Virus record (IMG/VR): IMGVR_UViG_3300025018_000098
Span: 64,001 to 128,000 of that record
From: a virus
Length of the DNA stretch: 64,000 bases
Direction: 5' to 3' (one strand)
Positions 1 through 64,000 of this stretch are shown here, one piece after another. The position numbers and the translations under genes were made by a program. A model generated the notes under the pieces. The model made no database searches. It had not been told where the DNA came from and was given only the letters and a program-made list of their open reading frames with translations. Each line of letters opens with the position of its first letter. The stretch's first letter is position 1.

Positions 1-626
1 GTCCACCGTACTTCGATGGCGAACACGCCAGTCTTAGCTACAGCGTTGAAAGTGTCGTAGGCAATCACTTGACCGCCGACCCCAGGATACGCTCCTGCGG
101 TGCCGTTGGGCAACGACGGGTCTGCAGCACCCTTGAACAGTGCGATCTCTGAGATCGGAACACTGGGGAAGCTGCCTCCACTCAGATCTGTCTGAGAGAA
201 GATGGCGGAGAAGCGGGTCGAGGTAGCCGTTGGAAAGGTGCCCGGAGTGGTGATCTCTTTCATCCACACATCAGGACCTTCCGTCACCGGAATCGGCCGC
301 TCGAGGGCGGATACAGCAACATCTACGTCGGTCTGTAGATTGGTACCTGGGTAGGCCAGGCTTAGAGCGCTGCTCCCATCCAAGGCGTCGGCATCGTTCT
401 GCCGAGTGCCCCCGATGCCAAAACCAATGTACCGAACGATGTCGTCCTGGTGGCGGGTGAAGTTGGCCCCAGCGAAAGCCTGCGCCGAAATGCACTCCGC
501 CATGAACTGTCGTCCAGCGTTGGTGATGATGTTGTGGCTGCTTCGTGTATCGAGAACCCTGCCCTCCTTGTCCAGGAAGAGCAGGTCAAGATTGAGCCGA
601 ATATTTACGTCTTCGAGAAGCCTCAT
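1..626 (-). CDS. Virion tail/baseplate-associated protein, truncated by the window edge (not in the ORF track)
   Basis: Manual translation from ATG 626, which overlaps the upstream stop (ATGA): MRLLEDVNIRLNLDLLFLDKEGRVLDTRSSHNIITNAGRQFMAE...YIGFGIGG...ISEIALF...IAYDTF. The frame is open to position 1. The HNIITNAGR / EIALF pattern is typical of tail-collar and baseplate proteins. Confidence 0.75.
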   Translation of the reverse strand, partial: MRLLEDVNIRLNLDLLFLDKEGRVLDTRSSHNIITNAGRQFMAECISAQAFAGANFTRHQDDIVRYIGFGIGGTRQNDADALDGSSALSLAYPGTNLQTDVDVAVSALERPIPVTEGPDVWMKEITTPGTFPTATSTRFSAIFSQTDLSGGSFPSVPISEIALFKGAADPSLPNGTAGAYPGVGGQVIAYDTFNAVAKTGVFAIEVRW

Positions 627-3600
627 GGCAGCACATCGTTCCCTTGGTCTATTACCTTGACGGTAGCATAGGTGCCTACTGGAAGGTTGTCGTCGTAGTT
701 CAGGAAAATCTCCGGCCCTGTGATCACGTAGGTACCGCCTACGAGGGACACAGGTACGAGAGCTTCATCATAGAAGAAGATTGTGTTGTCGTACTCGATG
801 GGACCACCAGGCCAATCAAACACGATGTACATCTCGATGTAATCCGAGATGCAGTCGACGATGCCATCGTAGAAGGTCGCCCCGTCGTCGTAGGTGGACC
901 AGATCGTCCCATCCCCGCGGTAATCGTCGTACATGTACGCCCGGCCGCTGGGGCAGCTGCTGTCGTACAGGAACATCGTGAGCGTCATGGAGAGCTCATC
1001 GATGATGTCCACGTCGTCTTCATGTGCGCGGGCACCCAGCAAGAACGGATACGTGTACGTAGGCCTCATCCGAAGCACAAACTGTTGAGCCAGGATGAGG
1101 TTGACTGTGCTCACGAGATCTAGGTTGAACGACAGCGTGAACGTGAAGAACTTCTCGAGCTCTGTGATGATCCCTGAACGTACGAAGGGGATATACCAGT
1201 CTGGGTCATTGATGTAGTCCTGGATCTCAACACCTGTCCCGATCGGAGCAAACTGCTCGATGTCATCCCCTACTGCGTATGGGACTCCTGTGGCAGGATT
1301 GACTTCGATCCCCGAGGTGGTGTCGAGATCCAGAGGGTCCTTCGTGTAGATGTACGTACGGAAGATCTCCGACTGCGTCGGGGTGTTTCCGTCGGCATCC
1401 TGGATGACCAACCGCCCCTTCGTAGGGCTGTAGTCCGCGCGCACTTCGGTAATAGTCCCTGCGTGCTCTGCGAAGGGCTGCCCGAATAGGATCTGAGCTC
1501 CCGTCTTGATCGCCTGTGGGGTCGGGCCCAGCTGCTGTGTGTACAGCAAGCCTGCCACCGCGGAGGGGTAGGAGAAGTCGTCACCAAAGGTTGTCGCATT
1601 CTCCCGCAGGAAGCCTACGAGGCGTCCGAATAGGTTCTGAATGTTCTCGTCGTTGCTGAGCAGCGTCAGCTCCGCCCACAAGATGTCTGGAGGCTCGAGG
1701 TCGGGCTCGATCCACACAGAGTCCCGCCACTGAAGCATGGGCAGCGCAGACTCATCATCCTCACGGTAGAAAGGCTCCAGATAGTAGTCGATGTTCTCCT
1801 TCCACAACGTGGGGTCGAGGTTCGCTGGGATAACCTCCTGCAGCTGCGGCACGCTCTTGACGTCTGCAGGGAGCGAGATGGCCTTTCGGCGCTTGACCCC
1901 CAGGAAGAATAGCTCGTACTCATCCCAATCAAGATAGATCAAGAAGTCCCCGAGGTTGGCTGCTAGCTGCATCCCGCGCTGTGCGACGAGGTCACCCCGT
2001 ACGTCGATGAACGCGCCACTCGAGACCGACTGGACCTCCCCCTTCACAAGGTCTCCTGGGTAGGTTCCCTCGCGCTCGTAGTCCGTAGTGTCCGACAGAA
2101 CTACAGACGGGATGGACCACTCAACCGAGGCATCCGAGGGTAGGCTATCGAACAGCAGAAGCCGCTGGTTCGGGGCAGGGTCTAAAGGGCTGCTCAGGAC
2201 GCGGTCGATTCGGAAGGTCTGTCCGTTATTCAGAACTAGAAGATCTTCCCGCTGTACGCCATGCTCGATCAGGTCGATGCCGACGTCCACACGATACGTG
2301 CGGTCGGTCACCAGGGCTCCGTTGCTGCCTGCGAGATAGTTCCACCCAGCGGCGAGATTCAGACCGGTGGCCGTGCTGGAGGAGTGCACCCGGAAGGGCA
2401 CCGTCGAAGAGCGGAGCCATAGTCGGACGTCCGTAGCCGTGACCACCTTGTCGTAGTAGATGCCGTAGCTGTTGAGTGCTCCGTTCAACTGGGTGTCCAG
2501 AAGAGTTACATCTAGGCCGGACACCGTGACGAGGATCAACCCCGTAGGGCTCGTGGCATCTACGAGCTCGAGCACAAGATCCTCCCCGTTGATCCCAGTG
2601 CCCGTGACTAGGTCAGGCGTGCTTCCGTACAGGAGACCCTTGCGGACAGAGATGGACGCAGTCCCTTCCTCGGGAACCAGGGTCTTGTAGGCCAACCACT
2701 TACGCTGAAGGATGGGCTGTGCATCGCCGATGGAGAAGTTGTAGTGGTACTGCCACGCCTCGAGCAGCTTGCCTCCAAGGATCTGAGCAGTCCCCTTCCA
2801 GAACTCCGAGAACATGCCTCGGTCCTCGACGAGCTCCCAGTCATCCCCCAACCCTTCCCAGAGGAAGTCCGTGTCCGGTTCGATCCCAAACGGTGTTCGA
2901 GCCCCCACTACGTTCACGAGTACTTCAGCTGTCTCCGACAGGCTCTCCCCGTCCCCGACAACCAGAGTGAACCGATATATACCCTGTACGTCTGGCACCA
3001 CGTGGGGAGTCTCTGAAGTGGCCCCCACAAGCAGTGACTGCCGAATGATCCGAAAGGGCTGGTCCGACAGCGTGTCTGGAACGGCATCTACCTCAACTGT
3101 GAGGGTGCCTCCAGGGTTGTCTACCGTTGCGATGTTGTGGCGCCCCCCGAGCACAACGAGCACATCTCCCGGCTGCACCCAGTCAGGAAGCGTTGTGGCT
3201 GGGAAGGATACGAGGGTGGTCGTCCCATCAGCACCGTCGGGTACTGTGGAACATGAAGGACCCTCGAAGACGAAGTCACTGCCGAAGGGCGCGTCCACCG
3301 CCCGCCATGTGTACGTTAGCGGCGCCCCCTCGATGTCAAAACTCGTCCGGCCATCGAGTCGTGCAGCCCGCCCCACCGGAACCACTCGGTCGGGGCCAGC
3401 ATTGGCCGTGGGCGGAAAGTTCGGGATGATCAATCCCGATGCAAGGCGCATGATTCGGTAGTCGAGTGTTACCGGCTCCGAGATGGTCCCCCTGCAAAAG
3501 ACTTTGAACAGATCACCAACCGAGGTCGGGGTGCGTTCAATGGGGATGATGAAGCTGATGCCTGGGAACGCTCCACGAGCATCACCGATAAAGACGTAGG

Positions 3601-4072
3601 CACGCCCCAGCCCCCCGTCCACCGCTACGCGGACGTAGTGGAAGAAGTTGTCGATCTCCCTGACGTTCTCCGAGGTGCCGGGGAGGGTAGTCACGGACCC
3701 AAAGTCATCGATGCGGCTGATAGCCATGCCCGTCTTGGCGAAGTAGATGGACACCCCTCGGCTGGCGTCATCCGCTAGCGTGATCCCCGCCGCATGCGTG
3801 GCTAGGTCCCCCACGTCATTGGGCAGCTTGGGGAAACGCACCTGCAGGTCGATGGTGTACCTGCTCGGCATGGGAACGTTGAACTCGGCGCTCACAGCGG
3901 TACCGTCGCTCGAGCGCATCCGCAGGAAGTTGCCTACGGGGACGTACTCAAAGTTTGGTACCCCATTGTTCGGGGAGAAGGTAACGTCTGACGGACCAAG
4001 GCCCAAGAAACTCCCAAGCGTCGCTTCGTCGAAGTTGGCTAGAGACCATGGAGGGTTTGTGGGGATTGCCAT
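623..4072 (-). CDS. Large baseplate/structural protein with a PKD-like Ig domain (1149 aa)
   Basis: PTANAGPD...LDGRTSFDIEGAPLTYTW...GIYRFTLVVGDG is a PKD/Ig signature. The gene lies downstream of the baseplate-J-like gene. Confidence 0.7.
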   Translation of the reverse strand: MAIPTNPPWSLANFDEATLGSFLGLGPSDVTFSPNNGVPNFEYVPVGNFLRMRSSDGTAVSAEFNVPMPSRYTIDLQVRFPKLPNDVGDLATHAAGITLADDASRGVSIYFAKTGMAISRIDDFGSVTTLPGTSENVREIDNFFHYVRVAVDGGLGRAYVFIGDARGAFPGISFIIPIERTPTSVGDLFKVFCRGTISEPVTLDYRIMRLASGLIIPNFPPTANAGPDRVVPVGRAARLDGRTSFDIEGAPLTYTWRAVDAPFGSDFVFEGPSCSTVPDGADGTTTLVSFPATTLPDWVQPGDVLVVLGGRHNIATVDNPGGTLTVEVDAVPDTLSDQPFRIIRQSLLVGATSETPHVVPDVQGIYRFTLVVGDGESLSETAEVLVNVVGARTPFGIEPDTDFLWEGLGDDWELVEDRGMFSEFWKGTAQILGGKLLEAWQYHYNFSIGDAQPILQRKWLAYKTLVPEEGTASISVRKGLLYGSTPDLVTGTGINGEDLVLELVDATSPTGLILVTVSGLDVTLLDTQLNGALNSYGIYYDKVVTATDVRLWLRSSTVPFRVHSSSTATGLNLAAGWNYLAGSNGALVTDRTYRVDVGIDLIEHGVQREDLLVLNNGQTFRIDRVLSSPLDPAPNQRLLLFDSLPSDASVEWSIPSVVLSDTTDYEREGTYPGDLVKGEVQSVSSGAFIDVRGDLVAQRGMQLAANLGDFLIYLDWDEYELFFLGVKRRKAISLPADVKSVPQLQEVIPANLDPTLWKENIDYYLEPFYREDDESALPMLQWRDSVWIEPDLEPPDILWAELTLLSNDENIQNLFGRLVGFLRENATTFGDDFSYPSAVAGLLYTQQLGPTPQAIKTGAQILFGQPFAEHAGTITEVRADYSPTKGRLVIQDADGNTPTQSEIFRTYIYTKDPLDLDTTSGIEVNPATGVPYAVGDDIEQFAPIGTGVEIQDYINDPDWYIPFVRSGIITELEKFFTFTLSFNLDLVSTVNLILAQQFVLRMRPTYTYPFLLGARAHEDDVDIIDELSMTLTMFLYDSSCPSGRAYMYDDYRGDGTIWSTYDDGATFYDGIVDCISDYIEMYIVFDWPGGPIEYDNTIFFYDEALVPVSLVGGTYVITGPEIFLNYDDNLPVGTYATVKVIDQGNDVLP

Positions 4073-4091
4073 TTTCGGAAGGATACAGCCG

Positions 4092-4403
4092 ATGTCACTG
4101 CGAACGCTAGACCCAGTTCTTATTCAGCTCTTGTTGAAGGGTGAGGAGGACATACTTACGCCGCGGGCAGAGTCTCGTCGGTTTTGGAGCACCAGCGCGC
4201 CGTGCCCTCGGTGCGGTAGCGGCATGCAGGAGAAGTTAGCGCCTCCGACACAGGCGTTCACGCCGGATGAACCCCTCCCGCGAACACGAGCCACGTGTGA
4301 AGGATGTGGGTACTCCGTCGATCCACTGACTGGCATCGTGCACAATGTAGGCAACCCAGCCAAGGTTGAGTCGCCCGTACCGGTTGTCCGTCCCAAGGAC
4401 TAG
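4092..4403 (+). CDS. Small zinc-ribbon protein (103 aa), on the opposite strand to the baseplate operon
   Basis: ATG 4092 preceded by a GGAAGGA SD. CPRC and CEGC pairs. It exactly fills the gap between two minus-strand genes. Confidence 0.65.
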   Translation: MSLRTLDPVLIQLLLKGEEDILTPRAESRRFWSTSAPCPRCGSGMQEKLAPPTQAFTPDEPLPRTRATCEGCGYSVDPLTGIVHNVGNPAKVESPVPVVRPKD

Positions 4404-7400
4404 CTGCTCCTCAAGCCGGTCGTCGTGACCCGGTTCAGAAGCACGGTGCCGCTGATGAAGCGCTGGACCCGACTTCCGGTGTTTACGAAGTCCCGCACCA
4501 CGGTGGCGCGAACCCGCCTGTCGATCTCGTGATAGACGACGACGAAGACGGGCGATGTTCTCCCGACGGTGCTGGAATCCACGGCATATACAGATGTCGC
4601 ACCACTCTTTCGAAGCACGTCAATGAGGTCCCCCACCTCGAGTTCGAAGTCGGGGTCTACCGCGTCCAACGCCTTTGCGATGGCCCTTACGGACTCAGCC
4701 TCCGCAGGCCCCCCAACGTACACCCAGTTCAGGTTCACGTAGTTGGGCAATAGGTGCCGCACCAAGATCTCTTCGTTGACCACTCGGTTGAGGGTGGAGT
4801 CCGCGAAGCTCTGGATTTCGTCCACCAGCAGGGACCTATCATAGACGACACGTACGTTCTGTCGGCTCATCTGCACAGACTCGGTCGGGCTATCTGAGGA
4901 TCCTACGAGCAGGATGGTGCGGCTGATCTCTGCGTGGAGCACCTCGGCCCGGCTGTAGCTGGTCACCTCGTTGCCTGTGGACAGGCGGTAGCCATCTGAC
5001 TCGTGACCCTGGATGGTCATGGCGATCCCAGACCCGATGTTGTACTGGTCCCCGGGGGCCATGGATAGGAGCTCCACATCGATGTAGTAGAGACTCGTCT
5101 CGTCCGTGTTGTCGTTCATCTCGGTAGATGAGACGCGCTGCACATACCGTCGAATGGAGTACTGAGCATCCGCCTGTGTGGCGCTTGCCGTGTAGTTGAA
5201 CAGCTCCAGGATGGTGGTGTTAGTCACCTCCTGGATGACGTACACCTCGGCGTCTGGGTGCTGGTTCGTGCCTGCGCTCAATCCGAGTGCCGCGAGGCCC
5301 GTGCTCGTATCCAAGACGGTGAGCTCGTCGTCGACCACAAGGGTGAGCTCGTCTGACACCGAGATCGTAGCGATCTCCTGTCCGACTTGAGCATTGATGT
5401 AGTCCCTCAAGTCGGAGAACGCTGTGTAGTCCGTAGGGAAGTTGATCGTGATCGTTGGGTTGTCTCGTCCGATCCGAAGAACCAGGCTCAAACCGCTAAC
5501 AAGCACAGGTGATGTGAGGGCCGCGGAGACGACAGGGATGAACTTCAGCTCCAACAAGTCCCCGGCCTGAATACCCAAGGCAAAGAAGTCCGCGTCGGCA
5601 TCCACGAAGGTGCCTGTGGCGATCGTGCTGCTTCCGGTACGGGGCAGCACTGTGGATGGCGGGGCGGGCACTAGGGTGCGCTGCAGGTCCGGGTCCGGGC
5701 GGTATACCAATGTCGCCCCATCGACCAGCGTCTCAAATCGAGTGGTGGCGTAGAGGAAGTTGGCGCTCGTGGGATCCAGGAAGTACACCCGAGCAGACCC
5801 AATCGAAGGGCGTCCTATGCGGATACGCGCCCCCACCTCGGGCAGCAGTGGGGTCATCTCGTAGGGCAGGAACGTGTTGGGGGGTCCGAAGGGTCCCGCA
5901 CCCACCTTGACCACATCATCAATGTCCTGTGCTGTACTTCCCCACGGGACACCCGCCAGGTCTGACGCAACAAGGACTCGATCCGACCCTGTGTTGTTCC
6001 CGGACACGAACTCGATCAAGTCGCCTAGTCGAACCCGCAGACTCGCAGCTCCTGCAGGAGGCAGCACACGGACATCCGCGTTGGAGCTCGGGCGCAGAGG
6101 GCTAGAGCTCCAACCCAGGGGAGTCCCGTCTGTAGCGCTTGCCAATAGCACGTAGGCTGAGGTGACCCCGACGTAGTCTTGGCCGTTGTACGTCAGAACG
6201 ACCGCTCGAGCGTAGTCCGTGAAGGGGTTCCCCCCTACGGTGGACCCGTTGATTTCGGACGCAATCTGGGCCGCGGTACGCGCACCAGAAGTCAGCGGGA
6301 CAGATGCAGTGCCTAGTGACGCCAAGTACCTCGCCGCGGGGTTGCGGAAGACCAAGGACAGCGTGTTGCCCACGCCAATGGTGTACCCGGCAGTGGTTGT
6401 TGGAACACCAGAGGACACAAGCCCGATGACTGCGCCTCCGTCGTACAAGAAGCCAGAGCTCTCGTTTTGGAAGGACTTGGTGATGGCCACGACTGGGTCC
6501 CGGTAGGGGATCTTGGTACCTACGGGAGCTCCGGTGGTGTCCAGCAGCTCCATCGCCGTGACGCGTACCACCGGGGTAGCCACAGATTCACTTGCCCGGA
6601 ATAGCTGAAACACAATACCGCTGCCCGTTCGCGGGAGCTCAGGGTTCACCGTCAACGTCACGGCTGCGACCGAGATGACCGTGTAGTCCCCCCCTGCAGC
6701 GTCGTCCTGGACACGAAGAACATCGCCCGACTGCACATTGGCATCGATGAAGTTGGTGCTGCCCAGTGTAGTCACGATGGTGCTGCCTGCCGCAATGACG
6801 AGGTCAGCCCCTTCGGTCTTGATCTCCTTGGGCTCCGTCAGCTCGGTGTCGATCTCATCGACCACACGCCAACTCAAGTTCGACTGAGTCCCGCTCATGT
6901 CGGCTTCAATCAGCAGGGCCCCAGCACTCACCAAGTAGATGCGGTATGACCCGGCGTCTACACCCTCCTCCAGGATGACGGACATGCCCGCACGAACACC
7001 GAGGGCGACGAGGTCCCCGCCAGGCACGTCATTGACCGTGAGGACGTTTGAGCTCGCCACCGTCTCAACGTCGAACCCCCGGGCTAGCGGACTCTCATCA
7101 GTCAGCGACGTGATCTGTGCTGACTCCTCTTGGAAGCCTCCGGCCACGTAGACGTCCGTTTTGCCGCCGATGTGGACAGTGTCGTCCTCGAGCACTAGCT
7201 GCCCGTCTACCGTGTCCGGAAGGGTGATACCCCCAGGGATATCCGATACGGTGAGCCTCTTCCGACGCAAGGCCCAAGACACCCCGGAGAGGCCGATGGG
7301 AAGGTCATCCTCAATAAGAACCTGTGTCGCTGAGAGTACGGACACGATTCGAAAGTCTCGGTAGACGAACGTACCATCCACGAAGGACATCGACAGGTAG

Positions 7401-8416
7401 AAGGGCCCTGGGTCAGAACCTACAGAGGCCACTCGAGTGGTAAACATCCCTGTCGCGGATTCTACGACTCTCGTTCGAAGATCCCCATCTAGGTCATCAG
7501 GGAAGGTTGCATCATTCCCATAGGCACTGCCGAGATCGTCGTCGTCCAAGATGGTGCCCATGCCCCCGCCGCGGATAATGTCTCGACGCATCTCGGGATC
7601 TCGGAACCCGATGACCTGCAGCTTACGCAGTGAGGGAAAGTTGTCCCCCAGCTCGGAGGTGATACCTCGAGCTACCGTGAGGGTCTTGTCCCCCTGCTTG
7701 CGCTCCGTACGGCTGACAAACTCCAGCGAACCCTCTCGGGTAGTGCCATCGGCGAATCGCCGCAGGTTGGTCACTCGAGAGGACGTCGCGAAGTTGGAGA
7801 TGGATACGACCTGCCCCGAGTCGATGTTGTACTCGCTGCCACGCTTCTCGGCCGTGTAGTTGATATCGAAGTAGTACTCCGTACCCTCAATGTTGAGCAT
7901 CATCTGCTCAGCCGTGATCTGTTGAGGGAACGTGGGGAAATAGCGAAGGCCTCCTCGGGTTGTTGCCGGGTTCGCGATCGTCGCCAGCACGGAGCGAGGA
8001 GATGTGAAGTAGGCTCGAACCACCCCTCGAGCGAACCCGCCACCCTGGCGGGTCTCAAAGAAGTTCGTCATCAAGGCGTCGATCTCACCATCAGAAAGAG
8101 CATCGGCGTTCTTCAGACTGCTGCGCAACTTGATGAGCTTCACCTCACGGGCGACGGGCTCGATGAGTACCGTCATGGGCATGATGAGCGTATCGTAGAG
8201 AGCGTCCACCTCTGTGATGCCCAAGTGTGGGTACGCCTGCTGGATGCGGGTACGTACAAAGACGTCGATGTCCTCGTCGAAGGGATCCACTCCAATCCGG
8301 TCAAGGATGGGCTGGATCAAACGAGTCTGGGCATTACTCCCATCTGAGAGATCCACGTCCGGGTTCCAACGCGACACAAGATCCGTCAGGAAGGTTTTGA
8401 GGTCAGAGGCCGCCAT
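4400..8416 (-). CDS. Baseplate wedge protein, gpJ/gp6-like (1338 aa)
   Basis: The N-terminal region (DALMTNFFETRQGG..ARGVVR..F; TAEKRGSEYNI..GQV; VTNLRRFADG..RE) matches baseplate-J architecture. Confidence 0.75.
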   Translation of the reverse strand: MAASDLKTFLTDLVSRWNPDVDLSDGSNAQTRLIQPILDRIGVDPFDEDIDVFVRTRIQQAYPHLGITEVDALYDTLIMPMTVLIEPVAREVKLIKLRSSLKNADALSDGEIDALMTNFFETRQGGGFARGVVRAYFTSPRSVLATIANPATTRGGLRYFPTFPQQITAEQMMLNIEGTEYYFDINYTAEKRGSEYNIDSGQVVSISNFATSSRVTNLRRFADGTTREGSLEFVSRTERKQGDKTLTVARGITSELGDNFPSLRKLQVIGFRDPEMRRDIIRGGGMGTILDDDDLGSAYGNDATFPDDLDGDLRTRVVESATGMFTTRVASVGSDPGPFYLSMSFVDGTFVYRDFRIVSVLSATQVLIEDDLPIGLSGVSWALRRKRLTVSDIPGGITLPDTVDGQLVLEDDTVHIGGKTDVYVAGGFQEESAQITSLTDESPLARGFDVETVASSNVLTVNDVPGGDLVALGVRAGMSVILEEGVDAGSYRIYLVSAGALLIEADMSGTQSNLSWRVVDEIDTELTEPKEIKTEGADLVIAAGSTIVTTLGSTNFIDANVQSGDVLRVQDDAAGGDYTVISVAAVTLTVNPELPRTGSGIVFQLFRASESVATPVVRVTAMELLDTTGAPVGTKIPYRDPVVAITKSFQNESSGFLYDGGAVIGLVSSGVPTTTAGYTIGVGNTLSLVFRNPAARYLASLGTASVPLTSGARTAAQIASEINGSTVGGNPFTDYARAVVLTYNGQDYVGVTSAYVLLASATDGTPLGWSSSPLRPSSNADVRVLPPAGAASLRVRLGDLIEFVSGNNTGSDRVLVASDLAGVPWGSTAQDIDDVVKVGAGPFGPPNTFLPYEMTPLLPEVGARIRIGRPSIGSARVYFLDPTSANFLYATTRFETLVDGATLVYRPDPDLQRTLVPAPPSTVLPRTGSSTIATGTFVDADADFFALGIQAGDLLELKFIPVVSAALTSPVLVSGLSLVLRIGRDNPTITINFPTDYTAFSDLRDYINAQVGQEIATISVSDELTLVVDDELTVLDTSTGLAALGLSAGTNQHPDAEVYVIQEVTNTTILELFNYTASATQADAQYSIRRYVQRVSSTEMNDNTDETSLYYIDVELLSMAPGDQYNIGSGIAMTIQGHESDGYRLSTGNEVTSYSRAEVLHAEISRTILLVGSSDSPTESVQMSRQNVRVVYDRSLLVDEIQSFADSTLNRVVNEEILVRHLLPNYVNLNWVYVGGPAEAESVRAIAKALDAVDPDFELEVGDLIDVLRKSGATSVYAVDSSTVGRTSPVFVVVYHEIDRRVRATVVRDFVNTGSRVQRFISGTVLLNRVTTTGLRSS

Positions 8417-8419
8417 GGT

Positions 8420-9079
8420 TCATCCTGTGAGGGTAGCGATAGCGCGCCTACCGGCGTGCGTAGTGAGAGAGACGGAGAGGTAGATGGCCCCGTTCTGTGG
8501 GTCCATGTTCAAGTTCACCACCTCAGCGTTGAGGAGACGCTCGTCTGGTGGGATCGAACGGCCATAGCCGGACTGTACTCCGATGATGTACTGCCGTGTT
8601 CGACTAACCGCCACCGCGGCGTCAGAAGCCACTAGATCCCGCCCGCTGGTAGTGAGCGTCGACCCCACGAGGCGAAGCATGCCTCCGCCGCTGTTTGGCA
8701 CGAACACATTGCGTCCCCCGGTACGCAACAGCATGCGCAGGAAGTTCTGCATCAGCTTGACGATGCCTGTAGTCGAACGAGGGGACCCACCTACCGTAAA
8801 GGAGACCAGACTTCTCTCGGTGAGTGTGAGCTGGTTCGAGAGCACAAAGACGTCAGTGATGGGGGATAGGCTCAGCACGCTCGGCACCTGCGCCAAGATC
8901 TTGTTGGGGGCGTAGTGGACGAACTCTGGGGATTCGAGACCGTTGAAGATAACCTTCTCGACGGAGGTAAAATCCTCCCCGGTCAGAATGAGAGCTCGAG
9001 GTACCACCCCCACGGCTTCTTCGATGTAGCTGACATTGACCACATCCGACATGCGGATGACCTGGAAGTCCTGTGACAT
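8420..9079 (-). CDS. Baseplate protein with an IPT-like N-terminus and a gp25/GPW-like C-terminus
   Basis: TGIVKLMQNFLRMLLRTGG...PNSGGGM...ERLLNAEV pattern, immediately upstream of the J-like gene. Confidence 0.6.
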   Translation of the reverse strand: MSQDFQVIRMSDVVNVSYIEEAVGVVPRALILTGEDFTSVEKVIFNGLESPEFVHYAPNKILAQVPSVLSLSPITDVFVLSNQLTLTERSLVSFTVGGSPRSTTGIVKLMQNFLRMLLRTGGRNVFVPNSGGGMLRLVGSTLTTSGRDLVASDAAVAVSRTRQYIIGVQSGYGRSIPPDERLLNAEVVNLNMDPQNGAIYLSVSLTTHAGRRAIATLTG

Positions 9080-9420
9080 CAGGTGCCTCCCCCTGAGGGC
9101 GTGTTCACATCCTCAGCAGTGTCTGCCGTACGGAAGAGATCTGGAGACGTCTCCTTGATCCCATCGATGACCGAGTCTAAGTCCAACTTGATCTTCTCCA
9201 CCCGCGCCAACTTACTGAGCCGGGTGCCTCCTTGGGTCTCCCCCTCGATCAACTCAATCTGCTGGTCGATGAGCTCCTCGAGGGTGATCGAAGCAAAGCT
9301 CGTACTGATCTCAGACGCACGCAGAGCGTTCACAGCCGCGGATACCACGGTTCGGTAGTGCCGTAGTTGCTCCTTCGACTGTTCTCGTGCAGTAGCCTGG
9401 GGGTTGGGTTGCTCTGGCAT
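9079..9420 (-). CDS. Hypothetical helical protein
   Basis: ATG 9420 lies 6 nt after a TAAGGT -10 box. Its stop is coupled to the next start. Confidence 0.6.
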   Translation of the reverse strand: MPEQPNPQATAREQSKEQLRHYRTVVSAAVNALRASEISTSFASITLEELIDQQIELIEGETQGGTRLSKLARVEKIKLDLDSVIDGIKETSPDLFRTADTAEDVNTPSGGGT

Positions 9421-9439
9421 CGGCAAACCTTACCACGCA

Positions 9440-11971
9440 TCAACCCCGGTTGTCGGCATCCGGAACATTGGACGTGCCAGGCTCCACAGCCTGGGTGGAC
9501 ACAATATCGACGCTGTCGAAGGGGTTCCCTCGAGCGCCCAACCGCTTCGACATGGGCAGGAGCTCTCTTCCCGCATCCGCCACGGCCCGCACCAGGTTGG
9601 TTGAATAGGAGACTGCATCCTTCGGCATCGTGAAGAACGTAGACAACTCCAGCGCCACGAGGAGGTCCAAGGCCCTGTTCATGCCCTGCTCGGCCAACAT
9701 GTTGAGCGCGTTCTTGATGACCCGCTCCTCAGGCACTACATAGGCGTCCAGATAGTCGGACAAGGTGCTCAAGGCTGCCTCGTAGGCAGCGAGGGTGGCC
9801 TGCTGCCCCACGGTGACAGAGTTCCCCCGAATGACCCGACTAATGATCTCGTCAACGCTGCGTAGGCTGCTGTTCGTCGCAAGCCACACGAGAAGCTGGC
9901 CCGCCAGCGTCTGCCAGTTGAGGTACTTGGTGCTGATGAGCGTGAAGGGCATAGCAACCCCGGGCAGCTCGATCCCCGGACTGAACGTGACAGCTGTCTT
10001 GCTGACCGAAGTCAGCAGCTGGTCCGCCTCTCCTGCGATACGGAGTGTGTCCCCCACACGTACCCCTCGAGCGGGTAGATTCCCCAGCGCGACGGTGCCT
10101 GTGCGCCCGGTCGCGGTGATTGGCCCAGCTGGAGCAGAGAAGAAACTCGAGAGGGCTGTACCTCCAGTGACCTCCAACGAAGAGGAACCTGGAGCAGATA
10201 GCTTGAGGTACGACGTGTAGAAGTCACCCTGAGCAAAGGTGAACACTGGTGGGGGCGTGGTCGTCTGCAGAAGGCTGCCAAAGCTAGATAGGCATCGGTA
10301 CAGACCACTCACTTGGGAGTCTTCTGCCTGCACCTGTGCCAAGGTATTCTCGAGAGCAGCCGCGGACACCGTGGTGACCCCGTACCTCGTCGAGTAGGTA
10401 CGATCTGCGTTTACATCCAGCGTGAGGGTGTTCCCCACCACGGACAAGATGTTCCCGAAGGTGTCGCCTGCAAGATCTTTGCGAGGGATCAGAAGGATCT
10501 GGCCCGCTACAACACCGAGCGCCTGTAGATCGACCGTAGCTACTGCAGTTGGGCTGCCCGCACTGAGTGAAATGCTCACTCCCACGTAGTCCAGTACGGC
10601 GAACCCGAGGCCCGGTATCACAGCCAACGGGTAGGTGCCCAGCTCCGTACGAACCTCCTCTGCGATAACCTCCGGGCCATACTCATCTGAGATGTGCTCA
10701 GCAATGGTGTCCACAGGCACCGGAGTCCCCAGGGCATATGCGTTACTCGGAGCGAACTGAGAGATGAACAGGATCTCGTCTGTACTGGTCGCAAGCAGAT
10801 GCACCGAGGCCCCGTCTACGGCTGCTGAGCTGTAGTAAAGAGAGTCTCCGGACGCGATCACCTGCAGCCCGGCAACAAGACCGTTCAGGTAGCTGGCCAG
10901 CGCAGGCAGATCTGCGTACGGACCTCCGGCCAGTGCTACTGCAGTGGGGGAGCCCCCGTTCAGCGAAACACGTAGTATCTCCGTAGTGGGGGTGTACGGG
11001 AAGCCGACGGTCACCGTACCTCCGTCGAGAATGGCCTCTGCGGTACTCGGCAGCTGCAGGGTCTGTGCCGCAGGCAGGGCGATGTCGAGGGTGCTTCCCT
11101 CCTCATAGAGAGCAGGCCCAGAGACGTCCCCAACAAGAGCTGGAGCCACATCCGGAGACGTGATGCTCATGGTCGCCGAGTCACTCCTCTCGAGTGTTCG
11201 TACGAGGGTTGGGATGCGAAACTGGCTGGCCTGTGTGAGGATGGACCTCTGGGCAAGAAGATCTAGTAAGGTCTCTCGAGCTTGGCCTAGATTGTCCGAG
11301 GACTCCATGACCGTCTTTGCGGCAAGGAGTCCTGAGGAGATGCGTCCAACGATGTCTCTGACCGACTTCTCCGGGAGCTGGATGGAGGTCAAGCGGGACA
11401 CGGCCTCCTGAACAGCCGCGGCTCGAGTTGTGATAGTACTGTGCCGCGGCCCTGCCTCAGCCCACCGCACACGGACGCGCTCGCGGATCTCTTGGGGGGT
11501 CTCTACAATCGCCCCGCTCGCCACCACGTTCGGGCGGAGTTGGGATGCGGCGAAGCGGTCGATGGACCGTTGAAAACGCACCACGGCGGGGCCAATGGAG
11601 CTCGAGATGCCCTGACTGCTTCGGCGCGAGTTCAGGCCAGCGTTGAGCTCAAGCAGAGCGGCCTGGGCATTCGTGAGCTCTGTCGTGTCCTCGATCAGCT
11701 GGGTACGGCGACCAAGCCCACCAATCAAGGAGTTGATGGCCTGCACATCCTGGTACTGCCTCTTTACGAAGGAGTTCAGCTTATTGGTCGAGAGCCAGAC
11801 GAGGTAGAAGTACGAGTCCGGACGCATCAGCAGGGCCGTGGTCAACAGGTCGTACACCTCATCCCGCATAGCCAGCGTGTCCCGAGCACCTGTGGGCGTC
11901 TTCGTGGTGGCTACCGCAGTTATGAGGTACTTGTCTACTGCAGCTTGGATCTCTTCGGAGGTGAAGCCCAT
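9440..11971 (-). CDS. Virion structural protein (843 aa)
   Basis: Long ORF in the tail module with helical termini and a beta-rich centre containing GVxxGDxL modules. Confidence 0.6.
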   Translation of the reverse strand: MGFTSEEIQAAVDKYLITAVATTKTPTGARDTLAMRDEVYDLLTTALLMRPDSYFYLVWLSTNKLNSFVKRQYQDVQAINSLIGGLGRRTQLIEDTTELTNAQAALLELNAGLNSRRSSQGISSSIGPAVVRFQRSIDRFAASQLRPNVVASGAIVETPQEIRERVRVRWAEAGPRHSTITTRAAAVQEAVSRLTSIQLPEKSVRDIVGRISSGLLAAKTVMESSDNLGQARETLLDLLAQRSILTQASQFRIPTLVRTLERSDSATMSITSPDVAPALVGDVSGPALYEEGSTLDIALPAAQTLQLPSTAEAILDGGTVTVGFPYTPTTEILRVSLNGGSPTAVALAGGPYADLPALASYLNGLVAGLQVIASGDSLYYSSAAVDGASVHLLATSTDEILFISQFAPSNAYALGTPVPVDTIAEHISDEYGPEVIAEEVRTELGTYPLAVIPGLGFAVLDYVGVSISLSAGSPTAVATVDLQALGVVAGQILLIPRKDLAGDTFGNILSVVGNTLTLDVNADRTYSTRYGVTTVSAAALENTLAQVQAEDSQVSGLYRCLSSFGSLLQTTTPPPVFTFAQGDFYTSYLKLSAPGSSSLEVTGGTALSSFFSAPAGPITATGRTGTVALGNLPARGVRVGDTLRIAGEADQLLTSVSKTAVTFSPGIELPGVAMPFTLISTKYLNWQTLAGQLLVWLATNSSLRSVDEIISRVIRGNSVTVGQQATLAAYEAALSTLSDYLDAYVVPEERVIKNALNMLAEQGMNRALDLLVALELSTFFTMPKDAVSYSTNLVRAVADAGRELLPMSKRLGARGNPFDSVDIVSTQAVEPGTSNVPDADNRG

Positions 11972-12321
11972 CAGTCCTCTGACTCAATCCGACGATTGAT
12001 CTTGGACAAGTCCCCTCGAGTGAGCCGGGCGCATGCCTTCCGCAGCGCAATGGGGTTTAGCCCCAGTTGTTCGCAGATGTAGCGGAAGGTCATGTTCTCC
12101 TCACCGTCCCAGAACAACCACCCAGCTGCGTCTATGGCCAGTGCATAGTAGGGATCGTCCTCTTTGTACTTACGGTACAGGACGAAGTCCCAGATAGCTC
12201 TGCGTAGGATGGCCAACAACAGGCGTCGGGTGGGGGTGGATCTAGCCTTAGGCTCCTCAGTCGCAGGCTCGACGGAGTACCCGTGAGAGCTACGTGACTG
12301 TGATGCTGGCAGGGCTTCCAT
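11971..12321 (-). CDS. Conserved hypothetical protein (start uncertain)
   Basis: RRLLLAILRRAIWDF...AAGWLF...TFRYICEQLGLNP resembles a hypothetical family I recall from deltaproteobacteria/Myxococcota. Confidence 0.55.
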   Translation of the reverse strand: MEALPASQSRSSHGYSVEPATEEPKARSTPTRRLLLAILRRAIWDFVLYRKYKEDDPYYALAIDAAGWLFWDGEENMTFRYICEQLGLNPIALRKACARLTRGDLSKINRRIESED

Positions 12322-13207
12322 TGATCCCATTGTCGGGCAGTCGCACAAGAGAGGAGTCTCGTCTGGTTGCGGTAAGGGTAGTTGTTCCGGCCGCAAGCGC
12401 GGTGAGTACGAGGGTGCCTGCACTGACTGCGACTGAGGCGATAGTTGGGTCATCGATTTCATACTCTACATCACCTGACGCCGCGCCAGTCAATATCTGG
12501 TAGTTGGTTGCCGTAACAACCGGCGTGAGGTCAAGCGTATCCCCTACCGTAAGGGCGTATGCCGGTGCTGGGTCATACACCACGGACATCACTACTGGGA
12601 ACAAGATGTCGATGATACTCACTGCTGCCCGATCAGGCACAAGGATCTCTCGAGGCTCATTCTCGTGCCCCTCGATGATCACCTGGAAGCAGCCACCGCG
12701 ATAAAGGTCGATGGAGAAGTAGCCTTGCGCGTTGCTCCGGGCATGCACGCGCTCTCCCATGATTCCGTCGCCACCTGCGATGAGAGGACTGTACTGAGAG
12801 ACGAAGTGCACGTCTACTCCAGGGAGAGCCTGCCCGGTGACATCTCGGAAGTAGCCTGATGCGCGACACAACAGAGGGTCCACGGCCTCCGGCAACGTGA
12901 ACAGATGGATGGGCACCGCAAAGCTGTTGGTGCCTGTTGGAGATCCTGCCGGTGGGCTGTACACCTCGATCAGCATGGGGGATTCGATTGCTCCGCCGCT
13001 GTAGAAGAAGCGGAGTTGGTACGTATCCGGAGCCACCTCCCCGTTGAGAGTGAACTCTACGTGCCCTGGGTCCGCAGGGGCGCCAGTGGTCCCCGATGTG
13101 ATGAGCGTCGTTCCCGCTGCGTCGTACACGCGGACCACGACCCCATCCACGGGTACTGGGACCACATCATCTGTCTCTACTAGGATGTCGACGAGCTCAA
13201 GAGCCAT
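12290..13207 (-). CDS. Ig-like (Big_2-type C-terminus) structural protein
   Basis: LTVGDTLDLTPVV...DDPTIASV...LTALAAGTTTLTAT...ASITVT is a bacterial Ig-like motif. Confidence 0.65.
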   Translation of the reverse strand: MALELVDILVETDDVVPVPVDGVVVRVYDAAGTTLITSGTTGAPADPGHVEFTLNGEVAPDTYQLRFFYSGGAIESPMLIEVYSPPAGSPTGTNSFAVPIHLFTLPEAVDPLLCRASGYFRDVTGQALPGVDVHFVSQYSPLIAGGDGIMGERVHARSNAQGYFSIDLYRGGCFQVIIEGHENEPREILVPDRAAVSIIDILFPVVMSVVYDPAPAYALTVGDTLDLTPVVTATNYQILTGAASGDVEYEIDDPTIASVAVSAGTLVLTALAAGTTTLTATRRDSSLVRLPDNGINGSPASITVT

Positions 13208-13217
13208 TGGATTTGCC

Positions 13218-13310
13218 TCACAGGAAACGCTTCAAAAGGAACCGGAATACGCTCTCATACCAGGAGTTGGGTTCCTCGTCCCAAGGATCCTCGTCCGGAG
13301 AGCGCCCCAT
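13218..13310 (-). CDS. 30-aa micro-ORF (MGRSPDEDPWDEEPNSWYESVFRFLLKRFL)
   Basis: Starts at a TAATG stop/start overlap and fills the intergenic gap. Confidence 0.4.
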   Translation of the reverse strand: MGRSPDEDPWDEEPNSWYESVFRFLLKRFL

Positions 13311-13708
13311 TAGCCGCGGTGCGCCGGTAGGTGTTTGTCAATCAGACGTTCGAGGCCCTGCTTACCCTTCAGGTACACAGGAGCCGCCAGGCTGCCCCCA
13401 GGAGCCGCGGCAAGCACAGCAACGTCCGGATGCCGCACAAGGCCCTCCGTCCCCTTCTTGAGGGCCTTGTTCAGCCTGGGGCTATTGACGAGCTTCTTGT
13501 CGAGAAGCCCATGGGCCTTATCGATGATCGGCTTCTGGGCACGACCTAGTCGGTCTGTGACTGCGTGCTGCAGCCCGGCGAGCTCCTGTGGACTCCGCTT
13601 CTTCATGAGCAGCCGCGGAGTCTTGGGGATGTCTGTGGCAACAAGGCGGACTAGCCTCTCGATGAGGGCCTGCTTAGCGAACGAGTGAAAGAGGTCGGGG
13701 TCAATCAT
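13310..13708 (-). CDS. Basic hypothetical protein, possibly an internal virion protein
   Basis: Coupled ORF with an LFHSFAKQA motif. Confidence 0.55.
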   Translation of the reverse strand: MIDPDLFHSFAKQALIERLVRLVATDIPKTPRLLMKKRSPQELAGLQHAVTDRLGRAQKPIIDKAHGLLDKKLVNSPRLNKALKKGTEGLVRHPDVAVLAAAPGGSLAAPVYLKGKQGLERLIDKHLPAHRG

Positions 13709-14658
13709 TAGCTCGTCCGAATGGCGTGGTTGATGCGAGGCTCCTGGATCCCGAACTCGTCTTGAGTGACGAGGCTCTCATCCAGAAGATCTACTGCGTC
13801 CCCAGTCGTGGGGATGGTGATCCGGCGCACGAAGCCCGTACCATCTACAACTACATCTAGGACCATGCCCCGAAGCAAGCGAACCTCGGCGTACCCGTTG
13901 CGATCCGTCCGCAGCTCCTTGGAGTGCCGAAAGACTCCCCAGCCCGCCACTTTGTTCGGAATGAACACGTTGTGCAGGGTCACTCGGCGGTCTGGGATCG
14001 GACACCCGGATAGGTCTGCCACTCGAAGGTAGGCCACGATGGTCTCTGATACAGGGATCCGCTGAGCGCTGTTCGCTGGAAACGGAACACTGAGCTCACT
14101 GTTTGCTCCGGTGCCTGTGTTCAGGAACTGTACCCTGTACCAAAAATCTTCGTCCGAGTTGCTGTCTGTGAGGAAGTACTCATGAGTGCCGGACACAAGC
14201 ACGGTGTCCTGGTCTGTGCCCACGGCCCCATCTTCTTCTACCAGACCGAACATCACGTTTGCGTCGCCGGCTAGTATTTCGATAGACGCCGAAGTGCCCG
14301 TAGTGGCTGTCGTCATGACCACGACGCCAGACACATCTGCAGCGGTCACTAGACCAGTGGCCCCCATGATCTGTGTCGCCACCTGGGCCGCTGTCAGGGG
14401 ATCCGTCCCGGCGAACACCACGTCCACCTGAGCAGCACCCACCAGGAAGCTGAGCGTGCGCCCCACAACCAGGTAACCCTCGGAACGCCCGAAGGTGAGT
14501 ACTGCGGACCCGGGCGCCGCCTCTGTGACTACCGAGTAGGTGCCGTCTTTGCCATCTCGGCTGCGGTACCAGCGTAGTCGATTGTACGTCAACAACGCCC
14601 CGGCGATGTCGCGCACGAAGTAGCTGAGCGTGATGGGGATGTTGGTGACCGTCGCCAT
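13708..14658 (-). CDS. Virion structural protein (316 aa)
   Basis: LTAAQVATQI module and a carboxypeptidase-regulatory-like C-terminus. Preceded by a leaderless-type -10 box. Confidence 0.6.
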   Translation of the reverse strand: MATVTNIPITLSYFVRDIAGALLTYNRLRWYRSRDGKDGTYSVVTEAAPGSAVLTFGRSEGYLVVGRTLSFLVGAAQVDVVFAGTDPLTAAQVATQIMGATGLVTAADVSGVVVMTTATTGTSASIEILAGDANVMFGLVEEDGAVGTDQDTVLVSGTHEYFLTDSNSDEDFWYRVQFLNTGTGANSELSVPFPANSAQRIPVSETIVAYLRVADLSGCPIPDRRVTLHNVFIPNKVAGWGVFRHSKELRTDRNGYAEVRLLRGMVLDVVVDGTGFVRRITIPTTGDAVDLLDESLVTQDEFGIQEPRINHAIRTS

Positions 14659-14664
14659 GGGCCG

Positions 14665-14673
14665 AGTCTACCA
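14665..14673 (-). promoter_or_regulatory. Class L promoter: TGG-TAGACT, 6 nt before ATG 14658
   Basis: Minus strand reads TGGTAGACT CGGCCC ATG. Confidence 0.7.
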
Positions 14674-14683
14674 TATAGCAAAC

Positions 14684-14717
14684 GAGAATAGAGAGGGCTG
14701 GGGCCCTCTCTATTCTC
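14684..14717 (-). terminator. Intrinsic terminator with a perfect 15-bp stem
   Basis: GAGAATAGAGAGGGC-TGGG-GCCCTCTCTATTCTC, at the end of a three-gene insert. Confidence 0.75.
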
Positions 14718-14868
14718 AGTGTTGTTCGTAGGCGTACGGGAGGAGAGCGCGGGTGCGCTCTCCGTCGTAGGGATCCGGAGCCAGCCGAAGCTGGATATCC
14801 TCATCCTGCTCATCCCACTCCTCGTCTAGGACGGGCGGGACGTATACGTTGACCTCGTGGTACTTCAT
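14716..14868 (-). CDS. Small acidic protein (50 aa)
   Basis: MKYHEVNVYVPPVLDEEWDEQDEDIQLRLAPDPYDGERTRALLPYAYEQH, with ATGA coupling. Confidence 0.5.
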   Translation of the reverse strand: MKYHEVNVYVPPVLDEEWDEQDEDIQLRLAPDPYDGERTRALLPYAYEQH

Positions 14869-15023
14869 ACCACCAGCCCCAGCACTTGACGTGCCGCGCG
14901 AATGTCACGCGCTCTCTTGTTATCCAGGCTGAACTCGCAGAGGCGTACCCCCCGCGCATCCGGCTTGCAGTAGGCCACCTCTATGGCGGCCTGCCGCAGC
15001 ATGCCCTCGAGTAGCTTGATCAT
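14865..15023 (-). CDS. Small hypothetical protein (52 aa)
   Basis: MIKLLEGMLRQAA..., starting just after the upstream stop. Confidence 0.5.
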   Translation of the reverse strand: MIKLLEGMLRQAAIEVAYCKPDARGVRLCEFSLDNKRARDIRAARQVLGLVV

Positions 15024-15024
15024 C

Positions 15025-15291
15025 TCAGCCCTTCTTGTCCTTGAGGCTCGCGGCGGCCTGCAGAGCACTGCCGATGAAGATGCCAAGCATCCCCGCGGCT
15101 ACTACGTCCTCACCACGAGGGCCCCGCGCCACCATGACGAGGCGTGGCGGGAACATGCTCACCGCCGCGGCCTCCTCTCGGATGAGAGCGTCATCCAGGT
15201 CGCGTCGCGCTTGGCGCAGATCCCGGTCCAGCTGCTCCCTCTTGGCTTCGAGGCAGCGGACTTGAGCTCGGGCTTCGTACTTGTTCATCAT
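15025..15291 (-). CDS. Small coiled-coil protein
   Basis: First ORF after the class E motif. AAGGA SD. Confidence 0.55.
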   Translation of the reverse strand: MMNKYEARAQVRCLEAKREQLDRDLRQARRDLDDALIREEAAAVSMFPPRLVMVARGPRGEDVVAAGMLGIFIGSALQAAASLKDKKG

Positions 15292-15324
15292 TTGTTGATC
15301 CTTCTGGGCGTAGGCGCCCTGTTT

Positions 15325-15343
15325 CCTTCACCTTGCTCATAGG
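15325..15343 (-). promoter_or_regulatory. Class E motif CCTATGAGCAAGGTGAAGG
   Basis: One of 8 copies heading accessory operons. Confidence 0.7.
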
Positions 15344-15359
15344 TGAACGGGACCAAAGA

Positions 15360-15866
15360 TTAGCAATCATCCTCTTCTGACCCGCTCTCCTTAGGTCGAA
15401 AGGCTGCATCTGGGTCTGGTTGAGGATCCAACCCGGTGGCGACGTGCTGAGCACCCTCTGCGCCTGGTGGAGTAGCGGGACTCGAGCTCTCATCTGCTCG
15501 AAATGTTTGTGGGGGATCTGCCTGTGGAGCCTCTCCAGTGATGGTGTGCTGGGCTGACACCTCTCCTGATGCGTCGGGCTGCGGCGCCCACTCATCTAGT
15601 CGTGCAGCCCTGGGAGGATCCGCCTGAGGGTTCTCTCCGGTGGCGAGGTGCTGCGCGGAGATCGGACGCTCATCATCCGGGCAATGGAAGGATGAGAGCT
15701 CTCGAGCGTACCCAGGTCCTGTTGGGTAGAACTGAACCGTAGTGACATCGTACGCGTAGAGCTGTACCTCCGCCAGTTCTACTAGAAGGGTCAGCAGCGC
15801 CGTAGAGTCGTGTTCCAGACCCTGCGTGAGCACGCCTCCCCGGGTGTTGAGGCCCTGCGTGATCAC
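15360..15866 (-). CDS. Low-complexity protein with three AQH.ATG..PQ.DP repeats
   Basis: SAQHLATGENPQADPP / SAQHTITGEAPQADPP / GAQHVATGLDPQPDPD. Confidence 0.55.
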   Translation of the reverse strand: MITQGLNTRGGVLTQGLEHDSTALLTLLVELAEVQLYAYDVTTVQFYPTGPGYARELSSFHCPDDERPISAQHLATGENPQADPPRAARLDEWAPQPDASGEVSAQHTITGEAPQADPPQTFRADESSSPATPPGAEGAQHVATGLDPQPDPDAAFRPKESGSEEDDC

Positions 15867-16492
15867 GAGGTCACCAGTGCACCTGCGCCACGCTTGGTCT
15901 GCACCCCGGTGCTCGTCTCCACGTCCTCCCCACCGTCAGTAGTGAGATCCCAGGACCGAAGCTCGGTGACGCCGTCGTCGTCGAAAAGCACAAGACGCTG
16001 ACCCGCGATGTCCACCTCGAGGCGGTTGTCCGTGATCTTGCGGATGAGCGTGACCGCTGCGACTAGGCTAGCCGCTGTGCCGTGCGCCCACACCGCGGTG
16101 GCCACGTCCCCAGCGCTTGCGTCCGCAGTCGAAATGGCCTGGGTCAGCGAGCTCGTGACCAGTCGAATCTGCGTGGAAAACACACCGAGCGTTCCGGCGA
16201 ATAGCGGGTCCCCACTGCCTACTGGGTAGAGGTTGCCTGCCAGTGTGAGTGTGTGGCTCGCCTCACGTGGGCGAATCAACCAACCATCCGTGGTGTTCAG
16301 GAAGAAGTATGAACCCACGAACACACCACCCCCGATAGGTTCTCCGCCAATAGTGGTGAACGCCTCTGGGAATGGCGCTCCGGTCCCGGCGAAGACCCAG
16401 TCCTTCCAGGCGTCGTAGATGTCGGTCACGGCGACTGCGTCGCCGTCCGCCGCCTCTAGGATGATGAGCCTGTTGGGTCCGTCAAAGATCAT
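15863..16492 (-). CDS. Virion structural protein (209 aa)
   Basis: Coupled to the spike-like gene. IYDAWKDW...YFFLN..GW.IRP pattern. Confidence 0.6.
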   Translation of the reverse strand: MIFDGPNRLIILEAADGDAVAVTDIYDAWKDWVFAGTGAPFPEAFTTIGGEPIGGGVFVGSYFFLNTTDGWLIRPREASHTLTLAGNLYPVGSGDPLFAGTLGVFSTQIRLVTSSLTQAISTADASAGDVATAVWAHGTAASLVAAVTLIRKITDNRLEVDIAGQRLVLFDDDGVTELRSWDLTTDGGEDVETSTGVQTKRGAGALVTS

Positions 16493-19050
16493 GGGTTCCC
16501 GTACTGCCTATCCCGCTGCTGCTGAACCGAGAGGGTGACGTCATCCGTGATGGCGACGTCGGTGAACCTCAGGTTCTTGTAGCCCAACGAAACGACTGCG
16601 ACGTTGACCAGGGGATACGCCACAGAATCGATCTCCAGTGAGAACGTGCCCCCGGTGATGACCTCCTGTCCGTCGAGTTCCACCAACGGGTTCGCGGCGT
16701 CGTAAACCCGCACTTCGCTGGGGTTCTTCAGGCCGTTGACCGTTAGGGTATATGTCTCGAGCGGGTAGAAGTTCGCAGCCTGATCCGCGAGCGTGGTCGT
16801 AGTCAGGACAGCGAAGCCGGAGATGGCGCTATCGCTTGCCGACGCGGTGCATGTGATCCGCACCTTGAACCCGAACCCTGCCGGGCTGATGGTCTCAGCC
16901 GAAAGGTTTGCGCCTGAGATAGTCGTCCAGCTTCCGCTGAACCCAGAACCCGTGTCGAGGTCGTACTCGAAGGTGTACGTGCCGCCTCCCACTACGTCCT
17001 CCTCGTGCGCTAGGTTGGCGAAGCCCGTATGGCCCTTGATGCTGTAAGGCCAAGTGTAGACAACTTGGTCCCCGGCGGTACGCATCAGCAGATCTCCGAT
17101 GCCGTTCCAGATCGGTGTCCCTGACGTGATCTCGACGTCTGCCAAGTGGAACGTACCACGGTCGTTGAACAACAACCCAAGAGCCCCTGTAGTGTCCGAC
17201 TTGAAGTAGTCGAGAAAGCAGGTGCCCACGACATTGTTCATGTCGCCCTCTACTCCCGTGCCCGTGTCGACGGACCCCGACGCTCCATGCATCCCCTTCA
17301 TCAGGGCGCGTGAAGCATCTATCTCGATCTCCTTTGCGTAGCTCCCTGAGCAGTTCTCGATCAGGATGTCCGAAGCAGCGTTCATCGTGTTGATCGCCGA
17401 AATGCCAGAGATGTTGTCGTACCAAAGTCTCTTGAGCTTGAGGTTGCTACACACGCCGTTGGTGTTGACGACGTAGGTTATCTTCCCCTCCCCGTCGATC
17501 TTCGCCGTAATCTCCCCGTGGTTGTATATCCGCACGTTGTTCGAGTCGACTACGTAGTAGAGCTGCCCTTCTGAGTGCTTGGCTCCTCCGGTAGCGAGCC
17601 GACCGCTGCGCACTGTCACATCTGAGGACCCCGTGAAGTACGCCGCCATCGTGGCGTTGGGCTCAGTCGTGCCGCGCCCAGGAACATGTCCGTAGATAAG
17701 CTCGTCTATCTCTAGCCCGACACACCCCGACGTCGCGTTTAGGTAGCAGCCGATCATAATCAGCGTCTCAGCCCGAAAGTTTGAGACGATGGTCAGATTA
17801 CACCGAGTAGTGTTCTCGTCCTGTCTCGGCACAACCAGCTTGACCACTCCTTCGTAAAACACGTTGGCTGATGTGGTGACACTTAGCGCTGCTGCGTTGC
17901 TTCCAGCACTACCAGCACAAACAACAACGTTCCGCAGCGTCAGACCGCCTGTGTTGTCGAGTATGCCTGGAGTAGTCAGTGGGCCCACGGCGTAGTTGGC
18001 TGCGCACCCAGGGCCAAAGTAGCAGTTGTCGATCAACACATCTGCATTGACGTTATTGACGGTGTTGCCGCTCACGCCGAGTCCCCAGCAAGAATCCGTC
18101 ACTACGGTTGTACTTGTGCCCCGCATTTCGAAGGAGACCGAAGACCCATTCATGTGGTCTACGAACACGTTGACGCTCACAAGAGGCGGGACGACGCGGA
18201 TGTAGTCGTTGAGTACGGCTGTGTTTATCTCTGTGTCAGGGGTCGCTAGCGTGGTTGTGCCTAGGTGGACGTTAGGAATACGGATCCTGGCGCCGCTGGG
18301 AGGCACTCCACCATTCACCGAGTTGTAGAACGTCAGCGTAGAGGTTCCTACAACTTGGCTAAACACAAAACCCGACTCGAAGGTGTTCCCAAAGTCGTCG
18401 GGATCTGAGTAGGCTGCTGAGCCACTCACGTTTATGCGGTGCCAGATCTGGAAGACCCCTGTACCACTTCCCGTCTCCACCCACACCGCGGGTTGGTGCC
18501 CCTCGTGGGGGAGCGTGAACACCTGGTTGTCCGTGCCGTCACCTAGCCCGACTTCATACCAGTCTCCGGTGACAGTGAACGTCGACCGCGCGTCGATCGC
18601 GACCCAGTTACTGTCCTCTCCGTAGACGATCAGGTACCCAATCTTTGACGCGTCACAGGTCGCTGCCCAGCCGCCGCTTACGAAGGAGTCCGCTGCGGCT
18701 GGGGGCGTAGACCCCGCGTCCATGGTGAGCGTCAGCGTCCCCGCCGCCGCGACACCTGCATTCAGCCTGACCACCTTTCCTGTGTCTGCTCCGCCGTTCC
18801 AGGAGATTGCATCGAGAACTGCAGGCAAGGCACCTGTGCCGCTGGAGTATTCGACCTCGTATGTGCGCGACCCATCAATCCGCACTTCTCCATCTGTGCA
18901 CGTGATGATGCCCAAGATGCCCATAGGCGTCAGGTGCGGCATCGAGTCGATAGTGAGTACCGCCCCCGTGTTGGTTGTGATATTCTCGCCCGCGCCACGG
19001 CCTGTCAGGGCGTCGTGGTTCGTGTCTACGCTGATGGTCTGGTTGGCCAT
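16489..19050 (-). CDS. Tail spike/fibre-like protein with a probable beta-helix core (853 aa)
   Basis: Asn/Ser/Thr-rich parallel beta-helix-like repeats in the centre, within the tail module. Confidence 0.55.
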   Translation of the reverse strand: MANQTISVDTNHDALTGRGAGENITTNTGAVLTIDSMPHLTPMGILGIITCTDGEVRIDGSRTYEVEYSSGTGALPAVLDAISWNGGADTGKVVRLNAGVAAAGTLTLTMDAGSTPPAAADSFVSGGWAATCDASKIGYLIVYGEDSNWVAIDARSTFTVTGDWYEVGLGDGTDNQVFTLPHEGHQPAVWVETGSGTGVFQIWHRINVSGSAAYSDPDDFGNTFESGFVFSQVVGTSTLTFYNSVNGGVPPSGARIRIPNVHLGTTTLATPDTEINTAVLNDYIRVVPPLVSVNVFVDHMNGSSVSFEMRGTSTTVVTDSCWGLGVSGNTVNNVNADVLIDNCYFGPGCAANYAVGPLTTPGILDNTGGLTLRNVVVCAGSAGSNAAALSVTTSANVFYEGVVKLVVPRQDENTTRCNLTIVSNFRAETLIMIGCYLNATSGCVGLEIDELIYGHVPGRGTTEPNATMAAYFTGSSDVTVRSGRLATGGAKHSEGQLYYVVDSNNVRIYNHGEITAKIDGEGKITYVVNTNGVCSNLKLKRLWYDNISGISAINTMNAASDILIENCSGSYAKEIEIDASRALMKGMHGASGSVDTGTGVEGDMNNVVGTCFLDYFKSDTTGALGLLFNDRGTFHLADVEITSGTPIWNGIGDLLMRTAGDQVVYTWPYSIKGHTGFANLAHEEDVVGGGTYTFEYDLDTGSGFSGSWTTISGANLSAETISPAGFGFKVRITCTASASDSAISGFAVLTTTTLADQAANFYPLETYTLTVNGLKNPSEVRVYDAANPLVELDGQEVITGGTFSLEIDSVAYPLVNVAVVSLGYKNLRFTDVAITDDVTLSVQQQRDRQYGNP

Positions 19051-19058
19051 GCGTCACC

Positions 19059-20478
19059 TCAGTAGGTACGCTCGAGGCCCGAGACAGCCGCTGCCGTGTT
19101 GGTTGTCGAGCGTGTCAGCGTGACTGTCGCGCGCGGCGCGTACTGCGCGCCTGTGAGGCCAATGGCGACCACCACAACGTCAGCGTCTGTCCCCGGAGTA
19201 CGTCCTCCCTGCGCGTTCCCATCGTAGTCGAAGGTGTGTACGATGGACGTAGCCCCCGAGACGTTCCCGGCCATTGGGTTCGAGTCGAAGTCTTCCACGA
19301 TCTGCGCCCCGGCTTCTCCAAAGTCGTTACCCGCACCAGGTAGCGTTGCGAAGTAGACCCAGTACTTCGCCGCGGCATCAGCCACCAGGTTTGCGCCAAA
19401 GCTGATGGTGAGGGTCGCGACGTACGGGTTGACACGCTCTGCGCCAGTGTTGTCCGTGACGACTATACGGTTCGTGTCCGCGGTGACGTAGTTGTCTACA
19501 AATACACCACCACCACCGCCGGAGAGATTCGTCGTCAGCGTCGTGTAGAGGACATCACCCACAAATAGCGACAATGCCGCGGCGGTCTCGCCGATGACCG
19601 TCCCTGCACCAGCGTCGATGTCCACGGTTTGGCGCAACGACCACTGCATGAACTCGTAGATCTCTTCTACGGTGGCACCGTTGCCCTCAACGATGACACC
19701 GAAGTTGTAGGAGACGCCCCCCACAAAACGCGCCTGTGGCGCTGCGTAGTACGTGATGGACATGCCCGAGTACGGCGCAACATCAGCTACGCCGTTCGAG
19801 TCGGCGTCGATCTGCACATCTGTATGTGTGATTCGGGCATCCGCACGTGTCGTCAGTGGGAATCGGTAAACCTGCCCCCGCCAGTGAGGTCACGCCGATG
19901 TCAGTCAGGTCCGACGCAGAGTAGGTGTCTCCTTGCTGTCGCGCGTAGAGATTCAGCGCGCCGCGTAGGTCGTAGCCATCGCCGTAGGCCCCGTCACCAT
20001 TTGGGTCGCTCAGGATCTGGATGGCCTGGTCGACTGAGCCTGTCAGGGCAAAGTCCGTGGCTGATCCCCCGGCCTGTAGGTAGTAGACCTGGGTCCCCGG
20101 CTCGAGCGCACCGAGCGTGATGATTCCAGCCCACTGCTGCGTCACGTTGCCCGAGGTGTCCCGCACCGTCCAGCCCGCGCGCCGCACAAGCTCGCGTGTC
20201 GCGTCGGAGTCCCAGTCCCACCCGTCCACGAGCTCAAAGCTCTCGTCGCCGAGGGGCTCAAAGGGGAACGGGAACGCAGCCAGGTTCTTGGTCAGCGGGT
20301 CGTCGTGCCACTGTTCCTTGAGGAACGAGTAGACCGCCCGGCCCGTGACGCCATCCGTGGACAGAGCCCCGGAGATGTTGAGCTTGATCCTCAGGGTGGA
20401 CGTGTTGATGAACACCTCCTGTGAAGAGTCGTCGGCGAGGGAGTCCGCGAGATCGTCAGGGTCAATGATGAGCGCCAT
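19059..20478 (-). CDS. Structural protein (~472 aa) split by a +1 frameshift at a G5 run
   Basis: Removing one G at 19875-19879 joins ...GVTSLAG to QVYRFPLTTRADARITHTDVQIDAD..., merging the two ORF-track entries. Confidence 0.65.
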
Positions 20479-20484
20479 GCGGCC

Positions 20485-20493
20485 AGTCTACCA
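20485..20493 (-). promoter_or_regulatory. Class L promoter: TGG-TAGACT, 6 nt before ATG 20478
   Basis: Minus strand reads TGGTAGACT GGCCGC ATG. Confidence 0.7.
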
Positions 20494-20516
20494 TTGTGGC
20501 GCCATATTGGGGATCC

Positions 20517-20954
20517 CTAGCGAACGGAGAGCGCCCCCGGCGTAGGGTACTCAACAAGTAGGTCCCTGCCCGTAGTAGAGATAGGTGCCACGAACCCCAA
20601 GTGAGCCACAAGAGGATCATTGCCTGGGGTTGTGTCATCCCCACCAACCTGTCGGTAGAGGATAGCTCCAGCAGGAGTCACGCCGGACAGGGCCGGGAAG
20701 AGGGTGCTGGCTGCACGGAGTAGAGCTCGGTCCCCCATCAGGTCGATCGCGACCGTCCGACTTACCACGTCCTGTCGAGCGTACGTCCCGCCGACCACTT
20801 CGAACGCCAGGACATCAGCCACAGTCGTGTGAGCTGCATTGAAGATGTACCCAGCAGCCACAAGCATGCAGCGAAAGGTCCTCGAGCCGTCAGACCATCC
20901 AAGGGCGTCGGTAGCCAGGAGGTACTTCGCCTGTGTGTACACAGAGGATGCCAC
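20517..20954 (-). CDS. Virion structural protein (145 aa)
   Basis: The FRCMLV..GY.FNAAH...GGTYARQ pattern is common in phage tail and decoration proteins. Confidence 0.55.
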   Translation of the reverse strand: MASSVYTQAKYLLATDALGWSDGSRTFRCMLVAAGYIFNAAHTTVADVLAFEVVGGTYARQDVVSRTVAIDLMGDRALLRAASTLFPALSGVTPAGAILYRQVGGDDTTPGNDPLVAHLGFVAPISTTGRDLLVEYPTPGALSVR

Positions 20955-20963
20955 GGCAAAAAA

Positions 20964-21194
20964 TCAGAGCTCCCCGGCCAGGAAGCTGGTGATGTCGTCG
21001 GTGACCAGCACCTCAGCCTCGGCAGTGTTGCTTCGGCTGAGGCGATCACTCCCAGTTCGACCACGAAGGACACTCTTCATGAAGGTCACCTCGTCCTCGA
21101 GGCGGGTCTTCTCGTAGGTGTACCAAGAGTCGAGTGCCTCCTTGAGACGGTCGAGCTTAGCGTTTCGTGCGTCAATCTGGGATTGGGTAGCCAT
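20964..21194 (-). CDS. Hypothetical protein
   Basis: Coupled ORF (TGATG). Confidence 0.55.
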   Translation of the reverse strand: MATQSQIDARNAKLDRLKEALDSWYTYEKTRLEDEVTFMKSVLRGRTGSDRLSRSNTAEAEVLVTDDITSFLAGEL

Positions 21195-22003
21195 CAGGTC
21201 TTGTCCAGGTAGGGCTTGAGCTTCTCGAAGATCCTCGAGCGCACCCGGTAGACGCGGTCAGGCCTGAGGTCTGTCTTCTTCGCGACGGCGTTTGCATCGA
21301 AGTTCTTCTTCGACAGCTGTCCGCCCGGGTACATCGCCTGAAGGACCTTGTTCTCCTCTTCGTTGAGGATCGAAGGTGCCATCGAGATGATAGTCTTGAT
21401 CTGGCTAGGGGTCTGCAGGTCCATGTCACTGCGCGTGGGATCCATCCCCGTGTAGAGCTCACGTCGGATGCCCTTCTGCATCCGCTTGACCTGGTTGAGC
21501 CCCGCGTTGCCCGGCCACTGGAGGTGCGTCTGCAGCTCTTCTGGGGAGGGATCTCTTCCGTGAATGACCTTCAGCTCGTTGAAGGCGTTGTTATACTCCT
21601 GGTAGTTCTGTGTGTCGCTCTTGGACATGCGCGCGAAGTTACGACCCTTGGCCGCGTCCTCGCTGTACCGCTGGAACTGGGTGTACACGTGGGTCTTGAG
21701 CTTCGCCCCAGCCTCCGGGTTGTACGACTTGATGCCCTTCAGCATGTACTGACGCAGCTTGGCCTCCGTCGCCCCCGTGGGGAGTGCTCCGCCGTAGCCC
21801 GCGCTGTACCCCCTGGCCTTGGCCCTGACGAGCGGCTCCATGCTCGTCATCAAGGGGAGGAGATGTTTGTCTTGGCGCCCGTTCTGGTCCCACTTGTGCC
21901 AGAGGTCATGTTCCTTGCTCTCACGACCTTTGACCTCAGCGTACCGACCAGCACGGGCCGCCTGGTTGAACGCCTCGACACTGGCCTTCTTTTTCTTCGC
22001 CAT
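21194..22003 (-). CDS. Phage-encoded sigma-70-family RNA polymerase sigma factor
   Basis: Region 2 (MEPLVRAKARGY...GIKSYNPEAGAKLKTHV), region 3 (HGRDPSPEELQTHL) and region 4 HTH (LNEEENKVL...VAKKTDLRPDRVYRVRSRIFEKLK). Confidence 0.8.
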   Translation of the reverse strand: MAKKKKASVEAFNQAARAGRYAEVKGRESKEHDLWHKWDQNGRQDKHLLPLMTSMEPLVRAKARGYSAGYGGALPTGATEAKLRQYMLKGIKSYNPEAGAKLKTHVYTQFQRYSEDAAKGRNFARMSKSDTQNYQEYNNAFNELKVIHGRDPSPEELQTHLQWPGNAGLNQVKRMQKGIRRELYTGMDPTRSDMDLQTPSQIKTIISMAPSILNEEENKVLQAMYPGGQLSKKNFDANAVAKKTDLRPDRVYRVRSRIFEKLKPYLDKT

Positions 22004-22004
22004 C

Positions 22005-22436
22005 TCAGCTCTTGTTGCGATCCCGAAAGCGCCGAACAGCCCGCTGAGTCACCGCGGGAGACCCCGAGGTGCTTCGGACGTGCTCACCCAGGATCCGAGA
22101 CATGCTGTCGTTGTAGTCCCGAGTGGCGCCCGCGTACCCGTCGAGCGTGCGGTCAAGTGTGCCGTGCATGGTTTCATCGTGCTTGTGCGTGGTCGTGTCC
22201 GTGAACCCGTAGTCCGGGGCGAACCCCATGTCGGGCTTACCCTCCGGAGCATCAGGCGGATCCAGGGGTGCTGTCTCATTCTCGCCGGTAACGATGTCGT
22301 TGGTACCCAACTCTTGGGCCAGCTTGTGGCGTGCAAGAAGCAGCAGCGTAGGGCTCACGCTGCTGCTGTAGGCGATGTCTTCTGCGAACTTACGAATCAT
22401 GTTGACCTCCAGGTTGCTTATAGGCTCATTGAGCAT
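22005..22436 (-). CDS. Hypothetical protein
   Basis: ORF within the operon. Confidence 0.55.
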   Translation of the reverse strand: MLNEPISNLEVNMIRKFAEDIAYSSSVSPTLLLLARHKLAQELGTNDIVTGENETAPLDPPDAPEGKPDMGFAPDYGFTDTTTHKHDETMHGTLDRTLDGYAGATRDYNDSMSRILGEHVRSTSGSPAVTQRAVRRFRDRNKS

Positions 22437-22977
22437 CGCGTTTACGAAGAAGGTCTTCTTTGACGTCCTTCGCAGCTTCGCGGATCTTGTTTTGGGCAGC
22501 GTCCGTTTCGTGCTTGCCGATAGTCTTTGCTGCCGCGGAGAACGCCTCGTTGGCGAGGTCCTTACTTCCTATGGAGGTGACCTCCTGTGCCGCCCCGCTG
22601 ATCCTGCGGTTGAGGTTCCCTGGAGTGTCTATAAACCCACGTACCCCACGACTCAGAGACTTCTTCACGGGAGACCGCAGGGCATTCAACGCCGCCTCCT
22701 CTAGTGAGTTGCGGGGCTCGACCCTCTTCTTGACCTTGTTCGTAAACTCCTGAACCTGCGCCCGCTCGTCATCTAGGTCACGGATGTCGAAGGCAATCTT
22801 CCGCAGTTCGTCGGAGAAGCTGTGGAAGACACTCGCCTCCTTACGCTTATCGTGCACCGTCTGGCTCAAGAGTGTTGAGACATTGGTGCTGATCTTGCCC
22901 TTGCGTGACTTGGGCTTTTGGCTGCCGATGCTGAAGACCATGGGGGGAGTGTACCCCAACTCCCCAAGGTCGTACAC
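22426..22977 (-). CDS. Hypothetical protein with an FHSFSDELRKIA motif, possibly an internal virion protein
   Basis: ORF within the operon. The motif resembles that in 13310-13708. Confidence 0.55.
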   Translation of the reverse strand: MYDLGELGYTPPMVFSIGSQKPKSRKGKISTNVSTLLSQTVHDKRKEASVFHSFSDELRKIAFDIRDLDDERAQVQEFTNKVKKRVEPRNSLEEAALNALRSPVKKSLSRGVRGFIDTPGNLNRRISGAAQEVTSIGSKDLANEAFSAAAKTIGKHETDAAQNKIREAAKDVKEDLLRKRDAQ

Positions 22978-22979
22978 AA

Positions 22980-25900
22980 TCAGCCGAGTAGACCCCTGGA
23001 CGCCAGCAGCTGCTGCAGATAGCGGAACACCGCCAGGCGCTTCTCCTTGCGGGTGTCGAGCTTGCTCGAGATGGCCTCATCTCCCTCGGCCTCCCGCTGC
23101 CGACGCGGACTACTCGTCTCATCTGGGTCCGTTGTCCCCAAGCCAAGAATCTGTTGGGGGCGCCCCTCCACGTTCCGTACGAGCTGGCGTAGGTCGTCGA
23201 TATCCCCGAAGGCCCTCGAGTGGAAGCCCTCCACGCCACGTACTACCACCCCGTCATCGTTGATCTCGAGGTTGGTCGAGCCGAACATGTCATACATCGT
23301 GGCGATGGGGCGCCAGGTGTACGAGCGTAGGAAGTCGTCGATGTCGTAGCGGTTCGTACGGATGATAGAGTACGCCTTCACGAGCTCATCAATAGCGTGG
23401 TTGATGGTGCCTCGGGCCTCGATCTCTGCGATCGTCCGCTGGTCGATGGGGTCTGGGTCGCCCTCGCCGGAGGGAGGACCCACCGCGTCCCCGTGAATCT
23501 CCGTGGTGTTCGAGGTAGCCCCCTGGTTGGCGCTCGTGAGCCCCCGATCCGGGTTCGTGTCCTCGAACACGGTCTCTGTTCCATTCGGAGCTCGGATGAC
23601 CAAGGGATCTACGATGGCGCCTGTGCCGAAGAAGTAGCCGTACAGCCCGCCGATCTGATGGCTGCGGTAGTGGTCCCCGTACCAAGGTGGGTACACCAGG
23701 TCCTCCGGTGGGAGGTTCTGGAAGGTGCGCTCATACACTCCGATCCGCTCCTCAATCTGGTACGCGCTGAAGGTCACCGTGATGGACGTCGTAGTCCCGG
23801 TGGAGCCCGCCCCGGAGTCATCGGTGACTGTTGTGTGGCCCGCCTGCTGCGTGCCTACAGAGCCTACCATGGCCATGACCTCGACCCCCAAGCTGCCCGC
23901 GGCTACCTCCTGGCCCACAGGGACTCGAGTACCGCGGTGCCTTCGCCCGGACACGTACCCTCCCGGAGCCCACAGAGGTACGGTGCTGTCTGACGCGAAA
24001 CGCAGCGGAGCCGCCTCTGTAGGGCCCGGGGGGAGGGCAGCGGACCCTCGGACGGTTCTACGACGTGACGGGGCTCTCTGGCCCTCCCTGCGGCGCTGGT
24101 ACTGGTCCGTTACGTCAGTGACCGACAGGATCTCACCACCTGTGGGGCCTCGGTCTGTGAGGCTAGGCGGCGATGTCCAAGCCACGATGCTGGTGACCGT
24201 GCGCTCGTGAGTACGGGTGAACCGGCTGCCCCCCTGTTGTTCCGTATCCCCCAGGAACTCGGTCTTCTCGTTGGTGGTGCGGGAGTAGCCCATCTGAATG
24301 CTGGTGGTGCCCTGCCCGCCAGCAGCGAGGCTGTGTGTGATAGATGTAGGTGTGCCTAGATACTGCGTGTCAGGCTGGATATCGATGAGATCCCGGGCCA
24401 GTTGCAACGCTCGAGTGTTTACAGCTAGGGCATCTCGCTCACTACCCCCTGGGACGTCTCCATTGCTTGGGAAACCGCCCTCCCCCTCCATCTGAGCTCG
24501 GACGATGGTGCGGGCTGCCTCATACTCACCCGCAGTCAGCTCGGTGCGAGGCTTGTACTTGTCGATGACCACAGCCGGGAAGCCAAGGACGACGAACGGG
24601 TTGAACTTCCCGTCCACTGTCATCTGCCTCGTCTGGAAGCGACGCTGAAAGAAGATGTGGTTACACGCCAGCTGGGCGTAGCCCACGCGCACCCCGTTGA
24701 TCTCGATGGACCCGCCTCGGATGGCGTGGAGATTGAGATCGCTCATGCGCTGGAACTCGGGGATGATGCCCGAGTAGAGCTCGTGATCCATGAGGTCCCG
24801 AATGAACCACGCAGGGGCATCCGAAATATCTGGGCTGTTGCTTCCCACACGGCCCCGACCAAGGGAGCGTCCGGTGCGTGTTCCCAGAGCTCGGCTGGGC
24901 GCCATGTAGAACCCATCGAAGAACATGTCCGACCCGAAGAAGGCACTGTGGGTCCGAAGCATCAATCGCGTCGTCTCCTTCAGGTAGTCCCGAGAGTACG
25001 AGAACGAGTTGTAGAGCTCCGGAAAGATGACGTTACACCGAGGGGGTGCCACCATCCAGACATCCGGCCGCCAGATCTGCGTCAGAAGCCGTGGAGGCGG
25101 ATCCGGCTGAGACGTAGCCCTCTGCACGCGCTTTCGGTGGTTGGTCGCCAGCACGTGGTTCATGTCCGAAATGATCTGGGTGCACATACGAACCACGGCC
25201 TGTCCAGCCCGGCTGTCTGGCGGGTAGAACGTATTGGTAGTGACGTTGCGCTGCCCTCGGCGAGTGTTCTGGGTGATACCTTGGAAGTTCGTAGTGGTAG
25301 CTGCGAACTTCTGGCTCACCTCCGGTCCCGCGTCATAGATGCTCGAGAACTCCCCGGACGAAGAAGGATCAATGCCGACCCTCCGAGCTCGCGCTCCGGC
25401 GTTGTCAGATAGTCGCTGCAGAGATCGGAGCTCTCGCGCCAGCCCTCCCCGCTCTCGAGACAGCGCCCTAGCCGAGTCTGGGGTCGTAGCCGACTGTTGG
25501 CGCTCGAGTAGGTTCTGTGCCCGATCCTTGATCGTACTGGCTGCTCGAGCAAGGGGTCGGGTTGCTGCATCATCCTCCAGACTGACCGTCTCAAACTGAG
25601 GCAGATTGGGGTCCTGGGTGGACGGCACGAAATGGGGCGACGTGATGGGAATGATCTGGTGGAAGATGAACTGCTGCAGCGCGTTGAGCACCGCCCGGAT
25701 GGCTACCTGCTTGCCCAGCCCGGCCAGCTTGCGACTGAACAGCGATCCGAAGCCGTGTGCCCGCAGGAGCCGCCGCTCATCTTCCCCTGAGAATGGGTTG
25801 GCGCCAACCATCTGCGTGAGGTGTAGACGCATCTCCGCCAAGGAGAAGAAGTCGTTGGTCCCTCGCACCGCCCGAGTGCCGTAGTAAGTCCCACCGATGG

Positions 25901-26549
25901 CTTCGATGATGTGCATCAGGCCGCCCTGTAGCGTGCCTCGCAGCTGAGGGTATGAGCGGGGTGGCGTCGCAATCATCGAGAGGATGATGTCCCCGCTGCC
26001 GCGCAGGAAGGAGTTGAACACCGTGGTGGATGCCCCCGTGAACGCTGCCCGGATACCCCCACCGCCCATGGAGAAGCCGCTGACCTGGTACTGGAATGCG
26101 TAGTCCCAGTAGCTCGAGAAGTCGAGGCACTGCAAGATCATGGAGCGTTGGGTGGGGTTCTTCTGATGCTGAACACCTGTGATCTCGCCGCCGAAGAGCA
26201 GTCGCCAGTTCTTGCTCTCCTTGTCTTCGTTCTCCTGCTGCGGGGAGCTGTCGAAACGTACTGCAGGTAGGATGCTGTCGAGCTCAGGATCGCGATACTG
26301 GGAGTGGCTAACCGAGACCCCGTCGCCCGCGATTCGGGCTCGGCTCGTAGATGGTGCCCCGTGGTAGAAATCGTAGAAGAAGACGTGAACCAACGACCGG
26401 GGCTTGAACTCCAGCGCAGCATCCATCGGCAGGATCTGGATAGAGCACGCGGCAGGGGTGTCCGCCTGAGACACAACATTTGCAGCGACGATTGGGATCT
26501 CAACACCCTCAACGAAGAGGCGGAGCCGGAGCAGGTGGGCATTTGCCAT
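22980..26549 (-). CDS. Baseplate hub / tail-tip protein (1189 aa)
   Basis: LRLFVEGVEIP...ACSIQI...LLFGGEI...LQCLD and MTVDGKFNPFVVLGFPAVV are hub-like patterns. The gene lies three genes downstream of the tape measure. Confidence 0.6.
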   Translation of the reverse strand: MANAHLLRLRLFVEGVEIPIVAANVVSQADTPAACSIQILPMDAALEFKPRSLVHVFFYDFYHGAPSTSRARIAGDGVSVSHSQYRDPELDSILPAVRFDSSPQQENEDKESKNWRLLFGGEITGVQHQKNPTQRSMILQCLDFSSYWDYAFQYQVSGFSMGGGGIRAAFTGASTTVFNSFLRGSGDIILSMIATPPRSYPQLRGTLQGGLMHIIEAIGGTYYGTRAVRGTNDFFSLAEMRLHLTQMVGANPFSGEDERRLLRAHGFGSLFSRKLAGLGKQVAIRAVLNALQQFIFHQIIPITSPHFVPSTQDPNLPQFETVSLEDDAATRPLARAASTIKDRAQNLLERQQSATTPDSARALSRERGGLARELRSLQRLSDNAGARARRVGIDPSSSGEFSSIYDAGPEVSQKFAATTTNFQGITQNTRRGQRNVTTNTFYPPDSRAGQAVVRMCTQIISDMNHVLATNHRKRVQRATSQPDPPPRLLTQIWRPDVWMVAPPRCNVIFPELYNSFSYSRDYLKETTRLMLRTHSAFFGSDMFFDGFYMAPSRALGTRTGRSLGRGRVGSNSPDISDAPAWFIRDLMDHELYSGIIPEFQRMSDLNLHAIRGGSIEINGVRVGYAQLACNHIFFQRRFQTRQMTVDGKFNPFVVLGFPAVVIDKYKPRTELTAGEYEAARTIVRAQMEGEGGFPSNGDVPGGSERDALAVNTRALQLARDLIDIQPDTQYLGTPTSITHSLAAGGQGTTSIQMGYSRTTNEKTEFLGDTEQQGGSRFTRTHERTVTSIVAWTSPPSLTDRGPTGGEILSVTDVTDQYQRRREGQRAPSRRRTVRGSAALPPGPTEAAPLRFASDSTVPLWAPGGYVSGRRHRGTRVPVGQEVAAGSLGVEVMAMVGSVGTQQAGHTTVTDDSGAGSTGTTTSITVTFSAYQIEERIGVYERTFQNLPPEDLVYPPWYGDHYRSHQIGGLYGYFFGTGAIVDPLVIRAPNGTETVFEDTNPDRGLTSANQGATSNTTEIHGDAVGPPSGEGDPDPIDQRTIAEIEARGTINHAIDELVKAYSIIRTNRYDIDDFLRSYTWRPIATMYDMFGSTNLEINDDGVVVRGVEGFHSRAFGDIDDLRQLVRNVEGRPQQILGLGTTDPDETSSPRRQREAEGDEAISSKLDTRKEKRLAVFRYLQQLLASRGLLG

Positions 26550-26555
26550 GGCCGG

Positions 26556-26564
26556 AACTTACCA
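26556..26564 (-). promoter_or_regulatory. Class L promoter: TGG-TAAGTT, 6 nt before ATG 26549
   Basis: Minus strand reads TGGTAAGTT CCGGCC ATG. Confidence 0.65.
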
Positions 26565-26569
26565 CGCCA

Positions 26570-27790
26570 TCAGAGGATAGTGTTCAGGCCTTGCGTCGCT
26601 GGCTCAAGAACCCCGTCTGCCTGCCGAATCCCGAAGGAGCCGAAGACCTGCAGTCCTGCGAACCCCGCCCTGCCCAGGAGCAGGTAGTTCGTGCTGGGGG
26701 CGGTCACATCGATGCCCATCTCTGTGAGCTGTCGCCGGGCTTCCTGCTCGAGAGCCTCTGGAGACTGGAGCTCGAGGTGCTTCCGCACCCGGTCGAGCTC
26801 TTGCTTATCGTACCGAGCGGACCCGGGATCTCTCTCAACGTACTCGTCCTCGTTGGAGTGGTATGGGTACGGGTCCCCTGTGTGCCCAGGCAGAAAGGCT
26901 TGGTTCGTGACCGGCTTCGTCACGATCTGGTTACCAATGCCTTCTGTTGGGAAGCGGATCTGCCTGCCGTAGAAGGTGTTCTTGATGGTCTCCAAGGTCT
27001 TCTGGATCGAGAACGTCGCATCGTTCTTATACTCTGCAGCTGCAGCCAGGAAGCCGCTCAACCCACCGCCGCTACCTGCAGTGGTTGCGGCAGGGAGGCT
27101 CGCATTCTGGGACACCTTGGGACCCACACCCCCCTCCCCAGGCTTCGACGGCTGTGCGTTCGAAGACACCCCCTGGCGGGTGCGGAGCGGCTTATACACG
27201 GAACCCACGTCAGAGAGGATGGAGTAGTTGGTGACGAAGAACTGAAACTGCAGCAGCTGCTTGTACGGATCCGCTGATGTGCCCACCGTCTGTGAGTTCA
27301 TCATGTACCCTTCGGCGACTACGTCATCGAAGTAGATGTACATACGGGCACTAGCCTCGAGCAGCTTGGTGCCTCGGAAGATGTTCTCATAGTTGTGCCA
27401 CCACTCTGACTTCCAGTTGAAGTCGTTGGTGTTGAGAAGCAGCCCTTGAAAGTTGAGCATCCGGGGTGACTCGCCAAAGAAGAAGATGTAGTCCTCTCCG
27501 AAGGTCTCCACAATCTGTTGCCGCTCCGCCCGTTGCTCCGTCACGTTGGTGATGATGAAGTTGGCGTAGTGGTCCGAGATACCTGTACGCTCCCCTTCCC
27601 GCTGAGACGAGGAGGAGTTCACGATTGGGATGGCGTTCCCCTGACTGTCAATCACCTTCATGATGCAGTAGGTGTCCTCCTTGATCTCGATTCCGCGCAT
27701 GGGTCGGCGAATATTGAGGAGCTTAGGGTCCTCCCGGACCAGGGTGGCCTCATTGAACGCGGAGGTGGTGACGGAGATGAAGACAGCCAT
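26570..27790 (-). CDS. Tail tube initiator / distal-tail-like protein (406 aa)
   Basis: QIVETFGEDYIFFFGESPRMLNFQGLL is a tube-fold pattern. The gene follows the tape measure. Confidence 0.55.
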   Translation of the reverse strand: MAVFISVTTSAFNEATLVREDPKLLNIRRPMRGIEIKEDTYCIMKVIDSQGNAIPIVNSSSSQREGERTGISDHYANFIITNVTEQRAERQQIVETFGEDYIFFFGESPRMLNFQGLLLNTNDFNWKSEWWHNYENIFRGTKLLEASARMYIYFDDVVAEGYMMNSQTVGTSADPYKQLLQFQFFVTNYSILSDVGSVYKPLRTRQGVSSNAQPSKPGEGGVGPKVSQNASLPAATTAGSGGGLSGFLAAAAEYKNDATFSIQKTLETIKNTFYGRQIRFPTEGIGNQIVTKPVTNQAFLPGHTGDPYPYHSNEDEYVERDPGSARYDKQELDRVRKHLELQSPEALEQEARRQLTEMGIDVTAPSTNYLLLGRAGFAGLQVFGSFGIRQADGVLEPATQGLNTIL

Positions 27791-27796
27791 GGCGCA

Positions 27797-27805
27797 AGTC
27801 TACCT
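27797..27805 (-). promoter_or_regulatory. Class L promoter: AGG-TAGACT, 6 nt before ATG 27790
   Basis: Minus strand reads AGGTAGACT TGCGCC ATG. Confidence 0.65.
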
Positions 27806-28011
27806 CAGATGACCAAGCCCTGCTTGAGGATCCAATCCTTGATCTCCCGAGGGGTAGGCTCGGTGAGGTCCTCTCGAGTGACACGTCGATGAACCTCGGC
27901 TCGGATCAGAACGCCGTAGGCGTCTTCGACCCCTACTGTGTCGTACGCCTTGACGGTGGCCTGCCTTCCGGTGACCCCAAACTTGAGCTCTACCTCTGTT
28001 CGGTCTGCCAT
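27805..28011 (-). CDS. Small hypothetical protein (68 aa)
   Basis: GAGGA SD. Lies between the tape measure and the next tail gene. Confidence 0.55.
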   Translation of the reverse strand: MADRTEVELKFGVTGRQATVKAYDTVGVEDAYGVLIRAEVHRRVTREDLTEPTPREIKDWILKQGLVI

Positions 28012-28017
28012 ACTTCC

Positions 28018-31000
28018 TCACTCCGATGCCGGGGGCGGGGTGGTTCCCCCACCCGCGTTTGGGTCTGCTGGGGCATCCGGGCCACCAGCCACAATATTCA
28101 CATTGAGCGTTCCGGTGATGGCTCCCGCGATCTTCTGTAGATGCTGGTTGCGCGCGACACCCAACGGATCACGCCGCTCTGCCGCTGCAGTAGCCCGACT
28201 CTGCGCCGCCTGGGCAAACTCGGCCCGGTGCTCCGTACGGAAGTCAGCCACTGCTCGTTGCGCTTCTGGGTTGTTCGGCTGCTCGGCTAGTCGGCGCATC
28301 AACTCAGAGCTCTGCTGTGCGGTAGCGAGTGCAGCAGAGCCACCACCCAACTGCTCTGCCAACTGCGATTCGTATTCACGCATCGTTCGAGCCGCCCGCT
28401 CGCCCACCTCACCCTCTCGCCCCATGTTCCGTGCAGCGTCTCGAAGCATGCTCCGTGCTCGACGTCCAGACACCTCTTGGCCACCACGACCAGTAAAGGA
28501 CATCTCTCCGACTGTCTGCCCGGTAAGGATTCCCTCTGCGTGCTCCTGTGCCTGCCTCCGACCGCGGCGCCCACCCCCTCCCAAGACCTCCATATCGTTG
28601 GCCCGCTGAGTCGCGGACATCCCTAGTGCACCTAGATTGTTGTCCTGCAGGGCAGCCATCAACTGAGAGTATTCCTCTGAGTTGCGGTCCATACTTCCGA
28701 CAACCTGGTGGAAGTCGCTCTGGGCGGTTTCCCTATCCTCTCGGGAAGATGCACCTTGCAGGCGTCGCAAAGCGTCCTGAGCGGGACCCGTTCCCTCAAT
28801 ACCGCTGAGCGCTTGAATAGCTCCCGCATGGTTCGCCCGCATACGAGCTTGGGCCTCCTGTGCTGCCTGAATGTCAGACTCGCTGAAGCGGGCATTCCGC
28901 AGTTCTGAGGTAGACTCGCCATGTTCTGCGGCTGCCGTGCGGATCTGTTCCTGGAGGCTGGTCATGGCTCCACCGTTGGCACCAGCTCGGTTGCTCATCA
29001 CGCTCATCTGCTCCATCCGTGCCTTGAACGTCTCGCTATCCGCTCCGTCCTCATCAAGAGCCGCGATCGTGTCCCGGTACAGCGCCATGTATTCTTCATT
29101 GTCTTGAAGTGCTGTGAAGTCTTCCCGATTCATGGAGAGGCTGTCTGCCTGCTCGAGCAGCATATCCTCTTCTTCTGTGTTGGCACTCCGTCGGTTGTGG
29201 TGATCAATCGCACCTCGTGCGCGTCGAGACTCTCGCACCCTGCGCCGCCGAGAACTCGCAGCGTGCCCACCCGCAGCGATGAAATCGAGGGAGTCCCTCT
29301 CCTGTGATGCTGCTTCTCCTGCAGGGGTGTTACCCATCAAGCGATCCCAGAAGCTCCCGCCGCCATTCGCCGTGTTGCCCGCATTGATCGAGACGCCGAA
29401 GTCCGTACCCCCCGCTCGAGCAATGGTTGCATCAATGGCATTCCCGCTGAAGCCACCTTCGATACGTCCGTAGATGTCCCCATGACCACCAGCAGCACGG
29501 GCACCGAGACGAGCCATGTTGATGCGGTGTAGCATCTCGCCCTGGCCGATCTCCCCGATGCGCGCCATGTCCGACACGTCTCTGTCTGAGGTCACCATTC
29601 CCATTCGAGCCATTCGCGTCTGCTGCATCTCCTCCAGCAGCCCCTGCTGCGTCATCCCGGTGGGGTCTACTCCGCGCCCGCGCAGGATCGAAGCACGTGA
29701 TGCCCCCGTTTCGAAGAGACCCCGGCTCTCCAGGTCCATGGGGCCCCGGCCACGAGTTCCCGCGCGCTGTGTCGCATCGACGATGTCCCGAAAGTCAGAG
29801 GAGGACGCACTACCAGAGGCTATGCGGCCAGTAATCCTAGACATACCCTCGGACATACCCCCTGTGGTACCTCCGATCATCCGATCCATCATGGCCTCCA
29901 CTCGAGAGGCGAAGCGCGTAGCGAAGCGGGTGCCCATCTCTCGGGCCTTAGTTACGCCAGTCTCATTGGCCAGGCCGTGGCCAAGATGCGACATGAAGGC
30001 ATCGAAAGACCTGTTCTGGGCCATGTCCGACTCGCGGTCAGCACCTCGTTGGCCGCTTTGCCGGGTCGACTCCTCCTGGATGGCGATGTCCCCTTGGTTG
30101 CGGATCAAGCCCATCATCACCTCGGACTCTCGGCGGCCCATATGGAAGCGGCGCTGCATCACGAGGGACCCGAGATCATCCCCCTGAGAGAGAGCTCGGT
30201 CACCGATGGCTGCACGCATCATCCCGATCTGTCCGGCCATCCCACCACGCTCGAGCAGCCCGCCGCGTAGATCTCCCTCTCTGTTGATGAACCGAGCCCG
30301 CCCAATCTGGCTGAGGTTGCTATGAGCATTACGGCGGATGTCGCCGATGCTCATAGACCCCATGAGGAACTGGTTGGTGCGCCCTGCGTCGAGACCTGTG
30401 GCATCGCTGTTGGACAGAGCTGCCAGAGCGTACCGCCCCATAGGCCGCCGGCTGAACTCAGCCGTGCGCTGCATCATGTTCGTCGTGAAGGCTGAGATGG
30501 CATCTGTGCCCGTGAGGCCTCCGGTGGCTTCAGAGAGTGACTCCTTGCTCACGGCACCCATCGTGATAGCCGCCCCGAGCGTTGATGCACCTCGCATGGC
30601 CCCGAAGGCGCCTTGGCGGCCGGTGCCTCCGACAGAGCGGGCGATCTGAGCCCCCTGGGCCGACATCTGCATGGCCTCCGCTCGAGACATGCCTGTGGCC
30701 TGGGTCACCTCACGCACGTTCTTGGCGAACTGCGAGCGGTCCATCTGTCCGAAGATGCCTGAGGTCTTGGCATCCTCTACGAACTTGAGGGCCTCATTGA
30801 GGCTGCCCCCGAGCTCCTTCTGCACAGTCTTCAGCGTATCCAGCATCTGCTTGAACTTGCTGCTGAACTCTCCGACGCTCGAGACCCCCTGGAACATCCC
30901 GGCCTGAGCTCCACCTGAGATCAGGGAGTTGAGCTCGCCCGAGTTGGTCAGGGAGTTGCTTCGGAGCTCCTGATTGATCGCTGCCCCGATACCACCCATC

Positions 31001-31590
31001 TGCTGTTGGCCGAAGCCGCGGCCCATATGCCCCTGACCACCTTGGAAGTTGAAGTTCTGGCGCAGGGTACTGTTCAGCTGAGTCTGGTCTTGGATACCTC
31101 CTGTGAACGCCCCCGCGTATGCTCCCACAGCCTTCGATGCAACGTAGGCAGGCAGCATGGCACCACCGGCCATGGCAAGGCCTCCGGCCATACCCATCAT
31201 ACCCCCACCCATTGCGGTGGACGCACGCATACCGAGGCCTATTGCGGAGAAGGGATCACCAAAGGCCCCCATGGCTCCGGACATCATCAGCCCGGCCCCG
31301 GCCACGGGCATCGCGACGTTACGGCCGAAGGAGCCGATACCCGCAGCCATCCTTTCGCCAGCCATGCCTACATCGCCACCGTACGCCGCCGTGACGGCCA
31401 GGTTTCTGGCGGCTCCGCCCGGGTGCGGCATCGGCATCGGCGGCGGAGGCGGGGGAGGTGCCATCCCTCCTTGACCGCCCGGGCCACCATACGCGGAGTA
31501 GCTCATCTGCTGCGCATACCCAGCATTCTGGGCGAACATGGCGTTACCTGCAGCGATGGACTGCGAGATGTAGCTTGAGTCGTAAGGCAC
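28018..31590 (-). CDS. Tape measure protein (1190 aa)
   Basis: Long Ala/Gly/Met/Arg-rich helical ORF with a hydrophobic Gly-rich N-terminal stretch, upstream of tube-initiator and hub genes. Confidence 0.7.
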   Translation of the reverse strand: MPYDSSYISQSIAAGNAMFAQNAGYAQQMSYSAYGGPGGQGGMAPPPPPPPMPMPHPGGAARNLAVTAAYGGDVGMAGERMAAGIGSFGRNVAMPVAGAGLMMSGAMGAFGDPFSAIGLGMRASTAMGGGMMGMAGGLAMAGGAMLPAYVASKAVGAYAGAFTGGIQDQTQLNSTLRQNFNFQGGQGHMGRGFGQQQMGGIGAAINQELRSNSLTNSGELNSLISGGAQAGMFQGVSSVGEFSSKFKQMLDTLKTVQKELGGSLNEALKFVEDAKTSGIFGQMDRSQFAKNVREVTQATGMSRAEAMQMSAQGAQIARSVGGTGRQGAFGAMRGASTLGAAITMGAVSKESLSEATGGLTGTDAISAFTTNMMQRTAEFSRRPMGRYALAALSNSDATGLDAGRTNQFLMGSMSIGDIRRNAHSNLSQIGRARFINREGDLRGGLLERGGMAGQIGMMRAAIGDRALSQGDDLGSLVMQRRFHMGRRESEVMMGLIRNQGDIAIQEESTRQSGQRGADRESDMAQNRSFDAFMSHLGHGLANETGVTKAREMGTRFATRFASRVEAMMDRMIGGTTGGMSEGMSRITGRIASGSASSSDFRDIVDATQRAGTRGRGPMDLESRGLFETGASRASILRGRGVDPTGMTQQGLLEEMQQTRMARMGMVTSDRDVSDMARIGEIGQGEMLHRINMARLGARAAGGHGDIYGRIEGGFSGNAIDATIARAGGTDFGVSINAGNTANGGGSFWDRLMGNTPAGEAASQERDSLDFIAAGGHAASSRRRRVRESRRARGAIDHHNRRSANTEEEDMLLEQADSLSMNREDFTALQDNEEYMALYRDTIAALDEDGADSETFKARMEQMSVMSNRAGANGGAMTSLQEQIRTAAAEHGESTSELRNARFSESDIQAAQEAQARMRANHAGAIQALSGIEGTGPAQDALRRLQGASSREDRETAQSDFHQVVGSMDRNSEEYSQLMAALQDNNLGALGMSATQRANDMEVLGGGGRRGRRQAQEHAEGILTGQTVGEMSFTGRGGQEVSGRRARSMLRDAARNMGREGEVGERAARTMREYESQLAEQLGGGSAALATAQQSSELMRRLAEQPNNPEAQRAVADFRTEHRAEFAQAAQSRATAAAERRDPLGVARNQHLQKIAGAITGTLNVNIVAGGPDAPADPNAGGGTTPPPASE

Positions 31591-31596
31591 GACGGA

Positions 31597-31605
31597 AGTC
31601 TACAC
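31597..31605 (-). promoter_or_regulatory. Class L promoter: GTG-TAGACT, 6 nt before GTG 31590
   Basis: Minus strand reads GTGTAGACT TCCGTC GTG. Confidence 0.65.
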
Positions 31606-31612
31606 GATATCG

Positions 31613-31631
31613 CCTATAAGCAGTACGAAGG
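31613..31631 (+). promoter_or_regulatory. Class E motif CCTATAAGCAGTACGAAGG
   Basis: Directly upstream of ATG 31639. Confidence 0.7.
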
Positions 31632-31638
31632 GAAACAC

Positions 31639-31884
31639 ATGCCTGATCAGAATCCACCCCAAGACAAAAACCACACCATCCTCTCATTAGATGATGTACA
31701 TCTCATGCTCATCGAACACACAGGACCAGATGGGAACTCCCGCTTCCGTGCCCGCATCGCACGCCAGCCTCCGCTGGATGGGAGCACCACGGACGTTCTC
31801 AGCCTCACTGACCTCGCCGCGGTGAAGGTCCTCATCGACAGTGCGCTGCAGCTCGGGCTCGCAGCGCACAGCAGGAAGCTATGA
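31639..31884 (+). CDS. Hypothetical protein
   Basis: First gene of a plus-strand operon. Confidence 0.6.
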   Translation: MPDQNPPQDKNHTILSLDDVHLMLIEHTGPDGNSRFRARIARQPPLDGSTTDVLSLTDLAAVKVLIDSALQLGLAAHSRKL

Positions 31885-32717
31885 CAGACGAACGCAAGTA
31901 CATCCTCATCGGCCTCGCAGGCTTCACCAGCTCCGGAAAGGACACAGCGGCGGAGTACCTCGATGACACCCACGAGATCACGCCGCGCAGTTTCGCACAC
32001 ACCCTCAAGAAGATGGTCCAGCTGGCACTGCCGTTCACTGACAAGCAGCTCTTCGGACCCAGTGCGGCTCGAGAGGAGATGTTGGAGGAGAGGGAGTACC
32101 TCTTCTCTGGCACCTGCGTGTCCTGTGGCAAGGAGTGCGACTTCCTCGACGAGGCGGACCTGCTCAAGGTCTGGTACTGCGTCCCGTGTAACATCAACTA
32201 CCCGAAGTACCTCAACGCCCGCATCGCCTGCCAGACGCTGGGCACCGAGTGGGGACGTAGGCTCAACAAGGACTTCTGGGTCACTGCCTCACTCCATAGG
32301 ACCTCGGAGGATCACTGCGTGTACACGGACACTCGCTTCATGAACGAGTGGGAGGCCATCCGGAACAAGGGTGGGTTCTTGATCCGGATCCACCGAGGTA
32401 GGCAGAGCTACGCCCACGAGAGTGAGAGAGCTCTGGCGAACACCCCAGAGACCTTCTTCGACTACGTGATCGACAACCAGTACAGCTTTGGGAACCTCCA
32501 GCTACGCCTAGACGTCATCATGGCGGACATCCACCGTAAGCTGTGGGGAGAAGAAGCATACCTAGACGCGTGGGTGTGCAACCTGCAGCGCTACCGAGCC
32601 ACTGCAGTACACAGCTACGGGGAGAAAGATCCCCGGACCAAGTTCTTCACACGAGCCGTACAAGGCCTTCGTGCGAAGCTGACCACACTAAACAAGGAGA
32701 ACGAGACAGATGCATGA
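31881..32717 (+). CDS. Deoxynucleoside monophosphate kinase (T4 gp1-like) with an inserted Zn-ribbon
   Basis: IGLAGFTSSGKDT P-loop, SFAHTLK, QTLGTEWGR, TDTRFMNE and HESE motifs. Confidence 0.85.
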   Translation: MTDERKYILIGLAGFTSSGKDTAAEYLDDTHEITPRSFAHTLKKMVQLALPFTDKQLFGPSAAREEMLEEREYLFSGTCVSCGKECDFLDEADLLKVWYCVPCNINYPKYLNARIACQTLGTEWGRRLNKDFWVTASLHRTSEDHCVYTDTRFMNEWEAIRNKGGFLIRIHRGRQSYAHESERALANTPETFFDYVIDNQYSFGNLQLRLDVIMADIHRKLWGEEAYLDAWVCNLQRYRATAVHSYGEKDPRTKFFTRAVQGLRAKLTTLNKENETDA

Positions 32718-33537
32718 TATGACCAGCCAAATCCAGAAACTCCTCGGGGACAAGAAGCCCACTCGAGGCAACATGTATGAGCTGCTGAAGACGCTCAACC
32801 CCGAGCGCGCTGTGGGACACTCCCGCAGCCGAAGTGACCTCATCTTCAACATGCTCGTGGAACACCTCCTCGAGGCCCAGCCCAGCGCACCTGAGCCGGA
32901 GACGACGGCACTCCAAGCGGCTATCGACGAGGGTGACGCAAGCCCGGTGGTGGATCACTCGCCGGAGCGCATTGCGCAGAGGATCGACCAGGAGGTTGCT
33001 GCGGAGGAAGAGCCCAAGGGGCTTGACTTCAGCGCTGCGCAGACCAGCCGACTTCGCTCGGACAACACGAACCCGAGCCCACCCATGCAGGACCCGGACA
33101 TCCGTCCTCCGCTCCTCCCCGGGCTCGAGCCTCCCGATGAGGAGGCCCCCAACCTCCTTGAGCTCCCGGAAGGGGCTGAGCCTCCGGAGGGCTACACCCG
33201 TGTCCGGAACTACGAGGGCCTGCCCTTCTGCATCGCGAAGGATGGCGGTGACCCCGAGCGCGAGCTGACCCAGAAGGAGTGCTTCTGGTTGCAGGACATT
33301 GGCCAGATCCTGAAGATCATCGGCCCCAAGCAGAAGATCATCAAGAACAACGGTAAGATGGTGCGCTTCGACCCACACAAGAACGCGCGCAAGGCGCTCA
33401 AGCGTGCCCTCAAGCAGCTCTCCTGGGTAGGCATCCAGGTGCTCAATCCGGTGGCCGACGAGATGGTCACGATGAACGAGTCTGACCTCGAGGAATCGCA
33501 CGTGCACGGACCCGAGTGTGGGCACACACACGCATGA
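32710..33537 (+). CDS. Hypothetical protein (275 aa)
   Basis: ORF with an AGGAG SD and a Pro/Glu-rich linker. Confidence 0.6.
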   Translation: MHDMTSQIQKLLGDKKPTRGNMYELLKTLNPERAVGHSRSRSDLIFNMLVEHLLEAQPSAPEPETTALQAAIDEGDASPVVDHSPERIAQRIDQEVAAEEEPKGLDFSAAQTSRLRSDNTNPSPPMQDPDIRPPLLPGLEPPDEEAPNLLELPEGAEPPEGYTRVRNYEGLPFCIAKDGGDPERELTQKECFWLQDIGQILKIIGPKQKIIKNNGKMVRFDPHKNARKALKRALKQLSWVGIQVLNPVADEMVTMNESDLEESHVHGPECGHTHA

Positions 33538-33743
33538 GACGTACACACGTCGTCTGCTCTCGGTGTCCGAATGAGGCCATCATGGACGGGACTGTGAGGC
33601 TGCCTCCCCGCTGGCTACACGTGTTCATACGTACGCAAGGGTCCGGGGATTCCAGCGAGTACATGGAGGGTACTGTGGAGCTCTGTCCCTCGTGCAGCAT
33701 CATTACGCGAGCAGCCCTTCCTGCAGTGTTCGGCCGGATATAG
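33534..33743 (+). CDS. Small Zn-finger protein
   Basis: CSRC and CPSC pairs, with ATGA coupling. Confidence 0.55.
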   Translation: MRRTHVVCSRCPNEAIMDGTVRLPPRWLHVFIRTQGSGDSSEYMEGTVELCPSCSIITRAALPAVFGRI

Positions 33744-33755
33744 GAGTGACACGAT

Positions 33756-33779
33756 TGAGGGGGCCATGGGGCCCCCTCA
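33756..33779. terminator. Hairpin between convergent operons
   Basis: TGAGGGGGCC-ATGG-GGCCCCCTCA. Confidence 0.65.
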
Positions 33780-33790
33780 TCTCTCCTTTG

Positions 33791-34081
33791 CTACTCGACC
33801 GTGATGTCGATGGCAGGTGCTGGTGGCTTCTTCTTTTTGCCACTCACCTTGCGGCGAGATGACGTCTTCTCCAATCGCTTCGTAATGATCTCGAGGTGGG
33901 TGTCCACGATCACGCGGCACTCGTCACAGAGGTGCTGCATGTTGTGCTCCTCCTCGCCTCGAACGACGATGTACACCGCGGTCGGCTCTTCCTTGGGGTG
34001 CTGCATCTCTTCTGCAGTGACTTGAATCTCGTCGATGCGTGGGCAGCGAGAGCATGGGCGTTTCTGAAAGAACATGTTCAC
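33791..34081 (-). CDS. Small Zn-binding protein
   Basis: CSRC and CDEC pairs. Confidence 0.55.
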   Translation of the reverse strand: MNMFFQKRPCSRCPRIDEIQVTAEEMQHPKEEPTAVYIVVRGEEEHNMQHLCDECRVIVDTHLEIITKRLEKTSSRRKVSGKKKKPPAPAIDITVE

Positions 34082-34296
34082 TTCTCAGTCTGGGAGTGGG
34101 CGTAAAGGATGTACGCCTTGACGGCGGTACGCTCGATGGTGGTCAAGGCGGTATCCGGGACGGTAGTACTACCCTTGCTTCGCTCGCGGTACCACTTCTC
34201 GAAGGAGGCGATCTCCCCGCTGAGTACTCGGTCCAGCTCCTCCCGGGACATCTCGTCGGGCAGGGGCTCAAGAGTTACGTGTACGTGCAGTGGCAT
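34078..34296 (-). CDS. Hypothetical protein
   Basis: Coupled ORF. Confidence 0.55.
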   Translation of the reverse strand: MPLHVHVTLEPLPDEMSREELDRVLSGEIASFEKWYRERSKGSTTVPDTALTTIERTAVKAYILYAHSQTEK

Positions 34297-34630
34297 TGCG
34301 TGTTCGCTTCTTTCTGGTGGTCTTTACGGGCTCAGGTTCCGGCTCAGGCTCAGGCTCAGGCTCAGGCTCTTCCCCAGGAGGGAGAACCTTCAGCTCGTCG
34401 ACCTCCTTGATACGATCTGAGATGTCGCCGATCTCTTCCTCGAGCTCAGTCACCACGAGCTTGATGTGCTCCTCGGGGACCACGCCGTAGTCCTCACGTC
34501 GGATGCGCTGGTAGGGGCTGCCTGCGTCGGTAGCCAGGTAGTGTGTCTCCAAGAATGCGATGAGCTCCCTGCGCACAGAGATTCTCGAGCGCAGTTCGGA
34601 GAGCTGCTTGTAGTACTCAGAGACAGACAT
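34268..34630 (-). CDS. Hypothetical protein with an (EP)n tract
   Basis: ORF within the operon. Confidence 0.55.
   Translation of the reverse strand: MSVSEYYKQLSELRSRISVRRELIAFLETHYLATDAGSPYQRIRREDYGVVPEEHIKLVVTELEEEIGDISDRIKEVDELKVLPPGEEPEPEPEPEPEPEPVKTTRKKRTRNATARTRNS
34329..34369. repeat. 6-bp tandem repeat (GGCTCA)n encoding EPEPEP
   Basis: ggctcaggttccggctcaggctcaggctcaggctcaggctc. Confidence 0.8.
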
Positions 34631-34632
34631 TG

Positions 34633-35340
34633 TCAGGCTCGCAAGAAGTTCAAGAAGACCTTCTCGAGGTCAGCCCCGTTGGCTGTGTCCTGGATGATCG
34701 TCTTGAGTGAATAGATGACCCAGTGCTCACGGACTGTACGCACCTGACTTAGTACGTCCCCCTGCACTTTGGTGTCGCTCGCCCGCTCATTGGCTGTGCG
34801 GAGATCCCCCGCCAGCGTGAGCATCCGAACGTCGGCGTTCGCTCCTAGCAGGAGGAACATCTTCAACAGTAGGCGGGCCCACTGGTAGTCGTGCAGCGAG
34901 GCGAAGACCTGGCCTGTGAGCTCAGAGGGCTTGAAGGCGTTCCTACACTCGGGGCAGACAGCGACATGACGTGAGATGTACTTGAGCTCGAGTGGGTGAT
35001 TACACGGCTTGACGTTGCCCGTGGCCAGGTCCGTACGCTGCCCAGAGCAGAAGTACACAACCTCATCCCCGCCGCCGTTGTCGAAGCCCCCGTTGGTCCA
35101 CGCCATGATCATGGCTGGGGTCGGAGCCTTCCGGGAGCGGCTGCCGTGGAACACGATCTCCAGCTTGAAGCGGGCCATGTTCTTGTCGATGCCAAGACCA
35201 ACCTCCTCGTAGAGAGCCGCCAGCTGCTCCGACAGGGCCTCACTGACCTCAAGCCCATCGCCCTCGCCGGCCATGTCGTAGACGTCACCCATACCCTCAG
35301 GAAGAGCCGACCTACCCTCTGCATCTACGAGACCACTCAC
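34633..35340 (-). CDS. Hypothetical Zn-ribbon protein (235 aa)
   Basis: YFC...PC...CPEC. Confidence 0.6.
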   Translation of the reverse strand: MSGLVDAEGRSALPEGMGDVYDMAGEGDGLEVSEALSEQLAALYEEVGLGIDKNMARFKLEIVFHGSRSRKAPTPAMIMAWTNGGFDNGGGDEVVYFCSGQRTDLATGNVKPCNHPLELKYISRHVAVCPECRNAFKPSELTGQVFASLHDYQWARLLLKMFLLLGANADVRMLTLAGDLRTANERASDTKVQGDVLSQVRTVREHWVIYSLKTIIQDTANGADLEKVFLNFLRA

Positions 35341-35792
35341 GTGTTACCTCCGGGTGTGCCGGACATCAGGCCCTGAGACACAAGACTGTTCGCGATACGT
35401 GGGTCATGCCCACCCATGAGCTTGCCCTTGGCGGCGTCAACCTCGTAACGCTTCTGACCCACCAGGGGGAACGACGTGATGTCCACACCGGCCTTGAGGC
35501 TGTTCAGCACCTGCTCCGTCAAGATCCGCTGGGCGACGCGGACGTTGCCTCTCAGCGTGATGCGCCAGTTGTACTTGATCTGCCCACCGATCGTGCGCAG
35601 ATGCTTGCTGACGTCGGCAGACCACTGCTCAGCATCCTCCGCGATGGGGAGGAACTCCTGCATCAAGGTGCGCCATCGAGTAGAAACCTGCTCTTCGAGG
35701 CTCAGGCGCAGATGCAGAGTAAGTCCGTCCGACTCCTTGCTCGCCTTGATGACCGTGATGCCGATCTTGTTCAATGCTTGGTCGAGTCTCAT
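35337..35792 (-). CDS. Hypothetical protein
   Basis: Coupled ORF. Confidence 0.6.
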   Translation of the reverse strand: MRLDQALNKIGITVIKASKESDGLTLHLRLSLEEQVSTRWRTLMQEFLPIAEDAEQWSADVSKHLRTIGGQIKYNWRITLRGNVRVAQRILTEQVLNSLKAGVDITSFPLVGQKRYEVDAAKGKLMGGHDPRIANSLVSQGLMSGTPGGNT

Positions 35793-35793
35793 T

Positions 35794-36306
35794 TCACACT
35801 CCCATGTCGATGACTACGCCACGGACTACGTTGCTCAGAAGTGCACCGCCTGCAGTACCCGTGAGCACGATACGGCCTGGTCCATACTTCTCGTTCTTGT
35901 ACAGCACGACATCGACACCAAGTACCTTCTCGACGTTGTGATCAAACCCCAACCAGGCAGAGAAGAGCTCAATGTCCTGAACTAGGATGTGACTTGGCAC
36001 GAGACGCAGGCTGCTGACCTGCTGAGAGGCGCGCACCAAGGTGATGTACGGGTTCTCTGCGGGATCGAACTCGAGGGCGACGAGCTCGATGCTTTCGAGA
36101 AGAGCATTCGTGTCGAAGACGGCCTCTTCTTGGAGCTCCGGAGGCACAACGGCCTCACCCTCATCAACAGTGCGCCAGGTGACGACGCTGTCTGGGGTCA
36201 CCTCGAGCTTGACCACGTTGTTCAGGGCGAGGACTCGTCGGATGTAGTCCAAGATCCCGTCCATCGACTGAGGTAGCGCGGCTTCATGTTTTCGGAGGCT
36301 AGGCAT
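35794..36306 (-). CDS. Hypothetical protein
   Basis: ORF within the operon. Confidence 0.6.
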   Translation of the reverse strand: MPSLRKHEAALPQSMDGILDYIRRVLALNNVVKLEVTPDSVVTWRTVDEGEAVVPPELQEEAVFDTNALLESIELVALEFDPAENPYITLVRASQQVSSLRLVPSHILVQDIELFSAWLGFDHNVEKVLGVDVVLYKNEKYGPGRIVLTGTAGGALLSNVVRGVVIDMGV

Positions 36307-36517
36307 CAGACCCTCGCAGTGCTTCTAAGATGGTGTCCCGCTGTTGTTGCTTCCCCGTGCTCCGCCTGCGAGACACAGAACGCTTGAGCGTCCCTACAGC
36401 CTCGGCAAGGACGTCTGATGCACTCATGCCCTTCTCCTCAGCGTACTCCGTAACGAAGTCCGCCAGGTGCATGGGAAGCCGCGTAGCGAACGGCTTTGAT
36501 TTAGGGATCCGGGCCAT
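36299..36517 (-). CDS. Ribbon-helix-helix (CopG/Arc-like) DNA-binding protein
   Basis: PFATRLPMHLADFVTEYAEEKGMSASDVLAEAV fits the beta-strand / helix / G-x-S / helix pattern. Confidence 0.7.
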   Translation of the reverse strand: MARIPKSKPFATRLPMHLADFVTEYAEEKGMSASDVLAEAVGTLKRSVSRRRSTGKQQQRDTILEALRGSDA

Positions 36518-36537
36518 GTTTACGTTTACAGTAAACG
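36518..36537. promoter_or_regulatory. Putative RHH operator (palindrome CGTTTAC-A-GTAAACG plus an extra GTTTAC half-site)
   Basis: Abuts the ATG of the RHH gene. Confidence 0.6.
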
Positions 36538-36553
36538 CACCGGATCCACTACG

Positions 36554-36823
36554 TCAAGCCGATTCGTCCTGTTGAATCTGCCTCAAACCATCGAGGAACT
36601 CGCGGAGCCCTGAAAAGCCGGGGAAGATCTCTGTAAACCGTCTCACTACAAAGTCATGGGCGGCGTCCAGATCGGCATCGCTAGGGGTGAGCCCCCCGAG
36701 GAACACCGCGGTGTGTAGTTCCTCTTCAATCGTGGACTTCAGCGCTGGGTTGGTCGCCAACCAGAAAGGCAGCCATGTCCACGTGATCTCAACCACACCA
36801 TCTCGTTCTTGTACCAGCCGCAT
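36554..36823 (-). CDS. Hypothetical protein
   Basis: TGATG coupling at 36823 (MRLVQERDG...). Confidence 0.55.
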   Translation of the reverse strand: MRLVQERDGVVEITWTWLPFWLATNPALKSTIEEELHTAVFLGGLTPSDADLDAAHDFVVRRFTEIFPGFSGLREFLDGLRQIQQDESA

Positions 36824-38490
36824 CAAAGCCCTCGAACTGTTGCCTGCATGAGCCAAGCCGTGGCATCCGTACGATCATCCGCATGGGTCCAGTCTCGCTC
36901 AATGGTGAACCAGAATGGCTTATCTGCGACAAGTCCTGCAAGCGTAATCGGCACCTCGTACATCGTGTTGCGCGCCGTGAAGGCAACGCTGGCGTCGATG
37001 ATGTTCGGAGGCATGACGTAGGGGGACACGCTGCCGTACCGAACACGGAAGCGGGCAAGGTCATCGCCGGAGCCATCGCTCTCCGCGGTGAGGTAGAGGC
37101 GCAAGACCGGACTGGACACCCCGGTGTACGCTTGGAACCAAGGTCGCATGAAGCGCCCACCTGCGCTGACCACGAAGTTGCGGATGTACCCCGTCGTGGC
37201 GTTGGCGTCGTGTACACCGAACTGGGCGTAGAGCTCGTTGGACAGCGGTGCGGCTCCCGCGGCGTCCGCAACGCTCAGGTTGGGGGAGGTCAGGTCGTTG
37301 TGATTCCAGTACACATCGTCGGTCTGTGTTCGGTTCACAACCAGGCCCGTGTTTTGCCAGCCTCGTAGGTCCTGGAAGGAGGCGCCCAAGGGGTTGGCAG
37401 CACTTGTGAGGGGGGAGAGTCCAGTCCTTCCTGTAACAATGGCCAAGCCTCCGAGTGGTTTGTACAACACACCCCCACCCTTGTAGTCGGTGTCTCCCGT
37501 GTCCGAGTAGAACCCATCGAAGGTGAGCCCGTCGAATCCACCGGCACCTCCAGTGAGGATCATGGCCCGGGAGTACGTGAAGACCTGCGTAGGAGCACTC
37601 GCCAGAGCTAGGCTCTGCGTGTACCGAATGTCCCCGCCTGCGCTGTTGAGGGCCAGGACCCCGGCGCTGGCCAAGGAGAAGTCCCCGGCAGGCCCAGTTC
37701 CGACCTTCGTGAACCCTTGCGCGGCCGGATCCGTGCCGAACCGAGCGTCATACTCGATGACGCCCTGTACTCGGTCGAAGGGGATACCTCGTACCGCGCT
37801 CTGCTGTGGCTGCACGCTGTTGGTCTTGTACTTCCAGGCATGTTCTACCCAAAAGGCCGGAGCACCGTTGAGGTCGGCATCGCTGGGGTTGAGTGTGATC
37901 ACGGTGTTCTCCAGATATACGCTACCGAGCTCGAGCTCGTAGCCTGTGCATGTGTTGACGAGGGTGACTTCATAGATGCCGTCTTCAGACACGACTGGCA
38001 GGGGGGCACTGTACCGGGTGTCCGCAACCAGACCAGCCCCTGGTGTAGGTACTGGCCCCTCTAACGGGATACTCGAGGTCAGTACCGGTTGTAGCGGACC
38101 AACATCCCTCTTGACGTCCTGCAGGAACACCTCTCCGAAGGGGCCCTCGAAGCGTACATAAAGACATGCCGCATCTACATCCGCAGTACTAGGGATGTAG
38201 ATGCGAGAGCCTGCCCGGTACCCGCCCAGGAAGGCGCCCGTGACTAGGGTGCGTTGAGATCGCCTACGCTGGCAGCTCTCACACGTGATGGAGGCCTCGA
38301 CGATGGGTGTAGTCACGCTGAAGAGGCCATACTCCCCAACACCCAGCCCTGCCCCGAGGGAGCCTCCGAGCGGAGTTGCCCCAAAGCCACCCCCAGTGTC
38401 GTACAAGAACCACTGCGAGACGGTAGTTGTGCTCGTGGCTCTGGACTCTCTGAAGCGACGGTAGCCGCAGGTGCAGCGCTCGTTGGCCAT
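36823..38490 (-). CDS. Probable structural protein with N-terminal Cys pairs (555 aa)
   Basis: CTC...CESC and a beta-rich body. TGATG-coupled to the upstream gene. Confidence 0.55.
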   Translation of the reverse strand: MANERCTCGYRRFRESRATSTTTVSQWFLYDTGGGFGATPLGGSLGAGLGVGEYGLFSVTTPIVEASITCESCQRRRSQRTLVTGAFLGGYRAGSRIYIPSTADVDAACLYVRFEGPFGEVFLQDVKRDVGPLQPVLTSSIPLEGPVPTPGAGLVADTRYSAPLPVVSEDGIYEVTLVNTCTGYELELGSVYLENTVITLNPSDADLNGAPAFWVEHAWKYKTNSVQPQQSAVRGIPFDRVQGVIEYDARFGTDPAAQGFTKVGTGPAGDFSLASAGVLALNSAGGDIRYTQSLALASAPTQVFTYSRAMILTGGAGGFDGLTFDGFYSDTGDTDYKGGGVLYKPLGGLAIVTGRTGLSPLTSAANPLGASFQDLRGWQNTGLVVNRTQTDDVYWNHNDLTSPNLSVADAAGAAPLSNELYAQFGVHDANATTGYIRNFVVSAGGRFMRPWFQAYTGVSSPVLRLYLTAESDGSGDDLARFRVRYGSVSPYVMPPNIIDASVAFTARNTMYEVPITLAGLVADKPFWFTIERDWTHADDRTDATAWLMQATVRGL

Positions 38491-38882
38491 CAGCGTGTGT
38501 CCTTGAGCAAGTTGATGAGCGTCGTGATGAAGCCTGCAAAGGCTGCGATCACCGCCACGACCACAGTGGCTAGTGTGCGGTACTTGGCGCTGTCCCGCTG
38601 AACCCCGGCCACCTCGCCCGCGGCGCTGAGCTCGAGGGCTCGGACCTTGGTGGTGTCCTTCTCGGAGTTCCGCTCCTGAGTATCGATCCTGTGCATGAGC
38701 AGCGTCAGCTTCTTCTCGTTCTCGTGGACGGACGTAGACACAGCTGTAACGGCAGCCCGAACCTCTCCAATGGTTCGGTCATTCTGCTCCAGGAGCATGT
38801 TCAGGCTGGCCACAGCGAGGGTGAGGTCGCTCCGCAACTGATTGACCTCCTTGGCCAGCTCCTTGTAGTCCTCGGGGCTCAT
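38490..38882 (-). CDS. Coiled-coil protein with a C-terminal TM helix (holin/XhlA-like topology)
   Basis: Heptad N-terminus and a hydrophobic helix (TLATVVVAVIAAFAGFITTLINLL). Confidence 0.55.
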   Translation of the reverse strand: MSPEDYKELAKEVNQLRSDLTLAVASLNMLLEQNDRTIGEVRAAVTAVSTSVHENEKKLTLLMHRIDTQERNSEKDTTKVRALELSAAGEVAGVQRDSAKYRTLATVVVAVIAAFAGFITTLINLLKDTR

Positions 38883-39652
38883 GACGTGCCCTCCTTACGA
38901 CGAATGATGTCGTACAGATTCCCTCGAGCCTCTGCCGCACTTGTGGGCGGGGCAATATCTTGCGTGATTCGCGTCATGTTCTTCGTAGCCAAGTCCTGCA
39001 CAGAGCTTGTCCGGGCCCTGCGCTCGCCGCGTAGTGTACTTCGTATGTCCTTGAGCACCCCATCGATGCCGTACTTCTCTGCAAGAGCCTCAAAGGGTTC
39101 GATGTGGCTTCGAGCACTCCTGTGTATGTACGTGTCCACCTCGGCTAGGTACTCCACGATCTTCAAGAGGTGGCCCCGGAGCAGGGCAAGCGCCGGGTCC
39201 TCCACAGTTGGGGTCTCCTGCATCATCCGCAGAGACTCCTGGGTCAACCCTTGTGTGACCTCCCGATTCTGGTTGCGGCGGATCGACATCATAATGGTGC
39301 GCTCGAGCGCCTGACCCTGGATCTCATTCTTGATGAGGTAGTCCTGCGCACCAAGAGAGATGCACCTCGAGGCTGTACCCATGTCGTCGTACCCGGTTGT
39401 GACAATCACGACAGCAGAGGGGTACTTGTGCAGGAAGGTCACCGCAGTATCGATGCCCATTGAATCTGGCAGTGTGAGGTCCAGCAGCACCACATCGATG
39501 GGTTGGGTATCCATGACCAACAAAGCAGAGCTCAGGTACTCTGTGTGGGTCACCTCAAACTGATACTGCGTCGACTTACTCAACAGGCGCTTGAAGTAGA
39601 CTGTGTCTCCTTCATTGTCCTCAACTAGAAGTACCCGAATGGCTGTATTCAT
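38879..39652 (-). CDS. Response regulator: REC domain plus an unrecognised ~130-aa helical output
   Basis: VLLVEDN, DVVLLDLTLPDS (phospho-Asp), IVTTG and GAQDYLIK. Confidence 0.85.
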   Translation of the reverse strand: MNTAIRVLLVEDNEGDTVYFKRLLSKSTQYQFEVTHTEYLSSALLVMDTQPIDVVLLDLTLPDSMGIDTAVTFLHKYPSAVVIVTTGYDDMGTASRCISLGAQDYLIKNEIQGQALERTIMMSIRRNQNREVTQGLTQESLRMMQETPTVEDPALALLRGHLLKIVEYLAEVDTYIHRSARSHIEPFEALAEKYGIDGVLKDIRSTLRGERRARTSSVQDLATKNMTRITQDIAPPTSAAEARGNLYDIIRRKEGTS

Positions 39653-40077
39653 GATGCGATCTCGGCAAACTCAAACCAGTGCCTGTAGATAGTACCTGCC
39701 AGCTGCCTAAATGTCTCTGGGTCCCCTGGCTTCACCATGTAGCAGTTGGCGCTCATGTCGTAGGCCACCAGTATGTCCTCGTGCGCTCGAGAGCTCGTCA
39801 GGATGAGGACAGGTATGCGGCGCAGTACAGGGTCTCGTTTGATCTCCGCTAAAACGTCCTGCCCGGAACGCAGAGGCAAGTTGAGATCAAGTAGGATGAG
39901 GTCTGGTTGCGGCTCCTTGGGGTCCCGAAGATATTCTAGTGCCAAGACCCCGTTTTCGACAGAATGGATGTGTGCCTGCTGGGTGATCCTGTTGAACGCG
40001 CGCCGAGTCAGTACAACATCACCTGGGTTGTCCTCAACAAGTAGTATCCGTCGTAGTTTGGGGGGAGTCGAAGTCAC
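39649..40077 (-). CDS. Single-domain response regulator, Rcp1-like
   Basis: ILLVEDNPGD, PDLILLDLNLP, IPVLILTSS and ANCYMVKP. Confidence 0.9.
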   Translation of the reverse strand: MTSTPPKLRRILLVEDNPGDVVLTRRAFNRITQQAHIHSVENGVLALEYLRDPKEPQPDLILLDLNLPLRSGQDVLAEIKRDPVLRRIPVLILTSSRAHEDILVAYDMSANCYMVKPGDPETFRQLAGTIYRHWFEFAEIAS

Positions 40078-41515
40078 GGGGCGGCCCTTCTGGCTTCATA
40101 AGAGTGAATGTGAACGTCGTTCCTACGTTCGGGACGGAGTCTACGCGAATGGTGCCTCCATGTCGCTCCACAATCTTCTTGCAGATGGCGAGACCGATGC
40201 CGGTGCCTCGCTTCGTACTGCTTAGTCGCTGAAAGATCATGAACACCTTGTCAGCGTAGGCCATATCGAAGCCTTCGCCGTTATCCTGCACGGTAATCGT
40301 CCAGTTATCCCCTGTGTCCACACAGTTGATGAACACCTCAGGGTCTTGATCCTTTGAACGGAACTTGATCGCGTTGCCAATGAGGTTCTGGAACAGCAGG
40401 GTCAGCATCATCTGATCGGAGAACACCGCGGGCATTGGACCCATGTGCACTTTCGCGTTCCGCTCCTCAAGGAACGTGTCCAAGTTGGCCAGCGCTCCAT
40501 CAATGGCCTCGGACGCTAATGCCCACTGAAAGGTCTCCTCGCGCCCTACTCGAGAGAACGCGAGCAATCCTCGGATCATGGCCCGCATCCGAGAGGCCCC
40601 GCCCACCATGAAGTCTAGGTACTGCCTACCCTCTGTACTGAACACATCCCCATAATCCTCCTCGAGAATCTTGGCGAAGTTTATGATCATTCGAAGAGGT
40701 TCCTGTAGGTCGTGCGATGCCACGTAGGCAAAGCTCTCAAGGTCTTCATTCGAGCGCTTCAGGTCCTCTGCCTGTCGGGCGAGCCTCGAGTCCACAGTCA
40801 TCTGGTTTGTGATGTCCATACACACACCAAGAAAGTGGTGGGCCTCCCCCTTCCGGTACACGATCTCACCCCGAGCCGCAATAAACCGCCCACCGTTCGT
40901 ACGGTAAGTCACTCGGTACGGATGGTCTTCGCTCTTCTTAGCTAGTTCGATGGCGTCCCGAATGACCTCGTGGTCGTCCGAGTGAACATGTTTCCAGAAC
41001 TCATCGATCTTCCCGCTGAACGTCTCGGGGTCTGCATCAAACATCTCCATCATCTGGGGATCCCAAACTAGAGCATCTGTGGCAAACTCCCAGCGCCAAA
41101 CACCGGCCTTTGCTGCGTCTAGGGCCAGGCGGAGATGTTGCTCGCTCCTCGCGAGCTTTTGGTAGGCGAGGTACTCCTCCGTGGCATCCTCCAGCATCAC
41201 AGAAGCGGTTCGGGGACGGACCCAGGTTATGTACGTCCGATAGACCCGCCCACGCAGGCTCACCGATATGATGTCTGGCTGCCCTCCTCGGGCAGCCTCA
41301 GCGACCTCATCTGCCAGATTGGAGGCACCCAGCAGCGGCAGCGGGATGTCGCCTATCGACGCACCCACGTATTGGCGGAGGTCCGTGCCGTCCAACGCCT
41401 TGTTGTTGGCCCACAGCAATACGAGCTCACGGGAGGAGCTCGTATCGTTTGGCAGCTCCCAAACTGTAGTGGCCAGCGGCAGCCGCTGGATCACAGCGTT
41501 GAGTAAGTGGGGCAC
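40034..41515 (-). CDS. Cytoplasmic PAS-domain sensor histidine kinase with a Cph1-type kinase module
   Basis: PAS (LRLALDAAKAGVWRW..), H-box FAYVASHDLQEPLR, N-box QNLIGNAIKF, G1 DNGEG and G2 GTGIGLAICKKIVERHGG. No TM helix. The start is either GTG 41515 (TAGTG overlap) or ATG 41530. Confidence 0.9.
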   Translation of the reverse strand: MPHLLNAVIQRLPLATTVWELPNDTSSSRELVLLWANNKALDGTDLRQYVGASIGDIPLPLLGASNLADEVAEAARGGQPDIISVSLRGRVYRTYITWVRPRTASVMLEDATEEYLAYQKLARSEQHLRLALDAAKAGVWRWEFATDALVWDPQMMEMFDADPETFSGKIDEFWKHVHSDDHEVIRDAIELAKKSEDHPYRVTYRTNGGRFIAARGEIVYRKGEAHHFLGVCMDITNQMTVDSRLARQAEDLKRSNEDLESFAYVASHDLQEPLRMIINFAKILEEDYGDVFSTEGRQYLDFMVGGASRMRAMIRGLLAFSRVGREETFQWALASEAIDGALANLDTFLEERNAKVHMGPMPAVFSDQMMLTLLFQNLIGNAIKFRSKDQDPEVFINCVDTGDNWTITVQDNGEGFDMAYADKVFMIFQRLSSTKRGTGIGLAICKKIVERHGGTIRVDSVPNVGTTFTFTLMKPEGPPRDFDSPQTTTDTTC

Positions 41516-42210
41516 TAGGCGCCGGCCCATTCCTGAGAGATGTACGCGGGGACGTCTGCGTCATACGGGCCATCGTAGACGTAGCCCGCAATCCAGTCGC
41601 CGTTCATCGGGTAAAACGCACCGTTGGTCGCGCCGAGCGTCAGCGGCATGTTTGCCTGAAACGTGGAGCCGCCTTGAGCTTTCGGGTATGTCCCTGTCGG
41701 ATCGCGTAGCGTCATGGTACCGCCTGCGATCGTCTCCAACGAGAACTGAAACAGGGAGCCCATGTACATCGGTATGCCCAAGAAGCTATTGGGCGACGCT
41801 ACCGAGTATGGGACGTACTCGTTGCCCGTGGTCCATGCACCTAGCCAATGCGGCCCACCACCAAAAATGGCGCGGTAGTTCGTCGACACGTTGTCCATCT
41901 GACCCACAAAGTAGTAGGTGCGCGTGCCCCCAACCACTGCCGGTGTGATGCTGAAGTTGGCGTTATAGAGACGCCTGCCCCCAGCGAACCGAATCGCGGT
42001 ATGACCGCCGATGGTCGAGATTGTCGGGCGCGTCGACGGACTGGTCATCGTGTAGCCGTTGCCGCTGACATCAGGGACCGAGTCCACGTCGCCAGAAACA
42101 AGCACGGCATCACGTGCTTCCCAGCCGCCGCGAAGGTCCGTAGTCGGTAGAGTGAGCGCGGGCGCGCCGCTCACCCCCGCCGCAGCGATAGCTCCTACGC
42201 TCGACAACAT
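41515..42210 (-). CDS. Concanavalin/LamG-like tail-associated protein (231 aa)
   Basis: Start at the TGATG overlap, 42210. WEARD...DVSGNGYTMT..TRPT...AIRF pattern. Confidence 0.6.
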   Translation of the reverse strand: MLSSVGAIAAAGVSGAPALTLPTTDLRGGWEARDAVLVSGDVDSVPDVSGNGYTMTSPSTRPTISTIGGHTAIRFAGGRRLYNANFSITPAVVGGTRTYYFVGQMDNVSTNYRAIFGGGPHWLGAWTTGNEYVPYSVASPNSFLGIPMYMGSLFQFSLETIAGGTMTLRDPTGTYPKAQGGSTFQANMPLTLGATNGAFYPMNGDWIAGYVYDGPYDADVPAYISQEWAGA

Positions 42211-44057
42211 CACGCGATGACTCCGGCCGCCCACGCCTCGGTGGCGCTCAGCTTGGTGATGGTGACCCCTGCGTAGTCCGCAGCAGCGTCGATGGTGCAT
42301 TCGCCAGCGGTGGGCGTGTCTGCGCTGGGGCCGACAATGGCGAGCCCCCCGGACCCGTCGATTATACCCTCGTACGTGGCGTCGCCGGGCTTGATGACCA
42401 GCGCGTTGAAGCCATCTCGCAGGTCGTGGGCGACCGTCATGACGATATCTGCACCCGCCGTCGCGGTGTCGAGGATAAACGTCTTGCCGCTGTCTGCGTC
42501 TGTGAAGGCGCGCGATGCTGTGATGGTCACGATCTCGACGAACCGGCTCACCATGGGCGGGACGTTCAGCAGCTGGAGCCGGTTTCCTTCGACCACCCAC
42601 AGAACCTGAACCGTTCCTGTTGAGGGCTCCGTAGCCGTGTAATACGGCGCGACAGACGACGACCAGTACTGGGCGCCGTCTGTAAGGCCGTGGCCGCCTA
42701 CCAGCTCGTGGAAGCCTTGGAGTTGGATCACGAACTCGTTCGCATCTACCACTTCGACCACGAAGGCTTGCTTGGTGTGTGCCGGCGTGGACAGGTCAGC
42801 AGTCACCCAGGTCCCTGCGTTGTAATAGACCGGGATTGGGATCCCCGACGACAGCGTGAAGCCGTGGGCACCCTGAAAGACGGTCTGCTGCGACGTACCT
42901 GGCACGTAGTCGGACAAGGTAGATGGCACCCCGTACCGGTTCACCGAGACCGTACCGCTGTACGCCGCCTGCGTGCCGCCACCAACAGGGCAAGCCGTCA
43001 TATACTGAATCGTTAAAGTCCCGTTCCCGGTCACTATGTTGTCTGCGAAAGCGGACCCGACCAACCGCACAACGACGTCTATGCCAACGCCGATGTCCAT
43101 GACCTCCCCGCTGAAGGCGGCGATGGTCGAGTGGCTCTCAGTGATGTTGAGGTTCGCCTGCACGTCCATCAAGAGGCGCGTGCCGTCTACGCTGACCAGG
43201 GTGGTATCCACCAGCGTCAGGGTGCTCTCCTCATCGTAGACCAGCGGCGTGACCACCGCAGGCCCCGCGACAGATCCGGCGTACAGGAACAGACTCTTGA
43301 CCCCAGCCAAGTTTGTGAACACGCAGTTTTCTGCGAACCCCATGAAGTTCGAGTCCACGACGCCGAAGGTGCCGAGCAACGTGATTCCGCGCATGTCCCA
43401 GGTACCTGTCGGGAAGTCATCATTCGTGACCTTCACCGCAAGTGTGCCGACCGGGCTCACCCGCACCGCGTTGTACGCCTCCTCGAACGTGGCATAGCGA
43501 CCCACAGAGGCATCGGTGGCTTGAAGCGGATCCCACTCAGCGCTCGAGGCACCACCACCACTGTTGACCGCCACGGCCAGATCGTAGGCCCACTGGCCCC
43601 AGCCCCTCCAGTTCTGCCCGGCGGACCCGCGACCCGCCAAGTCAGCGTACACGGCGTTGTCCAAGGACTCGTCGGGGTCATTCACGCTCAGTGTTTGGCT
43701 CGCCGGAGCTCCCTCACCGAACAAGGGTGGTCGTAGCCCACTGCCTATATGGGGCACACTGGCCAGGCGCTCCGTGAACGTGATTACGCCGTTGTCCGTG
43801 GCTGTTAGACGGATACGGAAGGCGCAGAACTCCACGATATCGAGAGCAGGTCCGATCGTGACTGTGCTCCCAGTGATCGCGGAGAGCACCGCCACAGATC
43901 CTACCGCGTCTATGAGCTCCCAGATGTAGGAGACCCCGGCGCCCGGCGCTGGGTCGACAGCCTCAAGCGTAATGACCTCCCCTGAGATGAGGTCATGCCT
44001 GGATTGCCCTGCAGTTCCCGCACCAGGGGTTGCTTGATCGATACGAAAGGTGGCCAT
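42210..44057 (-). CDS. Tail fibre-like structural protein (615 aa)
   Basis: Modular beta-rich protein (AHGF..G.PVYY, HGLTDGAQYW). First gene after a class L promoter. Confidence 0.55.
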   Translation of the reverse strand: MATFRIDQATPGAGTAGQSRHDLISGEVITLEAVDPAPGAGVSYIWELIDAVGSVAVLSAITGSTVTIGPALDIVEFCAFRIRLTATDNGVITFTERLASVPHIGSGLRPPLFGEGAPASQTLSVNDPDESLDNAVYADLAGRGSAGQNWRGWGQWAYDLAVAVNSGGGASSAEWDPLQATDASVGRYATFEEAYNAVRVSPVGTLAVKVTNDDFPTGTWDMRGITLLGTFGVVDSNFMGFAENCVFTNLAGVKSLFLYAGSVAGPAVVTPLVYDEESTLTLVDTTLVSVDGTRLLMDVQANLNITESHSTIAAFSGEVMDIGVGIDVVVRLVGSAFADNIVTGNGTLTIQYMTACPVGGGTQAAYSGTVSVNRYGVPSTLSDYVPGTSQQTVFQGAHGFTLSSGIPIPVYYNAGTWVTADLSTPAHTKQAFVVEVVDANEFVIQLQGFHELVGGHGLTDGAQYWSSSVAPYYTATEPSTGTVQVLWVVEGNRLQLLNVPPMVSRFVEIVTITASRAFTDADSGKTFILDTATAGADIVMTVAHDLRDGFNALVIKPGDATYEGIIDGSGGLAIVGPSADTPTAGECTIDAAADYAGVTITKLSATEAWAAGVIA

Positions 44058-44063
44058 GTCCGG

Positions 44064-44072
44064 AGTGTACCA
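44064..44072 (-). promoter_or_regulatory. Class L promoter: TGG-TACACT, 6 nt before ATG 44057
   Basis: Minus strand reads TGGTACACT CCGGAC ATG. Confidence 0.7.
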
Positions 44073-44136
44073 CTACCTATCCGCGGGGAGGAATGCACAA
44101 AAGGGCTCTCTGCGCGCTAAGATCTACCTCTTCTGA

Positions 44137-44155
44137 CCTATGAGCAATGTGAAGG
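44137..44155 (+). promoter_or_regulatory. Class E motif CCTATGAGCAATGTGAAGG
   Basis: Upstream of ATG 44187. Confidence 0.7.
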
Positions 44156-44186
44156 AAACGGGTATTTCGCCCGTGAAAGGACCAAC

Positions 44187-44702
44187 ATGAACAAGATCAC
44201 CAAGCTACGCACCGCACTCTCTGGCATCTACCGGGAGAGCGCCGCGTACATCAAGCACCTATCTATTCGTGGGAAAGTGGTGCAGTCCCTCTACCGGGGG
44301 GCGTTCCTGCCTCTGAGCCTGGCCCATGTGCTGGTGTCCGAGGATGCAGTCAAAGACTACGCAACGGATGAACAGCGAGCCGCAGACATCCAGGTCTGGG
44401 TCATCATGAACCAGGCTCGGTTGTCAGCGAACGGATTCCCGGCCTCGTCCGACGCATGGTTGGATTATCATGGGGTACTACTGCCCCACGACGACACGGA
44501 TCCTCGGATCCTGAGGGAGCTCTACCGCTTCTTCGACGGCCCCTCGCGCTCCCCGCGAGCGTTCGTCCAGGCGTTCGTCTCGGCCATCACGGTGGCTGTC
44601 CGCATCGCCGAGGAAGAGGCGGAGTCGGTCACTGTCGATATCGAGTCGACGGATCTTAGCGACAACCGAGTCATCCTCGTGAACTTCGGCAACAAGGGTT
44701 GA
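44187..44702 (+). CDS. Hypothetical protein (171 aa), a solitary plus-strand gene
   Basis: AAGGA SD, its own class E motif, and a downstream hairpin. Confidence 0.65.
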   Translation: MNKITKLRTALSGIYRESAAYIKHLSIRGKVVQSLYRGAFLPLSLAHVLVSEDAVKDYATDEQRAADIQVWVIMNQARLSANGFPASSDAWLDYHGVLLPHDDTDPRILRELYRFFDGPSRSPRAFVQAFVSAITVAVRIAEEEAESVTVDIESTDLSDNRVILVNFGNKG

Positions 44703-44706
44703 CACA

Positions 44707-44727
44707 CAGGGGGCCCCAGCCCCCCTG
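44707..44727. terminator. GC hairpin between convergent genes
   Basis: CAGGGGG...CCCCCTG. Confidence 0.5.
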
Positions 44728-44740
44728 CGCAGTCCCTTTG

Positions 44741-45160
44741 CTATACGATGGTCTCGGGCCCTTCCCCGTCGTTGTACACGAAGAGGAGGTCGGCCGGCTT
44801 GAGCAGAATGATCCCTGCACCGAACTGATGCTGGATATGCTCGTTGGTCGCTTGCTTGTCCCGGAAGCGGAGGAAGCAGCACTTGAGCCCCACCTCGAGA
44901 TCGGGGATGGGCACAGGCTCCTCGAGGAACTTCTGACGCCCATACTTCTTGGGGATCGAGCGGATGTAACCGAACGCCAGGATGGTGGCCGTGGTGTAGA
45001 TGGACTCGATGGCCTTCTCACTGGCCTTGAAGATGAGCCCAGACGTCGTCTTGTCCGACGTCGGATCCACACGCACCAGGATGTGCTCGTTCACGAGCTG
45101 GAAGCTGCGCCCATCCTCGAAGGTACACTCGTCATATGGGTGTCGCTCAGCCATAACCAT
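44741..45160 (-). CDS. groES: GroES-like co-chaperonin
   Basis: FQLVNEHILVR...KTTSGLI...ATILAFG...LEVGLK...ILLKPADLL follows the Cpn10 pattern, though divergent. Confidence 0.7.
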   Translation of the reverse strand: MVMAERHPYDECTFEDGRSFQLVNEHILVRVDPTSDKTTSGLIFKASEKAIESIYTTATILAFGYIRSIPKKYGRQKFLEEPVPIPDLEVGLKCCFLRFRDKQATNEHIQHQFGAGIILLKPADLLFVYNDGEGPETIV

Positions 45161-45641
45161 GCTCGCTGTCCTTGAAGGGCCTGAAGTCCCGCTCTGCCGA
45201 GTAGCGCTGCTGCCTCATGGGCGGCTCAACCTCCATAGGACCGAGGGGCCGCCTGCCCTGCAGCTTCCACAGGAGCTTCTGTGTCGCCGTGTCCTCATCC
45301 TCACGATCCTGGGTGAGCTTCCTGATGGTCTCTTCTACGGCTACCTTCTTCTGGACCGCCACCTGCTTCAGCTCGGGATCCCCTACATGCACCTCAGGCT
45401 TCTCCAGCTCGCCGCCCCCTCGAATCTCATCGGAGTCGTGGGGAACCAGTGGGATACCGAAGTAGGTCTCCACATCGGCCTCTTTCGCCAAGACCCACAA
45501 CCACCCTGGAACGCGGAAGCTGGCGGGCCCGGTCCCCTCGATGACCATGTGGCCTTTGATCTCGTCGTCGAAGGCACGCCGGATGTTGCCATCTTGGTTG
45601 GTCACCGCGGCAATCCATAGGTCTCTGGGTGTGAGCTTCAT
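45147..45641 (-). CDS. Hypothetical protein
   Basis: ATGA coupling at 45641. Confidence 0.55.
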   Translation of the reverse strand: MKLTPRDLWIAAVTNQDGNIRRAFDDEIKGHMVIEGTGPASFRVPGWLWVLAKEADVETYFGIPLVPHDSDEIRGGGELEKPEVHVGDPELKQVAVQKKVAVEETIRKLTQDREDEDTATQKLLWKLQGRRPLGPMEVEPPMRQQRYSAERDFRPFKDSEHGYG

Positions 45642-46030
45642 CGAGACACCTCCTCTGGGGTCACAGGACCCCAATCATCTGAGAGCATGTCCGTCTGACT
45701 GGCGAGCCACCCGAGGACCTTCTTCCCATCTGCAGTGTGCATCATAAGGGTAGGTAGGATGGTGCTGTCCGCCAGCTGCGCCATGAGCGAGTCCATGAGC
45801 TGATCCTTCACGCCTGCATCGTGCCACCCCTTAGCGTAGCCTTGGAGCGCCTCAGTCAGGACCTTTCCGGGCACGACCCGGACCCACATCTTTTTGCCGT
45901 TCCAGCCCTTCCTGGCGATGCAGCTTCCTGTGTGCCGTGTGTAGCTGAGGGCCTTGCTAAAGCTCCAGTTGAACTCTGGAGTGACGACGGCTGTGGTCTC
46001 GCCGGTCAGCATGTGGTCGACCTCACTCAT
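45638..46030 (-). CDS. DUF2829 / Tad2-like anti-defence sponge protein
   Basis: FSKAL...IARKGWNGKKMWV...GWLASQTDMLSDDW is the DUF2829 signature. Confidence 0.8.
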   Translation of the reverse strand: MSEVDHMLTGETTAVVTPEFNWSFSKALSYTRHTGSCIARKGWNGKKMWVRVVPGKVLTEALQGYAKGWHDAGVKDQLMDSLMAQLADSTILPTLMMHTADGKKVLGWLASQTDMLSDDWGPVTPEEVSR

Positions 46031-46409
46031 CGGAGGCACCTTCATCCAACGAGAAGTCCTCGAGGGCGTTGGCCACACTAGCCTCGTCGGCCACCGCTGC
46101 AGCTGCGCCGTTGTCCAGCTTCTCCAGGTGCGCCAGGACCTGTTCCAGCATCTTCTCCGGCAACGAGCGGAGCTGGGTGCTCATCTGCTTCTCATCGGCC
46201 AAGAGGAAGATACCTGGGCGGCCGTCCGGAGTCTTCCCGAAGCGGTTGACGAGGCACATGGACTCCTTGCCCTCGCTGTTGGTGTACCGGATCGCGTACT
46301 GCTGGCACTCAGTGATGCTGAGGACCTTGTTCTTCTGCGAGTGGTACTTTGCCTTGGGCGTCTCGTAGCTCTGAATCGTTCCGTTTCCCATTGTGTCTCC
46401 TATGGCCAC
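46023..46409 (-). CDS. Hypothetical protein
   Basis: ORF within the operon (start may be the second Met). Confidence 0.55.
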   Translation of the reverse strand: MAIGDTMGNGTIQSYETPKAKYHSQKNKVLSITECQQYAIRYTNSEGKESMCLVNRFGKTPDGRPGIFLLADEKQMSTQLRSLPEKMLEQVLAHLEKLDNGAAAAVADEASVANALEDFSLDEGASDE

Positions 46410-46672
46410 TGGCCGATTAGAAAGTCAGCTGCGCCCTTGCGTCCGTCACGGATCGCTTGGACTTGTCGGGGGTAGAGGACCACCTCCGACTTGGGTGTGT
46501 AATCACCGTTGATGTACACGCCCACACGATTGTCGCTGTGCCTGGCGATGTGTGTGCACAGCAGGGTCAGCATCTGTTCCCGAGTCAGTACGACATCGGA
46601 GGGTTCAGCCTCCGCATCGTAGACTCCCGCCAGGTAGCCGTTCTCTTTGATCTCGAGGTACAGGTACAGCAT
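46400..46672 (-). CDS. Hypothetical protein
   Basis: ORF within the operon. Confidence 0.55.
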   Translation of the reverse strand: MLYLYLEIKENGYLAGVYDAEAEPSDVVLTREQMLTLLCTHIARHSDNRVGVYINGDYTPKSEVVLYPRQVQAIRDGRKGAADFLIGQWP

Positions 46673-46674
46673 GC

Positions 46675-47529
46675 CTAACCCTGTGCGAAGCCCTCGTCAT
46701 CGAGGCCGGGGAGGGTGGGTGCCCGCTTCTGCGGGATCTGTGAGGGGTCTGGGGCGCCAGCCTCATCTACTTGGTGTGGGGCCAAGGTACGGATGGGCAC
46801 CTGCTGGGCGCGCTCACGCAGCTTGGCGATGACGTCTCGAGGCACAGGCCGGTTACCGAGGGTCTCCTTGATGTTGGCCTTCCGCTGCTGGGTTGCTGTG
46901 GGCACCTTGGGGCGTTCCGGCGACTTAGGGTTCAGGATGTCCTCGAGGTCCGGGCCCTCGCTGTCTTCGAGGTCGTCTGAGCTCCCCTCGTGCTCCTCCA
47001 CACTGCTGTAGAAGGCGTCGATGTCGCTCTGGGTCGCTCGAGCAGTGTCTTCAAAGAGACCCTCAGGTACGTCGACTGGGCTCTGGATGACGTCTTCGAA
47101 CTGGGGCGGTACGAAGACCTTGCCCACATCAGGACGAGCCGCCTCTCGCTGGGCGATGATGGTCTGCAGCGTCTCAGCCACCTCGGAGATATCGTCACCA
47201 TCTTGAAGGGCGGCCTCGATGGTGCTCCACTCGACGTCCGCCTGTGTCCCGAGCTGCCGCAGGTAACGCTCCTGGTCCGGCAGCGGGGCTCCAATGCGGC
47301 CCACTGGGGGCGCTTCGGGTTCAACCCACCCAACTGTGTGTGGGACAGACACAAGATGCGACTGGGCCGCCTTCCGCTTGGCGTCGATGATGACCTTCTG
47401 CACCTCTGACTCAGTGGTGGGTACGCGGATCTCACGACCCCCTACTTCGAACACCAGGAAGAAGCTGTCCTGTTGGGTATCGAGCACATAGTTCTGCTCG
47501 ACTCGCTTGATGTCTACTACGATCTTCAT
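46675..47529 (-). CDS. Hypothetical protein with an acidic, disordered C-terminus
   Basis: ATGA coupling at 47529 (MKIVVDIK...). Confidence 0.6.
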   Translation of the reverse strand: MKIVVDIKRVEQNYVLDTQQDSFFLVFEVGGREIRVPTTESEVQKVIIDAKRKAAQSHLVSVPHTVGWVEPEAPPVGRIGAPLPDQERYLRQLGTQADVEWSTIEAALQDGDDISEVAETLQTIIAQREAARPDVGKVFVPPQFEDVIQSPVDVPEGLFEDTARATQSDIDAFYSSVEEHEGSSDDLEDSEGPDLEDILNPKSPERPKVPTATQQRKANIKETLGNRPVPRDVIAKLRERAQQVPIRTLAPHQVDEAGAPDPSQIPQKRAPTLPGLDDEGFAQG

Positions 47530-47879
47530 CTTGGGCCTCGTGGGTCTGGTGGTTGTACCGAAGCCGCCTGAGAGCGTGCTTGGTCTTGTTGTTTCTTGGA
47601 TGCCCGGGCGTCGTCCTTCTTGCGCAACTGCACGAACTCGAGAGCGGCGTCTGCGATGGTCGCCACAGCCGAAAGCATCAAACATCTGTCTGCTCCTGCG
47701 GCCATGGGGATGAGGCGGTTGTACGCCAGGCAATCAGGGGCACAGATGCGGTTGGCGTTGTGCCAACACACCTCCCCATTCTTGGCCTCCCGCTCCGAGG
47801 GCTCTTCCTCGTGGATGTAGGGTCGGTTGAGGTCTGCTTGGAGCTCCTCGAGCTCTTGGTCGCGGGTGTCAGTCGACAT
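47526..47879 (-). CDS. Cys-containing hypothetical protein
   Basis: CW..RIC.PDCLAY...CLML. Confidence 0.55.
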   Translation of the reverse strand: MSTDTRDQELEELQADLNRPYIHEEEPSEREAKNGEVCWHNANRICAPDCLAYNRLIPMAAGADRCLMLSAVATIADAALEFVQLRKKDDARASKKQQDQARSQAASVQPPDPRGPR

Positions 47880-48495
47880 CGGGCGGTACTCCTAGAACCG
47901 AGGCTCCGGCAAAGTGCTCAACCACTGGGGCGTCCTTCGGAACCAGCCAGGGCCACGTCAGCTTGTTGGCTGTGCCCTCCCAGTCGCACGATCGGCAGGC
48001 CGCACGGTTCTGGGGGGACTGGAGAGGCTCCGCATTGCGGGTGAGATTGATCGTGGTCTTGTGGCACTTGGGGCACTTGGGCTTCTGGTCCTCCTCGAGC
48101 TCCGCTACCTGCTTCTTGAGGTACACGTCGTGTGCCGCCGTGAACGCCGTCTCGACTACCGCGGCGACGACATGAGACATGATGTAGTCCTTGCCTTCCT
48201 GGTCGTCGTCCTCGACAAGGCCGATGAACTTGAACGCCTGCATCAGGGGTCCGGATAGCTGGGCCGTCACGAGGCGCAGAAGCACCTTTGAGATCCTCTC
48301 GATGTCCCAGACAGCCTCGTTCGTGACGGTACCTACAGCGTCCGAGAGGCTGCCAGACCAGCTGCAGTTGGGGCACCTCGTGTCGATGTTCTTGAGCTTG
48401 TCCCCGGCAGCATCGAGGAGCGTCACGGCGCCCTGCTTGATGACGAGGTCGATCGACCCACAGTCCGGGCACATATACTTGGCGGTGGTGGTCAT
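47869..48495 (-). CDS. Double Zn-ribbon protein
   Basis: CPDC/CPNC and CPKC/CRSC. Confidence 0.65.
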   Translation of the reverse strand: MTTTAKYMCPDCGSIDLVIKQGAVTLLDAAGDKLKNIDTRCPNCSWSGSLSDAVGTVTNEAVWDIERISKVLLRLVTAQLSGPLMQAFKFIGLVEDDDQEGKDYIMSHVVAAVVETAFTAAHDVYLKKQVAELEEDQKPKCPKCHKTTINLTRNAEPLQSPQNRAACRSCDWEGTANKLTWPWLVPKDAPVVEHFAGASVLGVPPDVD

Positions 48496-48497
48496 AT

Positions 48498-48887
48498 CTA
48501 CTTCTTCACGAGCCGGAGCTTGCGCTGTGTTGAGGCGAAGTTCCTGGCTTGATGGTTGATGTTGTCTATGAGGGAGAGGTTGTCCTCGACCTTGATCTCA
48601 CGGAGGATGCACACCTCTCCGTACGCTCGAGCCAGGGCAAAAGGGTGAGTACCTTTGCGGTGAGCGCCTTTGCCATTCCGCACGAAGTACTCCTGTGTGG
48701 GGTCTTCCATGTAGATCGAGGGCAGGTAGGCCGTCTGCATCGTCACGATGACGTCCACGTACCCAGACGTGGCACAGGCGACCACAACATTGTCCACGGG
48801 CCAACCATTGAGGAAGGTGATGTAGAGCTCCTCGAGGGGATCATCAGAGATGGTCCTGTAGTCGAGGTAGTCGAGGTCAGTGTCCAT
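48498..48887 (-). CDS. Hypothetical protein ending RKLRLVKK
   Basis: ORF within the operon. Confidence 0.55.
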   Translation of the reverse strand: MDTDLDYLDYRTISDDPLEELYITFLNGWPVDNVVVACATSGYVDVIVTMQTAYLPSIYMEDPTQEYFVRNGKGAHRKGTHPFALARAYGEVCILREIKVEDNLSLIDNINHQARNFASTQRKLRLVKK

Positions 48888-49563
48888 AGTTGAACCCGAA
48901 GATGTACTTCTCGCCATCGATAGTGATCACCTCATCGTAGGAACCGCAGCAACCCCCGTCCCGAGCGCGTCGCCACTCCTTCATCTGGAAGCCGTTGGAC
49001 ATCTTCGCCCAGCGCTCGTTGTCTACGAAGTCCCTGTCTTTCGTGGCAGCCTTGAGTGCATCCCCAAGAGGGCCATGCACAGCGGGGTCCAGGTAGTCGT
49101 GACGGATGCACCACATCTTGAACGGCGGGGACTTCACGGTTGCCTCGTACCGGAAGATCTTTCGATACCACCGGATCCAGGCTACGGGGTCGAAGCGTGC
49201 CTCCCCCTCCAGAGGCTTCATCCCAAAGGACGTGTTGTACTTGCGAATGCATCCGAGGTACGCGTCCAGCTCCCTGAGATCTGGCGTCCAGTAGTCCCGG
49301 GTCCTTAGCCCGGACAGGCCCCGGGCCCGGCACTCCTCCCAGTGCTTGTACGTCTCGCAGATGTACGTCTCGCTCTCTACCCGCTTGTAGATGTCCTTCC
49401 AGACCAACGGGTCCTTGCTGTCCCACGGGATCTGGTTCTTCTTGAGCCAGTCCACTAGAGTTGACCGAGTACGGATGTACTCCTGCGCCTCTTCCGGACC
49501 ATCCGCTTGGAAGTAGTGGATGACCCGGGGCTCACTTGGGTGGTTGATACAGTACTGAGGCAT
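48877..49563 (-). CDS. Hypothetical phage protein with a C-terminal GCCGS...GFNYGH motif
   Basis: Likely start MPQYCINHP at 49563. Confidence 0.55.
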   Translation of the reverse strand: MPQYCINHPSEPRVIHYFQADGPEEAQEYIRTRSTLVDWLKKNQIPWDSKDPLVWKDIYKRVESETYICETYKHWEECRARGLSGLRTRDYWTPDLRELDAYLGCIRKYNTSFGMKPLEGEARFDPVAWIRWYRKIFRYEATVKSPPFKMWCIRHDYLDPAVHGPLGDALKAATKDRDFVDNERWAKMSNGFQMKEWRRARDGGCCGSYDEVITIDGEKYIFGFNYGH

Positions 49564-50904
49564 TGGGCGGGGTGTCTGCTTGTCGGAAGGTTCGAAGACT
49601 GCTTGGGATGGCTCGAGCACGCTGGCGTCGAGCTTGGTAGGCATCAGCTTGCTGCTTGTAGACCTTGCCGAGACTGATCTTGGCGACCGACTTGACGAAG
49701 TCCTTGAGAGCTTCCTGCTGATCCTGGTCTCCCCGCTTCGCCGCCTGAGCGAGGAACGGGAACATGCGGCTGCAGTACATCTCGAATGCCTCGATGGCGG
49801 GCTTCTGCTCCTCTTTGGAGAGGGAGGCTTGTACGAGAGCACGAGTGGCCAATAGCTGCTCTTCCTGACGCTGCAGGTAGATCAACACGAAGACTGACTC
49901 CAGAAGGGTCCCCCTTGGAGGGACACCAACATACTTGTCGTAGAGCATGTTGGCATAAGCCCATCCTCCTGGAGTCTTCAGCCATTTTTTATGTCGTCCA
50001 GGACGAAGAGCTTGTTCACACGCAGGTTGAACCAGTACGAGTGTGTCATCAGCGTGTGGACAAGGGCCGGGGGATAGCGCCGCACGAGCTCGTACTTGCG
50101 CATGAACTGGTCCTCGTGGAAGACCATTTGGCTGGCTGTGCCAGTCACGTGGGCCGGGAGCCTGGAGCCGTTGAGCTGCACGAGTGAGGCGACGCAGAGC
50201 ATGAGGCTGAACCGCTCAGACGTCAGCCCAATCAGTCGCTTGTCGTCGAGCTCCATCTGGAAGATGATCTTGCGGATCTCTTCGTTCTCCATGGGCGAGA
50301 CAGAGCGGAACTTGACGGTCAGCACGTCCTTCTTGATGGGGACCACCTGAGAGAACTCGCCCGTGGCCAGCCCCTCGCCCAGGTCCAGCGGCGTGACGAG
50401 CTTGTCGATGAGCTTCTGCTGCTCGGGGTTGTTGATGAGGTCCTTGTTGCTCCGTCGCAGCATCTGCTCGAGCTCGAGGTCGTCCATCTGCTCCATGATG
50501 GCAGCCATCTTGTTCGGCGACGCCCCCGTAGGGGTCTCATTCTGCGGCGGAACGGCGGTCGGCTGCTGGGTACCAACCTCCTGCTGCAGCGCAGCAAGGC
50601 CTGCCAGCGTCCCCTGGCTCAGAACCCGCTTCGTAGGGTCTGCGGCCTCGCCCCCGATGCCATCAACGGCCTTCTGCTGCATCGCCAACGAGCCCAGGGT
50701 CGTGTTGCCGTCTCGAGCCACCTCATGTTGGGCCGCGGCCCGGTTGAGATCTGGGATGGGTTGCTGCGCCCGGCGAGCCTCCTCAGCCTGGCGGGCACGT
50801 TCAGCTACATCCTGCTTGTACTGAGCTGCAGCTGGATTCTCGACGCCCTTCGGCTGGGGAGGAAACCCTACCGTCACAGGGCCACTACGCTTGGAGTCGG
50901 TCAT
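49532..50904 (-). CDS. Tail assembly chaperone pair (gpG/gpGT-like) joined by a programmed -1 frameshift
   Basis: The 308-aa ORF ends ATA AAA AAT GGC TGA. The -1 frame from the A AAA AAT heptamer (49990-49984) reads KWLKTPGGWAYAN into MLYDKY... (49948-49532). Confidence 0.7.
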
Positions 50905-50924
50905 GCGTAGTGTTTACAGAACGT

Positions 50925-51329
50925 CTACAGCTTTGTCAACGCATCTCTCGCATCAGCTAGGATTGCGCCCACATATGCAGGCTCCAGGGCCTTTTCCAGC
51001 AGGAAAACAGCACTCTCACAGACCGGCCGACTGTCGTTCCAGAGGCGGAAGGCCCCACCGAGGGCTGTGAACGCCTCGAGGTCGATGCTCTCAGACGACA
51101 TGCAGCATCCTTCGTACAGCGAGGGAGTGTCTCGAGAGCTCATTTGGCGCAGAACGACCTGTTGGCCGAGATTCAGGGCCTTGCAGACCACAATCCGCCC
51201 GTACAGCTCACTCTCGGCGACGCCCCAGCGGCTGCTCCAGGCCCAGAGGTCCCCAGCTGGGCCCCATATGCTCAGAGAGCCCGCTCGGGGCTCCAAATGG
51301 GCTCTGGAGGGAACTGTGACACTAGCCAT
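50925..51329 (-). CDS. Hypothetical protein
   Basis: ORF within the operon. Confidence 0.55.
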   Translation of the reverse strand: MASVTVPSRAHLEPRAGSLSIWGPAGDLWAWSSRWGVAESELYGRIVVCKALNLGQQVVLRQMSSRDTPSLYEGCCMSSESIDLEAFTALGGAFRLWNDSRPVCESAVFLLEKALEPAYVGAILADARDALTKL

Positions 51330-51609
51330 CGATGACCTCTCGGTGGTCTGCTCGGAACTTGGGCAGGATATCGGGCTTCGAGGGCGTCTTTTTCCGCGGC
51401 TCGAAGCCGCTGCCGCCCCGGAGAAGGCCCTGCTTGAGGATGTGGTGCTGCAGCCAGTTCATGGAGGCGACTTTGGCCTTGGCCAGCTCCTGATTGATCT
51501 CGGCCTCGGCCTTCTCCGCCATCACACCGCAGCTGGGACACAAGAAGAGGCCCACAATCTGGGTCATGGTCGTGGCCGGGACGTCCTTGGTGCAGCTGAG
51601 GCACCTCAC
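51322..51609 (-). CDS. Small Zn-finger protein
   Basis: CLSC and CPSC pairs. Confidence 0.55.
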   Translation of the reverse strand: MRCLSCTKDVPATTMTQIVGLFLCPSCGVMAEKAEAEINQELAKAKVASMNWLQHHILKQGLLRGGSGFEPRKKTPSKPDILPKFRADHREVIDG

Positions 51610-51839
51610 TTGTTGTACCGGAACTCGACGGTCAGCGCTCCCATCCCTGTGGGGACGTGCGTGCTCGTGGTGAAGGGATCAGCCTCGCTCGTCCTCTGGA
51701 AGCCCCGAGTCTGAGAGACATTGATGGGGTCAGCATGTCCTCCCTCGATGGCGTCCGCCAGATTGCGGAGCAAGGTCACCGACAACTCGCGTGCCCGGGC
51801 ATCTACTACGTGTTCTGCGTTCTTACTTGGCTTAGACAT
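51606..51839 (-). CDS. Hypothetical protein
   Basis: AGGAG SD before MSKPSK... Confidence 0.55.
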   Translation of the reverse strand: MSKPSKNAEHVVDARARELSVTLLRNLADAIEGGHADPINVSQTRGFQRTSEADPFTTSTHVPTGMGALTVEFRYNK

Positions 51840-51854
51840 ATCAACTCCTATGGC

Positions 51855-51966
51855 AAAAAAGACCAGGCACTGTGAGAGGTTGTTTGAGGGAACAAACTGC
51901 TGAAGGGTGCACCTCTCATAGTGCCTGGGCCCGGGCCACATCGACCCATCCACGAACCAAGGTTCG
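51855..51966 (-). ncRNA. Candidate structured RNA / long terminator-attenuator element
   Basis: An 18-bp stem (51863-51880 with 51911-51928, one mismatch) encloses a GTTTG/CAAAC hairpin and is followed by T6 on the minus strand. An extra CGAACC/GGTTCG inverted repeat lies at 51953-51966. Confidence 0.4.
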
Positions 51967-51982
51967 CACCGAAGACAGAGTG

Positions 51983-52453
51983 TTACCCGAGACGAGTACC
52001 GCTGTCCACAAAATCCAGTAGACGATCTTTGGCCACCTCCCACGGAACTACATAGGAGGTGGCTGCGAAGAGCCCGGCCTGGTCGAAGTAGTTGAACCCT
52101 GCCTCGTCGAGAAGCTCACGCAGCACAACTGTCTGCTCGTTCGCTGGGTAGTCGTGTGGCTGGTACCCGGCGTAGACCATCCCGAGCCAGGTGTTGAAGC
52201 TGTACCTCATCTCGTCCTCGACCTCGAGGCAGTGGGTGTACCCCGCCAGCGTCCGCATGGGGACGGCGATGCCGTTGCCGTCTCGAGAGCCGAACTCGGA
52301 GCACTCGGTATCTATGATCTCGATGACGTCGATGACCAGCGACATCTGCCGGCTGCCCATGGTGGCCTGCACACCGTCTTGGAACTCTTGTCTCTCCAGC
52401 ATGTACCTGTTGGGCTTGAACAGAGACGCCTGTTTACGTTTACGTAGCTGCAT
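51983..52453 (-). CDS. Hypothetical protein
   Basis: First gene after a class E motif. Confidence 0.6.
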   Translation of the reverse strand: MQLRKRKQASLFKPNRYMLERQEFQDGVQATMGSRQMSLVIDVIEIIDTECSEFGSRDGNGIAVPMRTLAGYTHCLEVEDEMRYSFNTWLGMVYAGYQPHDYPANEQTVVLRELLDEAGFNYFDQAGLFAATSYVVPWEVAKDRLLDFVDSGTRLG

Positions 52454-52461
52454 GGTGTTCT

Positions 52462-52481
52462 CCTTCTACCTTGCTTATAGG
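52462..52481 (-). promoter_or_regulatory. Class E motif CCTATAAGCAAGGTAGAAGG
   Basis: Directly after a terminator and before ATG 52453. Confidence 0.75.
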
Positions 52482-52484
52482 CGG

Positions 52485-52514
52485 AAAGAGAAAGAACTCC
52501 CACCGAAGTGGGAG
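52485..52514 (-). terminator. Intrinsic terminator with a C(UUCG)G loop
   Basis: CTCCCAC-TTCG-GTGGGAG-TTCTTTCTCTTT. Confidence 0.8.
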
Positions 52515-52524
52515 CCTCTCGTCG

Positions 52525-52818
52525 CTAGCCTCGCTTCTGCGGGCTCAACAGCTCCCGCAGCGCTACCAAGGCCTGGGGCATAAGGGGCATTGAACCGACA
52601 ACACCATCCCTGCCGATGTAAATCGCCCCATCATCCTCGTCCATCTCGAGCTCGAGGTCTCCCAGCGTGGCTGCGAGGGGGCCAGACAGCGTGAGGTACT
52701 CATATGTGGCGTCCAACCACTTGGCCTCCTCCGGCGTCAGCACCAGCAGCTCACCATACTTGTAGACGGTGGCCTTCTCGAACGTGATGCCTTCTGCCTT
52801 GTTTTTCTTCTCGGTCAT
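52525..52818 (-). CDS. Hypothetical protein
   Basis: Shares LT.EEA.W...GDLEL.M.ED with the adjacent gene, so possibly a tandem paralog. Confidence 0.55.
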   Translation of the reverse strand: MTEKKNKAEGITFEKATVYKYGELLVLTPEEAKWLDATYEYLTLSGPLAATLGDLELEMDEDDGAIYIGRDGVVGSMPLMPQALVALRELLSPQKRG

Positions 52819-53147
52819 TCTTTCAGTCTCACTTCCAGGTTGTTGATGTGGCTCAGTTGTAGGTGGATCTCACTGCCGCGGCTCTTCCGCTCGAGGCTTA
52901 CTCGCTCCCCGTCCTCGAACATGCAGAGTTCGAGGTCTCCAACACAGATGATCTCGTACACAGCGACGGCACGCATGAGGCGAACTGTGGCCACCACCCA
53001 GACGGCCTCTTCTTCTGTGAGACAGAACTCCCGGATGCGGTACTCCATACATGCAACCTTAGTGAAGACATGCCCGAGAGGTACTAGCCGCTCGTCGATG
53101 GCTTCCGCTACTTCCCGCGCCTCTGCCTCCTCTGTGTCATAGCTCAT
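52815..53147 (-). CDS. Hypothetical protein
   Basis: LTEEEAVW...GDLELCMFED. Confidence 0.55.
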   Translation of the reverse strand: MSYDTEEAEAREVAEAIDERLVPLGHVFTKVACMEYRIREFCLTEEEAVWVVATVRLMRAVAVYEIICVGDLELCMFEDGERVSLERKSRGSEIHLQLSHINNLEVRLKE

Positions 53148-53380
53148 GGTTCCCTGCTTTCATGTGCGCGATGCGCTTCTGCATGACCGTCACCTTGCGG
53201 TAGCGGTCGGTGAAGGACTTGTGCTTGCGCAGGACGGTTGTGTCCCCCGCCGCGGAGCACGGTGTCGAACAGGACACCCAAGGTGTGGACCTGCTCTTCG
53301 GTAAAGGATTGGGACGCATGGGGCTTCTTGTTCTTGGTGCCCCATTTGTTCTCAGGCTTCGTATCTGTTGTGTCGTCCAT
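53137..53380 (-). CDS. Hypothetical protein with an apparent +1 frameshift at a G5 run (53244-53248)
   Basis: Removing one G gives ...VLRGGDTTVLRKHKSFTDRYRK... Confidence 0.45.
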
Positions 53381-53381
53381 G

Positions 53382-53759
53382 TCAGGTTCCAGGTAGTTGG
53401 AGGAGCTCCTCGGGGAGGGTGCATACACTGTGACTCCGCCAGCTGTCACGCTCCCAGAAGAAGTTCACCTTGTCGAAGGGTGAGCCGAGCTTGTACATCG
53501 CCGAGAAGATAATCTCCTTGGCCCGCTCCTGCTCAGCCAAGTAGGCCATCTTCGCCTGGTACACGACGTCGTCTCGGTAGGTACCCAGGAAGTGAGACAC
53601 GCTTCTGCTAGTCCCCACCTGCCCGTAGTTCTGCTGGAGCCCGCTACGCACCACCCGGTGCGTACCGTCGAACTTCTCCCACGCCGTCAGGATGCTCCCG
53701 AAGGTGATGTCCCCGTACCTGAAGGGCTCCCCAAGGATGTAGATGTGGTCAATCTGCAT
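53382..53759 (-). CDS. Hypothetical protein
   Basis: ORF within the operon. Confidence 0.55.
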   Translation of the reverse strand: MQIDHIYILGEPFRYGDITFGSILTAWEKFDGTHRVVRSGLQQNYGQVGTSRSVSHFLGTYRDDVVYQAKMAYLAEQERAKEIIFSAMYKLGSPFDKVNFFWERDSWRSHSVCTLPEELLQLPGT

Positions 53760-54145
53760 CAGGCACCTTGAGAGAGTAGCTCGCAGCCACCGACCGGAGT
53801 TTCCTAGCTAGTGTCTCCCGGCAAGATTTCTCCGTGCGTTCCATATCGGAGCCCATCCAGAGTGCCGCCTTATACCACTCTGCCGCCACACTATCGTGAG
53901 CCTGCTGAAGGCCTCGCAGCAGTCCCGCCTGCTCGGGTATGCCCAATAGGCGTTCAGCGAACCAGGCTGCGTGCTTCTTCTCATAGTTCTCATGGTAATC
54001 CTCATCCGGGATGAACAGCCCAATGGCACACTTGGCTCCATCATCTCCACGGAGACGGCACCACCCCCCACGACGTAACGCTGTACGGGCTCTTCTTCAC
54101 GATGAAGTGATCCCAGACCTTGTCGAACATCTCCTGGGGCGTCAT
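53749..54145 (-). CDS. Paralog family copy 1 (frameshift at G6, 54064-54069)
   Basis: MTPQEMFDKVWDHFIV...[fs]WCRLRGDDGAKCAIGLFIPDEDY...LQQAHD. Confidence 0.6.
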
Positions 54146-54609
54146 CAGCACCACGACCCGGTCAAGATGGTGGGCTCCGTGGTCTGCTCCAGAACCTCCC
54201 GGAACGTGGACAAGCCTCCCTTATCGTTGCGTAGCACGTAGGTGTTGAGTTCTGCTTCTGTGGCTGCTCGGGTGACGGTGTCTTCCCGCAACTCGGGCTC
54301 CGTCACATCCGTGTGGTGTAGCTCCACCGCCTCGCAGGATGTCCTGGCGATGACCCAAGATGACTCATCAGTGCTCGGCTCGCACACAAGCCACAGGGCC
54401 AGGGGTGTGGGCACCTCCTCCAACTCGACCTCGTCGTTGACTAGTTCATCCACCGCCCCGAAGATCTTATGATCCAAGACCTTGAAGTTGCCCTCGAAAG
54501 GGGTCTTCTGCTCTACCAACAGGCTGAACAACGCTTCTTCTAGTGTCTCGGCAGCCACAATCGTGGTGCCTTCTGCGGTGTACATCATCTCAATCTTCCA
54601 CTTCTTCAT
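54145..54609 (-). CDS. Acidic hypothetical protein
   Basis: Coupled ORF. Confidence 0.55.
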   Translation of the reverse strand: MKKWKIEMMYTAEGTTIVAAETLEEALFSLLVEQKTPFEGNFKVLDHKIFGAVDELVNDEVELEEVPTPLALWLVCEPSTDESSWVIARTSCEAVELHHTDVTEPELREDTVTRAATEAELNTYVLRNDKGGLSTFREVLEQTTEPTILTGSWC

Positions 54610-54761
54610 GTCTTCCTCGCTGTCTTGGTTGGCTCGAGGTTGGGCACCCCGTGTTGTGCATACTCGAGAGTGGGAAGCACAACCAAAACGGCCAGCATGA
54701 AGCCAGCCGCCAAGGTGCCCACCACCACCACCATCAAGATGTTGTCGAAGGCCTTAGTCAC
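54606..54761 (-). CDS. Small single-TM membrane protein (51 aa)
   Basis: ILMVVVVGTLAAGFMLAVLVVLP. Its stop overlaps the next ATG. Confidence 0.5.
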   Translation of the reverse strand: MTKAFDNILMVVVVGTLAAGFMLAVLVVLPTLEYAQHGVPNLEPTKTARKT

Positions 54762-55077
54762 AGATGTTGCCTGTCTGGGCATCGATGATGCTCAAGTCCT
54801 TGGGTGGGGCTAGTTCAACAGGCTCCACCGAGTGAGGCAAGGGCAGGTGGACGATCACGAACCGATGCAGGCAAGGCCGCAGTGACTCGAGGTAGTCCGT
54901 CATGTCCTCGTAGGTCTCGAAGTCCTTGTTCCACCAAGGGCCCTTGGGGCGCTCGAGAGGCACCCCCTTGAACCAGTAGTGGAGCCGCCAATGGTTGTTC
55001 ACGTAGTTGCGCATTACAGACGTTCCTTGTTGCAGTTTGGACAGACCCACCCGTAGCGGGTACTTGAGTACTTCCAT
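54754..55077 (-). CDS. Hypothetical protein
   Basis: ORF within the operon (start uncertain). Confidence 0.5.
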   Translation of the reverse strand: MEVLKYPLRVGLSKLQQGTSVMRNYVNNHWRLHYWFKGVPLERPKGPWWNKDFETYEDMTDYLESLRPCLHRFVIVHLPLPHSVEPVELAPPKDLSIIDAQTGNICD

Positions 55078-55271
55078 CCGTTCTCCTCCAGCTCCTTGTC
55101 CGAGAGGGTGAAGAAGGTGAGAGTGCTTGGTACACGCTCCACGAGGATTGCTCCAGGGCTTGCGTCGTAATCAGGCTCGAGAGTGGCCGTGAGCTTGAGC
55201 TTCCTCTTGCATCGGCCCGAGCTTGGGGTCCCGGCACACTGGAACTTGACCTTGAATGTTACGGTGTTCAT
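55014..55271 (-). CDS. Small Cys-rich protein
   Basis: MNTVTFKVKFQC...C...GW...WVCPNC, with ATGA coupling. Confidence 0.5.
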   Translation of the reverse strand: MNTVTFKVKFQCAGTPSSGRCKRKLKLTATLEPDYDASPGAILVERVPSTLTFFTLSDKELEENGWKYSSTRYGWVCPNCNKERL

Positions 55272-55810
55272 CGAACCACCACTTCCGTCATTATTTCCCA
55301 CGCTGGGTTTAAGGGCTCCGGGACTCTGTCCCCAGGCAAGTACAAGGGGTGCCCAGGGAATCCCTCCTTGGTCGCGCCCAACGTTTCGACCGGGAGGACA
55401 TCTGACGCATCCTTGATCATACGGAAGACATTGTCCGCACGGTTTATGCCTCTGCACACCTTTGCGGCATTGGAACCCCATCCGCAGATGACTCGGTCAC
55501 AGTCGTCCAGAGCTGCCTTGATGAACGCGTCTGCTCTCGGCCCGACCACGTCTATGTCCTTGTACGATGCCTTGATGAGGTCCTTAGGGCATGTGGCCCG
55601 CCAAGCAAAGAGGTTGACTACCTTCAGTCGATCATACCCCCACAGCTTCGAGTACTTTGTGATCTTGCGGATGGTGGCGTCGTCTTCCTCCCCATCCGCC
55701 GTGCTGGGGTTCAGCATGATCCACAGGATCCCAGTACCATAGACGTCTCCCCACTCTCAGCTGAGCTCATACCGGTACTGACCTTCGATGTACGCAGACT
55801 TCTGCGTCAC
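55268..55810 (-). pseudogene. DUF1643 family protein with an in-frame TGA
   Basis: YRYELS*EW...IMLNPSTAD..DDATIR..WGY..VVNLFAWRAT.P...CGWG...PGHPLY. The TGA at 55757-55759 sits where the family usually has Arg. Confidence 0.7.
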
Positions 55811-56094
55811 GACTCCGCCGCCTTGTCTGCCCAGTACTTCTGCTCGGCAGCGTTCATGGCCTCGATGAGGATGCCCAGGGGCGTCTCAGACTGGGCTGCT
55901 CCGTACAGGAAGGCGACTGCCCTCCCGAGGTCATGGCCCATGCTGATGGAGGCCTCTCGGCTGTTGAAGTGCTTGCCCTTGATGTGTGCGATCACGACCT
56001 TGCCCGCACGTAGGAGGGTCTCATTGCCTCCGTCCTTGACGTCCATGCCGATCTTGCGTGTCCAGCTCGTGATGTTGTGCGACCACGGTGTCAT
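55807..56094 (-). CDS. Hypothetical protein
   Basis: ATGA coupling. Confidence 0.55.
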   Translation of the reverse strand: MTPWSHNITSWTRKIGMDVKDGGNETLLRAGKVVIAHIKGKHFNSREASISMGHDLGRAVAFLYGAAQSETPLGILIEAMNAAEQKYWADKAAES

Positions 56095-56603
56095 GACTTC
56101 TCTCCTTCCTGCATCTGCCTCTCGGCCCGCTCGGTGCGTTGCTGCTGCAGATTCTTCAGGACGTCCTCGTCCCACGTGTTGATGGTGTACCAGCCTTCAG
56201 CGGTCACGAGACAGGCCCCGCCGCCGAAGACATCCGGCACAGCGGACCCGGCACCCTGGGACCAGGTGAAGAGGATCGTACGCTCTGGGTTGTTCTCCCG
56301 GAGGAACACGGACAACCATGAGGCCGTCGATGCGATCTCTCCTTCTTGGGTCTGACTCGGGTCTGCATAGAGATGCACGGCCCCGTCCTCGAGGCGCATC
56401 TCAGGCACCCAGAGGTAGCAGCTGTCCTTGTGGAAGTTCTTCTCGATGAGCTCCGTCTGACGCCCCTCGATGATGCCCGTGTCCTCCGACGTGCTGATCA
56501 GTTCGATCAGCTCTCCCAGCTCTTCGTAGGAGGTCTTCAACCACCTCCGCTCTTTCGGTGTCAGTTCCAGGATGAATGAGAAGTGTGTGTAGTACTCTTG
56601 CAT
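56091..56603 (-). CDS. Hypothetical protein
   Basis: Start MQEYYTHFSF follows a class E motif. C-terminal FTWS...FGGGACLVTA. Confidence 0.6.
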   Translation of the reverse strand: MQEYYTHFSFILELTPKERRWLKTSYEELGELIELISTSEDTGIIEGRQTELIEKNFHKDSCYLWVPEMRLEDGAVHLYADPSQTQEGEIASTASWLSVFLRENNPERTILFTWSQGAGSAVPDVFGGGACLVTAEGWYTINTWDEDVLKNLQQQRTERAERQMQEGEKS

Positions 56604-56609
56604 ATGCTC

Positions 56610-56629
56610 CCTTTCACACTGCTTATAGG
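56610..56629 (-). promoter_or_regulatory. Class E motif CCTATAAGCAGTGTGAAAGG
   Basis: After a terminator and before ATG 56603. Confidence 0.75.
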
Positions 56630-56657
56630 AAAAGAGAAGACCATCTTGGTCCTCTCT
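56630..56657 (-). terminator. Intrinsic terminator
   Basis: GAGAGGACCA-AGA-TGGTCTTCTC-TTTT. Confidence 0.7.
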
Positions 56658-56664
56658 CCAGGCG

Positions 56665-56910
56665 TCACTTCCGCCTGTTCTTCTGTTTGCTGCGTCGAGC
56701 CGTCTTGGAGCGGCTCTTCTGCTTGGGGGTCTTGTATTGCTTCTGCTCAGTAGGCCCGTCGAGTACAGCAAGTGCTCTTGCTACATCCAGTTTAGGCTTC
56801 GAGCGCACACCACCTCGCGATATCTCACGATCAAGCAGACGCTGCGCAGCGAGCCGGATCTCGAGCTCGCTATAATCCCTGTTCAACAGGCTGTCTTCGG
56901 GCTCAGTCAC
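56665..56910 (-). CDS. Small basic protein
   Basis: GTG start and a Lys/Arg-rich tail. Confidence 0.5.
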   Translation of the reverse strand: MTEPEDSLLNRDYSELEIRLAAQRLLDREISRGGVRSKPKLDVARALAVLDGPTEQKQYKTPKQKSRSKTARRSKQKNRRK

Positions 56911-57271
56911 TGGGCACCTGAAGCCCATGGTCCTGCGCCACGTCCACAAGTAGCTCCCGGAACACGTCTCCACGCCTAGATAGCGCGCAGATGTCGTGCG
57001 CCTGTTGGAGTTCGTACAGCAGGTTTTCGTGGTCCTCGCACCCAGGCTCGAGTGCCCCAAGTAACTCATCTGTGTGCTCTCCAAGGCCAACTCCCTCAAA
57101 GAGTGGGTCGTAGTTGTCGTCAGAGATGAAGAGGCCAACGGCACACCTGACCCGAACCCCATTGTGTGTCCCCACGCCCCGGTAGGCGCACTTCCGCCCG
57201 TTCAAGCTGAATGGGGCCCCACCCACGATGAAGTGTTGCCACACCCTGTCGAAGATCTCTTGTTCGGTCAT
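56903..57271 (-). CDS. Paralog family copy 2 (intact, 122 aa)
   Basis: MTEQEIFDRVWQHFIV...CAYRG...CAVGLFISDDNYDP...LQQAHD. Confidence 0.7.
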   Translation of the reverse strand: MTEQEIFDRVWQHFIVGGAPFSLNGRKCAYRGVGTHNGVRVRCAVGLFISDDNYDPLFEGVGLGEHTDELLGALEPGCEDHENLLYELQQAHDICALSRRGDVFRELLVDVAQDHGLQVPSD

Positions 57272-57471
57272 CGCTTGTCCTCTCGAGCCATAAGGCCCTC
57301 CGACACGTAGATCCCCACCTCTTTGGTGACGTCCCCGTGCAGTGGGCATTGCTTCTGTTCTGCTCGCCCCACGAAGTGGGTGCATCGCCCTGCTGCCTTG
57401 CCGTCTCCCGTCACCGTGATGATAGGGCAGTTGTTCGGCATCCAGGGCTTTGGCCTATCCAGTTTGTTCAT
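57268..57471 (-). CDS. Small Cys/His protein
   Basis: First gene after a class E motif. C...C...CPLHG. Confidence 0.55.
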   Translation of the reverse strand: MNKLDRPKPWMPNNCPIITVTGDGKAAGRCTHFVGRAEQKQCPLHGDVTKEVGIYVSEGLMAREDKR

Positions 57472-57480
57472 ACTACTTCT

Positions 57481-57499
57481 CCTTCACCTTGCTTATAGC
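57481..57499 (-). promoter_or_regulatory. Class E motif GCTATAAGCAAGGTGAAGG
   Basis: After a terminator and before ATG 57471. Confidence 0.75.
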
Positions 57500-57529
57500 A
57501 AAGAGAAGACCATCTTTTGTGGCCTTCTC
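57500..57529 (-). terminator. Intrinsic terminator
   Basis: GAGAAGGCCA-CAAAAGA-TGGTCTTCTC-TTT. Confidence 0.65.
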
Positions 57530-57542
57530 CCGTCTCTACCGT

Positions 57543-57906
57543 CTACTGGGGGATTTGTAGATCCTCGTTCTTCGCGATCCTCTTGAGGCCCGCCTTTAGC
57601 TTCGAGTGACGCTCCCTCACAGAAGCATCATCGTGAGCTGTCTGGAGTACCGTGAGTAGCTCCACGTGGTCTCGAGCATCTGGCTCCACACAGGCGAGTA
57701 TCGCCGCACGGGCATCCTCGTACACCAGTGCGGTCTGCTCAATCTCCGGATCGTAGAGCTCATCTGAGATGAAGATCCCGATGGCACACCGAGACCCATC
57801 CGGGCATCGGTACCTGCACATCTCGTGCTCTCCGCTGTAGCTGAGTGGGGCGTTGTTCACGATGAAGTGATCCCCAGACCCGATTGAACACGTCTTGCTC
57901 GGTCAC
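57543..57906 (-). CDS. Paralog family copy 3 (frameshift at G4, 57872-57875)
   Basis: MTEQDVFNRVW[fs]DHFIVNNAP...CRYR...CAIGIFISDELYDP...LQTAHD. Confidence 0.6.
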
Positions 57907-58193
57907 GCCGTCTCCCCAATCGCCGAGGCTAGAGTGTCAATGTCGTCCTCGGTGAACAGGATTCGTGTCCCGTCCGGGAAGGTGATGGTGTACGTGTCGC
58001 TCAGCTCAGTGGCCCTGGAGCACTCCACGAGCACCTCCCGGAACGTTGCACACTCGCCCGGGAACAACTGGTTAGACGCCATCTCGACGATCCACTTGGC
58101 ATCCCGGTACTCCAGCTGGTGCTTGTTGTTGATCACCACTCGGGTGATGGTCTCCATGGTGTTGACACACTCGGTCTTGTTCTTGTCAGTCAT
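57903..58193 (-). CDS. Hypothetical protein
   Basis: ORF within the operon. Confidence 0.55.
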   Translation of the reverse strand: MTDKNKTECVNTMETITRVVINNKHQLEYRDAKWIVEMASNQLFPGECATFREVLVECSRATELSDTYTITFPDGTRILFTEDDIDTLASAIGETA

Positions 58194-58425
58194 CGATGTC
58201 TCCTTGTTCTTGTTTCAGTGTGATGATGAAGCAGTCCGACCGAAGTAGGGACTCCCTCTCACCTTCGTCATCGCGCACCCAGACACGTACCCCGCCATCG
58301 TCGGGGCCCTCCAGGGTGTACTTGCTGTACCCGTAGAAGTTCCTGCACCAGACAGTAGCGCCTGAGTGCTCCATGTCTTGGATCGGGCGGACCTGGACTC
58401 GCTTCAAGATGTCATGGTCGGTCAT
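58186..58425 (-). CDS. Hypothetical protein
   Basis: Likely start MTDHDILK. Confidence 0.5.
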   Translation of the reverse strand: MTDHDILKRVQVRPIQDMEHSGATVWCRNFYGYSKYTLEGPDDGGVRVWVRDDEGERESLLRSDCFIITLKQEQGDIDD

Positions 58426-59092
58426 GGACGATGGAACTCCCGAGGTAGGTGGGCGTGGCAAGCCACTCCGGATGGGCTTCAAGGACCTCAGCCAGGTTAC
58501 TGGTGGCGCGTCCTTCTTCGTCATCTGCCCAAGGTAGTTCGCTCGGATCCTCTACGAGGATGACGTCCCTCTCCGTGAAGGGGTCATCCTCGTAGACCTC
58601 CCACTCATGCATCTGGTTCATGGTCTCTACCGCCTGTTCCCAGGTTGCTGCAGTGACCCAGAAGAGCCCACCCCCGGCGTCGAGCTGCCACACTTGGAGT
58701 TGGACCACCTCTTCGTCCTCGAGGGTATCCGGCTGCTCACTGAGCAGGACCTTGAGCTCGCCGGGCTCCCAGTCCTCGCCACAGAAGGGACAGTAGTTGA
58801 TGAAGCAGTACTGATCCTTCCCCTTCCCGCCGCGGTAGGCGATGCCGTACAGGTACTCCTTGTGCTCACCCTTCTTGAACTCCTCCATGTTGACCCGGAG
58901 GACGGCGTGCAGACCCTTCCCAGTCCCGTTCGCAGGACCAAGCATCCGGGTCATCGTCGGGCAGGTGTGGTTCTCCCATGGGCGGCACCACTCCACCCTC
59001 CCCTTCTCGACTAACTTCTGGGCTAGCTCCTGTAGGCGTTCCATAGGCCCAATCATCTCCAAAGACTGATTCTTCTCGTTCGTTGACGTCAT
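58412..59092 (-). CDS. Hypothetical protein with an INYCPFCG motif
   Basis: First gene after a degenerate class E motif. Confidence 0.6.
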   Translation of the reverse strand: MTSTNEKNQSLEMIGPMERLQELAQKLVEKGRVEWCRPWENHTCPTMTRMLGPANGTGKGLHAVLRVNMEEFKKGEHKEYLYGIAYRGGKGKDQYCFINYCPFCGEDWEPGELKVLLSEQPDTLEDEEVVQLQVWQLDAGGGLFWVTAATWEQAVETMNQMHEWEVYEDDPFTERDVILVEDPSELPWADDEEGRATSNLAEVLEAHPEWLATPTYLGSSIVHDRP

Positions 59093-59100
59093 GTGCGTCT

Positions 59101-59120
59101 CCTTCTACCTCACTGATAGC
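59101..59120 (-). promoter_or_regulatory. Degenerate class E motif GCTATCAGTGAGGTAGAAGG
   Basis: After a T-tract and before ATG 59092. Confidence 0.55.
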
Positions 59121-59177
59121 CAAAAAAGAAGGAATACTCACGCTGGAGCACCCCTTCTAGTTCACCATCCGCTCAGC

Positions 59178-59534
59178 TCAGAACGGGATGTCGCCATCGG
59201 AACCTCCTTTGTCTGGGTATCTCTCCTCGAGGTACTCGTAAGAAGCCTTCGCCTTCAGGTAGCCATACACTCGGAATGGGGCTCGCAGGAAGGCGAACGG
59301 GACGAAGAGTGTCACCCAGATCCCTCCTACGAGTAAACAGAGAGCGCCCTCAACGATCTTGTTGGCATAGTTCACCCAGGACAACGCCTCCTCCAATAGG
59401 TCTGTGTCCCCGCTACGGTTGAGGATATCCGTCCAGTGTGGCTTCGCCCACCACCCAACTTTGCGTAGCTCCTCCACGTACGTCTTGAGCTCATACTCAG
59501 TCAGGTGATCTAGGTGCTTGGGCTTGGCCTTCAC
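59178..59534 (-). CDS. Membrane protein with one TM helix
   Basis: ALCLLVGGIWVTLFVPFAFL. Confidence 0.55.
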   Translation of the reverse strand: MKAKPKHLDHLTEYELKTYVEELRKVGWWAKPHWTDILNRSGDTDLLEEALSWVNYANKIVEGALCLLVGGIWVTLFVPFAFLRAPFRVYGYLKAKASYEYLEERYPDKGGSDGDIPF

Positions 59535-59796
59535 AGGTTGTGCTCCGCCACTAGACATACAACCTCGATCTCGACACCGAAGGGGAGCTTAGCCAGCCGC
59601 CGAGCCTCCGATGCGTTGGCGCGCTCATCGTGGAACGTGGCCTGTGACATGGCTGCCACAGGCGTAGTGGGGTGTTGGTATAATCCCCATCAGGCGGAAC
59701 AGTCGTGTGTAGGTAGTCACCAACCTCCCACTCAGGGAGATCTACGCGTGTCGAGCTAAACACTCGAAGCACATACATGCAGTCACGGTCATCCAC
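59531..59796 (-). CDS. Hypothetical protein, possibly frameshifted near 59669-59672
   Basis: The alternative frame PTTPVAAMSQATFH...VAEHNL* ends in a GTGA overlap with the next gene. Confidence 0.4.
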
Positions 59797-60106
59797 CCAA
59801 CGTCTCCTCGTTGCTACACACGTCGATCAAGGCCAGGGCCAGCAGGGTGTTGAAGTCCGAGCCTGTGTAGCGCCTGCTACCCATGTCGTTGTCGATCCTG
59901 ACGCTGAAGAGGTCATCGTCGTTCCTGAAGAAGATCCCCGGGTACCCGCACTCAACCAGCTGCTTGATGAAGTACCCAGTGAAGGACTTGTGCGTAAGGT
60001 CGGGAACCACCCGCTTGTTCTGCGTGAGGCATGGCATCCCAGGCTCCCACTCCCAACCAGGGCAGTCGATCAACTGTTCCGCCACACTTCGCTGTTCCAT
60101 GTTCAT
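59789..60106 (-). CDS. Hypothetical protein
   Basis: CPGWEWEPGM...PDLT. Confidence 0.55.
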   Translation of the reverse strand: MNMEQRSVAEQLIDCPGWEWEPGMPCLTQNKRVVPDLTHKSFTGYFIKQLVECGYPGIFFRNDDDLFSVRIDNDMGSRRYTGSDFNTLLALALIDVCSNEETLGG

Positions 60107-60408
60107 CCTTGTTTCGCCTTCTCGCGCACTTCTGCACGTAGTTTGTATAGTCGGTAGAGGTCGCCCGGGCGGATGGTTGGGGGCACCTTCTCGATGCTGT
60201 CCCGAACCTCTCGTGTGAGCCCAAGCCAGGGCCTGTCCATGAAGTCACGAATATAGTCCGCTCGAGTGTCGTCCCCGTGGAAGTCGAGAGCCTCCATCAG
60301 GTACATGAGGGCGAGGAAGATATCCACCTCCGCCTCGTGATGGGACAGCATCGGCTCCTCTTCGATGATCTGTCCCTTGCTGCTTATGCCGATGACGGGT
60401 GCGCCCAT
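60103..60408 (-). CDS. Hypothetical protein
   Basis: ORF within the operon. Confidence 0.55.
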   Translation of the reverse strand: MGAPVIGISSKGQIIEEEPMLSHHEAEVDIFLALMYLMEALDFHGDDTRADYIRDFMDRPWLGLTREVRDSIEKVPPTIRPGDLYRLYKLRAEVREKAKQG

Positions 60409-60417
60409 TTGTCGAAG

Positions 60418-60834
60418 TCACTCCACAGCCTTGTGGATCCCCCGCCCAGCCGCCTCAGTGGTGGCTCGAGCGAAGTCGGAGGGTAGGCGGTGCGCCTCCA
60501 GCATGTGCTTCGAGCAGATGTCGAACCATTGGGTCTCGCCCTCCCCAAGCACACCGATGACACAGTGGGATGCGGATCTGGGTGACCTGTCCGGACCTCC
60601 GATGGTCAAGGTCACAACGAGGTACTTCTGTGCAAAGGCCTCTGCAGCGTGTGCCGCGGTCGGCGCCTCAATGGTCTCTGGGCCGGAACCCTTCCGCCAG
60701 ACTTCCCAAGTGGGACCCTTGGGGGGCTTGGGCTTGGGTTGCGGGCACAGGACCTCGTACGTGCACTGGAGATAGCCCTCCATACGCACGATCTCGTCAT
60801 ATTGTTCTTGTAGTGTTCGGTCGACGTTCATCAT
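60418..60834 (-). CDS. Hypothetical protein
   Basis: ORF within the operon. Confidence 0.55.
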   Translation of the reverse strand: MMNVDRTLQEQYDEIVRMEGYLQCTYEVLCPQPKPKPPKGPTWEVWRKGSGPETIEAPTAAHAAEAFAQKYLVVTLTIGGPDRSPRSASHCVIGVLGEGETQWFDICSKHMLEAHRLPSDFARATTEAAGRGIHKAVE

Positions 60835-61205
60835 TCTTCACCTTCTTTCTCGTTGATTGTGACCACAACGCAGTCCGCGGCCCAGGCGTCTGTCCCATCC
60901 TTGAACAACAAGAGCGGTGTGTGCTCCGAGGGATAGTCGATCCCAGTAAGGACCCGGCAATCCACCCGGGACCCAATCAGCACCCAGACACGCGTACCTA
61001 TCGGCTCACCCGGCCGAGGCCGCCGCACGTGAACACCGAGGTTGGGCTCGGGCACCCCCGGAATCAGGGCAAGGGCTTCCTGAAAACAGTTCTTGCAGAA
61101 CCACCGTGAGCCGTCTCCCGAGTACTCCATCATGATGACAGTAGGTAGGCCCTTGGCGCCGCACTCATCACACGTGTACCCCAAGTCGGCACTACATAGA
61201 CGCAT
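60831..61205 (-). CDS. Zn-finger hypothetical protein
   Basis: CDEC and FCKNC. Confidence 0.55.
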   Translation of the reverse strand: MRLCSADLGYTCDECGAKGLPTVIMMEYSGDGSRWFCKNCFQEALALIPGVPEPNLGVHVRRPRPGEPIGTRVWVLIGSRVDCRVLTGIDYPSEHTPLLLFKDGTDAWAADCVVVTINEKEGEE

Positions 61206-61440
61206 CGGGCTGTTCCTCCTGGATGGCCGCCCGCTGATCTCCGTCCCAGGCCAAGGTAAGGCGCTCATTGCATGCTGCAGCGAAGGTCGCCCAGTCATCC
61301 TCCCGGTCTGGAAAGCGGCCGGCGCAGAAGCCCAGGGCCATATCGAAGGTGTCGAGGATGGCGGCACAGTCCACCTCAGCTACCCACCTACTGAACTCAA
61401 GGAAGAGATCCTCGAGATCCTTACTCATCTTGGTTGTCAT
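61192..61440 (-). CDS. Hypothetical protein
   Basis: Coupled ORF. Confidence 0.5.
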   Translation of the reverse strand: MTTKMSKDLEDLFLEFSRWVAEVDCAAILDTFDMALGFCAGRFPDREDDWATFAAACNERLTLAWDGDQRAAIQEEQPDASM

Positions 61441-62000
61441 ATGCAGTCCTCCAGCTCTGTGATGTGGTCCTCTGTGAGCATCCAGGAGTTGCCTTCGTAC
61501 TGGAAGATGTACTGCTGCCCTCGGTAGCCCTCGTCGTCCTCCTGGAGAGGAGCCTGCTCGCAGGTGATCCTCATCCCATTATACATGCTTCTCTCCCCTG
61601 GAGACATCCTGCATGCCATGTCAACTAGCCAACGGATCTGTGCCCTGTCGAAGACCACGTTGTCAATCTCTACGCGGGTGACCGCATCGATGGTGATGTA
61701 GGCGGGCTCGGGCTCTTCTGCCATTGCAACCGCCGCCGTGCCTAGATCCGTTGGCTTGACCTCTTCCTCCGTACCTGCGAACTGGAAGGTCTCTCGGTAC
61801 TGTGCCATCGCTACCTCCACCGAGTACTTGTGCGGACTCCCCTCAGCGGGGGACACCCCGAGGAACGTGACAAGGATGTTGCCTCGTTGGACGGTGTCGC
61901 CCGAGTTCTTGAGCGTGCCCACTATCAGGCGCACCCAGAGCCACTCTCGGTCAGTGAGTGGTCGTCCTACTACGTCGAACTTGTTGATGATCTGTCCCAT
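61437..62000 (-). CDS. Hypothetical protein
   Basis: Start MGQIINKF follows a class E motif. Confidence 0.6.
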   Translation of the reverse strand: MGQIINKFDVVGRPLTDREWLWVRLIVGTLKNSGDTVQRGNILVTFLGVSPAEGSPHKYSVEVAMAQYRETFQFAGTEEEVKPTDLGTAAVAMAEEPEPAYITIDAVTRVEIDNVVFDRAQIRWLVDMACRMSPGERSMYNGMRITCEQAPLQEDDEGYRGQQYIFQYEGNSWMLTEDHITELEDCI

Positions 62001-62007
62001 ATTCTTC

Positions 62008-62027
62008 CCTTTCACCTTGCTTATAGG
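62008..62027 (-). promoter_or_regulatory. Class E motif CCTATAAGCAAGGTGAAAGG
   Basis: After a terminator and before ATG 62000. Confidence 0.75.
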
Positions 62028-62030
62028 CCA

Positions 62031-62056
62031 AAGAAGGTCCCTCTCAGGACCTTCTT
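62031..62056 (-). terminator. Hairpin terminator
   Basis: AAGAAGGTCC-TGAGAG-GGACCTTCTT. Confidence 0.7.
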
Positions 62057-62078
62057 CTACTCAGCACTAGCTCGCTGG

Positions 62079-62489
62079 CTATACCAGTCGGAGCTTACCC
62101 TTGGGCTTCTTGGGCCCAGAGAGCTTCTGCGTGGTCTCTGCCTGCGTCGGGGTAGGCCTCTCCTCCCCTCTGGTGGTGCCGACAGCACCCATCTTGCTGA
62201 AGGACATCACGTCATCCATGTCTGGTCCATAGATGATGGCAGCAAGTGCCGGCCATGGGATGTAGCAGCTGAAGGATCGCATGTTGAACGAGAGCACTGC
62301 CTCGATCCCCTCCTCATGCATCTCGACCTTTGGCGGTCGCGCTAGGCCCTCGCCTAAAGAAAGCCGTACGAAGTCCTGCGACATCAAGTCCTCAGGTAGT
62401 TGTACGCCCGGTGTCTGCGGACGCACCATGACGTCATACAAGAGCTCGTTTTCTGCGACCATCTCTGCAGCTGCCCACACGTAGTTCAT
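62079..62489 (-). CDS. sspB: SspB-like ClpXP adaptor (stringent starvation protein B family)
   Basis: PGVQLPE...GIEAVLSFN...CYIPWPALAAI core, a flexible linker, and a C-terminal KLRLV resembling the ClpX-binding tail. Confidence 0.75.
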   Translation of the reverse strand: MNYVWAAAEMVAENELLYDVMVRPQTPGVQLPEDLMSQDFVRLSLGEGLARPPKVEMHEEGIEAVLSFNMRSFSCYIPWPALAAIIYGPDMDDVMSFSKMGAVGTTRGEERPTPTQAETTQKLSGPKKPKGKLRLV

Positions 62490-63328
62490 TCTTCCTCCAA
62501 ACCACCCGAGGGTGCTCGTGCCTCTACCTTGATGTCCCCTACTCGGCAGTGGTACCGGTCCCCAATGGTTGAGGTCAGGAAGACGGTGTCTTCATGCCCT
62601 GCCTCGATCCACGCCACTATGAAGCTGTGGGCAGCTTGGGGCGGGGACTGAGTCGCTGGCCACCCTATCTGATCCCCAGTCATCACCATGCAAGGGCCCA
62701 TAGCGCTCATCCAGTGCACGTAGTTACCAAGCCGACCTTGCATGGGCACGATCTTCGGAGGCTCCCCCAACTCCTGTGCGATGCGGTCCTTGTATTCCTT
62801 TTGGAACTCCTCATCAGTCATGTGGACTGACTCAGCCTTGTGTATCTCCACGCTCTTCGACTTGGGGAATGGGGCTCGGAAATCGGGGTGCCTGACCTCC
62901 TTGAAGGGGACCTCGAGTGGAGAAGGTGGCTCTCTCTTGTCTTGGTGACGCTGCTCGTTGAGGTTCATGAGGTGGTGGACACTCATGTGCGGGCTGTACA
63001 CCTGCACACCGAGGTAGCGGAAGTGCTCACCCAGCCGGTGCTCCAGCGAGGTGCGGACAGCCTTGTAAGCCGTGCGAATGATCTCCGTGTCTGTGGAGTA
63101 CGGGCTCAGGTACCACTTGCGTGCCTTCTGCAGCACAGGTCGGCCTGGGTCCCCGGGGACACCCCCGTTCACGTCTGACTCGTAGTACGTGAACTGGAGC
63201 AAGAAGCCGTCGCCCTTCTCCAACAGGAGGAACTTGGGACGGTCATACAGGACCCTGCCGAGATCGATACGCTCGAGCTCGGCCATGATGTCAGCTCGGG
63301 TCTTCCGCTCTTGCTTAGCCATGCTCAC
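62486..63328 (-). CDS. Conserved phage hypothetical protein
   Basis: RKWYLSPY.T.TEI..TAYKA....EH...EHFRY.G..VYSPH. Confidence 0.6.
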   Translation of the reverse strand: MSMAKQERKTRADIMAELERIDLGRVLYDRPKFLLLEKGDGFLLQFTYYESDVNGGVPGDPGRPVLQKARKWYLSPYSTDTEIIRTAYKAVRTSLEHRLGEHFRYLGVQVYSPHMSVHHLMNLNEQRHQDKREPPSPLEVPFKEVRHPDFRAPFPKSKSVEIHKAESVHMTDEEFQKEYKDRIAQELGEPPKIVPMQGRLGNYVHWMSAMGPCMVMTGDQIGWPATQSPPQAAHSFIVAWIEAGHEDTVFLTSTIGDRYHCRVGDIKVEARAPSGGLEEE

Positions 63329-63524
63329 CTCCGCAGTCGATCATCCGTGCACCTAGCTGCTCCATGATCGAATCGATCGTGCGTACCCTGTCTTCCACAC
63401 GCATACGCACGGTGTGTCCCTCCCTCAGGAACAAGTGAAGGATGTGCGGGTTCTCCCCGTCCGGCCGGATGTGGACGTTCTGCCCAGCATCCAAGATGTC
63501 GTCGTATATTCGAGTGAATCCCAT
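63315..63524 (-). CDS. Hypothetical protein
   Basis: GAGG SD. Confidence 0.5.
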   Translation of the reverse strand: MGFTRIYDDILDAGQNVHIRPDGENPHILHLFLREGHTVRMRVEDRVRTIDSIMEQLGARMIDCGGEHG

Positions 63525-63531
63525 GTCTACC

Positions 63532-63732
63532 TCATTGGCCCGGGGTGCAGTAGGCGCAGTCTACCTGCACCCACTGCCCGGGCTGTCCGTTGATGCTCAG
63601 TGTGTGGTACCGCCCCCGCCCGCTGCAGTGCGGACAGGAGTGGCGGGTGTACCTCTTCGGGGCTGGCTCCAGAGGGACAACGGCACCAGTTGGTTCGTCA
63701 TTTCTTTTCGGCTCGTCTGATGTATGGGTCAT
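63532..63732 (-). CDS. Small Zn-finger protein
   Basis: CPHCSGRG...CAYC. Confidence 0.55.
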   Translation of the reverse strand: MTHTSDEPKRNDEPTGAVVPLEPAPKRYTRHSCPHCSGRGRYHTLSINGQPGQWVQVDCAYCTPGQ

Positions 63733-63899
63733 TTGGCTGGCATGACGGTGGTTATATCCATCGTGTGTCCCAGCACCATCCTGGTCTCTTCAAGCGCCTC
63801 GATTATCCGGGTGTGTGCCAGCGTTGCTGCAGTGTCTAAATCCTCGGCGTCCACCAGTAGGGTCAGGTGCATAGTTACCTCTACCTCATACTTTGACAT
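63729..63899 (-). CDS. Small hypothetical protein (56 aa)
   Basis: GAGGAG SD. MSKYEVEVTMHLTLLVDAED... Confidence 0.5.
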   Translation of the reverse strand: MSKYEVEVTMHLTLLVDAEDLDTAATLAHTRIIEALEETRMVLGHTMDITTVMPAK

Positions 63900-64000
63900 C
63901 TTGTCTCCTCGTCAGGCTGCACGGTCCACGGGTTTCTTGTCGGTCAGCTCGCACCAGCAGACCGAGCACGCTTCTGGATGCTTGTCTGCGCCACCGTTCT

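Follow-up and report, generated by a model that had tools for sequence, protein, structure and literature searches.

We found a cassette of four overlapping genes in the genome of an uncultured phage. It encodes a soluble histidine kinase, two receiver proteins (RR1 and RR2) and a tail-anchored membrane protein. The cassette is common to several unrelated large phages, shows vertical inheritance within one phage clade and is under purifying selection. This suggests that phages operate their own signalling circuit. We consider it somewhat better than an even chance (roughly 0.55) that the four genes form a phage-maintained signalling module, which is expressed late and acts on a membrane event as infection draws to its end, with lysis timing as the leading candidate.

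Genome and operon organization

The window analyzed here is a stretch of 64,000 nucleotides from a genome of ~169 kb. Its phage nature is clear from the IMG/VR record, which is 100% complete according to CheckV, and TerL matches phrog_675 of PHROG at 1.6e-40. In addition to the terminase, the genome encodes topoisomerase II and a fused RNA polymerase. The cassette lies in a chain of genes on the minus strand:

44055..44070, minus strand, start-proximal motif GTACACT-N6-ATG heading the operon (pattern counts; the candidate "class L" promoter of the first-pass annotation)
42210..44057, minus strand, fibre-like protein of 615 aa, whose gene opens the operon (N-terminal conservation and C-terminal variation in relatives)
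41515..42210, minus strand, 231-aa LamG/ConA-like jelly-roll protein (Atlas feature and model matches)
40034..41530, minus strand, soluble histidine kinase, 498 aa (Pfam, conserved boxes, solved relatives)
39649..40077, minus strand, RR1, stand-alone receiver of the Rcp1/RcpA type, 142 aa (Pfam, solved relatives)
38879..39652, minus strand, RR2, receiver with an all-helical output domain of ~130 aa, 257 aa (receiver from Pfam; AlphaFold)
38490..38882, minus strand, tail-anchored coiled-coil membrane protein (same architecture after RR2 in all copies)
36823..38490, minus strand, 555-aa conserved phage protein, downstream edge of the insertion slot (homologues in relatives)
36554..36823, minus strand, 89-aa conserved phage protein, final overlapping gene of the chain (homologues in relatives)

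An overlap had been claimed at every junction from 44057 to 36554, and reading the sequence bore this out. The 615-aa and 231-aa genes share one base (42210). The next junction, between the 231-aa and kinase genes, is a 16-nt overlap if the kinase starts with the ATG at 41530, or TAGTG if it starts with the GTG at 41515. The kinase and RR1 genes overlap by 44 nt, ATGA is found at both the RR1/RR2 and the RR2/membrane protein junctions, and one-base overlaps connect the membrane protein gene to the 555-aa gene and the latter to the 89-aa gene. Terminator-like hairpins were not in excess in the scanned region (35500–45500), with 5 observed and 5.1 in shuffles.

The pattern GTASACT-N6-RTG has seven matches in the window, compared with 0.32 expected from shuffles. 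Six of the seven are on the minus strand, and at least five of these six coincide with the start codons of large genes that come first in their operons. The motif ahead of the cassette operon is thus shared with other large operons. It is a candidate promoter, and the transcript may be leaderless.

The first ~160–180 residues of the 615-aa protein are 57–60% identical to the N-termini of proteins of 804–1778 aa that relatives encode at this position; the C-termini are unrelated. The label "fibre" can be kept on the basis of this conserved N-terminus and variable C-terminus; it draws no support from family matches, as neither Pfam nor PHROG gave one. The LamG-like assignment of the 231-aa protein is based solely on the Atlas, where it has a feature score of 0.98 to tailed-phage protein clusters and its model has a TM of 0.77–0.84 to Laminin_G_3 proteins; the Pfam search was negative. 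This protein is missing from six related loci and is specific to this phage among the phages compared. It is probably a fibre accessory. Homologues of the 555-aa protein, which has no family match, are present at 35–39% identity in the relatives G001, G003, G008, G017 and G018. In all five, it is followed by the homologue of the 89-aa protein (39–55% identity). A Tad2-like anti-defence gene lies ~1.6 kb upstream, in a neighbouring operon.

The cassette had been described as built into a virion operon. In this phage, it does have the same orientation as fibre-like genes and other conserved genes that are probably structural, and is coupled to them in translation. The cassette of locus L076 also lies within a structural module, between a major head protein (1.7e-88) on one side and phrog_772 and virion proteins on the other. 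However, not all phages share this arrangement. Members of the C445/G013/G014 lineage carry the cassette outside structural operons, near thymidylate synthase in C445/G013.

Histidine kinase

The kinase consists of an unassigned N-terminal domain (residues ~1–125), a PAS domain (132–240), HisKA and HATPase_c, with Pfam E-values of 3.8e-9 (PAS_3), 4.7e-9 and 9.7e-26, respectively. HisKA scores 36.6 bits (cut-off 26.9), which assigns it to the DHp domain of class-I kinases, and HATPase_c, the catalytic domain, scores 90.8 bits (cut-off 26.4). The His residue of the H-box (SHDLQEPLR) is invariant in all eight phage copies, in which the N, G1, F and G2 boxes (NLIGNAIKF, DNGEGF, FMIFQRL and GTGIGL) are also intact and conserved. 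No transmembrane (TM) segment was seen in the translation. The sensor domain is absent from three of the eight kinases; therefore, the sensed cue is not universal.

The nearest solved kinase cores are 8f71 and those of bacteriophytochromes. The core belongs to the widespread Cph1/Rcp1-type subfamily and is ~50% identical to many cellular kinases, and the best matches of the kinase outside phages have 38–54% identity. In a quick tree, six of the eight phage kinases cluster with short metagenomic kinases, and this group (SH-aLRT 99) is separate from 113 cellular-type kinases. The kinases of L077 and L078 are on a long branch outside it.

Receivers

RR1 matches Response_reg of Pfam at 7.3e-18 (65.2 bits). 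Its best solved relatives are 5te9, RcpA (1k68) and Rcp1 (1jlk/1i3c), with E-values of 1e-25 to 5e-31, and RcpA (2.7e-27) and Rcp1 (4.4e-25) are among the best three, so that RR1 is of the Rcp type. Pfam detected neither GAF nor PHY in the kinase. Therefore, RR1 is Rcp1-like yet stands outside any phytochrome system. The Asp/Asp/Thr/Lys set is intact in both receivers and is conserved over the eight phage copies (Thr/Ser in RR1). Since all domains and catalytic motifs are intact, the proposal that the phage owns a complete kinase and two receivers holds.

Response_reg (2e-15, residues 7–110) is the sole Pfam domain of RR2, and the AlphaFold model of the protein has a pLDDT of 87. The full-length family comprises dozens of 50%-identity clusters, of which 36 were aligned. 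For the tail, no match to a known fold, family, DHp domain or Atlas entry was found, and no recognisable DNA-binding or enzymatic output was found in RR2. A profile of the tail, searched against ~1,100 bacterial genomes (401 + 401 + 301), gave a single match, which was a mis-binned phage contig. The best-kept tail motif of the family is Y-L-x-[RK]-N-A-P, from which RR2 of this phage departs with YIHRSAR.

The first-pass annotation envisaged a phosphorelay, which we do not retain. Pfam detected no Hpt family in any cassette protein at an E-value of 0.01, the hhalign probability between the RR2 tail and the DHp profile is 0.4%, and the candidate residue, His161 of RR2, is present in just 26 of the 39 proteins of its family. 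A His-Asp-His-Asp phosphorelay was rejected because no His-phosphotransfer domain, of either the HPt or the Spo0B/ChpT-like kind, was found between the receivers. The lack of an HPt domain indicates a branched two-component pathway instead.

The same data bear on whether the cassette serves to hijack host signalling. In that case, the kinase would phosphorylate host regulators, or RR1 and RR2 would drain host phytochrome-type kinases, so as to reprogram host physiology during infection, with the membrane protein as either an anchor or a passenger of no relevance. The Cph1/Rcp1-type kinase core and RR1 suit such a role; the core is from a widespread subfamily and ~50% identical to cellular kinases, and therefore cross-talk with the host is chemically plausible. 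The lack of a recognisable output in RR2 also fits, and phage-borne parts of host signalling have precedents in phiCDHM1 (PMC4124054) and V22 (PMC7289586). However, the kinase never occurs without the two receivers and the membrane partner, which suggests that the circuit is self-contained, and the occurrence of the cassette in lineages with differing hosts agrees poorly with adaptation to a single host pathway. We regard the hijack as unlikely.

Membrane protein

The fourth cassette gene encodes a cytoplasmic coiled coil followed by a single C-terminal TM segment. In all eight phage copies, a protein of this architecture comes after RR2, and its gene overlaps the RR2 stop codon. In pairwise comparison, it matches its counterparts in C445 and L075 with E-values of 3e-5 and 1e-12, respectively, and a strong AAGGAGG precedes the gene in this phage. 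It had been taken for a holin-like neighbour. Weak PHROG matches do occur in the family, to "hemolysin" (PHROG 1193; three of seven, best 3e-4) and "holin" (PHROG 689; two of seven, 4e-4), and these may reflect composition. Pfam returned generic coiled-coil noise alone, and no XhlA at an E-value of 0.1. No endolysin or recognised holin was found adjoining the cassette, and no lysozyme, amidase or peptidase family was detected among the scanned neighbours (a subset of genes) in this phage, L060 and L075–L078. We count the gene as a fourth, conserved part of the cassette and not as an adjacent lysis gene.

Distribution and inheritance

The search for the same synteny in other phages succeeded. 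The order kinase, RR1, RR2, membrane protein, with overlapping stops and starts, is identical in this phage (G000), in C445 (NCBI JAJDDX010000500.1) and in the IMG/VR loci L073–L078. Besides this phage, seven genomes or contigs of large phages thus carry the set, and they represent at least three genomic contexts. C445, too, is a phage, with a portal (5e-46), a tape measure and a baseplate wedge. Two 195-kb relatives, G017 and G018, carry the cassette at the same site as this phage, upstream of the 555-aa and 89-aa genes. It is absent from three near-complete relatives (G001, G003 and G008). In the TerL tree, G017, G018 and G000 are on a 98% branch apart from these three, and the presence of the cassette tracks one split of the terminase tree. 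The dN/dS values, calculated between L077 and L078, are 0.115 (kinase), 0.113 (RR1), 0.086 (RR2) and 0.146 (membrane protein), compared with 0.179 for the adjacent 555-aa gene.

A recent bacterial passenger, or a mis-assembled operon with no role in the phage, might be suspected from the three relatives that lack the cassette. The other data speak against it. Independent contigs, obtained from a hot spring, a cold spring and other aquifer samples, match the cassette with zero differences and bridge three junctions. Its GC3 (0.62–0.82) resembles that of the rest of the genome. A recently acquired host gene is also at odds with the identity of 38–54% at best outside phages, dN/dS of 0.09–0.15 across the cassette and the shared site in two deep relatives. 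On all this evidence, the cassette is neither a chimera nor a recent passenger, the outcome that the first-pass annotation had named as refuting its proposal. This explanation is extremely improbable.

The slot directly after the receptor-binding (fibre) genes is variable among close relatives. Such a location would suit a conflict module for superinfection exclusion, anti-defence or competition between phages, in which the membrane protein would block entry or signalling under phospho-control; the movement of the cassette among phage lineages and the Tad2-like gene nearby point the same way. However, Pfam and PHROG detected no known defence or anti-defence domain in the cassette genes, co-expression with late genes suits exclusion poorly, and deep vertical retention is less typical of conflict genes, which turn over quickly. 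We consider a conflict module improbable.

Discussion

In the signalling module that we favor, the soluble class-I kinase would autophosphorylate and then pass the phosphate to both receivers. RR1 would most likely shape the response, either as a second branch or by acting as a sink for phosphate. RR2 most likely acts on the membrane protein through protein contacts of its helical output domain, which is so far known from phages alone. The module would be produced alongside the fibre-like and probably structural genes; late expression is presumed from this co-production. A cytoplasmic cue, received through the PAS and N-terminal domains of the kinase, would be converted into the membrane event. 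A more specific version, tentative and on the unlikely side, is that large phages of several lineages own a phage-specific set of kinase, sink receiver, adaptor receiver with a new output domain and tail-anchored membrane effector, with which the virus itself would read the state of the infected cell and use phosphorylation to time lysis or another membrane event. Such a set would be a phage decision circuit distinct from arbitrium, quorum-sensing piracy and lysis inhibition of the T4 type.

Bacteria use two-component systems as their standard means of sensing. Phage counterparts are usually recorded as stray kinases or receivers and classed as auxiliary. The cassette is complete: it includes a membrane partner of its own and an output domain absent from the bacterial genomes searched. 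It makes information processing by lytic phages through phospho-signalling of their own directly testable. It also defines a four-protein system for biochemistry, in which both the receiver output domain and the class of tail-anchored partner are new and can be characterised. Should the module prove to time lysis, this would be a new mode of lysis control.

The cassette membrane protein resembles lysis-cassette proteins of the XhlA type (PHROG 1193) in its short coiled coil and single C-terminal TM segment. However, it is longer (130–189 aa), is always coupled to RR2 and has no adjoining endolysin or holin. The comparison with XhlA of PBSX and gp24.1 of SPP1 is a lead only.

The closest solved relatives of the kinase core and RR1 are the Cph1-Rcp1 and bacteriophytochrome pairs, namely Rcp1 of Synechocystis (1jlk/1i3c), RcpA of Calothrix (1k68) and the kinases 8uph and 8avv. 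The kinases match at E-values of 1e-30, and Rcp1 and RcpA at 1e-25 to 1e-27. The gene order, a kinase and then a stand-alone receiver, is also alike. In contrast to these pairs, the cassette is phage-encoded, lacks the PAS-GAF-PHY photosensory module, has a sensor part that is variable or missing between copies, and adds two components, a second receiver that ends in a helical tail and a tail-anchored membrane protein dedicated to the system. Also among the solved relatives is HK853-RR468 of Thermotoga maritima (2c2a, 3dge), a pair with a kinase of the same class (class-I HisKA) in which phosphate likewise goes to a single-domain receiver. However, it is a cellular system with a membrane-bound kinase, one receiver and no membrane partner gene.

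Signalling genes are likewise found in lytic marine phages and are common to several phage families. A curli (T8SS) gene cluster of pelagiphages carries histidine kinases (PMC9599517), and phage V22 has a lone CheY-like gene, which is listed as an auxiliary metabolic gene (PMC7289586). These are single kinases or receivers that serve other functions, and a complete kinase-receiver-receiver-membrane set is not described there. The Clostridioides difficile myovirus phiCDHM1 also bears a histidine kinase cassette, agrB/D/C, without a response regulator; this set has diverged from its counterparts in the host, is believed to be the product of evolution within the phage, and is believed to send its signal to a host regulator (PMC4124054). 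Its kinase is a membrane peptide sensor and the phage is temperate with a cultured host, whereas the cassette described here combines a kinase, two receivers and a membrane partner.

Genome and operon organization

The window lies within G000, a single 168,874-bp IMG/VR record that is complete according to CheckV, and covers its bases 64001-128000. G000 encodes a large terminase (phrog_675, 1.6e-40), topoisomerase II, helicases, and a fused RNA polymerase beta/beta'; therefore, it represents a large phage. A single 2059-aa ORF (L006 9191-15370, minus strand; genome 27191-33370) matches PHROG families of both RNA polymerase subunits, beta and beta'; this 169-kb phage thus has a multisubunit RNA polymerase in fused form.

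Eight genes on the minus strand form an unbroken chain from 44057 to 36554.

Genes of the chain, in order of transcription
42210-44057 (-), 615-aa protein
(-), 231-aa protein
40034-41530 (-), 498-aa kinase (Pfam PAS_3, HisKA, HATPase_c)
39649-40077 (-), 142-aa receiver, RR1 (Pfam Response_reg)
38879-39652 (-), 257-aa receiver with a tail, RR2 (Pfam Response_reg)
38490-38882 (-), 130-aa coiled-coil protein, single membrane helix at the C-terminus
(-), 555-aa protein
(-), 89-aa protein

The first-pass annotation described overlaps at every junction of this chain, and the sequence bears this out. Its complete kinase and two receivers are likewise confirmed by the Pfam domains. Terminator-like hairpins were not in excess over shuffled sequence in the region scanned around the operon.

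The sequence GTACACT is located six bases 5' of the ATG of the 615-aa gene. The pattern GTASACT-N6-RTG has 7 matches in the window (0.32 expected), mostly where other large operons begin.

Copies of GTASACT six bases before ATG or GTG
14656 (-)
20476 (-)
22939 (-)
27788 (-)
31588 (-)
44055 (-)
45123 (+)

At least five of the six minus-strand copies stand at the starts of large genes that lack a Shine-Dalgarno sequence. The motif fits a candidate phage-specific promoter that would give leaderless or near-leaderless transcripts. A scan with the sigma-70 consensus found no promoter, as would be the case for a phage that relies on a polymerase and sigma factor of its own. The operon upstream of the cassette includes a 146-aa ORF (window 45638-46078, minus strand) that matches Pfam Tad2-like (Thoeris anti-defence 2) at 1.1e-16, over the curated cut-off, and is a probable anti-defence gene.

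Authenticity of the region

The sequence of the region recurs in sequencing runs of a second aquifer study, of a hot spring (2025), and of a cold spring (2019). Contigs of these other samples match the region with zero differences and span the 231-aa/kinase, kinase/RR1, and RR1/RR2 junctions, so that three junctions are bridged independently. Absence from relatives together with near-identity to a bacterial locus had been expected of a recent passenger or a chimeric assembly. Among 5.8 billion proteins, the best outside matches of the kinase are only 38-54% identical, and the GC3 of the cassette genes is like that of the remaining genome. Taken together, these results show that the cassette was not captured recently and is no chimera.

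Distribution of the four-gene set

For the region as a whole, Megablast found no match among GenBank phages, and tblastn of RR2 against the same phages gave partial REC matches only. IMG/VR scans with single proteins (kinase, P0004, TerL) found nothing; alignment-based scans were needed for detection. In a scan of genome contigs with alignment A2, the matches listed covered REC only, and contig C445 was missed (described below); it is therefore silent on distribution. For proteins P0004 and P0124, a 62-kb Logan contig apparently carries both a kinase and an RR2 homologue. Full-length homologues of RR2 do exist: its profile retrieved dozens of full-length clusters (234-286 aa) from 1.84 billion representatives, and 36 of them were taken into an alignment.

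One RR2 homologue is located on C445 (NCBI JAJDDX010000500.1, 183,466 bp; loci L060, L063-L072), which is filed in a Phycisphaerae MAG. This contig is a phage, with a portal (5e-46), a tape measure, a baseplate wedge, a weak tail-fibre match, DnaB, and thymidylate synthase; its filing reflects either mis-binning or a hint at the host. The portal contains an HNH insertion, and the 470-aa thymidylate synthase was matched in two stretches. C445 and G000 have only about six proteins in common. The C445 cassette has the same order, with 49% (core), 43%, and 37% identity to the kinase, RR1, and RR2 of G000, respectively, and the gene directly 3' of RR2 encodes a coiled-coil protein of 138 aa whose membrane helix is C-terminal.

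Scanning IMG/VR with the RR2-family alignment revealed six further contigs (L073-L078), three of which are complete genomes of 186-196 kb. All six have the same four genes with the order kept and the junctions overlapping. The synteny search proposed in the first-pass annotation thus found the order kinase-RR1-RR2-membrane protein again in C445 and L073-L078. Because of this recurrence, the gene previously described as a holin-like neighbour is the fourth member of the module. The membrane protein family has weak PHROG matches, to a holin family in 2/7 members and to a 'hemolysin' family in 3/7, but Pfam gave coiled-coil noise only. No endolysin was found among the cassette neighbours scanned.

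The genomic contexts differ. C445, G013, and G014 form a second lineage with common flanking genes and the module near thymidylate synthase. The module of L075 is in yet another context, and that of L076 lies between a scaffold/major head protein (1.7e-88) and phrog_772 / virion structural proteins.

The cassette site in related phages

The TerL alignment (A1) identified eleven IMG/VR relatives with 50-60% TerL identity, of which G001, G003, and G008 are near-complete. These three have no kinase homologue and no receiver over the Pfam cut-off. Synteny is kept on both sides of the slot, where a fibre-like gene is followed by a small membrane protein, then by homologues of the 555-aa and 89-aa genes and onward genes. 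Therefore, the place that the cassette occupies after the fibre gene is a slot with variable content. The first ~160 residues of the fibre-like protein are 57-60% identical between G000 and the relatives, and the C-terminus differs. Beyond the conserved N-terminus the gene varies, from 615 to 1778 aa, and it comprises three ORFs in G003. Swapping of the receptor-binding part usually leaves a pattern of this kind.

Slot features in G000 and its relatives, and weak receiver matches in cassette-less relatives
Window 42210-44057; L001 3230-8566; L058 10144-12558; L059 8853-6807: fibre-like gene
L001 9246-9713; L058 12589-13026; L059 6433-6768: slot protein, N-terminal membrane helix then coiled coil
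G008:C1:107564-107836; G001:C1:60594-60776; G011:C1:42841-43023: weak partial receiver-domain matches (17-23 bits, under the cut-off) in 133-139-aa ORFs of cassette-less relatives

The small protein before the 555-aa gene in the cassette-less slot has a topology that is the reverse of that of the tail-anchored protein, and the two families (A6 and A5) have no profile similarity. In L075, the tail-anchored protein is directly followed by a coiled-coil protein (7094-7882, C-terminal ~105 aa) whose membrane helix is N-terminal; both predicted types of membrane-anchored coiled-coil protein adjoin each other there.

In G017 and G018 (loci L077 and L078), the genes after the module are homologues of the 555-aa (35%) and 89-aa (52-54%) genes; the site is the same as in G000. 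The TerL tree places these genomes with G000 (98% support), separate from G001, G003, and G008. One gain or one loss would explain the presence and absence of the cassette. The module has kept its site over a period in which TerL identity fell to 59%. One in-frame TGA is present within the TerL match of G001, G017, and G018 (loci L012, L182, L183), and it may lie only upstream of the true start.

The dN/dS check suggested earlier gave 0.115 for the kinase, 0.113 for RR1, 0.086 for RR2, and 0.146 for the membrane protein between L077 and L078 (dS ~0.6-0.8); the adjoining 555-aa gene gave 0.179. It is very unlikely that the cassette is a passenger without a role for the phage.

Kinase, receivers, and the RR2 tail

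The solved proteins nearest to the kinase core are bacteriophytochrome-type kinases, and those nearest to RR1 are RcpA and Rcp1. No membrane segment is visible in the kinase sequence. All eight phage copies (G000, C445, L073-L078) retain every kinase box and the active-site residues of the receivers. The sensor is the sole variable part of the kinase: it is missing in three copies, C445 has the N-terminal domain only, L076 has PAS only, and G000, L077, and L078 have both. A quick tree built from kinase cores unites G000, C445, and L073-L076 with six short metagenomic kinases in one group (SH-aLRT 99), separate from 113 multi-PAS cellular-type kinases. It leaves the L077 and L078 kinases unplaced, on a long branch.

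A confident AlphaFold model of RR2 (pLDDT 87) shows an all-helical tail (residues ~128-257). Foldseek with the full model returned receiver matches only and none for the tail. Modelled alone, the tail had low confidence (pLDDT 68), and VIA-align of this model gave just generic helical matches (Z up to 6.5). An Atlas search with the tail gave no usable match. The best-conserved motif of the tail family is Y-L-x-[RK]-N-A-P. Among 401 genomes of the phylum of the Phycisphaerae MAG, the sole match of the tail profile was the phage contig C445; the phyla of Paraburkholderia (401 genomes) and Scytonema (301 genomes) gave none.

The tail is unrelated to the DHp profile, and this assignment was rejected. 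An HPt reading was weakened because the candidate His, invariant in the five closest homologues, is present in 26/39 members overall. Pfam found no HPt match in the cassette proteins. The phosphorelay proposed in the first-pass annotation is therefore not supported, and the system is predicted to be a branched two-component pathway.

Proposed role and comparison with known systems

We firmly conclude that these genes constitute a phage-maintained four-gene signalling module, predicted from sequence to be functional, that moves between large-phage lineages. The kinase would be made along with the fibre/structural operon and would phosphorylate both RR1 and RR2. The target of the RR2 tail may be the tail-anchored protein, at its cytoplasmic coiled coil, and RR1 would tune the flux. 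The output would be a membrane event late in infection, possibly the timing of lysis. The pathway might instead hijack host signalling, which we consider rather unlikely, and a function in conflict or exclusion seems distinctly improbable.

The four-gene module is not described in four earlier reports of phage signalling genes. Three of them concern partial systems, namely agrBDC of phiCDHM1 (PMC4124054), pelagiphage kinases linked to curli genes (PMC9599517), and a CheY-like gene of phage V22 (PMC7289586), and the jumbo-phage survey reported just a divergent non-two-component receiver (PMC7824862).
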